Shown one piece after another: positions 1-64,000 of a stretch of 64,000 bases of DNA. The stretch is from Trichinella spiralis. Taxonomy: Eukaryota. A model generated the notes under the pieces. The model was not told where the DNA came from and did no database searches. It worked only from the letters and a program-made list of their open reading frames with translations. The translations under genes were made by a program, and so were the position numbers. The stretch lies in contig NW_003526941.1 of the NCBI RefSeq assembly GCF_000181795.1, forward strand, positions 5,826,099-5,890,098, read 5' to 3'. Every line of letters starts with the position of its first letter. The stretch's first letter is position 1.

Positions 1-199
1 AGTAAATATATAGCAAGCATAAATACGTTGTTCGATGGAGATCATTCAAGATGCGGCTCGTCTTCAGTTACGCACTAAAACATTAAATACAATTCTCCTG
101 CCAAAAAATAATGCAATTCTTCCTTACCTTGCGTGACAAGGAAAAACATCAGAACCGTAGGAAACGCAATTTGAGAGTGCCATCGGCTGCGACTAAACA

Positions 200-2170
200 A
201 AAATTTTCTGATGGCGTAATCCATCGCTATCAAGAACAAAATGCTGAGAAGTACAGAGACATACCTGTTCTATTTAATTAACGTATTTCATTGCTGTCAT
301 CGATATCGAATTCCTTCTTTTTGAATTTGTGATAAACAAAGGCATACTGCGACGGTGAGATGACGTAATCCACAGCTATTATAAACAAAAACTACTTACT
401 AATTTTTGTCATATCACATTGGAAACGCACTCACGAAAGATCTATACGGGCACCAGCGCAACTCTACTGTCTCAACGTAATCTGCTAGAATTACAATCAT
501 TTCTTTCTTACTCTTATGATAAGTGAAACCACACTAGTACCGATGATGAACGTCACTGCGTCAACTTCAACTCAAAGGGCCATCAGAAGAAACATCGAAT
601 TCGCTTAATGTAATGCTGTTATGGATAAAATGTGTACACTTTACGTATCCAACTGCAATCAGGAGCAAGTTAAATACTTACGCATGTTTGTGATGCCACA
701 TTTAGAACAAACCGATGTGAACATGACTAATCACGGTGTCCAGAACGAAAGAAACTTCAGAACAGTTCAGCTAATGATGTCATCTGTTATTATAGATATT
801 CATGTATTCATATTCATATTCAGATAGATATACAAATTCAATCCATGTAACACTCGCATCTTCCAGCTAATTAATCAAATTCAATACTTACTGATGAACA
901 ATACTATTTGTGATAAGCAAAGGCACACTGGGACGGCAAGGAAACGTTTTTACGTCCATGCGAACACGGGTTGCAAACGGTACAAGCTTCATGGGATGAC
1001 GTAATCCACAGCTATTATAAACAAAAGCTACTCACTAATTTTTGTCATATCACATTGGGAACGCACTGACAGCAACAAGCACCAATACGTTGTCTGTCTC
1101 AACGTAGTCTGCTAGAATTACAAACATTTATTTCTTTCTTACTCTTATGATAAATGAAACCACACTAGTACCAATGATGAACGTCACTGCGTCAACTTCA
1201 ACTCAGAGGGCCATCAGAAGAAACATCGAATTCGCTTGATGCTAATGTAATGCTGTCATGGATAAAATGTGCACGCTTTACGTATCCAACTGCAATCAGG
1301 AGCAAGTTAAATACTTAGGAATGTTTGTGATGCCACATCTAGAACAAACTGATGTGAACACGACTAAGCACGGTGTCCAGAGCGAAAGGAAACTGAAAAG
1401 TTCAGATAATGATGTTATCTGCCATTATAGATGCTATCTAATTCAATACATGCAACACTCGCATCTTCCAGCTATCTAATTAATCAAATTCAATACTTAC
1501 TGATAAACGATACTATTCGTGATAAGCAAAGGTACACTGGAACGGCTAGAAAACGCTTTTATGTCCATGTGAACAAGGGTTGCCAACGGAACAAGCTTCA
1601 TGACGTAATCCATTGCTATTATAAACAAAAACTACTCACTGATTTTGTCGTATCACATTCAAAGCGCACTGAAAGGAACAAGCACCAATACGTTGTCAGG
1701 ATGTGTAGGAACGCTGCTCGACTGACTCAGCGAAATTGCTACAATTACAATCAATTCCTTCTTACTCTTGTAATAAGTGAAACCATACTAGGACAACAGG
1801 GAAACGTTACTGCACCAACTTCAACTAACTCAGAGCGCCATCAGAAGAATTACCGTATTCGCTTGACGTCAATGTAATGCTGTCATGGATAAAATGTGTA
1901 CACTGTACGATGCAACTGCCATCAGGAGCAAATTCAATACTTACGGATGCCACATTTAGAACGAAATGATCGGAACATGACTTATCACGGTGCCAAGAAC
2001 AAATAAAACTCCATAAAAGCTCAGGTGATGACGTAATCTGTAATTACAGATTTTACCAAATTCTACATATATCTGATACGCACATCGTCTTGCTATTTAA
2101 TTAAACAAAGTCAATACTTACTGTTTTTTGTCATACGTTTTTTGAACGCTGCGTCAGCAACTTCAACAAC
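200..2170. repeat. Degenerate tandem repeat, ~630-bp unit (about 3 copies) built from shorter internal sub-repeats
   Basis: ATGGATAAAATGTG recurs at 621, 1258 and ~1885. GACGTAATCCA..GCTATTATAAACAAAA recurs at ~362, ~998 and ~1602. ORFs 621 and 1258 give near-identical peptides. Confidence 0.85.
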
Positions 2171-2643
2171 CACTGTTCAACACCTTTTACCCGTCTTTAC
2201 TGATAATAGATTGCATCTGGGCATTTTCAAAATGTAGCAAGGCAAATGTAATTTTCAATTCGTAAAAGAATTGAATCAAGACCACCCAATCTATGATATC
2301 CTATACATGATAATTTAATGTTAATGCTGCAGTTAGAATGAAAGTAATGTGGCGCTATTGGCACTGTAACATACAACCTAAATTTAACAGAAAAATTCAA
2401 GTGAAAAGCAAGGCACATTTATGATGATGCATAGTTACCATATTCAGTAAGTTTTCAGAGTTTGCTTCACATTCATTGATATGAATATAAAATAATGTCA
2501 ATTCTGAAAGTGAATTATATCACAAAATAAAAAACAAAGAATTCCTTCTTCTTNNNNNNNNNNNNNNNNNNNNNNNNNNNNNNNNNNNNNNNNNNNNNNN
2601 NNNNNNNNNNNNNNNNNNNNNNNNNNNNNNNNNNNNNNNNNNN

Positions 2644-2822
2644 AAGGTAAAGTAGGTGTTTAGGGTGAAGGGTAAGTATTACTGCGAAAAGTAGGTAGTG
2701 TATAGGATGAAGGTAAGTATAAGTGTGAAGGTTAGTGTTTAGGGTGAAGGTAAGTATAACTGTGAAAGTAGGTAGTGTATAGGATGAAGGTAAGTAGTGT
2801 TCAAGGTGAAGTGTGTTCAAGG
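2644..2822. repeat. GA-rich minisatellite (GTGAAGGTAAGTA / GTGTTTAGGGTGAAGG units), next to an assembly gap
   Basis: Same units as at 18940-19237 and, inverted, at 22272-22520. Confidence 0.9.
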
Positions 2823-2854
2823 TCCTGTGAAAATTGAAATTACATATTTTAAAA

Positions 2855-3155
2855 AGCCTGAGGCGATTTATTTAATAAAATATGCAAATTTTTAATAGCC
2901 TATGGGTAATATGCAAATTTTTTTTCGCCCTCAGGCTACGCCCGGGGCTATGCCTCAGGCAAAATTTCGAAAATTTCGAATTTTCTAAAATATAGCCCCA
3001 GGCTTTGCCCTCAGGCTATGCCCCAGGGCAAATAAAAATTTGCATATGCCCTAAGGCTATCCCTCAGGCAATTTATAGCACAATATTTGCCCTCAGGGAG
3101 CTTTTATGCAAATTTTTAATCGCCTCAGGGTAATATGCAAATTTTTATATGCCCT
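2855..3155. repeat. Palindrome-rich repeat (CCTCAGG/CCTGAGG/CCCCAGG and TATGCAAATTTTT motifs), ~225-bp period, running into a gap
   Basis: TATGCAAATTTTTAAT.GCCT..GGGTAATATGCAAATTTTT at 2881 and ~3106; many GCCCTCAGGC-like words in both orientations. Confidence 0.75.
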
Positions 3156-3657
3156 NNNNNNNNNNNNNNNNNNNNNNNNNNNNNNNNNNNNNNNNNNNNN
3201 NNNNNNNNNNNNNNNNNNNNNNNNNNNNNNNNNNNNNNNNNNNNNNNNNNNNNNNNNNNNNNNNNNNNNNNNNNNNNNNNNNNNNNNNNNNNNNNNNNNN
3301 NNNNNNNNNNNNNNNNNNNNNNNNNNNNNNNNNNNNNNNNNNNNNNNNNNNNNNNNNNNNNNNNNNNNNNNNNNNNNNNNNNNNNNNNNNNNNNNNNNNN
3401 NNNNNNNNNNNNNNNNNNNNNNNNNNNNNNNNNNNNNNNNNNNNNNNNNNNNNNNNNNNNNNNNNNNNNNNNNNNNNNNNNNNNNNNNNNNNNNNNNNNN
3501 NNNNNNNNNNNNNNNNNNNNNNNNNNNNNNNNNNNNNNNNNNNNNNNNNNNNNNNNNNNNNNNNNNNNNNNNNNNNNNNNNNNNNNNNNNNNNNNNNNNN
3601 NNNNNNNNNNNNNNNNNNNNNNNNNNNNNNNNNNNNNNNNNNNNNNNNNNNNNNNNN

Positions 3658-5237
3658 CAAAGCGCTCGACTATGCAAAAGAGCACGAGACGAAGTTGACC
3701 AGATATTCTTCACTGCTGGTTGGCCGGCAGTATTTGGAACATCTCTTGATCAAAGGTCGTTTCGAAAATGCGGCTCAAATTTGTATTACAGTATGCGGCC
3801 GGCGGAAAGATCTTTGGGAATATTACGTCACGAGGTGATTTTTCAAATCATCGTCGATTTAATAAGTGATAAATAATTTGCATAGTAATAGATTCGAGCA
3901 GGTGAATCAGTTGTCATATTTGATTGGTGTTTTGCCAACGCACGATCCCCAACTAGAACCGGAATGTTATCAGAGTGTGCTGTTGGAATTGCTTGGCAAA
4001 GATGCGTCATTGTTTCGGGTATTAATAAATAATAATAATAATGTTCGCTGATTGATGTTCAATTTCACTTTGCGTGTGGACAATTTTTTTAGCGAACTAT
4101 TATCGCCTGGCCCGCTGAAATTTACCGAGTATCCGCAATGATCAACGAGACCGTGCGGCAGTTGCAAAAGAGCAAAGAATCACCGGCCGATTTGTTATCA
4201 GCACTGGCTTGTTTGTACACGCACGAAAAGCGCTATGAACAAGCTTTGGCGATCTATTTGAAATTGAACGATAAAAATGTATTCGCTCTGATAGAAAGAG
4301 CCAAATTGTTTCCTCTGGTAAGTTCATAATTTGGTGAGTCTTTTTTTTTATTCTGTTATTCTCAATTTAGGTAAAGGACAGGATTCATCAGCTTATTGCA
4401 GTGGATCCAGATCTGGCGATTCGTTTATTGTTGGAAAATGAAGACAGCCTATCGCCGAGTACTGTAATGAAGCAGTTGATCCGCTTGCCGAAATTGCAGT
4501 TGGCCTATTTGGAACGGCTGTTTGCCAGAGGGGAAGGGGAGCAACAGTTCGCCGATACAGCCGTGCTGCTTTATGCGGAGCACAATCGATCTCGACTGTT
4601 GGGCTTTTTGCAAGACTGCGAACATTATACGCTGGACAAAGCGTTGGAAGCGTGCAAGCAGAGGCAGTACGTTGCCGAGACGGTGTTCTTGTTGGCGAAA
4701 AGTGGCAATCACCAGGAGGCGCTTCGTTCGATTATTGCCGATTTGGGCGATATTGGGCGTGCGATTGAATTTTGCGTTGAACACGATGATGCGGACCTTT
4801 GGCGGGCGTTGGTCGACCACAGCGTCTGCAACGATTCATTTCTGCTGACGCTGATGCGACGTATTGGTGTTTACGTTGATCCGAGGCTGGTGATCGAGCG
4901 GATACCGGCGAATCGACAAGTCCAAGGCTTTCGTGATGCACTGGCAGTTCTGATGCGGGATTACAGTATACATTTGGAATTGATGGACAATTCGAAACGT
5001 GTTCAAGAACGCGACTGTTACCGACGACTGACGGATCTGATTGGTCGAAACCGACGCTCGACCCGTCTCCAAGAACGAGACCAGTGTTCCATTTGTTCCA
5101 CGCAGATGGTTTGCTTTGGTCGATCTCCTGAACACGGCGGATCCGAGTTGATCGTTTTCCACTGTCACCATGCATTCCACTTGAAATGTCTGCGTGACGA
5201 CAGTCGAACATGTCCAACATGCTACAAAAATGCTTAG
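3658..5237 (+). CDS. VPS41: Vacuolar protein sorting 41 (HOPS subunit), C-terminal part; 5' end lost in gap. Exons ~3658-3834, 3892-~4018, 4093-4317, 4371-5237
   Basis: Clathrin-heavy-chain-repeat region (LLYAEHNRSRLLGFLQDCEHYTLDKALEAC, AIEFCVEHDDADLW, VYVDPRLVIERIP) and a C-terminal RING-H2 (CSIC...FHCHHAFHLKC...CPTC); canonical GT-AG introns. Confidence 0.92.
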
Positions 5238-6595
5238 CATTTGTCGTACAGAAATGGGTAAGTAACGTTTTCTCTAATTTGTTCCATTAAAATTCTTCTG
5301 ATTTATCCACTTTTTTTGGTTTTTTTATGTTTATTGTAGGAGAGTTTTTTGAGTGAAAAATTCGTTGCCGTTTCAAATTCTACTTTGTTTGTTCTACCGT
5401 CGATGACGATTGCTTGAGTAAATTTTTCTTTTTTTTTCCAACTGATAAGCTTCTTTTATGTACTTTTATTAACTTTCAAATGAAATATGACTTTTTCTTA
5501 TTTGTTTTTTTAGTTGTCCAATTTTTGGGACAACTATCCGATCAGTCAGCGGAGGGATGTTGTTGTTGTTTTCTATTCTACCTTCCTTTAGTCAGTTTAT
5601 TATGATGTGACTTCTTTTTGCTAGTCTGGTCTGCTCACGTACAATTGGTCCTGATTTGCATACGATCGACGTACAATTTAATTTTGCATATAATGAATTT
5701 AATTAATGAATAGTGTGAAAAGTAGTTGTTCAAATTTTTGAAAAACCATCATAGCAATTGAAAACTGTTCAGTTGATCATCATTTAATTAATTCACTTTG
5801 TCAGTAAGTAGTATTTTTTTTTCTATAAAAACTGTCGTCCACTGGTTGGTTTATTAGTCACTTGCGATGCTGTTATTTATTATCCGTGCTTTTTCCATTG
5901 CACAAGTTTAACGTAACGACGAAGATTGTTTCCTTGACATTCAAGCACGCTGTGCAGCACTTTTTGCATTATTGTTTTTGTTGAAATTATTTTTCAAACT
6001 TTGATTCCTATTCACCGTTGGACACCATGTTTCTTCAAATGGCTTAATTTGTTTCTTTCTTATTTTTAACACTTTCGTTTAGTTCTGTTGACAATTTGAA
6101 CAACTGCATTGCATACTTGGTTAATTATTTTCGTTCAGTTGAAAATTTTATCCAGACTAATCAGTCAGATTTTTTTCTAAGAGATTTTTGTGCTAGTTTA
6201 CAGTTTTATCACTGATTATTGTTTAACGGTAGCATGTAAAGAAAAGGAAACTTTCAAATTTGCATCATTTATATAGTATCTTTGAAATCTAGCATAACGA
6301 CAAACGGATGAACTACATTGACCATGGGGAAGTTTTTTCAATTAGCCTTCCGTTGATCTGGAATTTCCGTAGTCGCTAACAGATTTACACGTGAAAATCA
6401 TTTCAGAAATACCGTATACTTTTTGATTGTTAACACCATCTATAAAAAAAATGGTTTGGCACTCGACGTAAATATTTTTTTCTCATTAGAGAACATTAGA
6501 CGGAAAATTTATTTTCACACAACTATTGATTAAATAATTCTACTGATTTACAGTCACCAGCAGTTTACCACTGTACACAAGAAGATAAAAATGCA

Positions 6596-7450
6596 TTAGG
6601 AACGACGTAATTTCGAATGAATTGCTATACCAGCAAGCAAAGCGACGCCCCCAACCATCGCAGCCGAAGCCAACAACATTCCACCAAGAAGCCCATCTAA
6701 ATATGAATAATTTGAATTTAAACGTACCATTTTATACATGTTTTATTCTTCCAGCAGGAACAGGAAAAATAATTTTACGTGTCACTTTTTTTAAATACAG
6801 TGTTCAATCGTAATTAAACATCATAATTTACCTCGGCGCATCTTCGCTTCAATAGCTCTTTTCAGTTCTATGAACTGCTGATTTTCAGGCTCCAACACCA
6901 GTCCGGTGTCCACGTAATCCAAAGCGTTGTCGAACAGCTTCAAATTTAAAATAAAAAGAAAAGCATGAGTTTAGCTCAATATTTGTTGAACACAATATTT
7001 ATTATTTGTTTTACCCTCAGTCGAGCATTGCCTATTGCCATGTGATATAGATAATCTCGTTTTTCATTGTCATCGCTGCTTGAAATCAAAAGGTCTAAAT
7101 AGATTTCAAAATGTAGATACTTTATGACATGTAAGTTATTAAAACGCATTTTCCAAACTAAACTAAACTCAACTAAACACGAACTATTTTATATTATACA
7201 AAAACAATTAATAAATAACAAATAAAACTGACCTTTCAGCATTGTCAAACCTTTCACAATTTCATCTTTTTCACCCCGAATCAGACAGTAAGCTTGCTTG
7301 AAAACTTTAACGTGCTCTTGTTCATCATTGGCAGAATTCATTATCTAAACAATTTAACTGCAAAGAAGAAAAAGACATCATCCAACTTAGGTTTACTTGA
7401 TTCTTTGTTTGTTCATCGATCTTTTGCTCAAGTAAGCTTTTTACGTCCAT
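6596..7450 (-). CDS. FIS1: Mitochondrial fission 1 protein (TPR plus C-terminal tail anchor), 5 exons; absent from the ORF track
   Basis: Manual spliced translation: MDVKSLLEQKIDEQTKNQ|IMNSANDEQEHVKVFKQAYCLIRGEKDEIVKGLTMLK|DLLISSSDDNEKRDYLYHMAIGNARLR|LFDNALDYVDTGLVLEPENQQFIELKRAIEAKMRR|DGLLGGMLLASAAMVGGVALLAGIAIHSKLRRS*. Motifs RDYLY.A.GN.RL, LEP.N.Q and DGL.G plus the TM segment match FIS1. Confidence 0.92.
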
Positions 7451-8089
7451 TTCTCCAATCTACTTTCTTTACAAAGCACAAGTGAAATTTGTAAATTAAC
7501 TGTGCGTAATGCTTTTCTATTTGCAGTGCGAAATTAGATACACTTAGGTACAATTTGTGTTATTTTTCTTTTACGTAGGAGTTTAAATTTTAAAAATATT
7601 GAAAATATATTGTTTATACTGAAAAAAATTAATATTCATGAAATATTATTTGAGTTAGTCGAAATTAAGTAATATTTTTCAAAAATGTCATCGTAATAAT
7701 TTGTTGTCAAAAAATGCAACGAATATGCACAAGTTGTTGCTATAAAACTAAATTTTTAATTTATTTTCATAAAATGACTATCGTCACAAAAATATTCCAT
7801 TAATGGTTAAGCGTTAAATTTACATTCTCTTTCTCGTCAGTGAATTTGTGACTTTTTTATGAAATTGTATTTCTGGAAATTTTCAAAAATTTTATTTATA
7901 TAAAATTATTTTATGTAAAATATGTAATAATTTAGTCTATTCATTTACGTTTTTAATTTTTTACTTACAGTTTTTTGCCCTATTATTTATATGCGATGGA
8001 ACCTACGTTCCATTTGTTTCATTACTGTAGTGATCCACTTGTTCATTGTTTTTGAAGTTGTTTGTTCGCTGGGTGTTCTGTTTTGTAAA

Positions 8090-9091
8090 ATGATCATTTA
8101 TCGAGATTTGTTTAGCGGTAATTGAATTTTTGTGTTAAATTTTATGACATCAGTGAAAGACACAGATATATTTTAGGCGACGAATTGTGTAGCGATACGT
8201 TTCCCATGAAAGTTGTCAATGATGTAGTGTTCGAATTTACTGGGAAAGTAAGTTCAATTGTTTTAGCAAGTTTGAAATTAAATTTCGTTCGATATTTATT
8301 TGAATTAATGAACACTGACTCTTTTGTCAGTTTTACTGATAAATAGATTTAGTGAGGAAAATTTTTTTTTAATTGTCATTTCTATATAGTGAGTGTTTGT
8401 TCAACGTAAATTCATTCAACAGCTTTCATTTCATATGAATATTAATTTCGAGCAAATGTTTCTTTTTTTATAGCATGTTGTTAGAAAATTGGGGCGAAGT
8501 CACTCTGGAAGGGGCGAATCCTTCCGCAGAAGAATTTGATGAAGGTACAGAGGAACAATTGGAGAGCGGAATTGATATTGTTTTAAATCATCAGCTGATG
8601 GAAATGCCCATGTACCAAGATATTAAAATTTTCAAAGACTGGATCAAGGAATACATGAAAAAGTTCTGGAATTCAGAATAGCATTTTGTCAATTTGTAAA
8701 TGTTGTTGTTGTAGACTTGTTGAAAAAATGAAGTCTGATGGCGAATCAGAAGAATCTATTAGTAATTTTAAGAAAAACATGCAGGAGTATGTATCATCCT
8801 TGCTGAAGAAAGATAGGTTCAAAGAGCTTCAGTTTTTTTCTGGTACGAAACTGGTTAACAATGTAATATTGGCTGTTTTTTTAGTGTTCTGGTATTTTCA
8901 TTTTTTTTAGGGCCAGGCGACAATGCTGCCGAAGGTCAATTGGCCATAGTTGAATATCGTCAGGTCAGTGACACGGAACAGCCTATTGTTATGCTTATCA
9001 AACAAGGGCTAACTGTCGAGAAATGCGTAAGTATTATGTGGTCAATTATATTTTATTGTGTCAAAATTGAAAAAACACTTTCTTTCAGTGA
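8090..9091 (+). CDS. TCTP: Translationally controlled tumour protein, 6 exons
   Basis: MIIYRDLFSGDELCSDTFP start, GANPSAEE signature, ESGIDIVLNHQL, LQFFSG, KQGLTVEKC end; stop TGA at 9089-9091 lies after the last intron. Confidence 0.95.
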
Positions 9092-9556
9092 ACAAGGAAG
9101 GAAGTTACACGTGTGTTTATGCCAACTACTCACTGTGACGTGTCAGTTGACAATTCTGTTCAACATAGTTCCTTTATGCTCGATTTAACAAAGACGTGAA
9201 ATAAAATTTGATTGAAAATTATTTGTTGTAAAAAATTTTCTGACGTAAATCTTAAAAAGTGACGTAATCATTTCCTTTGTGTACTTTCCTATAAATGTTG
9301 GGGAAATTTGATTTAATTACAATATTATCTATTTTTAATTTAAAGCGGAACTTGCGCTAAATATTGGCAAAGAAGGCGACATAATTAAGAGAATTAATTA
9401 AAAAAAATTATATCACTGTTACAACAGGAATATTGCGTCTTGCCATATTCAATCGAAAACAACTTGCATATTCCATAACCTGAATACAGTATGCCAATAA
9501 GGTACTTACTTTAACAAACGTGTGAAAATGGCCGCTTTTTTCGAGTTGTAATTAAA

Positions 9557-9979
9557 ATGGAAAAGACGTCCGCAAAAGAATATTATTTTGCCATAGTTGA
9601 TATGAATGACCGCTTGATGTTTGAGCTGAACATTTCGAAAAAGAACGATTTCGATTCTATGCTGCTTAAGCAATTAATTGCTCATGCTTCTTTGGACATC
9701 GTGGATGAGGCAGCCGCTGAACAGTCGCACATGATGATCAAACAAGTGGAAAAATACAACGAATGGAACATATCGGCATTCGTCACTTCTAGTGGAGTCC
9801 GCTTTCTTATGCTTCACACAGCGAAGAATGACGAAGGAATAAAGAATTTTTTCATCGAAATATATGAAATGTATATCAAATTGGCAATGAATCCTTTTCA
9901 TAGGATTGGCGAGAAAATCGAATCTCCTGCTTTTCACAAACGAGCTCAGCTTTATGGAAGAAAATATTTACTTGCTTAA
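9557..9979 (+). CDS. TRAPPC2: TRAPP complex subunit 2 (sedlin), single coding exon, 140 aa
   Basis: YYFAIV, QLIAHASLDIVDE, ISAFVTSSGVRFLMLH, GIKNFF.EIYEMYIK..MNPF and AFHKRAQLYGRKYL match sedlin. Confidence 0.95.
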   Translation: MEKTSAKEYYFAIVDMNDRLMFELNISKKNDFDSMLLKQLIAHASLDIVDEAAAEQSHMMIKQVEKYNEWNISAFVTSSGVRFLMLHTAKNDEGIKNFFIEIYEMYIKLAMNPFHRIGEKIESPAFHKRAQLYGRKYLLA

Positions 9980-11248
9980 AGTATAGTTTTTTTTCGAGAT
10001 GCTTTCGGTGAATTTAAAATTTAAATTAACATTGAACATTAGTTGTTTTAAATTAAAACCATGTCTTGACGAATTGTGGAACGTCATATTTGTTTTTATG
10101 ATCTAATATTTTTTTTTAGTTGAGCATAGACTTGTATGTTCGCAGTGTTGCGTTACGCGCATTAACAGTCAATGAAAAAAAATAGATTTGCCATCCTCGA
10201 CATTTATTGGTCTAATGTCAAGGCTTATATAGGTATGATGAATATTAAAGTTGCTATTTTCACTGGTGTTTAGTTGTTCTGCGTTTTGAATAAATATTGA
10301 AGCTAACACTTTGCCGATTAGCGCGAGGATAAGCTGTCACTCTATAAAATCTGGGAATATAAAAGTATCTTTCATGTTTTCCACTTTGAAAATAGTAGAT
10401 TTTCGTATTTTACGAACACGAAACTATTCAATGAATCTGTTGCTGACATTGTTAATGCTAATTTGGGTATTAGACATTATTTTCACACTTATCTGTGTTG
10501 TTTACAGTATCTCACCTGCATTTAATTTTGTACAGTAATTATATTTCTGTGTAATTAAGGATGAAAGTCGTCGGTTCATGACATGTTTTTGAATATGTCA
10601 TGAACTACTGTGCAAGAAGCTTATCAACAGTTTTCAAAAAATATTTAATATTTAAAATAGGCTAAAATTGCTTTGCTTTTCAAGTTGTTGGTTCTTTTTT
10701 TATTGGTTATCATTTTAATGAAAAAATTTCTTGCCCATTTTCTGTTATGTGCTTCAGGTTGTTATTTGTTAACAGTGGTTTTATATTCTTTGATGCAGAA
10801 TTTTATTATGAAATCATTATGAGTTTAGTTTTCTGTTAATGAAGAATGTTATTTAATTTTTTTTCCTTGAATACGAGCAGTTATGTATTATATATATTGG
10901 TTTTGTAGAATAAATTTCCAGTGTTCATGCGGTATGTTTTTCAAAGAAATATACCATGAGCGCAAAACATTTATCTTTAATAACGTTCTTTTTTAAATTT
11001 TATTTATGTATTTTAAATGCTTTGTTTTTATTATTTTAGAGAAAACGTTTAGTTATTTAGTTTAGTTTAGTTTAGTTTAGAAAAAGTTTTTTTCTTTTTG
11101 TCGATTTGTTCCGTCGAATACACATGTAAAAATGATAATTTAAATTTTTCCATAGAAGCAAAGAAGAAAAATGGAATTCATTCTTTATTCTTAAATTTTT
11201 TACATATACTAGAAGAGAAATTTATTAAACGGTGCAAGTTTGTTCTCA

Positions 11249-11831
11249 TCAATTCCAACATGCAAAGAGTGTTCCCAAGTCGTAATAGTTGCGAAAACGA
11301 GCGTGATCTGTATCTTGAACAATAAATGAACTGTCGTTGAAACGATCTTCGTGGTAATGATGCGTGACAACTAGGTCTGCTTGACAATCATGTTTGCCAA
11401 TAACCCCATAACCAATGATGCCATTGTCCTTCCAGCCGTAAAGTATGTATGATTCTACGTCGTATTCTTTAAGCATATACATATATTTGTCATATTCTTC
11501 ATAATAAAGCTCGTGGACTGGGGATAGAAATTGGCACTTAGGATCACGCTTTTCTTTTGCTAGCAATATCTTGTCACTGAGCGTGAAGTATTGGTTAGTG
11601 GCCATCAGTCTGTTCAACTCAGCTTCACTTTTCAATAATTTAAAACTACGCATTCCTTGCTTGTAAATTGGATAATATGCTTGCAGGTTTGTGGGTTCTG
11701 AAAACGAGCTGATTAATTAGCTTGGCAAAGTGATGAGGAATTTGCTTACCTGGCCTATACGTATACCAGTTGTTAGTCGAAACGATGTAGATGCAGCTGA
11801 GTGACAGAATTAACACGCAAAGCAACTTCAT
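11249..11831 (-). CDS. Secreted protein of unknown family, 176 aa, 2 exons (intron 11698-11749)
   Basis: Signal peptide MKLLCVLILSLSCIYIVST. A 52-nt GTAAGC...TTTTCAG intron joins ORF 11646-11831 in frame to ORF 11249-11653 (...YRPEPTNLQAYYPIYKQGMRSFKLL...). Confidence 0.8.
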
Positions 11832-12712
11832 TTTTAATAATTTTAAATATCACTTTGTTCTGTTCAGCTTCTTGAACGAGAGCGACTGCTTTGCAGATCA
11901 TTGGCACTTGGCTTTAATAGTCTGACAGATTATGATGCTGACATTTACCGTTTTTGTAATTTTCTTTATGTATCATCAGCAAAGTAAATAAATTTTTAGA
12001 AGCGTTTTTTGCTGCTTTTTATTGAGTGGAACTTTTAAATATTATAACATACATGATTCATAAGCTATCAATGGAATCAAAAGAAAAATAAAACCAACAG
12101 CCATTTCCACACAGCATATTTATTTGAACTGCAACTGTGTGTAGAAATTAAATGGAAAACTTATGCTAATGATGTTCCATTCTCATTGCGCATGTAGATT
12201 TATTTTCACGTCACTTATTCATGTGATTTATTTTAAAATTCCTGTTTTTTGAACTTCAATGCACAATTTTGAATTGCACATTAATTTTACTTGTATTATT
12301 CATTTTGCATGAAAAGCATTGCTATACATTTCAATCAGTGAATGAATAATTGACAATATTACGTTTATTATTTGTCCGACAATCTGTCATCTAAGGTTTT
12401 TTTTCAATTTAATCGTTCCAGTATTTATAAACAACCATTCGAAGAAAAGTTGTTATTTTTCTGTTGTTCAGCCAACAATTTACGCTAAACTCCACGTGTT
12501 GCTTCTCAATTCTGAATGTATAGCAAGCTGAACTGAGGAAAAAAAACTTTCTGCCTTCCAAAAAGCAGCAATTTTCGTTTAAGATTATAGAATTATATTG
12601 AATATGCATAACAAATGAAAAAATAAATTTCTAAAGAAAATAATTATATACATATTATGTCATTTAAGCTGTGCTTTGGCGGCACGCCCTTTCTATTTTA
12701 GCAGTTCCATCC

Positions 12713-12830
12713 GCACACACACACACACAGTACTGACCAATCGGATTCGGTTCATTTTCAATTGGCTGTACGCGGTGTTCATGTTTTGGCGGGAACTGTT
12801 CCATTATCTGGGTCATATTTAAATTTCAAA
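12713..12830 (+). promoter_or_regulatory. Putative cell-cycle-type promoter: (CA)n, CCAAT (12737), ATTGG (12761), E2F-like TTTTGGCGGGAA (12784-12795), CHR-like TTCAAA (12825)
   Basis: Motifs read directly, clustered in a GC-enriched island within AT-rich DNA; copied at ~20466-20585. Confidence 0.45.
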
Positions 12831-14068
12831 TTTCTCGTTTTCCTCGTTGGATTCGCCGTTCGGTTGTCAGAATGAAATGAAATCTGAATTTTCAAATGAC
12901 CATCATTCGTCTAATTTGTCACTTTATTTAAATTGTTTCTTCAAATCCTTATTTTATCTGCTTTCTTACAATTTATCATATAATATAAAATGAGTATACA
13001 TTTCATTTCTTATATTGTTTTTAGTATTTAAATTATACTTAGTAATAAAGATGAAATGACAATTTCCTTAATTACTAAAGTGTTTATATGTTTGGCAAAG
13101 CTGCAATTAAATTTTCTCTTCAAACAGAGTGCGTTAGTTAAGTTAATAAAGTGCAATGAAAAATATGCACTAGTCTCATAAGTATCAGCAGAAACGAATG
13201 AAATAAAAATTTGCATGCGATGTCGCTCGCTTTATTGACATATTGGAAATAATTTTAGTTTGAGGCCGTCCGTGTATGAGAGCGGTGCGTTTCGATTCGA
13301 AAATTCCCTGAAGACCAATATCAAATGCCAAATACTAAATTTGTTTTTTATTCATTATTATTTTTTGGAATAATTTCTGAAAAATAATTTTTCGACCAAT
13401 ATCCAAAGACAATGAACATTAGCGATGGGAAGATGGCGAATTTAGCAGTAAGTGGCAGTTTTATCATTTTTAACTCTTAATCATTTAACAATGCAATTGA
13501 GAATCTATATTCAGCATACTTTTTCAATACATTTTCTATGAAGAATTCTCAGTGGCTTTTGCCGGCAAATTTTTTACTTAAAATTAGCTTCATTTGAACC
13601 ACTTGCTTTAATGGCTTACAAAAATTTTCAGAAATACGTAGGTGTGTTTTGTCTAAATTAATTCTGTTTTGTTATGGCGTTTTTTGTCAGATAGCTTATA
13701 TTTTGACTGAAGTTTAAATGTCAAGGTCATTTTTGAATTTTCAAATAGCACTTTCCTTATTGGTAGAATTTAACGGTGCATTTCTTCTGTTCATATTCCA
13801 ACGCGGCTTAGCTAAGAATTTATCTTCAGCCAAAAGTTCTAACGCACTAAAAACCGATTTCTAACGCTGCATTATGCAAATAACTATTGTTATAACGCGC
13901 CTTATCATCAGTAAGGGTGCGTTTGTTTGTTTAATTTACGTAGCAATTGGTAGCATCGTTGAACGTTCTTTGAGTTCATTAAAGCGTTAAGTAGCTGTTG
14001 AAGTCGGTTTGCAGAATTACTAACAAGTATTCCACTTTTCAGCTTGTTATTTTTTTAAAACTTTGTAT

Positions 14069-14188
14069 ACTCATTTCGCACGCTCTTCTTCCCTGGAGCG
14101 GGGAAAGCCTACGCTTTACGCGCTGAAGAGGCGGGTGAGACTTATTGTTTCACCTGCCTCAGATGTGCGGGGAGTTAAGTGCTTTTTT
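14069..14188 (+). ncRNA. Candidate structured small RNA or TE-derived element (multi-stem junction followed by T6)
   Basis: Hairpins TTCCCTG/CGGGGAA and GAGGCGGGTGAGAC/GTTTCACCTGCCTC, closing stem TTTCGCAC/GTGCGGGG, then TTTTTT; identical inverted copy at ~26479-26598. Confidence 0.35.
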
Positions 14189-17100
14189 CTCTTTTTCTTC
14201 TTTTCAAAGTGCTTGATCAAAGTCTGATTGAAATGTTCACTAAACAATCAGTTCCTTTAAATTAATGAATGAATTTTGCTGAATACTGCGGCATATTATT
14301 ATCGTGCCAGTGCAGCCCCATTTACGTAAGACACTATTTTATACTGCTTTAATTTACGCCATAATATTATTTGTGAGAGATAGTGGCTTTGATCTGTAAC
14401 GTATTCTGGATTTTGTTGTTGTTAAGCAATTATTATAATCTTTGGTGTTTGCTCATTACATTGTTATTATACGTTTTCAAAGCATACATGTATTTCTAGG
14501 TCAGCAGACTAACTTTATGCTAATGTGATGATAAACACTGCCGTTGGCAATCTGCTACGTGCACTTTGTGCTATTCAAATGCGGTAACAATGTTCCTTAT
14601 ATAAATTTCTGTTTATTGAGAAAACTGCACTATAGTATAAATGTTCGCTGCTGAAGGGCGGTCTAATTACTTACTGCGTTGCGTTATTCGGTCATTTTCA
14701 TGGTTCAGTTCAACAAATACGTTGTGATTGTTAGACTAAAAATATGAAGAAACCACGAACATCAGTTACAAAATGTATGACTCTACGTTTGTCTTATACG
14801 TCATCCCTGATAGGTATGCTGACAGGTATGAATTTTCATATATTTGCTATTTTTTCATACAATGTTTTCTTTCTTTCTCTTGGCACACTGCACTAAACAT
14901 GCGCGCTTTTAAAGCTTTTCGTAGTTGCTTAATTTTAGTCTTTTTGAATGGAAACTAGCGCGTTGTTCTTCAGTAATGATGTTCAATTAATATTCGAGAC
15001 TTTATTACGTCCAAGTCAATATATAATAGTAATAATGGTATATATTGCTATAATTTTCAATCGTCTTTACAGATCCATTTGTAAAGTAGTACTCTGACAT
15101 AGCAGTTGAACCCCTCCCGCATTATCTTTACCGTTCACTGTAATGTTTATTGCTAAGGTAACATACTTGCCCAATTGTTTAAAGGAAATGTCTGTCACCG
15201 GGATACTGCAGTCGCACAATCGCACCCCTAAATGCTTGTTACTGCTCAAATCGTGCACAAGATTGTTTCAGCATGACATAGGAAAGCTGATGTTAGCTGG
15301 AGAACACACTTTTATACTACCACCTTTGATACTTTCAGAATGTTAGAAACGTTCCTTTCATTTTTGAAATGACTCCTTAAAGTTTCTGTTATGTTATTGT
15401 ACCGCCAATAGCACTGACTTATACAGATGCCCCTATTTTCTGTCATTGAGAAAATAACTCAATGCCCATCAGTGTTGTCAGTATTGATAAATGAACCTAC
15501 GCCTGAATATTATACGTGAAGACTGAGTGGAAGAACGCATATGACAACTTCCACCTCCTCCATCCCTTAACTTCTCCCTCATTCCTTCCTGCTATGCTGT
15601 CCCACCCTCCTTTCCTTTCTAATGATCCCCATCATTGAGCTCGTAATAATACTAAGCTGAACAGAGATCGCATTAAACTGAAAATTCTTCCCACCCCCTA
15701 TTTCGAGTTGAGTGAACAGCACTTAGCTGTTTTTATCTCATATAAATATAATTTCTCATAATTGTTATCGACTGACAATACAACCAAATCCAGGCTACTC
15801 GTGATTCTTTTCTTTAATTTTTTTCATGAAATGCAATACAGAATTGTCACCCGCATAATTTTCTTGAATTCATTGCAAGTCGATCAGTTACTGAATTTCT
15901 GCGATTAGGGTTTTTCTCACATTGTATGAAACGCGCTGATTCAGTGCTCAACCAAGTATTCAGTCTTGCTATAAATTATCATAAGGCGCAAACGAACGTG
16001 GAGGTGAACTGTCACGCGGCATACCCTCTGAAGCAGCCGCTTACCAACATTATGTCTACGCTGCGCACTTGTTAACTTCTGTGCCGAGATAAATTGTATA
16101 TTATAAAATACCTGTCGCAGTTATCATCATAAAATTTCATGAGAACTGTTTAATTTTCCATAAATATGAAAAAGTATTTTATTTTGGAAACTATTTTCAG
16201 TAGAAGCTATTTTTTATTATCCACATAATTTTGATTAGATGAAAAACATTGGTAAAATATAAATTATTGAATCACCTTGTACTTTCAAGCAACTATATTG
16301 CACAACATGCATATATACGCAGTGATCGCATTTCCGTTTATTTTTAGTAATATGCGATGCTTCAGGTAAATAATATTTCCTTTTAGGTAATTTTAGGGAA
16401 AAATATTTGCATAACAATGCAATATTACGTAGTAATATGAAGTGTGTAAATAGAAACGTAATAAATTTCATCGTCTCGTTTCATAATGTTCATTTTAGTG
16501 CGCTATTACTGATGGAAAATTAGGTTGTTCTTCCTGAGGCAAAGTAAATAGTCATTTGCATAATTTACTTATTATACAATTGACCAAGCACATCGATTTT
16601 ATTAGGTTATTTAGTTCACTGCAATGCTATCAATCTAGCATGTAGTGAACTATAATTCCGCTCTTCAGCACCATCCATGAATAACTGGTAAGTTGGCTTT
16701 GATATTTTGGTGGTGGAATGCTATGCATGTTACTTTTCTTATATGGTGAATGGAAACTGACGGGTTTCTTTTTTATTGTTGTTATTGCAAACTTTCAGGT
16801 ACATCAGACGCTGAAGACGAAGAAGTATCTATTTCTGTTTTTATTTAGAGATGACTGCATTAATATAATTCACTTTTAGAATTTACATTACTGTATTTTC
16901 ATATCAATGAATATAAAAAATCCTATCATGAGAACATGATGGCAGTATGCAGCATAATTATTTTCATCTGCTGTTGATTGGCAATCTTGTTTATTCCCGT
17001 AAAATATCAATAAAAATGATGGCCAGCAACCAGCTGCGCAAAATGATTATTTGCGAGATATTTAGATTGTAATTTAGCAACGCCATCAGCAGCACGTCTG

Positions 17101-18939
17101 TTATTGTATTCGTACGTGCAACGTAATGTAAGTAATATTGTAGATTGGTTGCCTTTGATTTTAGTAAATTTGAAATTTGAATTTTACATTAGAAATATAG
17201 CTTTTTAGATGTACAAGATAATATAACGCAATATCTGGAAAGAATGTGGGTAAAGAATATTCGTTTATTTGACACTAATTACTTATTGAATAATTCCATC
17301 TTTCTTTATTTTTTGCTGAATTGTCTTCTTTGGTATATCATCAATGACGTAATGCAACTATATTTATTTCTGTTCCATATCTTACGTAGGATAGCGGTTG
17401 AAATGATACTTATGAGAAACAGCCATATTATGAAAAGTGATTGAATCCGAATAACAGTGCATCACGATGATATTTGAATTTCATTCCTTTTGTAATCCAA
17501 TGTTTTATTTCGTTGTGTTATTTAGTATCTATTTTTTAGTTTGACTATTGCTCTGTTCATGTTTCTACCGTGATCAGTCATGTGTTTCAACAGTTCCGCT
17601 TTCTGGTTTTCTTCATCGTCACACTAAAAATGAATTTTATGCACTTTGTTATAGCAATGGGTTGTGTCAGTTCAGTGGAATTATTTCTACGAACTTGAAT
17701 ATCTTTCTCTAATGGTGGTTCGGGTTTCCCTCAATGGATTGAAAAGATGTACAAAAATCTGTAAGTAATTGAGTATCTATAATCTGTTACTATAATGAAT
17801 GTCTTCTAATTCTACTTATATCTGATCCTGTATGCTTCTTGTTATCGAATTAAATAGTGTACGTCAACATAATTGAAACGTTTTGGAATTTCTGTTGCTA
17901 TTGCCAACATGGTATGCCACGTTTACCTCAATGCGTTCTAAATATAGGAATGGATTACAACATCAAGCTTAGGGGTAAGCTTGTTCATACTCCTGCGTTA
18001 GTTTAGGTTGGCTTAATCGCGTTACTCAGTATTGGTCCTGAAATCTGTGTGGGTTTGCTTATCGCAATAGTACGATATAATTAAATAATGATTGTAATAG
18101 TAGCATATATCGTGAATATAGTCGATTTGCACTGGTTTTCAGATACACCATACAAGTCTGGTAGTGCGTGTTGCTACCAGTGCGTTTGGCGAGTATTTTT
18201 GTAGAGTATTATGTGATTAGGTAAGTTTTAGTATTTTGTAAGTAGAGATTTTGTTTTTTATTGATGAGTGATAGCATGCACACTGCATTGTTGCTTATCA
18301 CATGCTAAGAATGTTCAATTGAAAATTTCAGCGCATAACTGTTGAAGGTTGCATCATGAAGGACAAATGTTGCATGACTAACAAGTAGTTTTTATGAAAA
18401 TTTGTATATTTCGTAATTAAGGAACAACAATGCACTGTTGTTTGTCTTTAATATTTTATAATATGGTTGCTTTATATCAATGTTATTTGTTATGCTTTAC
18501 TTTTCAGCACACTTGTTTTGCAAATATTTTCAGAATCAAATTATGTTTAGATATAGATGTATGAAATTGCATTATTTGGTAACTATCCGTTATTGAACAT
18601 GTTTTTTTTACAAAGATTCGTAATCACGACGATAAATACGTCATCACAAAGCACTACCACCAGTTCATGCCGCTCAGTTTGGCGACGTATATACATTTTA
18701 CTTTTATATACTATGAAAGTTGTAAAGTGTAAATTTTGTCGTTTTAGTTTTTCAGGTTTTTATAATTTTGCTTTTCGGAATTTTTTATAATTATTGCTTG
18801 GTACTAGTGTTTTCAAGATTTTTCATTTAGGTTTAGGTAAGAATTCATTTTAGTTCTGGATTCAGAGATACAGTTAAAGGCAACATAACTAAGTAAAAAG
18901 CGTAAAGTGTAAATCTAAGTCTAAAAAGACAGAAGCAGA

Positions 18940-19237
18940 CTGGGTAAGTATGAAGATAAATAGGTAAGTTGTTTAATAGTTAAGTGTAAGTCAGGTAAGA
19001 ATAGGTGTGAAGGTAAGTATAATTGTGAAAGTATATGTGATGGTGAGTACTGCATAGATGAAGGCAGTGTGTAGAGTGAAGGTAAGTAGTGTGAAGGTAA
19101 GTATAAGTGTATAGGTAAGTAGTGTTTAGGGTGAAGGTAAGTATAACTGTGAAAGTAGGTAGTGTATAGGATGAAGGTAAGTAAAAGTGTGAAGGTAAGT
19201 AGTGTTTAGGGTGAAGGTAAGTATAACTGTGAAAGTA
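18940..19237. repeat. GAAGGTAAGT minisatellite at the inner end of the left arm
   Basis: About ten GGTAAGT words within ~300 bp. Confidence 0.9.
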
Positions 19238-19247
19238 NNNNNNNNNN

Positions 19248-21001
19248 TCTTCATAAATAAAGCTCGTGGACTGGGGATAGAAATTGGCACTTAGGATCAC
19301 GCTTTTCTTTTGCTAGCAATATCTTGTCACTGAGCGTGAAGTATTGGTTAGTGGCCATCAGTCTGTTCAACTCAGCTTCACTTTTCAATAATTTAAAACT
19401 ACGCATTCCTTGCTTGTAAATTGGATAATATGCTTGCAGGTTTGTGGGTTCTGAAAACGAGCTGATTAATTAGCTTGGCAAAGTGATGAGGAATTTGCTT
19501 ACCTGGCCTATACGTATACCAGTTGTTAGTCGAAACGATGTAGATGCAGCTGAGTGACAGAATTAACACGCAAAGCAACTTCATTTTTAATAATTTTAAA
19601 TATCACTTTGTTCTGTTCAGCTTCTTGAACGAGAGCGACTGCTTTGCAGATCATTGGCACTTGGCTTTAATAGTCTGACAGATTATGATGCTGACATTTA
19701 CCGTTTTTGTAATTTTCTTTATGTATCATCAGCAAAGTAAATAAATTTTTAGAAGCGTTTTTTGCTGCTTTTTATTGAGTGGAACTTTTAAATATTATAA
19801 CATACATGATTCATAAGCTATCAATGGAATCAAAAGAAAAATAAAACCAACAGCCATTTCCACACAGCATATTTATTTGAACTGCAACTGTGTGTAGAAA
19901 TTAAATGGAAAACTTATGCTAATGATGTTCCATTCTCATTGCGCATGTAGATTTATTTTCACGTCACTTATTCATGTGATTTATCTTAAAATTCCTGTTT
20001 TTTGAACTTCAATGCACAATTTTGAATTGCACATTAATTTTACTTGTATTATTCATTTTGCATGAAAAGCATTGCTATACATTTCAATCAGTGAATGAAT
20101 AATTGACAATATTACGTTTATTATTTGTCCGACAATCTGTCATTTAAGGTTTTTTTTCAATTTAATCGTTCCAGTATTTATAAACAACCATTCGAAAAAA
20201 AGTTGTTATTTTTCTGTTGTTCAGCCAACAATTTACGCTAAACTCCACGTGTTGCTTCTCAATTCTGAATGTATAGCAAGCTGAACTGAGGAAAAAAAAC
20301 TTTCTGCCTTCCAAAAAGCAGCAATTTTCGTTTAAGATTATAGAATTATATTGAATATGCATAACAAATGAAAAAATAAATTTCTAAAGAAAATAATTAT
20401 ATACATATTATGTCATTTAAGCTGTGCTTTGGCGGCACGCCCTTTCTATTTTAGCAGTTCCATCCGCACACACACACACACAGTACTGACCAATCGGATT
20501 CGGTTCATTTTCAATTGGCTGTACGCGGTGTTCATGTTTTGGCGGGAACTGTTCCATTATCTGGGTCATATTTAAATTTCAAATTTCTCGTTTTCCTCGT
20601 TGGATTCGCCGTTCGGTTGTCAAAATGAAATGAAATCTGAATTTTCAAATGACCATCATTCGTCTAATTTGTCACTTTATGTTAAATTGTTTCTTCACAT
20701 CCTTATTTTATCTGCTTTCTTACAATTTATCATATAATATAAAATGAGGATACGTTTCATTTCTTATATTGTATTTACTATATAAATTATACTTAATAAT
20801 AAAGATGATTTGACTATTTCCTTAATTACTAGAGTGTTTATATGTTGTGATAAAGCTGCAGTTAGATTTTTCTCGTCAAACTGAGTGCGTTACTTGATAT
20901 TAATAAGTGCAATGAAAAATATGGGAATACTCTCATATGTATCACCACAACCAAAGAAATAAAACATTCGCGTGACGATGACGCTCGCTTGATTGACATA
21001 T
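19248..21001. repeat. Direct near-identical copy of ~11496-13241, including a 3'-truncated copy of the secreted-protein gene (start 19584, minus); probably an assembly duplicate
   Basis: Identical ORFs at 19399-19584 and 11646-11831; bounded by N-gaps on both sides; mismatches pile up in the last ~320 bp as in a low-quality read end. Confidence 0.85.
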
Positions 21002-22271
21002 NNNNNNNNNNNNNNNNNNNNNNNNNNNNNNNNNNNNNNNNNNNNNNNNNNNNNNNNNNNNNNNNNNNNNNNNNNNNNNNNNNNNNNNNNNNNNNNNNNN
21101 NNNNNNNNNNNNNNNNNNNNNNNNNNNNNNNNNNNNNNNNNNNNNNNNNNNNNNNNNNNNNNNNNNNNNNNNNNNNNNNNNNNNNNNNNNNNNNNNNNNN
21201 NNNNNNNNNNNNNNNNNNNNNNNNNNNNNNNNNNNNNNNNNNNNNNNNNNNNNNNNNNNNNNNNNNNNNNNNNNNNNNNNNNNNNNNNNNNNNNNNNNNN
21301 NNNNNNNNNNNNNNNNNNNNNNNNNNNNNNNNNNNNNNNNNNNNNNNNNNNNNNNNNNNNNNNNNNNNNNNNNNNNNNNNNNNNNNNNNNNNNNNNNNNN
21401 NNNNNNNNNNNNNNNNNNNNNNNNNNNNNNNNNNNNNNNNNNNNNNNNNNNNNNNNNNNNNNNNNNNNNNNNNNNNNNNNNNNNNNNNNNNNNNNNNNNN
21501 NNNNNNNNNNNNNNNNNNNNNNNNNNNNNNNNNNNNNNNNNNNNNNNNNNNNNNNNNNNNNNNNNNNNNNNNNNNNNNNNNNNNNNNNNNNNNNNNNNNN
21601 NNNNNNNNNNNNNNNNNNNNNNNNNNNNNNNNNNNNNNNNNNNNNNNNNNNNNNNNNNNNNNNNNNNNNNNNNNNNNNNNNNNNNNNNNNNNNNNNNNNN
21701 NNNNNNNNNNNNNNNNNNNNNNNNNNNNNNNNNNNNNNNNNNNNNNNNNNNNNNNNNNNNNNNNNNNNNNNNNNNNNNNNNNNNNNNNNNNNNNNNNNNN
21801 NNNNNNNNNNNNNNNNNNNNNNNNNNNNNNNNNNNNNNNNNNNNNNNNNNNNNNNNNNNNNNNNNNNNNNNNNNNNNNNNNNNNNNNNNNNNNNNNNNNN
21901 NNNNNNNNNNNNNNNNNNNNNNNNNNNNNNNNNNNNNNNNNNNNNNNNNNNNNNNNNNNNNNNNNNNNNNNNNNNNNNNNNTGATAGGTTGCACGCGAAT
22001 CACCGGTAATTAAGTAAGACGTAGGTTATCTTATTAGCTAATCATAAAGATAAGTGCTTGATGAATAACCGGCCATCTGATTAGAAATTAAGCTTTGATC
22101 ATGGAAAGGTTATCGGTTGTTTATCAGCTAATTTTTACATATGAGGGCAATACCATTAAACTATTTTATATGGACATAAAGAATCATATACTATTTATTA
22201 ACCACAGTTTTATACGATATAGTGCTGCCTATCTTTTATAGCAATCAAGGAATTCTAACAACAACAAACTT

Positions 22272-25200
22272 AACCTTCATCCTCTACACTACCTACTTTC
22301 ACAGTTATACTTACCTTCACCCTAAAAACTACTTACCTTCACACTTATACTTACCTTCACCCTAAACACTACTTACCTCCACTCTACACACTGCCTTCAT
22401 CTATGCAGTACTCACCATCACATATACCTTCACAATTATACTTACCTTCACACCTATTACTTACACATTACTTACACTTAACTATTAAACAACTTACCTA
22501 TTTATCTTCATACTTACCCAGTCTGCTTCTTTGTCTTTTTAGACTTAGATTTACACTTTACGCTTTTTACTTAGTTATGTTGCCTTTAACTGAATCTCTG
22601 AATCCAGAACTAAAATGAATTCTTACCTAAACCTAAATGAAAAATCTTGAAAACACTAGTACCAAGCAATAATTATAAAAAATTCCGAAAAGCAAAATTA
22701 TAAAAACCTGAAAAACTAAAACGACAAAATTTACACTTTACAACTTTCATAGTATATAAAAGTAAAATGTATATACGTCGCCAAACTGAGCGGCATGAAC
22801 TGGTGGTAGTGCTTTGTGATGACGTATTTATCGACGTGATTACGAATCTTTGTAAAAACGCCACATGTTCAATAACGGATAGTTACCAAAGAATGCAGCA
22901 ATTTCATACATCTATATCTAAACATAATTTGATTCTGAAAATATTTGCAAAACAAGTGTGCTGAAAAGTAAAGCATAACAAATAACATTGATATAAAGCA
23001 ACCATATTATAAAATATTAAAGACAAAAAACAGTGCATTGTTGTTCCTTAATTACGAAATATACAAATTTTCATAAAAACTACTTGTTAGTCATACAACA
23101 TTTGTCCTTCATGATGCAACCTTCAACAGTTATGCGCTGAAATTTTCAATTGAACATTCTTAGCATGTGATAAGCAACAATGCAGTGTGCATGCTATCAC
23201 TCATCAATAAAAAACAAAATCTCTACTTACAAAATACTAAAACTTACCTAATCACATAATACTCTACAAAAATACTCGCCAAACAGAAATAAATATAGTT
23301 GCATTACGTCATTGATGATATACCAAAGAAGACAATTCAGCAAAAAATAAAGAAAGTAGGAATTATTCAATAAGTAATTAGTGTCAAATAAACGAATATT
23401 CTTTACCCACACTTTTCAGATATTGCGTTGTATTATCTTGTACATCTAAAAAGCTATATTTCTAATGTAAAATTCAAATTTCAAATTTACTAAAATCAAA
23501 GGCAACCAATCTACAATATTACTTACATTACCTTGAACGTACGAATACAATAACAGACGTGCTGCTGATGGCGTTGCTAAATTACAATCTAAATATCTCG
23601 CAAATAATCATTTTGCGCAGCTGGTTGCTGGCCATCATTTTTATTGATATTTTACGGGAATAAACAAGATTGCCAATCAACAGCAGATGAAAATAATTAT
23701 GCTGCATACTGCCATCATGTTCTCATGATAGGATTTTTTATATTCATTGATATGAAAATACAGTAATGTAAATTCTAAAAGTGAATTATATTAATGCAGT
23801 CATCTCTAAATAAAAACAGAAATAGATACTTCTTCGTCTTCAGCGTCTGATGTACCTGAAAGTTTGCAATAACAACAATAAAAAAGAAACCCGTCAGTTT
23901 CCATCCACCATATAAGAAAAGTAACATGCATAGCATTCCACCACCAAAATATCAAAGCCAACTTACCAGTTATTCATGGATGGTGCTGAAGAGCGGAATT
24001 ATAGTTCACTACATGCTAGATTGATAGCATTGCAGTGAACTGCATAACCTAATAAAATCGATGTGCTTGGTCAATTGTATAATAAGTAAATTATGCAAAT
24101 GACTATTTACTTTGCCTCAGGAAGAACAACCTAATTTTTCATCAGTAATAGCGCACTAAAATGAACATTATGAGCAACATTATGAAACGAGACGATGAAA
24201 TTTATTACGTTTCTATTTACACACTTCATATTACTACGTAATATTGCATTGTTATGCAAATATTTTTCCCTAAAATTACCTAAAAGGAAATATTATTTAC
24301 CTGAAGCATCGCATATTACTAAAAATAAACGGAAATGCGATCACTGCGTATATATGCATGTTGTGCAATATAGTTGCTTGAAAGTACAAGGTGATTCAAT
24401 AATTTATATTTTACCAATGTTTTTCATCTAATCAAAATTATGTGGATAATAAAAAAATAGCTTCTACTGAAAATAGTTTCCAAAATAAAATACTTTTTCA
24501 TATTTATGGAAAATTAAACAGTTCTCATGAAATTTTATGATGATAACTGCGACAGGTATTTTATAATATACAATTTATCTCGGCACAGAAGTTAACAAGT
24601 GCGCAGCGTAGACATAATGTTGGTAAGCGGCTGCTTCAGAGGGTATGCCGCGTGACAGTTCACCTCCACGTTCGTTTGCGCCTTATGATAATTTATAGCA
24701 AGACTGAATACTTGGTTGAGCACTGAATCAGCGCGTTTCATACAATGTGAGAAAAACCCTAATCGCAGAAATTCAGTAACTGATCGATTTGCAATGAATT
24801 CAAGAAAATTATGCGGGTGACAATTCTGTATTGCATTTCATGAAAAAAATTAAAGAAAAGAATCACGAGTAGCCTGGATTTGGTTGTATTGTCAGTCGAT
24901 AACAATTATGAGAAATTATATTTATATGAGATAAAAACAGCTAAGTGCTGTTCACTCAACTCGAAATAGGGGGTGGGAAGAATTTTCAGTTTAATGCGAT
25001 CTCTGTTCAGCTTAGTATTATTACGAGCTCAATGATGGGGATCATTAGAAAGGAAAGGAGGGTGGGACAGCATAGCAGGAAGGAATGAGGGAGAAGTTAA
25101 GGGATGGAGGAGGTGGAAGTTGTCATATGCGTTCTTCCACTCAGTCTTCACGTATAATATTCAGGCGTAGGTTCATTTATCAATACTGACAACACTGATG

Positions 25201-27666
25201 GGCATTGAGTTATTTTCTCAATGACAGAAAATAGGTGCATCTGTATAAGTCAGTGCTATTGGCGGTACAATGACATAACAAAAACTTTAAGGAGTCATTT
25301 CAAAAATGAAGGGAACTTTACTGCCATTCTGAAAGTATCATAGGTGGTGGTATAAAAGTGTGTTCTCTAACTAACAACAGCTTTCCTATGTCCTGCTGAA
25401 ACAATCTTGGTCACGATTTAAGCAGTGACAAGCATTTAGGGGTGCGATTGTGCGACTGCAGTATCCCGGTGACAGACATTTCCTTTAAACAATTGGGCAA
25501 GTATGTTACATTAGCAATAAACTTTGCAGTGGACAGTAAAGATAATGCGGGAGGGGTTCAACTGCTATGTCAGAGTACTACTTTACAAATGGATTTGTAA
25601 GGACTATTGAAATTTATAGCAAAATATACCATTAGTACTATTATATAATGGCTTTGCCGTAATAAAGTCTCGAATATTAGTTGAACATCATTACTGAAGA
25701 ACAACAAGCTAGTTTACATTCAAAAAGACAAAAATCAAGCAACTACGAAAAGCTTAAAAAGCGCGCATGTTTAGTGCAGTGTGCCAAGAGAAAGAAAGAA
25801 AACATTGTATGAAAAAATAGCAAATATATGAAAATTCATACCTGTCAGCAAACCTGTCAGGGATGACGTATAAGGCAAACGTAGAGTCATACATTTTGTA
25901 ACTGATGTTCGTGGTTTCTTCATATTTTTAGTCTAACAATCACAACGTATTTGTTGAACTGAACCATGAAAATGACCGAATAACGCAACGCAGTAAGTAA
26001 TTAGACCGCCCTTCAGCAGCGAACATTTATACTATAGTGCAGTTTTCTCAATAAACAGAAATTTATATAAGGAACATTGTTACCGCATTTGAATAGCACA
26101 AAGTGCACGTAGCAGATTGCCAACGGCAGTGTTTATCATCACATTAGCATAAAGTTAGTCTGCTGACCTAGAAATACATGTATGCTTTGAAAACGTATAA
26201 TAACAATGTAATGAGCAAACACCAAAGATTATAATAATTGCTGAACAACAACAAAATCCTGAATACGTTACAGATCAAAGCCACTATCTATCGCAAATAA
26301 TATTATGGTGTAAATTAAAGAAGTATAAAATAGTGTCTTACGTAAATGGAGCTGCACTGGCACGATAATAATATGTCGGTATATTCAGCAAAATTCATTC
26401 ATTAATTTAAAGGAACTGATTGTTTAGTGAACATTTCAATCAGACTTTGATCAAGCACTTTGAAAAGAAGAAAAAGAGAAAAAAGCACTTAACTCCCCGC
26501 ACATCTGAGGCAGGTGAAACAATAAGTCTCACCCGCCTCTTCAGCGCGTAAAGCGTAGGCTTTCCCCGCTCCAGGGAAGAAGAGCGTGCGAAATGAGTAT
26601 ACAAAGTTTTAAAAAAATAACAAGCAGAAAAGTGGAATACTTGTTAGTAATTCTGCAAACCGACTTCAACAGCTACTTAACGCTTTAATGAACTCAAAGA
26701 ACGTTCAACGATGCTACCAATTGCTACGTAAATTAAACAAACAAACGCACCCTTACTGATGATAAGGCGCGTTATAACAATAGTTATTTGCATAATGCAG
26801 CGTTAGAAATCGGTTTTTAGTGCGTTAGAACTTTTGGCTGAAGATAAATTCTTAGCTAAGCCGCGTTGGAATATGAACAGAAGAAATGCACCGTTAAATT
26901 CTACCAATAAGGAAAGTGCTATTTGAAAATTCAAAAATGACCTTGACATTTAAACTTCAGTCAAAATATAAGCTATCTGACAAAAAACGCCATAACAAAA
27001 CAGAATTAACTTAGACAAAACACACCTACGTATTTCTGAAAATTTTTGTAAGCCATTAAAGCAAGTGGTTCAAATGAAGCTAATTTTAAGTAAAAAATTT
27101 GCCGGCAAAAGCCACTGAGAATTCTTCATAGAAAATGTATTGAAAAAGTATGCTGAATATAGATTCTCAATTGCATTGTTAAATGATTAAGAGTTAAAAA
27201 TGATAAAACTGCCACTTACTGCTAAATTCGCCATCTTCCCATCGCTAATGTTCATTGTCTTTGGATATTGGTCGCAAAATTATTTTTCAGAAATTATTCC
27301 AAAATATAATAATGAATAAAACGCAAATTTGGTGTTTGGTATTTGATATTGGTTTTCAGGGAATTTTCCAATCACAACGCACCGCTCTCATACACGGACG
27401 GCCTCAAACTAAAATTATTTCCAATATGTCAATAAAGCGAGCGACATCGCATGCAAATTTTTATTTCATTCGTTTCTGCTGATAAATGAGACTAGCGCGT
27501 ATTTTTCATTGCACTTTATTTACTTAACTAATACACTCTTTTTGAAGTGAAAATTCATTTGCAGCTTTGCCAAACATATAAACACTTCTCTTATTAAGGA
27601 AACTGTCATTTCACCTTTATTGCTAATTGTAATTTAAATACTAAAAACAATATAAGAAATGAAATG
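22272..27666 (-). repeat. Right arm of the inverted duplication; begins with the C-rich strand of the minisatellite (22272-22520) and lacks ~810 bp present in the left arm
   Basis: Reverse complement of 12999-19237; deletion junction at ~23284. Confidence 0.95.
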
Positions 27667-29172
27667 AAATATTAAATGCTGACTTGTTGTATGGAATGAA
27701 AAAAGTAATGATTACAAGAAGCAATTCGCATAGTGTCAAATTAAACCTATAAGAGTTGTTTGAAAATTCAGAAATGACCCTGACATTAAAAATAGAGTCA
27801 AAATATAAGCTATCTGACAGAAAACGCCATTACAAAAAAAATTGTCTCAACCTGAAATTGACTCTCATTTGCATACATTTTGTGGTAAACAAGTCCTACT
27901 GTAGCTGCTTTTCAGTACGTTGACGAAACGGAATCTTTTACGACTGCTAATCTAAAACCCGACAAAAAGAATTATATAAGTTGCAACTTTACAGTAATAA
28001 TTGATATGTTCTTATCGACCACTAGATACCATTGAATTGATCAGAAAACCAATTAAAAAATTCTATAGATATATTAAAAGTTGACGTTAGTGGTGAGCTA
28101 TAAGTGAAAAGTAACAAACGTCGAGGTCACGGTGAAAAATTTGCATGTTAACGAGACGACGCCCAACAATGATTATATAATTGCACCTATCGAAAAAACT
28201 TCGCTTGCACGTACAGTATGGAATGATTAAGTTTAATGCATTGAAAGTGAAGTACAATGGAATTTTGCAAAACTCTGAAAACTTCAAAAACAACTTATAC
28301 TTTCGAATATTCTTTAATTTCGTTCAGGGCGTTGTTCAACGTTTGTCATCTGTGCGATGGATGCCATCGTTTTCTGTCTACTAGAGACGTTATAGAAAAT
28401 GATCAAAAATGTTATAAGAAAAATAGATATGAAGAAGCCCATGTTTTTTTTTCATCAGCTACGCAACAGTATCTTAGCGAACTGACAATTAATATTCTGC
28501 TCTGCTCTCTTCAGTAGCGTTTTACTTTCTATCATTCATAGCTGCAGTTGGTCAGCAAATTGACATTCAGTTCTCAACTGCTGTGTATTATATGCTAAAT
28601 CTAAGATCACTTCAAATAAAACTAGAAATATGTTGATTTTTCATTTCATAAATTATGTAAAAACTGAAATACATTTTTTGTTTTCTTCTTATTAACTTGC
28701 TCGATACTTCCTGTTTCTGTAGACAATTTGCAGAGTAATTCAACTGTCAGTGGAATAGGTGAATTTAATGTTGTTAACAGCACGTCCATTTATTCCAACT
28801 TTTGATCGGTGTTCCATCGTCATAATTTATTTTCAAATATTATAATTTTGTGATCTTTATACATAAAATGTCGTTTTTCAACAAAACCATAATAAATACC
28901 CGGTATACATGAGCAAAGAGTTGAGTGTGAAGTACACACTGTTTGTTGGCTGATAGTGATTCGTCTCGAACGCTGGCAATTTTCCGCATTGCCCTACTCT
29001 CAAGTGTTATGGTATTGAAAATAAAAAAGATAATCAAGTTCATATGATAAAAAAGAAAAAGAGAAAAGAAATTCAACAAACGCTGAACCATTGTTAGCAG
29101 TGTAAAAGTGAGATCAACCGGATAAACGCGGATAGAAATTCTTCACATACACAGCAAGTTGAAGTGGACATA

Positions 29173-32100
29173 TTACAAGTTGGCCGAATCACTTGGCGGG
29201 GTTGGAAAGTACATGTCCATCGATTCGATGAAACGTAGCCGATACAAGTGTGGCGAAATAACCGTCGGAAGTTGACCACTGGCCGATACACTTTTCACCC
29301 AACTTTCGATCTTTTTGTCCCACGTGTAAGTACGCAAATAGTCGACAATACCGAAAACCAACACCGCTCGATCCGTATCCACGCCGACCAACAACGAATA
29401 GTCCATAATGTGATTAGCACTGAGAACAGCCGTATCGTCACGTATAGCCGTGTCCAGGGCAATTTTGGCCGCAGCATCCAAATAAAACGTATCGTCACAA
29501 ATACGATCGAGTAAATTTTCATCAAGCAATACTAAATCCCCTTGCTGAATGTACTGTTGTTGTTGTTGTTGTTGTTGTTGATGCTGCTGCTGCTGCTGTT
29601 CTTGCTGCTGCCTTGGCATTTCAGGTACCATTCGATTGCGCAATGAACCTTTCAAATCGTAGACCTGTTGCACCTCGTGCGTGTAGAACAGATATTCCAT
29701 AACGACCAAATCCATCTTGCAAGCAGCATTGTTGTGACTGTTGCGATAGCCGATTCGAAAGACGCCGAATATTTTGACCAACGACACCGCCCTACCATTG
29801 AAACATGCCGACGAGACGTGGCGAAAATAGTCGGGGGCAAATTTGACAAACGACTGGGTCTCGAAACGGGACATTTGCTTCAGAACAAATCTCCTGTCGA
29901 GACTTCGAAAAAATTTCGCCCCAGACTTGCCACCGCTCGGCTGCCAAGGCTGGCAGTTGGCCAGTGAACGTACAAATGCCGACTCGCCCAGTGGAAAGAT
30001 CATCTGCCTGAGCAGGCGAAATTGACGTGGAAAATAAATTTTGCAATAAAATTTCGCCATCGAATCGGAAAATTGCACTTCCAACGGCAGGGTGGAGTCC
30101 GTATCGAAGTTCGACGACGAATCGTTGTTGGAACAACTGAAATTGGCCAACTTTTCGACAACATCCTGATCCGTGAATTTCTCCTCCGCTCGGACAAAGT
30201 CCAAATATTCTTTACTGGCCAACGCATACGCGATTATACTGCTCGGCTTGTGTTCGTCCACTGCAACCGGCACTTTGCCAATTGGTAGCGAAAAATGCTG
30301 TTCCACTGGAAATGGCCAACTTAAAATTGCCCCATTGATCAATTTTTGCATAGCTTTCAAATCATCCGCATTGGGTTTTTTCAAATTCACTTCCCCATCA
30401 TTAATCATGCCACAACCTGGAAACATTGCGCATGAATCAATTCACAACTGTACCATCTATGCACGGATAATATGATATATAATATACCTGCTGTTTTGTC
30501 GTCGTCGGCCATTTTCGAAACGGCTGATTCTCGTTCCAATTCATTCAGTCTTTTTTTCGATAAATTAAGCAAAAAATCACTTATCTTACAATTCCAAGTT
30601 AACAACAACGTGGCCAGTACACGCATGCAAAGAATAATCGAATCGTGAACAATCGGCCACTGGGATTCTCTCCAAAGGAAACCCCTGGCATCGACCAGTG
30701 GCAATACATCCGACTGCATTTTGCCATTTGTTTCGGCAAATGACGACTTGGATTGATCAAGCAGTTCCCGCAATTCTGACAACAGTCCCTGGACAAGATT
30801 TACCGTAACACTTCCTGATGTCGATTCGATTTGATTCGTCAAATCTGCCAACTGGTCGGACATTTGTCCAAACAAATTGCTGCCTTTTTCCAACAAATCG
30901 TCAACTTCTTTGCGAAATTGATCCGCGAACACCTCAATCAAATACACACAATTATCCTATTATTTAATAATTTGCGTGGAATAAAATTGCAAACCAACAC
31001 AACCGTCATTGGTGTTCACCTTCTGCGGTTCTGTAGGCGTGGTCAACGAAGCAAATTTCGCCGAACACAAAGTGATCGCTTGTACACTGAACGACACCAC
31101 CAACGAGTCTCTGGTGAAAAAATGCACATGGTCGTGAAAAACACAATGCTTACAACACAGCTCCGCGCTAGTAGAACCCAACGACGATTGCAGGGCCAAA
31201 CCGTGAAATAAATAATTCAAATAAGTTGCAAATGACAACTGCCACAAATGTCTGGATATTTGCTTTTCGACGCCCGTCGTTTTGCACTCACGACACCATT
31301 CTTTGAGAAAAATCAAACTACATCCAACAGTATTCTTCTTAGCTGGATAATTTACGATCGCTGAACTGCCAACGGTAATATCAACACACAGATGATTGCG
31401 TACAAATCGTCGGACGTGGTGTTGCTAAGGAAGAGCAATTTTTTCAATTCAAATTTTCAAACACAATCCACAAACCGCCCAATTCTCACTTACCATACCT
31501 TCGCCACAACCTTCTTTCGGGCATAAATAGTTCTGATTGAAACAATACTGCTCCAAAAAAGCACCAAGCGGCAAATCAGTAGACTGATAATAATAAGCAA
31601 ACAATAATCTCGGTCCAACACAGTAACGTCTGGGCGAAGCAGGCTTGGATAGATGACAGGATTGCAAAGTAGTCAGGTGATCTTGGGCAAAAGGATGTTT
31701 CACATTTTTATAACACTGCTCAACAATCAAATTGTCCAACAATCGCTTAGTGAGCTGTTGCTTATTTTTCGGATCATCTTGTTCAACGGATCGAAAACGT
31801 TCACGCAACAGTTTAGCGCCAGTAGCTCGATAATTAGCCAATAAGCCACGAACGTCAGTCTCTTTACGCCAGAAACCAGTAGAACTAGTGAAAAATGAAT
31901 GGACCAATTTTGGATTAAGTGAATTACTGTCGGCAGAATCTTGACAACAATCGCCACAAAGCATTGTCCAACTTTTCGAATCCACAACGGTGCCGTTCTT
32001 CATTAAACAATCACTTCGGTCCACAGACAGTCCAATAAATGGACTGTATGTGGTCAACGCAATTTCAGACTGTTCACATTTCTCATCAGCGAGGTGTGCA

Positions 32101-35100
32101 TCCGGTTGAACAATACACTGGCCAATGTCCATCCTGTTGACACCAATCAGCTTCAGCAAGTCCACTTCCAGTCGAGCGGAATAGATGACGCTGATCAAAA
32201 ATCGAAGAACCCTTTTGGCAAGAAATAGCTGAAATTCACACGGACCACTCAACAACACTGTACATCCCAATTTTGGTCGACAGTTTTCAAATCGACAAAG
32301 CGTTTTGCGCTGATTGTCGAGCAAAGTGACATGTTCAGTACGGAAAAGGCCACAAGTACCCATGCGAAATTTGAATAACTGACCCTCGGCCGATTCGAGC
32401 ACATCAGCATCTGTACAACGGGCAATTCGTTCTAAAGCTGACCGTTTCACATTATGCAAAACTGTTAAACCACTTTGACTAAGAAAATCTGCCGCGACAC
32501 TGGCAACAGCGTGCTCAACTAGAAGAACATCCGGTTGTAAAGCAAGTATTTTATTAACCACATGACGAAGGTGTTCCGCTTCTTGCATGATGATTGGATC
32601 CATTGAGCAAAATTTTCCGCCAATTCGCTCGTACTCAATCGGACCACGTACAATTAATATTTTCGGTGACTGCAGTCGTTGCAGCATTGTCAAACGCAGG
32701 ACCGCTTTTGTACAAACTGTGCCTACAATTATGAACGATCACTTCTATCCCCCTATTATCAAATTCTCATCCTCCGTATTATGTTAATTATTATAAATCT
32801 TTTTTTACCATAAATAAGTTCCCCTTTAGGAATGTCAGATCGACGAAGAGTTTTCACATGCACGTAACGTAAAATGTTCATGTCGTCATTATTAGCTTTG
32901 GTCTCCGGTCGAACACTCATCGCAACCTCTTCAGCTAATTTCAACAGCAAAGAATACCACTGATTTTCAGGCAGTGCATGCAGCTTCAGAATGTACTTCA
33001 ACTGATGACGGATTTTTTCCATAAAAATGCCCATCAATTCAGCATTATTAGATGACGTACAAGGTTCATTTGAATCAAGAGGATAATCAACTTCGTCCAA
33101 CGTTTCATCAGATTTCGTTTCACTGACAACAGGCACCACGTCCACAGCTTGTGTAACAACAAAGTCCAGTGGATGTTGCTTTTCAAATCCAACCACATCA
33201 TCGATACTTTTAATCTGCTGCTGACAAATGGCATCTTGCACTGGAATTTGCCAAACAAAAGGCTCTGTGTTCATTTCGGTATTTTGGATATCTCTAAGCC
33301 AATCTGGTTCAGGATCATCTAAAAAGTTTCTAAATTCCTGCAAATGAAGACTGGAATCTGCTGAATTCGTAGAATCTTTGTCTTTAACTGTCTCGCTCTC
33401 TACATCTGAAACTGCACATTGCTGTTGCTGTTGGTGTTGTCGCTGCTGCTGCTGCTGCTGCTTCTGTGCCACTTTTTCTCTACTGAAAAATATCTTCGAT
33501 AAAGTCAAATCATGATGAAAACGTTCAAAATGAATAATTTAAACAAAAGTCACATTATATCCTATAAATTATCCAAATATACAGCTGTGCAAAATAATTT
33601 ACTCGGAATGAAGTTGCAAACCTAAAAAAAAGGGGTTTCAAATGAAATCATGTCAAGTTTAGAAGTGCTTTTCTCTTGCATACATTCACTCAGAGATGAA
33701 GGCAAGTTGTGCATACGACGAACCATCGAAAGACAATAATCACAAACCCTTAACTCGCCTGTGTAGCCAAGCAAATTGCCAGGCAATTCTTGCCTGCAAC
33801 AACGATAACAAAATATCTGACCGCATATTCGACAGTGATGACGACGTCGAAAAGCTGTAAATTTCTCCTACAAAAGAATGCAAAGAAAAAACAGTTTGTT
33901 AAATTTCATCAAACATACTCGACATTCGTAACACTCTTTGCCACTAGAATCAGGCATCCAACACTGACGAAATTCACTTCTGTCATAGTCCATTAAGGAA
34001 TCAGTAGCTGCATTACCAAGAATGTTGAATTCCGGAGGACGTGGACTACTGTTCTGTTTGTCTTCCGCATTGGTGCTACTTTCAGAAGATGATTCACCTG
34101 TTACAAAATTAAAAAAATATGCAAAAAATTATGCATTGTTGGATTTATGGTTTCAAAAATACATATATTATTATATATAACTTTATTTATTTATTCAATA
34201 TTTCATTTCTCTAGCACATGCATATTTCTGTAAGATTCTGTAAATAGAACTGTACTTGAAAATCAATAAAAGATGCATCTACACAGTTTATGTTGGCCAT
34301 GATAGGCGTGGTACAATGATATTAGTAAACATTAAAGCAACTGTTCTTGTGTAAATTTCAAACTAGTTGCACCCACTACCCGCTACAAAAACTATCAGAA
34401 CATCCTCAATTATAAAAATCAAACACTCACAGTTTCACTAATGTTGAAACTGAAATAAGTGAAAATTGAAAACACTGCTTAATCTACGAGGAAATAAAAA
34501 ATATGAAAATAACAATTTCACCAACACAATAATTACCTGAATATTACTGAACTGTTTGAAGTGCATATAATTTTCACTTTATATGGCGGAAGTAAATGTG
34601 TAATGGAGTAAAAAAGTACGTAACAATAAAAATTAAAGTAAAAATGTAAAAAGTTTAATAGTTAACACTTCAAATGTTATCTCAAAAGCTAAACAAAGTT
34701 CTCCACTGTATACTGCTACAGCAAAAATAAAGTCATATCAAATTGTTTTATACTCAGAAAAATGGAAAAACAATAACAAACAATAAAATAACAAATAATT
34801 AAGAAAAAAAGAAATACAAATATAAACATAAGAAAATTGTAAAAAAACGTTCTCATTGTAAATTTTATAACAAAATTCACTTCTCTTAGTAACGATGAGA
34901 AATTACAAATTTTAAGTTTTGAAAATATTGAATTTCTACTTGGAATTAACATTATCTTTAAAATGACAAAATTCGTAATGTTAAAGAGAATTCAAAGAAA
35001 GAATCTGTTAATATACAAACTGTTCAGCAATATAACAAGAATTAATAAAGCAGTTAAAAAAATTAAGAGTAAAAATAATTATAAAATCAACTTACGTTCT

Positions 35101-35138
35101 GGAACTTTTTTTCCAAATAATCGATTAAAAATCGACAT
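29173..35138 (-). CDS. PIKFYVE: 1-phosphatidylinositol-3-phosphate 5-kinase (PIKfyve/Fab1), multi-exon
   Basis: First exon MSIFNRLFGKKVPE (35096-35138) splices in frame at 34097. FYVE domain (CWMPD..KECYEC..RRRHHCRICGQIFC), CCT-like domain (LQSPKILIV, QPDVLLVE, LERIARCT), CCR region (LSFATYL, HCVFHDH) and PIPK domain (GGKSG, DLKGS, MDYSLLVG, GIVDYLRTYTWDKK, PTVISP). Intermediate exon boundaries are approximate. Confidence 0.93.
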
Positions 35139-36129
35139 TACAATTGTCTATAGGTAGTTCAAAATTTCATTTTCTACATTATTTGCAACGCCACAATTCA
35201 AGACAACAAACAACTGCTCGCTTCTGGAAACTAATCATGTGCTGGAATTCTAAAATATTATTTTCAATAAAACATAATTTATTGGGATTTTCACCACAAC
35301 TGTTCGGCTAAATAAAATGCTTTTAACTCGTAAATGAACATTTTCAACACAGCTACAGAAAAGAATTAAAATTATTTAAGGATGCATCAAAAATTGAACA
35401 ATTTAACGAGACGACTGGATGTATACTTTGATAAAGTTTCATTTGCTGCAATTCATTTCTTAAAGAGTAATTTAAATATTTGAAAAAGAAGCATTCAAAC
35501 ATACATTACAGAAAATTACACATGTCAATATTTTCGTAAATAGAGCAAATGGTATTTAATAGAGTCTAATACAGTATGTATATTCAATGACAAGTAAAAT
35601 TCAGGTGTAATTTTGAAAAATTATAAATTTGAATTGATTTTTTTTACATCTGCTTCAAAAATAATGCATCACTTAAGAAAACAAAATGAACGTAAAACAA
35701 ATTTGAAATTATATTTAAATAATTTCCCTCTGACAACACAAAAAAACCATTCACAATTTGACATTAAATATTAGCATTTTGTTAAATTGAAATTGAAAAA
35801 TTAAATTATTTAGTTTTCTATTTATTCTCAACAATAACCCAAGTTAGAATTGTCGTAATTCTGAAAGCGATTCAAGAAAACCTACTGACTAAGCAGAATC
35901 TGAAAAACAGTTGTAAAATATATTCAGACACGTGTGAATATATATACATTTAATGAAATGTTAATGCAGTATTCACAAAATTTACACTTCTGCAACTTCA
36001 AAAGTGAACAAATAATAAAATTGCATAAATGCAGAAATTGTTCACAGAAAATTCTTAAAAAATGACAAAAAAAGTGATGATATTGAGTGACGAGAGAAAA
36101 AGTTCAAGTAGAAGTCAATATTAAGCTTG

Positions 36130-36567
36130 TCAAGTGGATAAGTCAAAGTGGACGGCTCTTTTCGGTGCAGAACGATTATTATCGACGGTACGTTTTTCCA
36201 CGACAGTATCCGGAGATCTGTTGGACAGTTGAAGTAAAATTAAAAAACTGACCAACGTAGCGAAGAAGAAAATAACCGAAATGGCAATCGTGGAATATTG
36301 AAGAATAATTAACGTTGTCGAGACTTGTTCCAACGTTTGGGCCAGTTGCACTAACGGTTCGATCAAATCGCCGTATGCGCAAAGTTTCAAGCACGAATCG
36401 GACACTGATTCCCCATTTGGTAGAATCGGTCGCGCCATACGGTGCCAAGGATCAAATTCTGAACTATCCCCACGTGAACCATCTCGACCAGATGATACCA
36501 ATTCCATTACACCTTTGGCAATGTTCAAGCCGCCGTCCAGAGCCTGGATACGATTCGACTGAAACAT
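36130..36567 (-). CDS. Hypothetical single-pass membrane protein (~145 aa); true start uncertain
   Basis: Open ORF with coding-like composition and one long hydrophobic segment (LIILQYSTIAISVIFFFATLVSFLILLQL). Confidence 0.55.
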   Translation of the reverse strand: MFQSNRIQALDGGLNIAKGVMELVSSGRDGSRGDSSEFDPWHRMARPILPNGESVSDSCLKLCAYGDLIEPLVQLAQTLEQVSTTLIILQYSTIAISVIFFFATLVSFLILLQLSNRSPDTVVEKRTVDNNRSAPKRAVHFDLST

Positions 36568-36750
36568 ACTCTAACAAACAAGCGCAATGATCCACAACAA
36601 GACCTTCAAATTACTGTACAAGGCAACATCGTTTCCTCGTCCAACGTCCAAATAAAACATACGCAACACTCCAAATTCTTCTTCAACTTCTGTATACACT
36701 GCCAGTCAGGATAGTGAAAATTCAACAACTGCCGCCACCTCCTTCTCTGT

Positions 36751-39700
36751 TCATGTATTAAACGACCGTTCAATCCCAATGGTAGTCAACATTTCCCTAA
36801 GAATCGATGCTTCCTTCTCACTTGTCAGATTATTTGCACTTCTTGAATCCAATGAAGACAAATTAAATAAAGGAACTACCGATCGTCGACCATGTGCACA
36901 ATGAAACGGTGCTTCACATTCAACAAGTTGTCGAATCAAATTTTGACACTGATTCAAAGTTAACCGGTCGCCAAATCGAATCCCACCTATAAAGTAGACA
37001 ATAAAACGTGAAAAATGTAAACGTTTTTTTACTTTAGAAAAAATAATATTCCTTCTTCTTCTTCTTAAAAAATAAACAAACAAACAAACAAATAAATTCT
37101 TATAGACAAGCTTATTTATATTTCACCTCTGCAGGCCCAGTCTGCAAAAGAACGACGAAAAATTGGCGGCAATTTTCTACGAGATGGTAACGATCCAAAT
37201 TCCAAAATCTAAAAAAAAAGAACATCCCATCAATAAATCAGCTAATTTTTCTACATCGATTTCTGTTGCTTAAGAAATTGTTTTTCATTTCAATAATATT
37301 ACACATCAATTAAATTTTCTTTCATCACTCGCAAAGGTTGATTTTAAAAAATAACATAACTTTTACATATTTCCTAAAAAAACGAACTTTAATAAAGAAT
37401 TATTAAAAATATACCTGCTGGAAAACTGATTTCAAAAACCTTGCAGTTATACAATTCTGTGAAATATTCCATTTTCCTCTTGCAAAGCAGATCGGTACAG
37501 TGAAAATTAAATAACGAGAATTCTCAAAATTGATTTCTATTCCATACCGCTCTGAAAATAGATATTTAATTCAACAATTTACTAAAATGTCAATTTTAAT
37601 GAAACACTTCTTGTTATCAGAGTTGCAACTGATATACATATATATATATGCTTATTTATTTATCGAAACAATTGATTTTTAACCCACAAAGTCAACTTCA
37701 CAAATTTCATTCTAGTAGTCTACTCGATAATAACAATATTGTGTTACATTTCTAATAAAAAGCAATTTCATGTTTTAATCAAAATTAATGACTTGAACGT
37801 TTAACTCAGAATTTGCTGCTGTTAAAAAAAGCTGAAAATTGAAAATGATTAAAAATTTTCTTACCAATAATATCTTTAAATGAGAACCATTTCGAAGAAT
37901 TGAAAAAATTGATTTCTATCGGATGACTTAATCTTGCTCTGGCTATACGACCTTCCACAATATGTTCTATAACTCAATTAATTTGCATAAAATTTCAGTA
38001 TGAAAACTGATGTGCATAATTCATCTGAATAATAACACCTATTCGCTTTTATACTGTACTTGGAATAATTTATACAGTACTAATCACAAATAAACTTCAA
38101 TTTTAAAGTTATTGAAAATAACTCACCTCTCAGCAATTGCTCTAATCGAACTCGTTCTGATACTGCGTGTTGATCAAACAATAAAAGAAGTGCCGTTCTA
38201 TCATTCTGTTTACTCTCCACAGTCGCTCGACAAATTACAAATTTACAATCATACTGGGCAATAACCTAAACAAAAATGATACCGATTTTAACGAATGAAT
38301 TTCTTTATGAATGAAATACAATTTTTTATAAATTATTTATAAAAACATTAATATTTACTGATATGTTTTTCATTGTTTCTTTACATATTTTAATTTCTTC
38401 AAAACTCTTCACCGGTGATGACACAGCGACAAGTTGCATTTCATCTAAAAATATTACGATAGAAACAAAAGTTAGATTCAGAAATTGTTTTTTTTACCTT
38501 CAACTAAAATATTTGAATTTTCTTCAACTGTACATTTACTGGTAGAGTTACTGTAGATCGGTGTCTGAGAAATGGATCTTTTTTCATCGTTCAATAATGG
38601 TAACAAGTTAGTAAAATTTTCGTGAAGCTGAAAAGAAAATTTGCAACCTGGAAGCAAACATCTATTCTCTTTGGAAAGCAATTTTTCATTTTGCAATGAA
38701 TCCCCATTAGAAAGAGGTTTCTGAAATAAGCTTTCGATCGCTTCTAGCAAACTTTTCCATTTATAACACGATTCAATAGCGCGTAAACCTTCTACCATAA
38801 AACGCTCTACCAAACGAGTGTCTATGGTCAGCAAGAAAACTGAACAACTATCCTTTCTTCCATTTTTCAGCTTCTCAATCAGTGAAATAACCTAAAATTG
38901 AAAATCAATACGCAGATTAAATGTTATACACACATCAATGTGAAAAACCAATACAAACGTATGCAATTCAGTTTGCCAAAATATCGGAATATCATTCCAG
39001 TATATACATTGGAGGGACACTGTGTTACTTTCTTCTGTACCAATCCACAAACTGAGCTTGAAATCTTCATTTTCAAAGCGAATTTGATCACTCAATTGAT
39101 GAGGATAAATTTCAAAAAACAGCTGCAAAAATGATTCAGACAAGGTTTCGCATCGAGTTGATCGAAATGCACAACTTTGATCGCTTTCATCGTGCAATTC
39201 TATGATAACTTTGGGGTGTTTAACAGATATCCATCGAAGCCGAAGTTTCAAGTTCTCAAGCTCCTGAGAAGGCTTTATACCTGCAAAACAAAAACTGAAA
39301 AATGGAAATTGAAATTTGTAGTAAATTTTTAAAGAAATACTTTTCTGACGGACAGGGGTCTTGGAAAAAAGTTTCTGAACAGTAATGGTGGTTCCGTGGC
39401 ATTTTCTAGACTGAATTTGAACCGAATCTTTGAGAAAAAAGCAATCGGAAAACGTTCTGGAACCATCAACCGATCGCTTCAAAGCTGCGCAGTATCGAGC
39501 TTTGAAGCCCACAGCTCTCCCACGTGGTCTGCTATGAATAATCACTTCGTCGGCAAGTTTGCAAACATCTTTCAAATAAGCAGGCATTTTATCGGAGGAT
39601 GTAAGCATTGTTTGATCCATACCGTCACCATCATCGATTATTTGAAATTTAAATTTTTCTACGTGCACACGAATCACTACTATAGAACTGCTGGCGCGAA

Positions 39701-39785
39701 GAGAGTTCAACAGAAGAATTTGCACACAGTCAGAAAAGGACAACACTTCATAGGCAAGATTAAGATGAAATTGCCAATGGTCCAT
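36751..39785 (-). CDS. MLH3: MutL homolog 3 (MutL-gamma subunit), multi-exon, with a degenerate GHKL domain
   Basis: N-terminal LNS..IIDDGDGM..GTTITVQKLFSKTPVRQK. C-terminal endonuclease motif FDQHAVSERVRLEQL (~38135-38180), VIAQYDCKFVIC, ACRG-IRFGD and PFHCAHGR. There is no PMS2-type WNCPHGRPT. Confidence 0.85.
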
Positions 39786-40296
39786 GATATAAATTTTGTT
39801 GCATTCTGGCTATTTATCAAGCTAATTTAAAACACAACAGTACTTGGAACTAAGTTCGATTGTAGATTTGGAAATAACATTGAAAGACCAAAACATGTCT
39901 TATACGTTTCTAGTGTATAATACTAAATGATCGAATTTACAACATCCTAAACAAAGAAAAATCAATAACATTTAAAAAAACTGAAGGCAAAAATTATGCA
40001 ACATAAAAAACAATATACAGTATTTTTTATAACACTCAAGTATAAAATAATAGTAATTACACTGTAAGTATACAATTTCATCAGTTAAAGCTAATTTCTT
40101 TTATTTAATTTCATTCAGTATTTAATGAATTGAGTTTATGTATAATTTAAAAGCATGAAGGTTGTTCATCGTGATTTTTAAAAATTCACAAAGATGGGAG
40201 GAAATTTTACTTTCATTCACAATACGAAGAATGGAATCACGAATTTTTCTATTCATAATAAGAGACTTATTCTCTTAACAATTAATAACTAAAATA

Positions 40297-41319
40297 TTAT
40301 GGGTTAACTACATTTGTCGGAGTCAAAACATAAGTGTTACACTGTGATCGTCGATAATCCACTGAAACACGTAACACAGAACATATTTCAGATAATGAAA
40401 TACGATACTCACTGAATCGCACAAAGCAAAGCACAGAAGGAAGAATGCAAGATAACATATAAAAGTTTAACAACACCAATAAATTAAATTGCTCAGTGAT
40501 TATACTATAAGCAGTAACATTAAAACCAGCAGAAATTGCGAAAATGCTCAAAGGAAGATGATAGGCAATATTTGGACAAATGAAAATCCACTTGTTCATG
40601 AGAAAATATGCATTAAAATGTTGTCTACTCTGATTTCCTTCCAAATTGAAATATCTTGGTTTAAAATGACTCAAAAAACAGCTTCTAAAAGCGTAAATGC
40701 AAAGTGCGATACAAGGAAATAAATTTAATAAAACCAGACATGACCAATGTGTGACATTCAATGGCAAATTGTCCATCATTTTCCCAAAAGCAGACGGCTT
40801 AACTTCATAGCAAGGCGTTGGGCCATTTTCTACCGTACCGTCCGGCAAAACCGCGTGCGTTACCCATGAAGGCAATGTTATCAAACAAATTGCCACAAAA
40901 CTTCTTGAAACTCGTCGAATCACAACGCACTGAGAACAATTTGAAAACAGAAAAGACTGAAAATTTCTCGAAGTTTCTCGAACAAGTGAATCACAAATGG
41001 CTGCAGTTGAGACCCACAACCACAAAGTGTACAGTCGATTTACAAGAACTGCTATCACTAATGCAAGTTTGCTGTAAACAGTCAAACGACTTGAACATTT
41101 ATATACGTTATCTGAAGATTTCAATATCAATATGCAAAGCAAAAAGGAAGAAAATATATAAGTACAATCACAGATCGATATAACAGTGGATAACCATTTT
41201 AAAATTGAACAAACTATTAATCGCCGTAATATTATCAGATGAAGGATGCATAAAAATACAGCTAATGGACAGAAGATTACATAAACAATGTAAAACTGTT
41301 CAGAAAAATCCACAGCCAT
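40297..41319 (-). CDS. Intronless seven-transmembrane receptor-like protein (GPCR/chemoreceptor-like), 340 aa
   Basis: About seven hydrophobic segments; class-A-like features (TM2 SICD, Cys before TM3, TM5 LFP, TM6 HLP, helix-8-like FSEYR). Confidence 0.6.
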   Translation of the reverse strand: MAVDFSEQFYIVYVIFCPLAVFLCILHLIILRRLIVCSILKWLSTVISICDCTYIFSSFLLCILILKSSDNVYKCSSRLTVYSKLALVIAVLVNRLYTLWLWVSTAAICDSLVRETSRNFQSFLFSNCSQCVVIRRVSRSFVAICLITLPSWVTHAVLPDGTVENGPTPCYEVKPSAFGKMMDNLPLNVTHWSCLVLLNLFPCIALCIYAFRSCFLSHFKPRYFNLEGNQSRQHFNAYFLMNKWIFICPNIAYHLPLSIFAISAGFNVTAYSIITEQFNLLVLLNFYMLSCILPSVLCFVRFSEYRISLSEICSVLRVSVDYRRSQCNTYVLTPTNVVNP

Positions 41320-42371
41320 CGTTTATGGATATTATAATGTAATAATAAATCTCTATTATAAACACATGTCTAAAATCAATGTGAACAGATTTGCTTGAAA
41401 CAAGTATTACATGATAAAGATGGTACTCGGACAAAATGACACAATGATCACGTTCGATTTTCGTAAAGCAAACAGTCAGTAATGGAATATTCAATGCCAG
41501 ATTTAAGCACTCATTTTTCAACATTGCACTCCCTTATGCAAAAGTAATAAAATCGATTCTCTCATGAGTGCTTTGTCAAATAAACATTTCCACTTTTAAT
41601 AATACATACAAGGGTTATTGTAATTGTTATTTAAAAAATATCTCAACCTTAAAGCATCAAAATACCTTGATGAAGCCCACTTTCCGGAAACTTTGCTTTT
41701 TTATAAATATCATTCTTACATTTAGCATTCTGGTAAGTACACAGGTATTAGATTCGCAATACTTTTCTGGCATATGACAATAAAGTTAGGCAAAACGCAT
41801 CTACATCATAAATTACTTACCAGAATAAAAGAAATATGAAAGTATTTTTTAAAGTTATAATCTTTAATATCACTTCGGTACTAATTCATAATTCAATACT
41901 TACAACGGTTAACTTGTTTACTTTTTTTAAAACATCATGGATGACGAGTAACTTTCGGTAATTACTGCATATCTTGACAATCCCATTCCTACATTCCTAC
42001 GGTAGAAATGGAATATTTCGTCAATTATTTGTGTGATTTTTCAATAAAAATCAACTCTCAATACAAATCTGTTTGCAAACCTCTTCTGCGAAATCTTGCT
42101 TACAAATATTCCCATTTTATTCGAGCAGATTCTTCGAAAAGTTTTCTTATATCCATTTGTTTCACCCTATTAATTAATATTAGATTCTGAAAATTAAATT
42201 TATTGACGAAATTGTCAAATATATTACATATAATATTTAAAAATATGAAAAATTCTTGATGAAATTGACGAATCCATGAATTTTTAATCATTATATAAAA
42301 ATAAATACAATTCGAACAATAACAAAATTACAGTATTTACAGCAATAGTAATAATAAAGTGCAAATGACAT

Positions 42372-43058
42372 TTAAAAGGTTTTAAGGGATTTCGCCTTAA
42401 GAGGTTTGGTTTTATACAACAGCTGCTGTGCAACCAGCGTGCTCATAAAATAGTAAAGCCGACACTGCTTATACGACTTGAGTAAAATTCTGATGAACCA
42501 AACTTCCATGCAAACAAAGAGGAGCATAATAGCGAGGAAAATGGAAGCACCGATGCGAATTGCCTTCTTCAGCCAAAGGGTGTCAACTTCTGTATGAAAT
42601 GGTGTCGTGACATCCATGCATTGTTGTGGATGAACGAAAGCTAAATAGATGATGAAAAACGCGAACACGGTGCACATGAGAGTTGTGGCGATTTTCACAA
42701 CAAGCTGAGGAAGCAAGAGTAAATAATGTCGTCTGCATATCGCATATGTGGCAATGGCTGAACTCGCATAAGAAACCCAGCATACCGGAACAGTGAATGT
42801 CAGCCAGCTAGCCGTCAAAGCGTTGTTGGTAACATTTGCATAAAACAAAATACCCCTAACGACTACTGCTGACCAGAAAATAGCGTCGACGATGCTTGTC
42901 ACCACTACTGCCGTTTTGATTCGCAGTCGACCGCAGAAAAACCTTTCATTATGAATTAGGAAATCAAACTGATTATCCGACGTGGTTGTTAGCTGATTCT
43001 GGTCATATTTTGTCAACCAACGTGAATTGCACGTATTGTGATTTCTGAAATATTTCAT
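42372..43058 (-). CDS. Intronless four-TM membrane protein, 228 aa
   Basis: FFCGRLRIKT motif before TM1, four hydrophobic helices, YLLLLP after TM2; resembles LAPTM-like small nematode membrane proteins. Confidence 0.65.
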   Translation of the reverse strand: MKYFRNHNTCNSRWLTKYDQNQLTTTSDNQFDFLIHNERFFCGRLRIKTAVVVTSIVDAIFWSAVVVRGILFYANVTNNALTASWLTFTVPVCWVSYASSAIATYAICRRHYLLLLPQLVVKIATTLMCTVFAFFIIYLAFVHPQQCMDVTTPFHTEVDTLWLKKAIRIGASIFLAIMLLFVCMEVWFIRILLKSYKQCRLYYFMSTLVAQQLLYKTKPLKAKSLKTF

Positions 43059-44348
43059 ATTTTTCCAAAGCTATTTCTCGCGACAACTACGTCTGAACAA
43101 CTCCGAACAATTTTAATCTGAGCAGTTTACGCTGAGTTTCTCTTAATACAGGATAGAATATATTCCTTGGGGAAAATTTCAGTTGCTCTTCTGAACATTC
43201 ATTCACAAATCAATCATGTAATTGAAGGAAAATTTCATTTTGAACTGCCTCTGAGGTATCAAATTTCTATCACTTAATCTTCATTTCAGTTAATCGTGGC
43301 AGCTAATCTGCACTATAAAATTTATTTATTTAAACAGACTGTAACGTATGTTTTGCAGCGGCTGAACAGTGTTCTACAGTGTTTCCTGTGCGCTGTTTCC
43401 ATTGCCTATTGAAGAAAAAAGTGCACAAGCCATCTGCAGCATTCAAAAGGATAGTTTTAAATTGTCAAATCGGAAGATATTTTCATAAATAAAACCTACA
43501 AAAATATTTTAGAACCCCCAATTAAATTCAATTATAACAACTGCTGACTTGGAATCAAAACATGCGTTAGACAACAGATTATACAAACGATAAAATAAAC
43601 AGTGAATTTCATTTGAATTTTCAATTTTATGATTCATGATCTAGATGCATCAACTGATGAAACTAAATTTTAGTTTATCACATATATTATTCAACATAGA
43701 AACGTCAACAAAATAAATAACACATAAAAAGCATGGATGCAGCAGAAGAAAATGATTACTTTTCAAATTAAAAAAACATTACAATCAATTACTGTATAAA
43801 TTAAAATAATAAAGTTATCATCTTACGGTATTCTCAACCTAGCAAGTATTTATAAAACCTGCTGGTAAAACAATTTACTCACTACTTATTAATTTCTTGT
43901 AATAAAACTGAAATACAGTGCTGACTAATGCTCCGTGAAATAAAATAAAATTTTATTTTTGCTAATTACAGTAATTCTTTAGCAGTTTCACTGTGCAACG
44001 CTGAACTTCAAAATTGACCTCAACCTATCCCCAACAGTGTAGCTGACACAGAACTGTCATCACTTCGACTTGTTTTTAAAGGTAAAACGGTTGCTTTGTC
44101 TGCGCAGCATCGAATCTGCAATGAATATTTGTTTGTAGAAAAGGAGAACACAGAAAACATATCATTTTCTAATCAATAAACTTCAGCTCAGCAGAACTTC
44201 TGAAACTTAATTGAACTGCTCACTGTTACAAACAATAAAGGTAGCAATTTCTGAAGTATGAAAACCTGCTTCCATTAAATTCAAACAACAACAGAATTCA
44301 AACATCACTACTGCTACTGTAATTGTTGTGTTTTGAAAACAAGAAAAG

Positions 44349-44801
44349 ATGCGTTTCAGAATATTCATCTTATTCACGCTGACTATTATATATACGATTA
44401 CACCTTCAGAAGGGCGTACACGTTGCGTCAAAGCAATCGGTAAGCTGATTTGTAAAGCAAATGCTACGCACGCAGTCGACGTGGAAATCGAATTATTCGA
44501 CGATGACGGTAACCAGTTATATGTTTTAAAGAAAATTTGATAATTACCAATCATGCAAAACGTATTGTATGCCTTAGGATTTTTGAATCCTGACGATCAA
44601 ATGGGATGGACTACCTCCAATGACGACGGTACTTTCCATGTGGAAGGATGTGGTTACGACTTTTTGTCTGATCCGGACCCTTATCTAAAAATTTGGCATG
44701 CATGTGGTGGTGGATCACATCGCTATTATCGAACGCCGATACAAATGATTTTTCAGCCTGAAGTAAACGATTTTGGAGAAATAGTACTCGATCAAGAATA
44801 G
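44349..44801 (+). CDS. Transthyretin-like (TTR-52 family) secreted protein; exons 44349-44508 and 44578-44801
   Basis: Signal peptide, VKAIGKLIC, VEIELFDDD.G..PDD.M..T.S..DG.F.V.G, DPYLKIWHAC and DFGEIVL are typical of the nematode TTR family. Confidence 0.9.
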
Positions 44802-45050
44802 AAAAAGAAAACAAACTGAATAATCTTTGCTATATTACATTGCTTTTCTTTGCAATACTGAAATATGTACACTGATTTTTTCGTAAGCAATCAAAATTAA
44901 TTCAAATCACTAACAAGTTAATAAATAAAAATAGCACAGTTTGCAAAATGAATAAATAAATTTGAAACAACACTTTTTGAGCATTGTATTTCTCTTTGTA
45001 AGCAACGAATGTTAAAACGAATGAATGTAAGGCAAACGTACAGCAGCTTT

Positions 45051-46740
45051 CTATGAAAGGGAAATTTTTTTCGAAAAATCGTATTCGATAGTCGGAATTA
45101 CAGACTGAACAAATTTAAGAAAAACAATCATATACCTGAAAAGAAAAAATCAACAAATAGAAATATTGAACATACAAAAACATACTGATGCACCATCAAA
45201 CGACCTCCATCTTCTTCAAATCGTTCAATCAAACGCTTCATCATTTCAGCATGACGACAAGGGTGAATTGAAGCCATCGGTGGGCTCGGTATGTGAGGAT
45301 GCGTTTCTACAGTAATTGTCTTTTTTAAGTGATCTTGTGAAAAATCTTCATACATTTCTTTTACAGTCAGTAGGGTCTTATTCTAAGAACAAAAAGTACC
45401 TTTCAAGGCGTCAAAATTAAGAAACGTTTATTTAAAAAATTCACCTCGTCATATCCAAATAACCACATTCGTGGAACTTGGTAATATTTATCATAGGTAA
45501 TGCTTAAATCATACGTTCTAGTACGCCGTATATTGTCTTCAACACTGTTCATACATTTTGGCCTTACGGTAACTAATGTGTGCTAAAATTAATATAATCG
45601 GTGATTTCTTAAAATAAAAGAATAACACAATATATGTATTTATTCAGATTATGAAAATCATACATGCTTTGTGTAATATTTTATCTGTTAAATTTTAATC
45701 AGAAAATGCATTGCAGTAACAATAAAGTGCATACTGGATCTTCTTCTTCCAATCCATTTGTAAAAAAATCGTCCATACTAGCAGCTGGCGTATTATCATC
45801 ATCATCTTCTTCTTCTTCAACTTCTCTTTGCTCCATGTCATTCTTGAACGCTTCAGTGCCTTTAAATTCCATGCTGCATGGTTGGTTTGCTTCACTGTCT
45901 GCTTCAGCTAAAGAAAATAAGTAAATTAAAAAAACATCAAATAAACAATAAGCAAATGACACTGCAAATGACATATATACATATGTATATGTATATATAT
46001 ATATAATGCAAAACCATTCATTATTCATTTTTCTTCGGTTGATAAACATAAAGAACTCACGACTATAATAATGTGTGTCTACCCATCCTTCATCACTTTC
46101 ACTTTCTTCAATAATTTTCTCTTGTCCTTGCAAATATTCAATGTCTTTGCAACGCCGGTAGCAAGGAACTTAAAAAAATAAAAAAAGCCACACATAAATA
46201 TATAATACAAACCGACGTTTTAGCTTACCATTTTTTGTAACTAAAAACTGTTTGTCCTTTGGCAAGTAAGCTTTCACAGAAGCACTGTCGCCAGTCATCC
46301 ATTGCCACGTTGGACACAAAAAAACCAAATGATCGCCTGCTTCAACAAACTAAATATGGAAATAAAATAAATATATTTAAATCAAAATTTTCATTTTATT
46401 CATTTTTACTAAAAACAATATAACTAACAATTCTCCAAACTAATTAAAGCTAGAAGTAATAATAGGCAGAACTGCATGCAACAAACATAATTGCATTATT
46501 CAAAAAATTATCTTCTTCAAATTGCATTTGATGCAAAAAAATAAGAACAAAATAAAATACTTCATCAGGTGTAATGACGCCCGATTCTCTGAATTTTGAT
46601 TCCTAAACAAAAAAGCATTATAAAGCGATAAAACAAGTATGGAAAAAATTAACAATATGACAGTAAACCTTGAGAAGAGGAGTAAAATATGTTGCTACAC
46701 CAAGTGCAGAGCTTTTAAAAGTATTGACGAAGGTATCCAT
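45051..46740 (-). CDS. ATG3: Autophagy E2-like enzyme ATG3, multi-exon
   Basis: [76 protein letters not shown], catalytic [23 protein letters not shown]; stop at 45051. Confidence 0.95.
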
Positions 46741-47885
46741 TTGCAAAACAAAGAATAGCAAAAGTCAGTGTAAATTATGCAGCAATCTGTGAACAGCAAA
46801 CAGTATACAACTAGAAATTCAAGTATGATAAAATTGCTTCAATTGTGGAAATTAATTGCATGATGTATTTTTTATAAAATAAATTTAAAATTATTAATTG
46901 AAACTTCAGAATAAAACATAAAAAATTTTTTTTCAATTTTCAGACGGACATGAACCTAAAAACTTCAGTATCACAGTTGCGCAATTTGAAAAAATGCAAG
47001 AGCATTTCAACAACAAGCCAATAGCATTAAACTTGTTTTACATTCTTCTTTATCTGTTTACAGTATTCCCATATCAAATATTCTTGAAAAGGATGCCAAA
47101 GATTTTATATATTTTGTTGTTTGAAAACTTTTTACTGTACATAAAAAATTACATTTAAAATTGAAAATACAATTTTTTTACAGTTATTTTCCCATATTTT
47201 GACCTTTTTCTATTGTTATTAATGTGGTTATTGTCAATCAATTTCATTTTAGAATTTTGTTAGTTATAAATTAATTTAAAAATAATGTCTTTGATTCAAA
47301 TATGTTATATAAATATGAAATTAACGTTAAGGTAAGAAAAATGTTATAAGATATTCACTTCCACCATTTTTTATGCTTGCCTAAAAATTCAGTAATAACT
47401 ACTTTTACCGGAGAGCATAAAAAATATATTTGAAGGCATAGTTCAGGGCTAATTTCAACTTACATTACATCACAATGAAATGACTATAATAATAAATTTT
47501 ATCAACATTCAGTTTTTGCAGTATATTAAAACTGAATTTTGATGTAAAACATGAATTAATTTAGTATTACTGTAACACTTGTCACGTTTGTTGTTTCTTA
47601 TAATTTTTTATTAAGGCTTTGTGTATAGTTGTTTTTGTTAAAACTTTATAATAATTATGATGTGTATATATTGCTTTATTATAATATCATAATAATCATG
47701 ATATTTTGATGTTAGATATAAACGCATTTTTTACCAGCTGCTGAAATTAATATTCACTTTTTAATAGATGATAATGCATTAATTGTGTATTTCATAGAGA
47801 AATCAGTTATTTTGAGTAAAATGTTGAAACTGGTGTGTGCTGGAATGTTTTTATTATAATATGAAATTTGTTTAGCAGAAATACA

Positions 47886-50846
47886 ATGGAGAAGAAAGAA
47901 CCACCATTGTCAGCTGTACTTCTTGCTGAACCGTTCAATCCAGTGCTGTCGTTTTTTGAAAAGCCTTCTGTAAATATTATACTGTGAAAATATGCGTTAA
48001 TTTGTTGCTTTTTTAGTATCTAATCCCTCTTGTCAACGTTCCACTGATTGACTATGCCTTGGAGTTTTTGAAGACTTTGAACTTGTCGCATCTTTTTGTA
48101 GTTACTTGCGACAGTAGCACCACTGTAAAAGAACACGTTCAGTATGTATTTTTTAATTGTTTTGTAATTCATTTCTATTTAATGTTTTTTATTCATATAT
48201 GAAATGGTTAGCATAGGCATTTGTCTGTTTTTATGAGTAAATTAATAATGATGAAAATTTCAGCGTTCAAAAAAATATTGAATTTTCCATTTCAGGCGCC
48301 GTTTGATTGGGCATGAATTTTTGGATAATTTAACTTTTGTTAAATGCGATGGTTGTTATTCAGTTGCTGACGTTTTTCGAGACATTGATCAAAGGGCATT
48401 GATAAAAAATGACTTTTTGTTTTTGCAATCTGGCTTTTTGTGCAATAGCAATCTGCAGTCAGTCATTGACGAACATCGGTTAAATTTTAATATTTTCTTT
48501 TTTTTGTAAATTGTTAGTCGGCATTAAAATTTACGTTGAAATGTATTTCAGTGCTCGAAGAAAAAAGAATAAATCTTGCATTATGACAATTTTGTGTCGG
48601 ACATGTCCTAAGGAACATCCATGTAGATCACGCTGTGATGACTTGGTTGTCGAACTGGAAGAGTCAACACAACGTTTGTTGAATTTCCGACGTTTGGAAG
48701 GTGATGAATCTAGCTTAACATTGGCTTCGGTAAGCTTTTGTTTAAATGTAAATGTATTTTGTGATATTTCAAATAAATTGATTACAGAATGCATCGATGA
48801 CTTTTGATCTTCTGGACTGTCGTGCATGCATTTGTACAGCTCAAGTACCACCTTTGTTTTCCGATAATTTTGACTTTCAGACTCTAGATGACCTTATGAG
48901 AGAAGTTTTGATAAATGAGGAGGTTTGAAATAAGGTTTCATAATCATTAAAAAAATAAAAATTTATGGTGTTTTAGATTTTGGGCCATACTGTGCACGTG
49001 GCAACAGTTGATGATTGTTACGCTGCTTCCGTACATGATTATCACAGTTATTTGAGCATTAGGCAATTGATTTCCATTTAAACAGATGGTGCAGCAGTTA
49101 AATTGATCATACTTTGATTTTAGTCAAAACATCATGGAACGTTGGAGTTATCCACTTACACCAGATTTGTTTTATTTTAATGTTGAACATTCAATAATTC
49201 CGAAACCTTGTTATCGTTGGAAGCAAAGAAATATTTACTCGCATTTGCAAGAAGCGCAAGTTGAAAAGTAAGTTTATAGGTGTATCTGAAATGATATTCT
49301 GTAACTTTGTTTTAAGAACTGTTAAACTGGGAAAGAATGTTACCATTGGAAGTGGATGCATCATTCGTGCAGGGACTGAGATCGTGAACAGTGTAATTGG
49401 CAATAATTGTGTAATAGGTGAATTAAAATATTTTGAATTGATTTTTGCAATATAAATTTAAAAAAATATGTTTTTAACAGAAAGTAACTGCCGAATTTCT
49501 AACTGCATTATTTGGGAAAATGTGTTTATTGGTGAATGTTGCGTAGTAAAGGAAACTATATTAGCGAATAAGTCTGTCTTGATGGACCATTGTCATGTAG
49601 GTCCTCGGGTGGTGATTGGTTCGAAAGTATAATATTTATCTTTTATTTGCCTATATGTATATTATGAATTTTTGTTTTTCACAGGTGACGGTTGCACATG
49701 GAACTACGTTAGCTGATGGTCGCGTTATATGCGGAAAAAAATTGGATGACGATATAGAATCAGTTCCAGCGTGTAAGATGAGTTTTTTTTGAATTTTTTA
49801 TGGTTTTTTGTCTGGAATATTGCAATTTATTTTTCAGCACAATGCAAATATGACGACAGTTCTCCGGCTTTAGAATTGCGTGCAGGAAATCCTGGAGAAG
49901 AAAGCCGCAAAAGCTTTTGGCCTGCTTGGTTTCCATTGGTTGTCGTCAAAGCTGCCCCTTTAGCATTAGTCAATGAATTAGATGAAACTGATGCTGATTT
50001 CTCGATGGATCTGGAAAAAAATATGGTCGATAGAGATTATCGATGTAATTATTTTTTAATAATAAAAAGATAAGTGATTATTATCCTGTTTGGGTTTTAG
50101 TATTTTGCACTGAAGTTCAAGAAAGTTTAATGCAGGGTGCAGAAGAGAAAGTTCCAAGTGAAAATATGATTTTGGAAATTAATTCTTCAAAGTGAGAAAA
50201 TGGAAATTTTATTGAAGATTAACTGAAATTATTGACATGCTTATTGCAGACATGCGTACAATGTAACTATGGAACAAGTCTATCAGGCGGTTGTTAATGG
50301 TTTATTTCAGTTGCCATTGGAGCAGGCAAACTGTCAGTTATCAGCTGTTGATTACTGGAAGGCACTAATGCCAGTATTTTTTGCATTCTTGTTTTTTCTT
50401 TAAATCATTTATACAGTTTGATTGGATTTCAGGTGATGCGTTATTTGGAACCAGTACTGAAAAATTATTTTAAAAATATTCAGTCTCAGCAAATTCTGCT
50501 CGATGTACTTTTGGTATGGCATACAGTTTATTATTATTATTGTTAAGTGTATTAAATTGTGAAAGCTATTTCAGAATTTAGCTGTTCAAAACGATTGCAT
50601 TCAGTCAGCATTGGTTCGTATTGTTCATTCGCTGTTTGAAATGGATATTTTGGAAGAGGATCAAATTTTGAATTGGTACGAATCGATGCATAAAAATTCA
50701 TTGGGTGCTGTTAAATTGAAGGTAAGAATTTTGCTTTTAATTAAAAAGAAAATTATTCCATGCAGTTGTATGTATTTTTTGTTCAGTTGGAACCTCTGGT
50801 GGAATGGTTACGTCAAGCAGAAGAAGAATCATCAGGAGAAAGTTAA
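47886..50846 (+). CDS. EIF2B5: Translation initiation factor eIF2B subunit epsilon, many short exons
   Basis: LSAVLLA, LIPLVNVPLIDYALEFL, SVADVFRDID, LFSDNFDFQ, RWSYPLTPD, hexapeptide repeats (LGKNVTIGSGCII), LEINSSK.AYN, W2 domain (DILEEDQILNW; VEWLRQAEEES). Confidence 0.93.
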
Positions 50847-51044
50847 ATTTAAAAGTGAAAAGCAATTTTGAAATAATAAATTTATTGTTTAAAATTAAGT
50901 GCTTTTACTGTGATTGGCGGCGTAATTTAAAATTTTAAAAATTGTTTAAAGTGGTTATTTTAAAGGGCAGTTTAGTTTAAATTTAGTCAATTATTGAAGC
51001 GAAATACGAATTCTGTTCATTGTATCTTTTTCTGTTCTGCTGCG

Positions 51045-52726
51045 ATGGCGGTGTCCAACAGTAAAGCGACGATTTCCGACTGGGTTGCGAATATTCTGAA
51101 TATGGGGTCTGCTGCTTTGATGGAAAGAACTATATGTGAAGAGAAAGAACTGATCAAGCCTGATCCGCAGGGTTCGAAGAATTTTTCACTTTTGGAAAAT
51201 CAGCCAAAGAACCGTTATCGAGATATTCCCTGCTTGGACCGCAGCAGGGTAATACTGCGTGGTTCTACGTCTGACTACATTCACGCAAATTGGGTTACGG
51301 TACCGGAAATGGGAATTCGTGTAATACTTACACAAGGTCCAAAAGAAAACACCCTCTCTGATTTTTGGGATATGGTTGCGCAAGTAAGTTTTTATTTTAT
51401 TTTTAATTCATAAAATGAAGTAATTGTTTAAGATTGAAACATTTTGTTCGATTTGTAACTTTATTGTTGTTGAAGAAAAATATGTGAATAACTTCTATTG
51501 CTTATTGTTCATGTTATTTAATTTTTAAGGAGGATGCGATGCTTTTGACAAATTTGGTGAAGACGGAAGAAATAAGCACCGATAAATGCGTCAAATATTA
51601 TCCTGAACTTCACAAATCCACCAAATGTGAAGGCGCTGATAATTACATCGTGATTTGTACCAGAGTAAGCAAAAAGCAGTTCTTCACTAAAATGAAGCTT
51701 GTGTTGTACTGCAAAAAGACGGAAGAACGCAGAAACCTGGTCCTGTTCACGTACAACGAATGGCCAGATCACGGTGTGCCAGCATGTGGTCAATTTGTGC
51801 AGTTTGTCCGGTACATCATAAAATGCATGAAGAAAATGAATAATGAGCAGCACATGCTTATTCACTGTTCAGCTGGCGTCGGTCGATCAGGAACTTTATT
51901 GGCTTCAATACGATTGTTGTTGCAGTTGGAAGCTGGAGAAAGGCCAAACGTATTTCAAGTGGTAAACTCAATAAGGCAAGAGAGAGCACGGGCTGTACAG
52001 GGGCTGAATCAATACAGGTTGCTGTATTGTGTTATTCTCTATTCTTGTATTTTGTTCAACCATGTTCCATCAGATAAAGTTGCTGATGTGAAAAATATAA
52101 TCAGAAGTCTGCTGAAAAAGAAGCAGAAGGTTCATAGTGCTCATAAAAGAAAATCTGAACTTCGGATTGAGAACAACGCTCCCTTGGAATTATCTTGTAC
52201 AGCTATGGAGAATAGTGCTGTGTTGAGCACTTCAAAAGTCGATGATTCAACTGCACATAGCTCGATTGCTATAGAAAAAGAAGCAGAAGCTGTAGTGAGA
52301 GCGCATTCATCCCTCGCATTAACGGCATGCCAGGATTTTGATGATAGTCCCACTTTGGAAAATGAAGCAAAACGCACAAGTTCGAAAGGCTTCCTTGACA
52401 GACCAAAAGAAATATTTGCAAAACATACAGTATCCCCAAAGCAGGTGAAATCTGCCGACAAAAAGAAACAAAGTGATAGAGTAATTTTTGTTTATTTTAT
52501 CATTTGAATGAAAAAACATTTTCACTTCAGAAAAATGCAAATATAGCAATCTTGTCCTATTATATTTTGTTGCTTAATTTTCCGGTTTCAGGTGAATAAT
52601 TGTTTTGTTGTATTTCAGGTGAATTCAGCTTCGAAGCCTCAGAAAAGTAATAAGAGTCGTAAAAGTAAAAAATCTAGTAATAAAAGTAAGAAAGGAAAGT
52701 CGAAGAAAAAACACACGAAACAATGA
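51045..52726 (+). CDS. Classical non-receptor protein tyrosine phosphatase with a Lys/Ser-rich C-terminal tail
   Basis: KNRYRDI, DYIHANWV, TQGP, DFWDMV, WPDHGVP, IHCSAGVGRSG and AVQ..QY motifs are intact; the last exon 52619-52726 is inferred. Confidence 0.88.
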
Positions 52727-53271
52727 TTAAACCTGCATTTCAAATTCTCTATCTGCAACTTTGTAACAAACTGCTCTCCCGGGCGCACTATGACGCTTCG
52801 TTTATTGTATATTTATAATTGAAAATTTGCAACTGTTTTTCTTTAGATAGATAAATTTTTATTTCAAGATTTTCTGCATTTTCAAATGGAAAATTGTATT
52901 TCAAATTTACTGAATATTTTTTATGGTGTTTTGTCCATATTTTTTAAACACTTTTCGTTGCAAAATGTGCGCAGTATATTTGATCAAATAAACACTGATA
53001 GCTTATCATTTTTACTGACTATATTTATGACAGCGATACAGTATGAGCATATATAAAAAGTTAATTGAAAACATTATTTAATTTTAGGAGTTAATTGAAA
53101 TATATATGTATACTAAGTTAATTTAACCTAATGTAATTATTTTCCTTTGGAAAGATTGAATTTATTGAAATGTTTGAATATTATAATTATATTATTACTT
53201 TATAATCTTTTATTACAGTAATAGCAACAGCCTTGCAAAGTTTAAATTAAGAACGCTGTTTGGGATTGTTA

Positions 53272-55032
53272 ATGTTGAATGTAATTTGTACAAGGTGTCG
53301 GTTTCATTTGTACCGGTGTTTTTCAAAAGTAAATTACATCGATCGACAGCCTAACAGCCTCACTGAGTTGGGTTATTTCAATGCATCTGTCGGACGATTG
53401 TTGGAGAAATCGCTGGGGTTGAATATCACACACTCATTCGATTGCGATTTGAAAGCGCTCGAGAAAAAATTATCCAAAATATCTGATTTGAATAATTTTC
53501 GAACTTTAGTACCTGAATTAATCCAGTGTGGAAATCAATTTCCATCGGAAGCGTGGTCTTTGTTCGGAGACAGGGTCGTTGGCTATATAGAAACAGCGAT
53601 CGACCGAGTTGACAGTGATGAAGAACTTTCTCGATGGTTGTTACTAATTGCTTATTATTTATCCCCTTCTGATCAACGCTGGTCAACATGTTGTTCCCAT
53701 CTGAGTGAGAACATCGAACGTATTAGCGACGATGCTTTTCTGTGCCTTGTCCACGCATTTATGCTTCGTAGAAGCATTCCGAATAGTATTTTTCCAATTT
53801 TAGATATGCAAATTCGACGTCGTCTGGGCAAATTTTCTTTCGATGATTTGGGATTGATATCGCTCGCTTATTTCAAATGCTGTCGACGATTCCAACACGG
53901 TCACGTTGGGCGCTACTTGGCTGTGCGTTTGGAAAGTCAGTTGACAGCCGTGAATGAACTGCAAAACGTGCCTGTAGCAGCTGTACTCAAACAGCTTCGC
54001 TACGTCCAACAAGGCGACTTGAGCAATTTGTTGCCAGGTATATTGAAACGATTCGCTGAACTGCCATCAAGTAGTTTAAAATTAATAACTTGGATTCATG
54101 CTGCTTATTTTGCCACAAAGTTGTGCTTGTTCGACGAGAATTTTACGAAATCACTTTTCGACAAAGTTCGTGCTAGCAAAGGGGAAATTCGTGCGAAAGA
54201 TGCTTCGGTTTTACTTCATTATTTGGCTATTTTCGATCACAGTGCTGACGGTATGGATCAATTTTTGGTGAACATTTTTCAAACTGATCCAGATGTCATC
54301 AGAAGCGTGATCAAATTTCCAGAAACACTGACATCAGCTTTACGATCAGCGGTCATAAGAGGCTTGTATCCGGTGGAATTGATCGACAGTTGCTTTTCGT
54401 CAGAGTTCATCAGTCGCTTCACAAAACGTCACTATTTTCCATTTTTGGATTATTATTTTCTAGATTGTTCAATGGCAATCGAGAAATCAAATTCTGGACC
54501 AAGGCTGGATTTTAAATATCTGCCGAACATTTCCAAAAATAAAAGCAGCGACATGTACACAGGTATCGACAATGACAGTGTTTATAAAAAAATTCATTGT
54601 CACATCGCAAATGCAGTTGGAAAACGTTTGCGATGTTCCACTGCAGCGGTGCAGTTTTGTCGAATACTTCCGCATTCGTTTGCTCTCGATACTGTCATCA
54701 GATTTCGTGATGGAAATTTCGACATGACCAAGCTACAGTATGAGATCAAAGCTTACAACAAAGAAGAGTTGCTTGTGCCAGCTGATGAGATCCGGATTGT
54801 TTTGTTTGTAGAGCATAATAATCGTTGTCGTTTGCACACGCAAATTCCTCTTGGTCATGTTCAAGCCAGGAAACGGCAAGCGATTCAGCTTGGTTACAAA
54901 GTGATCGAGTTGAACGGCTATGAAATAGCTAGACGACCATTGAATGATGTCGAAACAACCCAGCTGGTCAATGTCATCCAACAGTTTTGTAACAGTAAAG
55001 TCAAATCATCTTCAATAGTACGTGCATTTTGA
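53272..55032 (+). CDS. FAST kinase domain/RAP-domain mitochondrial RNA-processing protein (FASTKD5-like), intronless
   Basis: Basic presequence-like N-terminus, helical repeats (LGLISLAYFK, IRAKDA, GLYPVELI), C-terminal RAP-like PLGHVQARKRQAIQLGYKVIEL. Confidence 0.75.
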   Translation: MLNVICTRCRFHLYRCFSKVNYIDRQPNSLTELGYFNASVGRLLEKSLGLNITHSFDCDLKALEKKLSKISDLNNFRTLVPELIQCGNQFPSEAWSLFGDRVVGYIETAIDRVDSDEELSRWLLLIAYYLSPSDQRWSTCCSHLSENIERISDDAFLCLVHAFMLRRSIPNSIFPILDMQIRRRLGKFSFDDLGLISLAYFKCCRRFQHGHVGRYLAVRLESQLTAVNELQNVPVAAVLKQLRYVQQGDLSNLLPGILKRFAELPSSSLKLITWIHAAYFATKLCLFDENFTKSLFDKVRASKGEIRAKDASVLLHYLAIFDHSADGMDQFLVNIFQTDPDVIRSVIKFPETLTSALRSAVIRGLYPVELIDSCFSSEFISRFTKRHYFPFLDYYFLDCSMAIEKSNSGPRLDFKYLPNISKNKSSDMYTGIDNDSVYKKIHCHIANAVGKRLRCSTAAVQFCRILPHSFALDTVIRFRDGNFDMTKLQYEIKAYNKEELLVPADEIRIVLFVEHNNRCRLHTQIPLGHVQARKRQAIQLGYKVIELNGYEIARRPLNDVETTQLVNVIQQFCNSKVKSSSIVRAF

Positions 55033-55575
55033 ACATAATATCGTTTGATAATAAAAAATAAACTTTCCTTATTCTTTATAAGCAAGCACACTTATATTTT
55101 ATACATTATTTAATGATCTTATTTTTAATTGTATTTTATTTACTAATCTGATGAAAATTGAAAGCTTTACCCATTCACATGAACTTGACCGTCGGAAAAT
55201 CTTATGGTAGAAATTGACAACGGTACAATGAAATCGACTTCAGGATTGCACAGTCAGAACAAACTAGTTACTTCAAACTTGCATTTTTACTGAAATCTTT
55301 GTTCATTATTGAATTGATGTAAGCATATTTCTTTAATGCAATTTACTAATACTTTTTATCTTTTCTATTTCAACAAAAAACAAAATAGGCATTCTAATTT
55401 ATTGCTTGTAAAATACAATTTGAATTCATCCGATACTACATATATACAAAATTCTAGTAGTTTATTGTTGAAATATGAATCGAGGCACTGTTCTCTTTTC
55501 GTAAGCATGTTTCTAAAAAAATAAAACATTAAATAATTACGAATAAAGATAAAACAATTAGTTAGTTATATTAAA

Positions 55576-55644
55576 TGTATCAGCATTTATTATTCAACAA
55601 GACCATTCAGGCGAAAGATGGTAAACAATTCATCATAGACTACA
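55576..55644 (-). ncRNA. Box C/D snoRNA, predicted guide for 28S rRNA Am (yeast Am807; snR39/snR59 and U32/U51 site)
   Basis: Box C ATGATGA (55636-55630), D' CTGA (55610-55607), C'-like TTGTTGA, box D CTGA (55583-55580), terminal TGTA/TACA stem. Guide TTTACCATCTTTCG is complementary to the conserved LSU sequence CGAAAGAUGGUGAA. Confidence 0.88.
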
Positions 55645-55799
55645 GTAAACAAAAGCTAATGCAAACAAAATTATCTTACTAAATTATCTTCGCAAATTCT
55701 TCAGCAGGTCTTTGAGTCTAAAAAATAATCTATCTCAAAAAGTAATAATTGAACTTATTATAAGCTTCACAATAAAACATATTATAATCAGAAAGTAAG

Positions 55800-56084
55800 T
55801 GCTGCTTGGTTACAGAGTAGTCTGAATTGAGTTTTAGGAGAAGCCATCGCACTTAGCACTGCCAGTCGTGAAAAATTCTCAATTGCATCAACCCCGTCTC
55901 AGCCAAACTGGCGTCGTGGACATTTTGTAGAGTTATGCAATACTTTTTCTGGTTCCTTCACGTGCATTTACTACACTTCCCGTCTCGGGAATGAAGTGAC
56001 TTTATCTCAGACCTTCCCAGGAGTGAAGAAGAGCGACAAGCGCTCTTTTGTGACTCCTTAAGCTTCCTTGTCCCCAAGCAGACA
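55800..56084 (-). ncRNA. RPPH1: Nuclear RNase P RNA (~285 nt)
   Basis: CR-I GGGAAGGTCTGAGA (56018-56005), CR-V ACTCAATTCAGACTA (55832-55818), P4 GGTCTGA/TCAGACT, P1 CTGCTTGG/CCAAGCAG, P2 GAAGCT/GGCTTC, P3 hairpin AGGAGT..AGAGCG/CGCTCT..ACTCCT, CR-II AGAAA, P12 ATTGCAT/ATGCAAT, CR-III TGAGA. Confidence 0.93.
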
Positions 56085-56613
56085 ACGTCATAACATTCAT
56101 CATCGATATCAGAATTGAAAACTATGTCACACTAAAAACACTGCTTACCTAATAAAAGCGACCGATCACCAGCATCGCAGTCACATAATGATGCCACATT
56201 TCACAACTGATGAATGACAGTATTCAATAAACTTGAATATCATTATCTTTCAAAGCATTAATGGACGCATAAGAAAGCACCCAAAAATAAAATTTTATAG
56301 TTAATAAAATAAAATTTTTATATTTTATAATATTGTTTGTTTTTTAACTATTACAATAAAGCTGATTATTTGTTACTATTTTACGTTTAATTGCTTATTT
56401 TCATTAAAAGGGAATGAATGTAAAGCGCTATCTTGAAAATAAAATTGCAAATATTTTTTTATAAATTTAAAATTGTTCTACTATGAAAATTTTATTTTGT
56501 AATCTTTCCATTTTTATTTATTTATTTCCTGCGCTCATTTAATTTACTGTTACAGTAATACAACGGGTGAACGAACGATATATGATATTGAATGGCAGTG
56601 TGCAGTCTCACCA

Positions 56614-58365
56614 ATGTTTTTTTCACGGAAAAAAAAGTCTGCTTCGTCTTCAAAACTTCACTCTTCTCCAGATGCAGGCGCTGTCCATGGTATCACATCA
56701 TTGCCTCAAAATTTGCGTATGAAGTTCAAAAGAGGTGTGAACTACAACAGTAAGTTAGTTGTCAATTACAATGTGTATTTACATTTTTTACGTAGAAAAT
56801 TTACAATAATTTCATTTCACGAATTGTCTTTTTTCATGATATGAATATCATTCATTGGTTCTATTTTGGTGTTTGAAAACGAAGCATTTATTGTTTTGGT
56901 AATTTGCTTAGATTGTTGTAGTGAAAATTTTACTCCGTGGCGATCGAAATGTTGGTAAATCGTGCCTTCTGCGACGTTTGCAAGGTGGTCCTTTTATTGG
57001 ACAGTACATCCCGACTGAAGAAATTCAAGTTGCCAGTGTAGAATGGAGTTATAAAACTCGTGATGATGTCATTAAAGTTGACATTTGGGATGTTGTGGAC
57101 CGTAGTAGAAAGAAAACTAGAAATGTGGACAATTTGAAGATAACAAATGATTCAGTTGAGGTAATTTTTTCTACTTTCTCAATGTGATATTTTACTGATT
57201 ATTTCAGATCGTTGAACCGTCATTAGATGCGTCATTTATTGACGTTTACCAAGGCGCGCATGGAGTGGTGCTGATGTTCGATGTTACTAAACCTTGGTAA
57301 AAATAAGATTTTTTGTTCTTCTTATTTCAGATAAACTGTTTTTAATTTTTTAAAATTATTTTTAGGACATGGGATTATGTTAAAACAGAATTGCCCCGAA
57401 TTCCGTCCCACATTCCTGTTCTTGTGCTGGCCAATAAGCTTGATGTTCAAAGCGGACGCGAAGTAGCGGAAGATAGTTGTCGTCTGTTTTTATACGATTT
57501 TGCAAGGTTTTCTATACAAATGTCTTGTTAATAGTTGGATGCTTCATGCTATAATTTGCATACTTTTGCATCTCAGATCATCTCGATCTGCTGTAGTTCG
57601 TTATGGTGAGGCTTCAATGCGCAACGGGTTTGGTTTGAAATTGCTGCATTTGTTTTTCAATGTTCCATTTCTTCTTCTCGAAGTATGTATATGCATAACA
57701 TAAATATTACATATTCAAGTAAACTGTTTTTATTTTTAGCGACAGACACTTCAATCTCAGTTGGATCGAAACACCGAAGAGCTTGATGTTACAATTCAAG
57801 AAATTGATCTGTACGAACAATCACCCGATGGAAACTATTCAACGTAAATATTTAATTGTACAAACGTCGTCGGTTAGTAGACGTTATATTTTGCAGATTT
57901 TTGGAAACTAGAGTTCACGGTAGTAGAAAGTCAACCAGTAAGTTTGATTTTATTGTTTTTTTTTCATTTCACTTGTTTGCTTAATTGTTACATGCTGTAA
58001 CAGTTCATGCACATGAACTATGTGAGCAAGAACCGTGCCCGGTAAGGTCAGTTCCTTCAGTTACTACTGACACGTGCAATGCAGATGATTCTCTGCACGA
58101 GGCGACAAATGTTACTGTAAGCACTAGTGTTGCTGCTGCTGCTGCTGCTGTTACTACTGTGCAGGAAGAAGTGAATGATGATTTGCAGAATTCAGAATTG
58201 AACAACTGGCTAAATTGTGATTCTTCTGAAAAGATCGTTCCTAGTCAGGAACAATTTTATGAATCGGATGATTCAGATAGTCCTAATCCTATGGTTGCCC
58301 AGATTCCAGTCGATTCTTCGGACGAAGAAGAATCAATAGCGACAAGAAGAGAAACAAGAACATGA
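56614..58365 (+). CDS. RABL6: Rab-like protein 6 (RBEL1/PARF), multi-exon; 3' exon structure approximate
   Basis: [73 protein letters not shown], acidic tail with NPMV. Confidence 0.9.
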
Positions 58366-58536
58366 AATCGAGAGTAAAATTTCATTTTTAATGCATTTAG
58401 ATCTGTCCTTCGAAAATTGCAAATAAAATTCACTGTTAGAAAAGAATTACAGCATTTTTGACGTTTAGGAATTATAAAATGAAAAAAAACCAAACCCAAA
58501 AAGAAAGTACTTCGCTATTTTCCAAAGCTCTCAGAT

Positions 58537-59359
58537 TCAAATGGGCTTGTAAAGCAACGTTGTGACGTACTTCTTCCGGAAACGGTGCGTTGCACTGAGT
58601 ACCATTACACCATCTTTTATGGACAAAGCGTACAAATGATTCAGCATGACGTGGTTCGGTTCGGGCAGAACGTTCGGATCACACGATATTGGCGTGTCTT
58701 TGTTGAGAATTACTTGCAGCAAATGTGGTGGCAATACAGGCGGTTGACTGTATTTGCGAAATACTGCTACTTCGGGAACTTCTTGTGTATACGAAGAGTT
58801 CCTGTGAAAACATTCTTCACAGCTGCTGGTGGAATTATCCGTAACCGATTCGGCTTGATCTCGGTCCAACGCGTCGAAAACTTCGTAATCAGACCGATCA
58901 ATGACCAGAACGTTGTTTTCAGAACCAAGCGGATTGTCCGTCTTTGGTAAATTGTTGTCACATATCCAATTGCCATCGACGTAAAATTTGAATTCGTGAC
59001 GCCCTTCCGGCAAATCGACTATGGTAATGAAATCTTCATGACTGCGAACCATCGGAAGCTTTTTCTTCCACCCATCCCAGCTGCCACCGAGACTTACGCA
59101 TTTCGCACTGCCTAACTTGAAACCGATTAAAATTGGTATTCAAAAAAAAGGCAATTCCCTACACACCTGTCCATTTGACAACGACAGGATAACCACCACG
59201 ATCTTTATGATTTGCATCCGCATACGTTTCGTTCTTAAGTCTGGAAATTTTCAATTGCACCGGGCATTGGTCATCGTCGGAATAATTGCCAGCTGCTTTA
59301 CGCACACTGCCATCAGATTCGTGTCGATCACGACGCTGTGAACCTTGAGTATTGCCCAT
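58537..59359 (-). CDS. PRKAB: AMP-activated protein kinase beta subunit; exons 59359-59167 and 59111-58537
   Basis: MGNT myristoylation motif, glycogen-binding domain (GSWDGW, LPEGRHEFKFYVDGNW), PPVLPPHLLQVILNKD, PEPNHVMLNHLYALSIKDGV, KKYVTTLLYKPI. Confidence 0.96.
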
Positions 59360-60517
59360 TAATCATCAATGTAACTGTATTTTTTCTCTAAAAGAAATAT
59401 AAAAAAATGCCTCAAAAATAAATAATCGAAATTTTTTTCAGGTATTGCAAACATTGAAAAAAGCCATCATCTACAATGCAGATGCAAACAGCCAGAAAGT
59501 GTCATCGCAAACACTCGTTTTAGAAGAATTAAGCGAAATACAACGTTTTATCTAAATGCAGTTTCAAAGGATGTAAGTATAAGAATATCGATCGATTTCA
59601 AGTAAACAATTTATTGCAGAGGAAGAATTTTACCAGCAACTGTTTAAATGGTGCAAAAGAAATGAAATTTCACTACTGCAAATCAGCAAAGTGCACATAT
59701 TGGACAATGGTTGCATCTGTGTCAAAGAAACAACTGCTATTATTGCGAAAAACAAATGAAAAACAATCATACTGTACAAGTATAAATTATCAAGTATTAA
59801 ATCGACAACGTCTCGCATTCTTCAATCGATTCTGCACGCGCTTTTCGTTTGGCTAATTTTCAACAATGTTTCCATTGTTGAACATCATGGCATAACGGTA
59901 AGTAATATAATTATTTTAAAAAATTTTCCACTTGATCATTTATTTGTACGCTGTTTGCATTGCAATCGAAAAGAGGAAGTGTAATATTGGTATTTTTGCT
60001 TTGCAATATTTGAAGTTGTTCGTTTTATTGCAATTGATACGTGAAAAGAATTTTCTCATTTTTTAAATTGCTTTTATAAGAGAGATATTTATTTTTCCAA
60101 CTATTCATGACGAATTCAGATCAGTTAGCAATATGGTAATTTTGCATTCGATCATTTTCATGCTCGTTGTTGCACGTTGCTTGAAAGCAACGCAGTGGAC
60201 GTGCAGAAAATAAATGCATTTGCCATTTGTTGATTTTAATTCCGTTTCAAAAAAAATGTATATATATCTAGAGAAAATTTCAAGGAGTCGTCCATTGTTT
60301 ACTAATTTTAAAAGTGCATTGGTGAATGTGCATGCCTTTCGTCACGCATATGCACGTTTGCATGAATAAGCATAAGTAAACTAGTTTGTTGACAAGTTCA
60401 TAAATTTCAGGTTGTAAATATGGGGTTAACGTTTCATAATTACTAGTTTTTCGTAAATGTAACTTCATCATTAGCATCAGTTTTGGTGAATGAGAATTTC
60501 CGCTAGTGTACTAAATA

Positions 60518-63031
60518 ATGCTTACTCTTTTGCTTTTTCTTTCTTTAATAACAATATTTTTTCTTCTACTGAAGTAAGTATTAAGCTTATAACAACGAAA
60601 ATAATTTTCACAACTTTAGTTTACGCATCAGTGCTTTCCGATTACGTAGCAAACTTGGCTTACGAGGCCCGAAACCAAATCTGCTATTTGGAAATGTACT
60701 CGAATTTATTGATCCAAATGTCAAAGTATTGTTTGATGAAAATTCGCTTACTCTACTATGTTGTAAAAATTATAAATTAAAAACTAGTGGGAAGAAGATC
60801 AAAGTGTGCTGTTCAAAAAGCTGAAACGTCAGTACGGTGACGTTTATGGGTAAATTATTGCTTCTTTTACTGTTAAAATTAAATAAAATATTATTAATAT
60901 AGTATTTACCTTGGACCGCAGCTGAACGTTGTTGTTACTGATCTTGATGTCGCCAGAGATATACTGATAAAAAATTTTTCATGTTTTACAGATCGATCGG
61001 TAAATAACAAGGTATAACAGTAGAAAATGTCCGTTTAATTTTGTTTGCCAAATTTTTAGAATATTGCTATATTGGAAAAGAAACCGATGAGCGAATGCTT
61101 GTTTAATTTACGGCAGCAGGAATGGAAAGATATTCGTTCCACTGTTGTTCACACTTTCAGCAATCGAATCATGAGAGAAGTAATGCACGTATTTCAGTGC
61201 AAAATTGAAGCATGTTTTTTCAACAACTTTTTAATTAATTTTCAGATGGCCTCTTCTTGTTTACCAAAAATAATGAAATTTCTGGATGGATTAGATTCAT
61301 ATGCTGCATCTGGTACTGCATTTGATATTTACAAGTATGTCAAAACGGTTGTTCCCATTAATTACATTTTATTTTCGGCCGTTGATTTTCAGTAGCTGTA
61401 TTGACCAATTTAGCTAATGTAAATAGCTGTCGTTTGAAAAGAATAATTTATTCGCAAATACTTGAAAAAATTTAATTATTTCTGTTAAATTTAGATTTCA
61501 TATAGTATTTAGATTTACGCATAATTATAATTAAGGCTGAAAATGGAAATGAAAAATGGTTTTATAATTAATATGATATCTGAAAGCATCTTATAGGTAC
61601 TGACTAATTAATGTCATTTGCAGAATTGTTTTACTGTAATAGGTTTCAAAACACTAATTCCAATGTAATACTGATAGTTTTTGTATTTTAAGGAATTTTC
61701 AGGTTTTGACTGTGGACGTCATTGCTCAGTGCGCGTTTGCTTTGGATTTAGATTTGAATGAATCTCAGAATCGTCAGTTTTTGGACAACTGTAGACAGCT
61801 TTTTGATGGGTATGATTTCAATGAGTCTTGGCTAATACGTCTGTCATGTAAAAAATTATTCATACGCTTTATGCACTGTATGCATTATTGATATTTTTTG
61901 ATGCTTCAGTGATTTTTCCTGAAATGATATGGTTTTTGAAGCCTTTTGTATCGTTTACCAAATTTTCTAAAGCTGAACAACGAATTGTGAACGACTTGCG
62001 CGAAGTTTTGTTGAGAAAAAAGCACTTGAAGGTGTGAAAAGCAATTTCGCACATTCTTGGTAATTTTTGATTTGTTTATAGTGTAAACAAAGCATCGATC
62101 TTTTGCAGTTACTTATAAACAGCAATGAGCTTATGGAGAACAATGAGAGAAAAGTGAGAGAACGGAATTGAGCTTTTTTATTTATTAACTTTTGAGCAAA
62201 GTATATTTTTTAAGGGAACACCGCTGACTGATGACGCGATTGTGGCAAATGCAATGGTGTTTCTGCTTGCTGGTTACGAAACGTCCAGTACAGCTATGGG
62301 TTTTGCCGCATGGCTTTTGGCCAAGCATCCAGAAGTGCAGGAAAAACTTCGTCAAGAAGTAAATGTGAAATTCAACGATATTCAGGTTTGGTGTAATACG
62401 TTTTCATTGGCTGACTGTAAACGATAGATAAATTTCATAGATTGGGCAGGAGTATGATGTTATTCATGATATGCCATATATGAACGCAGTCATGCAGGAG
62501 ACTTTACGATTGTATCCTCCTTTAGTGTTGTAAGTGTATGCTGTAATTTCGCATAAATTTATTCTTTGAAATTATTAATTTATAAGGCTCGTTGTGCGGA
62601 CATGTATTAAAGAGTGTACAATTAACGAAATTCCATTTGTGCCTGGTGTTCAAGTTCTTTTTCCGACTTACAGTATCCATCACGATGAAACCATTTGGCC
62701 CGAACCAGATCGTTTCCTTCCAGAACGGTATACGTTTTATTATAAATTGGAAAATGGCGGTATATGTTGCTGATTTATTGAATATTTCAGTTTTATTGGT
62801 TCCGATTGTGCTCATCATCCAATGGCATGGCTTCCGTTTGGAGCAGGACCGAGAAACTGCATTGGCAAACGATTCGCGGAAATGCAGTTCAAAATTACTA
62901 TGGCACATTTGTTGAAACGTTACAGACTTCATCTTTCAGAAGCTGAATCAGAAGATCCGATTAAACTGAAATGCAACGGTGCTACCATTCGACCAAGAAA
63001 TGGCGTTGTAATTAAGTTAAGTCGTTATTGA
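60518..63031 (+). CDS. Cytochrome P450 (CYP3-clan-like), multi-exon
   Basis: N-terminal TM anchor [43 protein letters not shown] (I-helix), [12 protein letters not shown] and heme motif [11 protein letters not shown]. Confidence 0.93.
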
Positions 63032-64000
63032 ATTCACTGCCTGATGTAATGCAAAATTTCAACTTCAATTATTTACTTTTCAAACTCGTCAAATCGTAAA
63101 CTGAGTCACTGCCAAACAAAACTAAAAACTACTTACACGCATATTTGAAAAATTATTTGTACTTTTGCATTGTCCAATTGTTCAATTTCTTAGTAACAGG
63201 CAAAAAATTATGTTTGCATTGTTCGTGAAGAATTTCTGTTGAAATTCTCAAAATATTAAATGTTTTGCTCAGTCATATTTAATTAAATAAAACTTGACGT
63301 TGACAATGGCTAAATTTGACGGCTCTTTTTAAATGTAATTATTGATTTGTTTATTTTCGGCGATTTCATTTTTCGTAAATTTGAACTCTCAAAGCGTTTT
63401 CTTCCAATTCAAATTCTTTCGGAACTTTATTTCGATTAGCTATACAGTACATTACATTAATACAATCAAGTTGTGAATTTTGATTATCGTTGTAATTTGA
63501 AACTTACATGAACCAACAAAACTAATTATTAAAAATTCGTAAATTTGAAAAATAAAGCTTCACTTTAACAAATTCGTATCAGTTGATTATGTAAAAATAT
63601 GTATACTATAATGGACAATAGTTTGAAACATTTCAGCAGTAAATTCTAGATATAGCATTATTTGGGTTTTGTTCAATGTTTTTACTTGTATTTGTAAAAA
63701 ACATCTACTACTACTACACTGTAAACTGAAGTAGTTTGCTCGCAAAGAAAGCGCTTTATTGCTAATAACATGTAACGTTTAAGAAGCAAAAAAAACAGTA
63801 ATTTGAAGAAAATTTTAATTTATATAATAAGGGATGAAATATAATAAAAATTATCAAATCAAATATTGCTAAAAGAAGAATAATAAAGCTCAATTGCTTC
63901 TTTCATTATTATACATTGTCAGTGTATTCCATTTGTTACTATATGTAAAATAATATTTTATATCATGTATTAAATATTAATTGAGCAATTGTCTTCGGGC

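Follow-up and report, generated by a model that had tools for sequence, protein, structure and literature searches.

The locus and its neighbours

The window analysed here is a 64,000-nt stretch of the Trichinella spiralis genome (contig NW_003526941.1, positions 5,826,099 to 5,890,098 of the forward strand), and all coordinates below are positions within it. On its minus strand, at 55801–56083, lies a gene for nuclear RNase P RNA, which matches Rfam family RF00009 at 56077–55806 with 133.3 bits against a gathering threshold of 28, and whose helix P1 pairs a few bases farther out, at about 56083 with 55801. The match to the covariance model is full-length (model positions 1–301), with the conserved regions and P4 present, and it is the sole above-threshold Rfam match across the whole window; no U6, snRNA or tRNA was found there. 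A sequence-only reading of this DNA had placed an RNase P RNA and a snoRNA at the locus, and for the RNase P RNA the Rfam match bears it out.

Head to tail with the RNase P RNA, on the same strand, is a candidate box C/D snoRNA (55572–55641) with a C box at 55636–55630, a guide at 55622–55612, a D' box at 55610–55607 and a D box at 55583–55580. The boxes and the guide are in place, but the snoRNA scores under the gathering threshold in all three Am982-type families compared (RF00535, ceN70 and ceN109), with a best value of 25.9 against 49 bits. The 11-nt guide, directly before D', is identical to the guide in snoMe28S-Am982, ceN70 and ceN109. Given this identity and the sub-gathering scores, we predict the target from the family name: the snoRNA would, as an RNA of the Am982 type, guide A-methylation of LSU rRNA at the adenosine equivalent to Drosophila 28S A982, a site equivalent to yeast Am807.

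On the plus strand, an ORF at 53272–55029 shares 84% identity with a protein of T. pseudospiralis and 38% with a Trichuris RAP-domain protein, and has a weak FAST_1 match. The T. pseudospiralis model P0001 fuses this FASTKD-like ORF with a tyrosine phosphatase (51024–55029, plus strand), which is likely an annotation merge. An AMPK beta ORF shares 92–94% identity with proteins of T. murrelli and T. zimbabwensis.

Our RNA evidence comes from four runs (X1, X2, X6 and X20) of the 24 listed. X20 consists of raw reads and is RNA by its record; X1, X2 and X6 consist of contigs and are RNA by our guess, and they behave as RNA, with the introns of the Rab-like gene described below spliced out and zero depth at 56340–56540 and 56809–56875.

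The plus-strand gene at 56614, which has a Roc/Ras-type exon and was named RABL6 in the sequence-only reading, is here called Rab-like. It has a non-coding 5' exon at 55184–55318, with an in-frame stop and no ATG before 56614, and a 1237-nt 5'UTR intron at 55319–56555 (donor GTAAGC, acceptor TTACAG). The joint 55318>56556 (GT..AG) has a contig depth of 642 in X1 and is crossed by two reads in X20. The whole RNase P/snoRNA unit lies antisense within this first intron. It had been proposed that the unit is divergent from RABL6 and possibly shares a bidirectional promoter with it; this is contradicted, because the Rab-like mRNA begins on the other side of the unit and encloses it in antisense. 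The Rab-like gene may have a minor downstream start as well.

The first exon of the Rab-like gene looks unannotated. It begins 140 nt past the end of the FASTKD-like transcript (55044) and is joined across the 1237 nt to 56556–56749, and it could reflect either operon-like read-through or a separate start. Donor 56749 is joined to two acceptors 10 nt apart, at 56912 in X6 and at 56922 in X1 and X2, so one of them must shift the frame. At 56646, in the Rab-like coding exon, X2 and X6 have A where the window has G.

The host transcript and its splicing

The two RNAs had been assigned to a three-exon, non-coding host gene, the elements of which were confirmed in the sequence: a donor AG|GTAAGC at 56148 (5' splice site 1, 56143–56148, minus strand), a donor GTAAGA at 55679, T-rich AG acceptors ending at 55718 (candidate acceptor 1, TTTTTTAG, 55718–55725, minus strand) and 55513, and lengths of 431, 38 and 167 nt for intron 1, the middle exon and intron 2, respectively. 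The downstream AATAAA is present at two sites, 55466 and 55403, and the joined exons contain stops in all three frames (3, 7 and 8 stops), the longest ATG frame being 40 aa. Intron 2 had also been called unusually long, a weak claim: introns of the neighbouring gene measure 162 and 172 nt, and mean intron lengths in the genus Trichinella are 218–284 nt, as given in the accessible part of the source (PMC4740406).

The junction between 55680 and 55512 (CT..AC) is present in two of the four runs, as two X20 reads with two different starts and as an X1 contig with a depth of 207.5, compared with 134.6 for the unspliced path. Splicing at this junction removes intron 2 (55513–55679, GT..AG, minus strand), which contains the snoRNA and a branch-point-like CTAAC at 55565, and joins a 38-nt segment (55680–55717, minus strand; exon 2 if acceptor 1 is used) to the last exon. 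By contrast, the junction between 56149 and 55717 is found in none of the four runs, where X20 depth over exon 1 is below 1 and contigs tell of presence, not absence. Contigs from X1 (55680–56178), X2 (55483–56155) and X6 (55692–56110) run across 55718 without a break. Thus, the proposed three-exon host holds at its second junction, whereas intron 1 is retained in the contigs of three runs.

The positions of contig ends bear on the use of donor 1. At the proven second junction, contig ends sit 29 bases inside the exons (55709 and 55483), and the X1 contig end at 56178 equals the donor-1 edge, 56149, plus 29; this assembly geometry is an indirect sign that donor 1 is used. The corresponding value for acceptor 55718 would be 55688, and none of the contigs ends there. 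In X2, a contig end lies at 55483 and 55709 is crossed unbroken, as might be expected if a different donor were joined to the last exon. The 3' end of host exon 1 is covered at 56149–56178 (minus strand), with the X1 contig reaching 56178 and the X2 contig 56155, and the 5' end of the exon lies at or beyond 56178.

Same-strand X20 depth is unbroken from 56205 to 55335, at 0.88–29 upstream and 2–11 downstream of the RNase P RNA. At the upstream edge, minus-strand depth is 0.88 over 56139–56205 and 0 over 56206–56272; a 5'TOP start suggested earlier at CTTTCTT (56277–56271), a word that occurs 25 times in the window, is therefore not borne out. The word TATAAA lies at 56299 in very AT-rich DNA and occurs 243 times in the window. 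Two plus-strand X20 fragments lie over 56139–56339. At the downstream edge, the last exon (55388–55512, minus strand) is delimited by an X1 contig and by an X20 depth of 11 that drops to 1.67, and the X1 contig puts the end of the RNA near 55388, 10 nt past the AATAAA at 55403–55398. Together, the X1 contig and X20 show minus-strand RNA from at least 56178 to about 55388. No cap, start site or poly(A) tail was seen in the four runs, and X20 has no mature snoRNA peak, with a depth of 4–6. These observations support one non-coding RNA from the minus strand that extends across both the RNase P RNA and the snoRNA, loses the snoRNA intron by splicing and ends past AATAAA, and with it a shared non-coding host for the two RNAs.

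The RNase P RNA itself is a stable, abundant RNA. X20 depth over it is 573–1898, more than 100-fold above its flanks, with read ends accumulating at 55805 (44 of 198) and 56067 (328 of 1008), and its reads come from the minus strand, their mate orientation being the reverse of that seen for the plus-strand Rab-like gene. Since 2520 of the 2611 mapped X20 reads are at least 99% alike, and no variant letters are listed across the RNase P RNA, the abundant RNA matches the window copy.

Polymerase signals, box motifs and the source of the RNase P RNA

The features of a type 3 Pol III gene, namely a TATA element 21–27 nt upstream, T4–5 directly after the RNA and no internal terminator, are missing from the RNase P RNA gene. 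No TATA-like word occurs in the 47 nt upstream (56130–56084). There is no T-run at the end of the RNA, the first T4 past P1 being at 55777–55774, 24 nt downstream of P1, and a run of five T lies inside the RNA (55871–55875, minus strand); T4 is enough to terminate Pol III in C. elegans, according to the accessible text of PMC2527325. A T5 at 56138 and a T4 at 56121 are expected to halt a Pol III leader, and the X1, X2 and X6 contigs traverse T5, T4 and T6 runs that would be expected to stop this polymerase. Given the internal T5, the lack of a TATA element and the lack of a T-run at the RNA end, Pol III synthesis of this RNase P RNA appears unlikely.

For comparison, we scanned metagenomes by motif and obtained 114 loci, none of them Trichinella-like, of which 15 passed the motif filter; 12 of these were scanned, 10 match RF00009 and nine were used as controls. 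None of the nine has an internal run of T4 or longer or an upstream C box, seven have a TATA element about 30–40 nt upstream, and eight have T4 or longer right after P1, the ninth being cut off; the nine are mostly close kin, perhaps representing two or three independent lineages, and are thus a weak control. One metagenome RNase P RNA gene (L038:689–960, minus strand) stands apart among the controls: T5 follows P1, and no TATA lies upstream.

The RNase P RNA is flanked by a putative C box with a perfect ATGATGA (56097–56103, minus strand), 45 nt from donor 1 and 14 nt before helix P1, and a putative D box, CTGA (55788–55791, minus strand), 10 nt after P1 and 70 nt from acceptor 55718. In the 970-nt region, a perfect C box occurs twice and no more, once in each intron, at 45 and 43 nt from the respective donors, and the D boxes of introns 1 and 2 end 70 and 67 nt from their acceptors. 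Both boxes are equally close in 58 of 127,034 random 283-nt blocks, a count that rises to 220 or 577 with wider windows, the windows having been chosen post hoc. A scan for the donor-C-D-acceptor geometry gave three matches in the window, two of which are introns 1 and 2. The third, at 42592 on the plus strand, has spacings of 57 and 61 nt and 473 nt between its boxes, is without an Rfam match and probably arose by chance.

X20 depth in the bin 55737–55803 is 4.33, meaning that almost no reads extend to the D box, and X20 ends accumulate inside the boxes (55805 and 56067); this suggests that the C and D boxes are absent from the mature RNase P RNA, although a minor precursor would escape notice in 67-nt bins. 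The boxes may be signs of a precursor that is protected by a snoRNP, or of a site once occupied by a snoRNA. A more specific proposal is that the RNase P RNA was inserted into a C/D frame that it still uses, with the C box at 56103 and the D box at 55791, joined by P1, binding core snoRNP proteins that would shield the intron-released precursor, and with a move to Pol II independent of that in insects. We regard this proposal as doubtful. Were the frame in use, it would offer one way for such an RNA to survive transfer into an intron.

Several other features of the region were considered. The 10 nt between P1 and the D box (55791–55800) are complementary to the consensus 5' splice site, and a 7-bp pairing with donor 56148 is possible; this pairing might slow splicing of intron 1, or the sequence might equally be a cryptic plus-strand donor that arose by chance. 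An origin of intron 1 by duplication of intron 2 was not shown, as the alignment from donor to C box outdoes all 1000 shuffles only if the anchors are counted; for the stretch between the anchors, 119 of 1000 shuffles do as well, and for the 3' flanks 289 and 913 of 1000. A special hairpin joining the flanks of the RNase P RNA was rejected (−10.8 kcal/mol, equalled by 177 of 1000 shuffles; z = −0.75 for the whole region). The only candidates for another small RNA, in exon 1 or in the flanking sequence, were a sub-threshold match to archaeal sR9, on the plus strand, and a match to sR55 with a C box only, neither of which we accepted as a third RNA. The sR9 match (56184–56238) is weakly C/D-like, scores 20.7 bits and lies in the plus-strand intron.

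Given that the RNase P RNA lies within a spliced, non-coding, snoRNA-carrying transcript, it is likely to be cut from a shared Pol II RNA rather than made from a gene of its own. We put at roughly 70% the probability that it is trimmed from a short non-coding Pol II transcript that also releases the predicted C/D snoRNA via the spliced 167-nt intron. Pol II would start in the AT-rich stretch above 56178, and the transcript, with intron 2 spliced, would be polyadenylated near 55388. Splicing from donor 56148 would be slow and would lead to 55718 or directly to 55513, the latter defining one 636-nt intron with both RNAs. Once debranched, the RNA would be trimmed by 5' and 3' exonucleases as far as helix P1, where RNase P proteins would stop them, as in Drosophila. 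In that species, Rat1/Xrn2 and the exosome do the trimming, Pop1, Pop4, Rpp20 and Rpp25 protect the RNA, and the yield of RNase P RNA benefits when its intron is poorly spliced, as described in the accessible part of PMC6797745.

The existence of a host transcript is not in itself proof that the mature RNase P RNA comes from it. The host may merely read through a gene that has its own promoter, of Pol III type 3 or of snRNA-type Pol II, just upstream of 56083. Such a promoter is usual in animals, including C. elegans, in the accessible text of PMC4287351, and a B-box-like word (8/9 match) at 56120–56112 and the T4 at 55777–55774 speak in its favour. Nonetheless, the internal T5, the missing TATA, the T5 and T4 at 56138 and 56121 and the different make-up of the controls, none of which has a bearing on a snRNA-type Pol II promoter, lead us to consider an own promoter unlikely.

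An alternative possibility is that the host is indeed the source, but that the RNase P RNA is exonic or retained and is excised by endonucleases without splicing at 56148. The 431-nt stretch is kept in the contigs of three runs, its X1 contig depth of 304.6 comes near to the combined depth of the two paths downstream (207.5 + 134.6), the branch-point-like word in intron 1 is weaker than that in intron 2, and a splicing-independent route is known from Drosophila reporters, in the accessible part of PMC6797745. This explanation is nonetheless quite improbable, given the exact placement of the X1 contig end at donor 1 + 29 and the strong donor and acceptor that bracket the RNA; with a donor required no more than 100 nt upstream and a T5-AG no more than 120 nt downstream, a random 283-nt block is flanked in this way at 417 of 126,700 positions. 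Lastly, the window copy could be a passenger, with a second, ordinary Pol III gene elsewhere supplying the RNase P RNA. Our count of RF00009 copies covers the 64,000-nt window alone, which leaves room for such a gene, but the near-identity of the X20 reads and the lack of variant letters over the RNA make it very improbable that the window copy is a bystander.

Comparison with known systems

If the RNase P RNA is trimmed from a Pol II host, as we propose, then RNase P RNA made by Pol II has likely arisen a second time in animals, here within a non-coding snoRNA host. If true, this would be a second independent switch to Pol II, by another route; tRNA 5' processing would be coupled to rRNA methylation at one promoter, and the parasite and its mammalian host would differ in how they make an essential RNA.

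The snoRNA hosts GAS5 and UHG have short exons without a reading frame, and in their C/D snoRNA introns some 70 nt separate the D box from the acceptor. The Trichinella host is likewise spliced and non-coding, with an intronic snoRNA and the same spacing of about 70 nt. It is unlike GAS5 and UHG in that one of its passengers is a ribozyme, there are no 5'TOP reads and one junction was seen.

In the accessible text of PMC4287351, embedded RNase P RNA is reported in insects and crustaceans only, within protein-coding genes, and Pol III signals are reported in all other animals examined, with C. elegans in its table. Trichinella, Trichuris and Brugia have no matches in the six text-searchable files of that paper, three picture-only supplements standing outside this count. 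In the literature that we covered, which includes few subscription papers, we found no description of a nematode or snoRNA-host RNase P RNA, or of the Trichinella gene.

In insects and crustaceans, the intronic RNase P RNA resembles that of Trichinella in having no Pol III signals and in lying in the sense direction within a spliced transcript, in what appears to be a poorly spliced intron, and in the accessible parts of the two sources its recipient gene is always protein-coding and its distribution is confined to one arthropod clade (PMC4287351; PMC6797745). The Trichinella RNA shares with this type a longer transcript on the same strand, but not a protein-coding recipient, the longest frame being 40 aa. 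The Trichinella unit further differs in that its non-coding host is shared with a snoRNA, belongs to a nematode and is nested antisense in an intron of another gene.

Caenorhabditis telomerase RNA, in intron 2 of nmy-2, is likewise a long functional RNA that moved into a nematode intron, and it is thought to be trimmed as a snoRNA; it has H/ACA boxes and a coding host, whereas in Trichinella C/D boxes with a putative role flank the RNA (PMC12921731, accessible part). In sno-lncRNAs and SPAs, C and D boxes at the ends would likewise shield an intronic RNA from exonucleases, as set out in the accessible part of PMC7038934. These RNAs carry a whole snoRNA at each end, whereas Trichinella has one C box and one D box around a 283-nt ribozyme, and, unlike the ends of sno-lncRNAs and SPAs, those of the mature Trichinella RNase P RNA seem to lie inside the boxes.

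Follow-up and report, generated by a model that had tools for sequence, protein, structure and literature searches.

A nuclear RNase P RNA (RPR) of Trichinella spiralis is bracketed by a box C and a box D, and the layout of its locus suggests that an RNA of about 325 nt is released by splicing from the predicted first intron of a short non-coding host transcript, with its ends set by C/D snoRNP proteins. We assign this reading a probability of about 0.55. The C/D-bracketed RPR itself is a real feature of the window (the whole stretch of 64,000 nt that was analysed), well beyond what chance would produce, and the boxes being functional carries about three quarters of the weight across the readings considered.

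A complete RNase P RNA between box C and box D

A sequence-only reading of the window had described a full nuclear RNase P RNA on the minus strand and suggested a covariance search as a check. That search yields one copy of RF00009, at 56077-55806 on the minus strand (133.3 bits, E 3.8e-38 with the full model, against a gathering score of 28), and it is the sole Rfam match above gathering score within the 64-kb window. The match spans model positions 1-301, with P4 and the conserved regions present. Measured from P1 to P1, the RPR has 285 nt (55799..56083, minus strand), and its P1 helix, in which 56083-56074 is paired with 55809-55799, has a predicted energy of -19.5 kcal/mol.

On the same strand, box C (ATGATGA, 56097..56103) precedes P1 by a linker of 13 nt and box D (CTGA, 55788..55791) follows it after 7 nt. 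Both boxes stand exactly where the sequence-only reading had placed them, and its account of short linkers also stands, although the lengths of 12 and 8 nt that it gave are each one base off when the pairing of P1 is considered. All 11 box bases are perfect, and the 316 nt from box C through box D are occupied by a complete RPR. The terminal RUGAUGA and CUGA are able to form a kink-turn, as in intronic box C/D RNAs: in the kink-turn register the boxes read U.U, G-C, A-U, A-U, U.U, G-C, U-A, U.U, A-U, and after the opening U.U pair 6 of the 8 positions are pairable. Outside the boxes the terminal stem is weak, as had been noticed before, with 3 pairs in one of its best registers or 3+3 AU/GU pairs flanking a mismatch in another. 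The stable P1 helix could substitute for this stem in joining the two boxes, and a missing terminal stem is described elsewhere as replaceable by internal or flanking stems (PMC10557570).

To estimate how often such a bracket would arise by chance, a dummy unit of 285 nt was slid over both strands of the window, giving 120,684 positions. Box C and box D both fell within 20 nt of the unit at 124 of these positions and within 30 nt at 219 (0.10-0.18%). Minimum-free-energy folds model neither kink-turns nor P4 and were not counted as evidence. A methylation-guide role for the box D of the RPR was considered and rejected because only 7 nt are free between P1 and box D, compared with the antisense element of at least 10 nt that such a role requires. 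The RNA belongs to the nuclear RPR family, and within that family it would act like an intronic C/D RNA and not like a guide snoRNA.

A short non-coding host transcript

Contigs from 4 of the 24 listed runs (X10, X14, X16 and X18) were compared with the locus; none of the 24 is recorded as RNA, and X10 is taken as RNA-derived because it contains two splice joints. The contigs of X10, X18 and X14 outline a host transcript on the minus strand with an approximate extent of 55388..56178, or about 790 nt. Those of X10 and X18, which come from two studies, both terminate at 55388 and 56178 without any loose end, that of X14 covers the host from 55483 to 56155, and X16 (organism C) has no contig over the host. 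These two stops are a weak hint to the ends of the host, because where a contig ends is not proof of where a transcript ends, and the host is not covered by any DNA run. The minus strand is assigned to the host because both the splice joint of its second intron and an AATAAA lie on that strand; the latter (55398..55403), a candidate poly(A) signal, stands 10 nt before the contig end at 55388.

Splicing of intron 2 (55513..55679, minus strand, 167 nt) is seen directly in one of the four runs, where the X10 joint 55512/55680 skips these 167 nt with CT..AC on the plus strand. Downstream, exon 3 (55388..55512, minus strand) is spanned exactly by a single X10 record, record 3. Upstream, exon 2 (55680..55717, minus strand, 38 nt) takes its 3' edge from the same joint and its predicted 5' edge from the acceptor of the preceding intron. 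It is this preceding intron, the predicted intron 1 (55718..56148, minus strand, 431 nt), that contains the RPR. Its donor, AG/GTAAGC at 56148, lies 45 nt before box C, and its acceptor, TTTTTTAG, ends at 55718, which confirms the distance of 70 nt from box D to acceptor in the sequence-only reading; the donor, like the second snoRNA described below, is an addition to that reading. Both splice sites of intron 1 are consensus, as are those of the spliced intron 2. The predicted exon 1 (56149..56178, minus strand) extends from the contig end to the donor and measures 30 nt or slightly more. The longest ATG-started frame in the predicted spliced host of 193 nt has 40 codons, and a protein-coding host was rejected on this ground.

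A Ras/Rab-family GTPase gene on the opposite strand contains the entire host, in antisense orientation, within one of its introns, since a second X10 joint, 55318/56556, encloses 55388-56178 in a GT..AG intron of 1237 nt (55319..56555, plus strand). The identity of the GTPase follows from Pfam matches (Roc and Ras) in the exon at 56912 and from Rab matches. The gene extends over 55184-57187 on the plus strand, and we take it to be RABL6-like; its first detected exon (55184-55318) is likely untranslated, because it has stops in all three frames. Before it on the plus strand lies an uninterrupted frame of 585 codons (53275-55029) with no Pfam match, whose only database match is a Trichinella pseudospiralis protein with 84% identity. 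This relative is annotated within a 970-aa protein that also bears the phosphatase domains encoded by the gene upstream, and the annotation may be a gene model fused from two. On the other side, an AMPK beta-subunit gene occupies 58537-59362 on the minus strand, with Pfam AMPK1_CBM and AMPKBI on 58540-59139.

Intron 2 of the host carries a conventional short C/D snoRNA (55580..55636, minus strand), with box C at 55636-55630, a D' CTGA at 55610-55607 and box D at 55583-55580. It is very short, at 57 nt from box C through box D, and has a terminal stem of 4 bp. Its Rfam matches, all below gathering score, are snoMe28S-Am982 (25.9 bits, E 0.29), SNORD11, ceN70 and ceN109, and its ACCAUCUUUCG run is identical in the models of snoMe28S-Am982 and ceN70; the snoRNA likely guides methylation of 28S rRNA. 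The two introns resemble each other closely in their spacing. From donor to box C there are 45 nt in the RPR intron and 43 nt in intron 2, and from box D to acceptor there are 70 nt in the former, where the acceptor is predicted, and 67 nt in the latter, which is spliced. The RPR intron thus has its box D in the range of 60-80 nt upstream of the acceptor that is characteristic of intronic C/D RNAs. The window contains 38 RTGATGA words, of which just two, the box C of the RPR and that of the intron-2 snoRNA, have a donor 35-55 nt upstream together with a CTGA 60-80 nt before an acceptor, these distance windows having been set after the two cases were known. Elsewhere in the window, box C-like words occur in pairs with identical or near-identical flanks (11730/19483, 14525/26142, 16130/24537, 18647/22816 and 543/1174), some of them on opposite strands, which points to direct and inverted segmental repeats in its left half.

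The joint that removal of intron 1 would leave (56149/55717) was found in none of the four runs, and contigs of three of them (X10, X14 and X18) pass through intron 1 unspliced. These observations favour an alternative that we consider unlikely overall, in which the boxes are functional and intron 1 stays mostly unspliced; a host with a cap and a poly(A) tail would then be decapped or cut by an endonuclease and trimmed to the C/D complex to free the RPR, or the RPR would keep a capped 5' leader as in U3-type RNAs. The same alternative can draw on a possible pairing of 7 bp (-6.2 kcal/mol) on the minus strand between the linker from P1 to box D (55792-55803) and the intron's own donor (56144-56150), which could slow splicing or could be due to chance, and on the splicing-independent routes reported for Drosophila RPR reporters (PMC4287351, PMC6797745) and for SPA-lncRNAs (PMC10557570). 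It has to contend with consensus splice sites at both ends of intron 1, which agree with those of the spliced intron 2, with a spacing in intron 1 that mirrors intron 2, and with the difficulty of detecting an exon 1 of 30 nt in contigs. We give the absent joint little weight because this exon would, as we infer, be too short for an assembly word of 31 letters, and because X10, X14 and X18 run unspliced through intron 2 too. The RPR is joined to exon 2 on these same contigs, which continue to the poly(A) signal.

Conservation and a second case in metagenomes

The relatives compared at this locus are the near-identical X14 and X18, both too close to the window sequence for a test of box conservation. 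X18, the more informative of the two, differs from the window by 14 changed letters and 2 gaps in a contig of 789 nt. None of the changes falls in box C or box D, an outcome expected by chance with P = 0.82; three fall within the RPR, and the one at 56001 converts an A-U pair to a G-U pair.

With the conservation of the boxes unproven at this value of P, and with a terminal stem as weak as that of the RPR, the boxes might be leftovers of a snoRNA that the RPR displaced. The RPR would then be intronic and made by Pol II as in insects, and RNase P proteins would set its ends at P1. There is precedent for such protection: Pop1, Pop4, Rpp20 and Rpp25 protect the intronic RPR of Drosophila, so C/D boxes are not needed in principle for an intronic RPR (PMC6797745). 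We nevertheless judge it improbable that the boxes are relics, since 11 of 11 box bases are perfect even though the 7 unpaired nt before box D are too few for the usual guide, and since the bracket recurs, together with a clean terminal stem, in an unrelated RPR (L107).

L107 was obtained in a metagenome scan for a box C upstream of a P4 5' strand, which returned 119 loci from 8 of the 64 parts of the collection. Of these, L107 (128 bits) and L101 (122 bits) prove to be genuine RPRs, and the other 117 are chance matches without an RPR. Because the loci were selected for box C, the presence of this box in L107 and L101 is no evidence by itself. The features of L107 that were not selected are a CTGA after P1 and the 6-pair terminal stem that it closes, in register and directly against box C; a box D with at least 5 Watson-Crick pairs arises by chance in 0.034% of shuffles and in 0.2% of real segments. 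A GTAAGT stands 39 nt upstream of box C in L107. A T5 follows box D after 10 nt and could be a Pol III terminator, which would weaken the case for L107 being intronic; the available sequence stops 26 nt beyond box D. No match of linker to donor like that in the window was noticed by eye in L107. Its alignment to the window covers mainly conserved RPR motifs, and its fold has a z score of -1.8. L107 is good evidence that the C/D-bracketed RPR is a recurring design, and is not proof of homology.

In L101 there is no CTGA in the 41 nt of sequence after the core; a long helix extends P1 up towards box C, and the fold has a z score of -3.7. Upstream of their RPRs, both metagenome loci contain further words of this kind. 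L107 has an acceptor-like TTCCAG near 522, a candidate exon of 74 nt and CTGA at 603 and 585 (707-447, minus strand), and the CTGA at 585, 60 nt before the TTCCAG, possibly belongs to another intronic snoRNA in the same host. L101 has several box C-like words and a CTGA (687-400, minus strand), which suggest a snoRNA cluster. Pattern scans of viral contigs (70 loci) and of prokaryote genomes (46 loci) yielded RPRs at 0 of 116 loci.

Pol III signals

Simple patterns detect neither an A box nor a B box at the RPR locus. No TATA-like word is nearer to the RPR than 56299, and there is none 21-27 nt upstream; no T-run stands at the end of P1, and the nearest candidate, a T4 at 55777, is 22 nt downstream of it in a locus where runs of T4 or longer have a density of 2.5 per 100 nt. 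The sequence-only reading was correct on both the missing TATA and the missing T-run. That the RPR is an ordinary stand-alone Pol III gene, antisense in the GTPase intron and ending at this T4, is very improbable even though the centipede Strigamia has an antisense intronic RPR with Pol III signals and Nematoda are placed among the taxa with such signals (PMC4287351), because the promoter elements just named are lacking, the box pair and the splice-like sites would all have to be accidental (0.10-0.18% for the box pair), and contigs link the RPR to exon 2 and the poly(A) signal, although a contig over two genes is no proof of one transcript.

Proposed maturation and its significance

Release of the RPR by splicing, with C/D proteins at its ends, is thus the reading that we prefer, because of the spacing shared by the twin introns, the spliced host with its poly(A) signal, the rarity of the box pair and the occurrence of L107. 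The proposal of a snoRNP-capped, intron-released RPR had been made in the sequence-only reading; it now has a snoRNA-like context in the twin intron, the spliced host and L107, and the lack of an intron-1 joint in all four runs counts against it. What was observed is the RPR with its two boxes at their distances, the snoRNA in the next intron, a spliced intron 2 and one discrete transcript across the locus. Transcription by Pol II is inferred, and the later steps, namely release by splicing, binding of C/D proteins and trimming, are modelled on known pathways: C/D assembly and end protection that depend on position (PMC5519232), substitute stems (PMC10557570) and the trimming of the intronic RPR of Drosophila (PMC6797745).

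Under this proposal, Pol II would transcribe the host, starting at about 56180 and reaching a poly(A) site near 55388, and intron 1 would be spliced and debranched. The P1 helix would join box C and box D in place of the weak terminal stem, and the kink-turn formed in this way would be bound by Snu13, NOP58, NOP56 and fibrillarin. Xrn2 and the exosome would trim the debranched intron up to the C/D complex, and the resulting RNA would measure about 322-326 nt instead of 285 nt; mature C/D RNAs keep a few nt outside their boxes. Pop1 and the other RNase P proteins would assemble on the RPR core. The likely origin of such an arrangement would be an RPR copy that was inserted in an intronic snoRNA or replaced its interior, the ends being kept for processing and stability.

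We also put forward, as a tentative idea that is more probably wrong than right, that the active RNase P of these worms takes the form of a hybrid particle closed by a C/D kink-turn, with Snu13, NOP56, NOP58 and fibrillarin as lasting subunits, and that this design evolved separately at least once more among eukaryotes, in the lineage of L107, when an RPR moved into a snoRNA host intron. A C/D-dependent RPR would not be nematode-wide, because depletion of snoRNP proteins in C. elegans has a negligible effect on RNase P RNA (PMC2442092).

If the preferred reading is true, a ribozyme matures as a snoRNP, and tRNA processing is tied to the assembly pathway of C/D RNAs. The RPR would also have escaped from Pol III independently of the escape in insects and crustaceans, where the difference between Pol II and Pol III types has been described as a single ancient divide (PMC4287351). 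The arrangement suggests a route by which RPRs may move, since an RPR that lands inside an intronic snoRNA inherits a promoter, a release step and end protection. A length of about 325 nt as opposed to 285 nt, together with association with fibrillarin, is a sharp prediction that can be tested cheaply, and sets of eukaryotic genomes can be screened for the bracket.

Comparison with known systems

In the literature searched, from which subscription journals were largely absent, we found no description of a C/D-bracketed RPR or of a Trichinella RPR. The closest published arrangement is the intron-embedded, Pol II-dependent RPR of insects and crustaceans, a move said to be restricted to these two groups, with other animals including Nematoda being described as having the Pol III type (PMC4287351); in Drosophila, Rat1/Xrn2 and the exosome carry out the trimming of the intronic RPR, and RNase P proteins protect it (PMC6797745). 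The Trichinella RPR shares with these a position on the same strand as a spliced host, here given by the minus-strand joint of intron 2 and the minus-strand AATAAA, and in the preferred reading it would likewise need trimming at both ends (PMC4287351, PMC6797745). The RPRs of insects and crustaceans lack Pol III signals; at the Trichinella locus no positioned TATA, A box or B box was found, and a T4 lies 22 nt downstream of P1. It differs in that the hosts named for insects and crustaceans are protein-coding, RNase P proteins protect the RNA, and no C/D boxes are described on the RPR in the available portions of these papers, whereas the Trichinella RPR has a non-coding snoRNA host and a C/D bracket and belongs to a nematode (PMC4287351, PMC6797745). 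Membership of the insect-crustacean clade is contradicted by the flanking frame with its 84% identity to a Trichinella pseudospiralis protein. One source notes in passing that Caenorhabditis and Drosophila have intronic RNase P and MRP genes (PMC9849065).

Among enzyme RNAs other than RPR, the telomerase RNA of Trypanosoma brucei is comparable as a non-guide RNA that uses C/D boxes, and its C/D domain binds NOP58, with NOP56 and fibrillarin bound as well (PMC10061497). That RNA is a template for which binding has been demonstrated and no origin from an intronic snoRNA host is described in the available text, whereas the Trichinella RPR is a ribozyme for which C/D binding is predicted only (PMC10061497).

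In human C/D snoRNAs the favoured position is about 50 nt upstream of the branch point, and their assembly depends on splicing (PMC5519232). With intronic box C/D snoRNAs in non-coding hosts, the Trichinella locus shares one RNA per intron, short exons, a box D about 70 nt before the acceptor and, in the preferred reading, ends defined by the boxes (PMC5519232, PMC5033589). The two differ in what the boxes enclose, guide sequences in the snoRNAs and a complete ribozyme that fills 316 nt in Trichinella. GAS5/UHG is the type of such a non-coding snoRNA host gene. Composite scaRNAs, which combine C/D and H/ACA elements, also have a whole folded domain inside a C/D RNA (PMC5519232). Their extra domain is another modification guide, whereas that of the Trichinella RNA is a catalytic RNA with its own protein set. 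U85 is an example of a composite scaRNA.

Sno-lncRNAs and SPA-lncRNAs provide a further parallel, since their snoRNP ends protect a passenger RNA; they have one or two complete snoRNAs at their ends, whereas in Trichinella the passenger sits between the two halves of one C/D pair (PMC10557570). An identity as a sno-lncRNA was accordingly rejected, the RPR having just a box C before it and a box D after it, and no complete snoRNA at each end. The C/D-bracketed RPR unites two known themes, the intronic ribozyme and the borrowed snoRNP ends.
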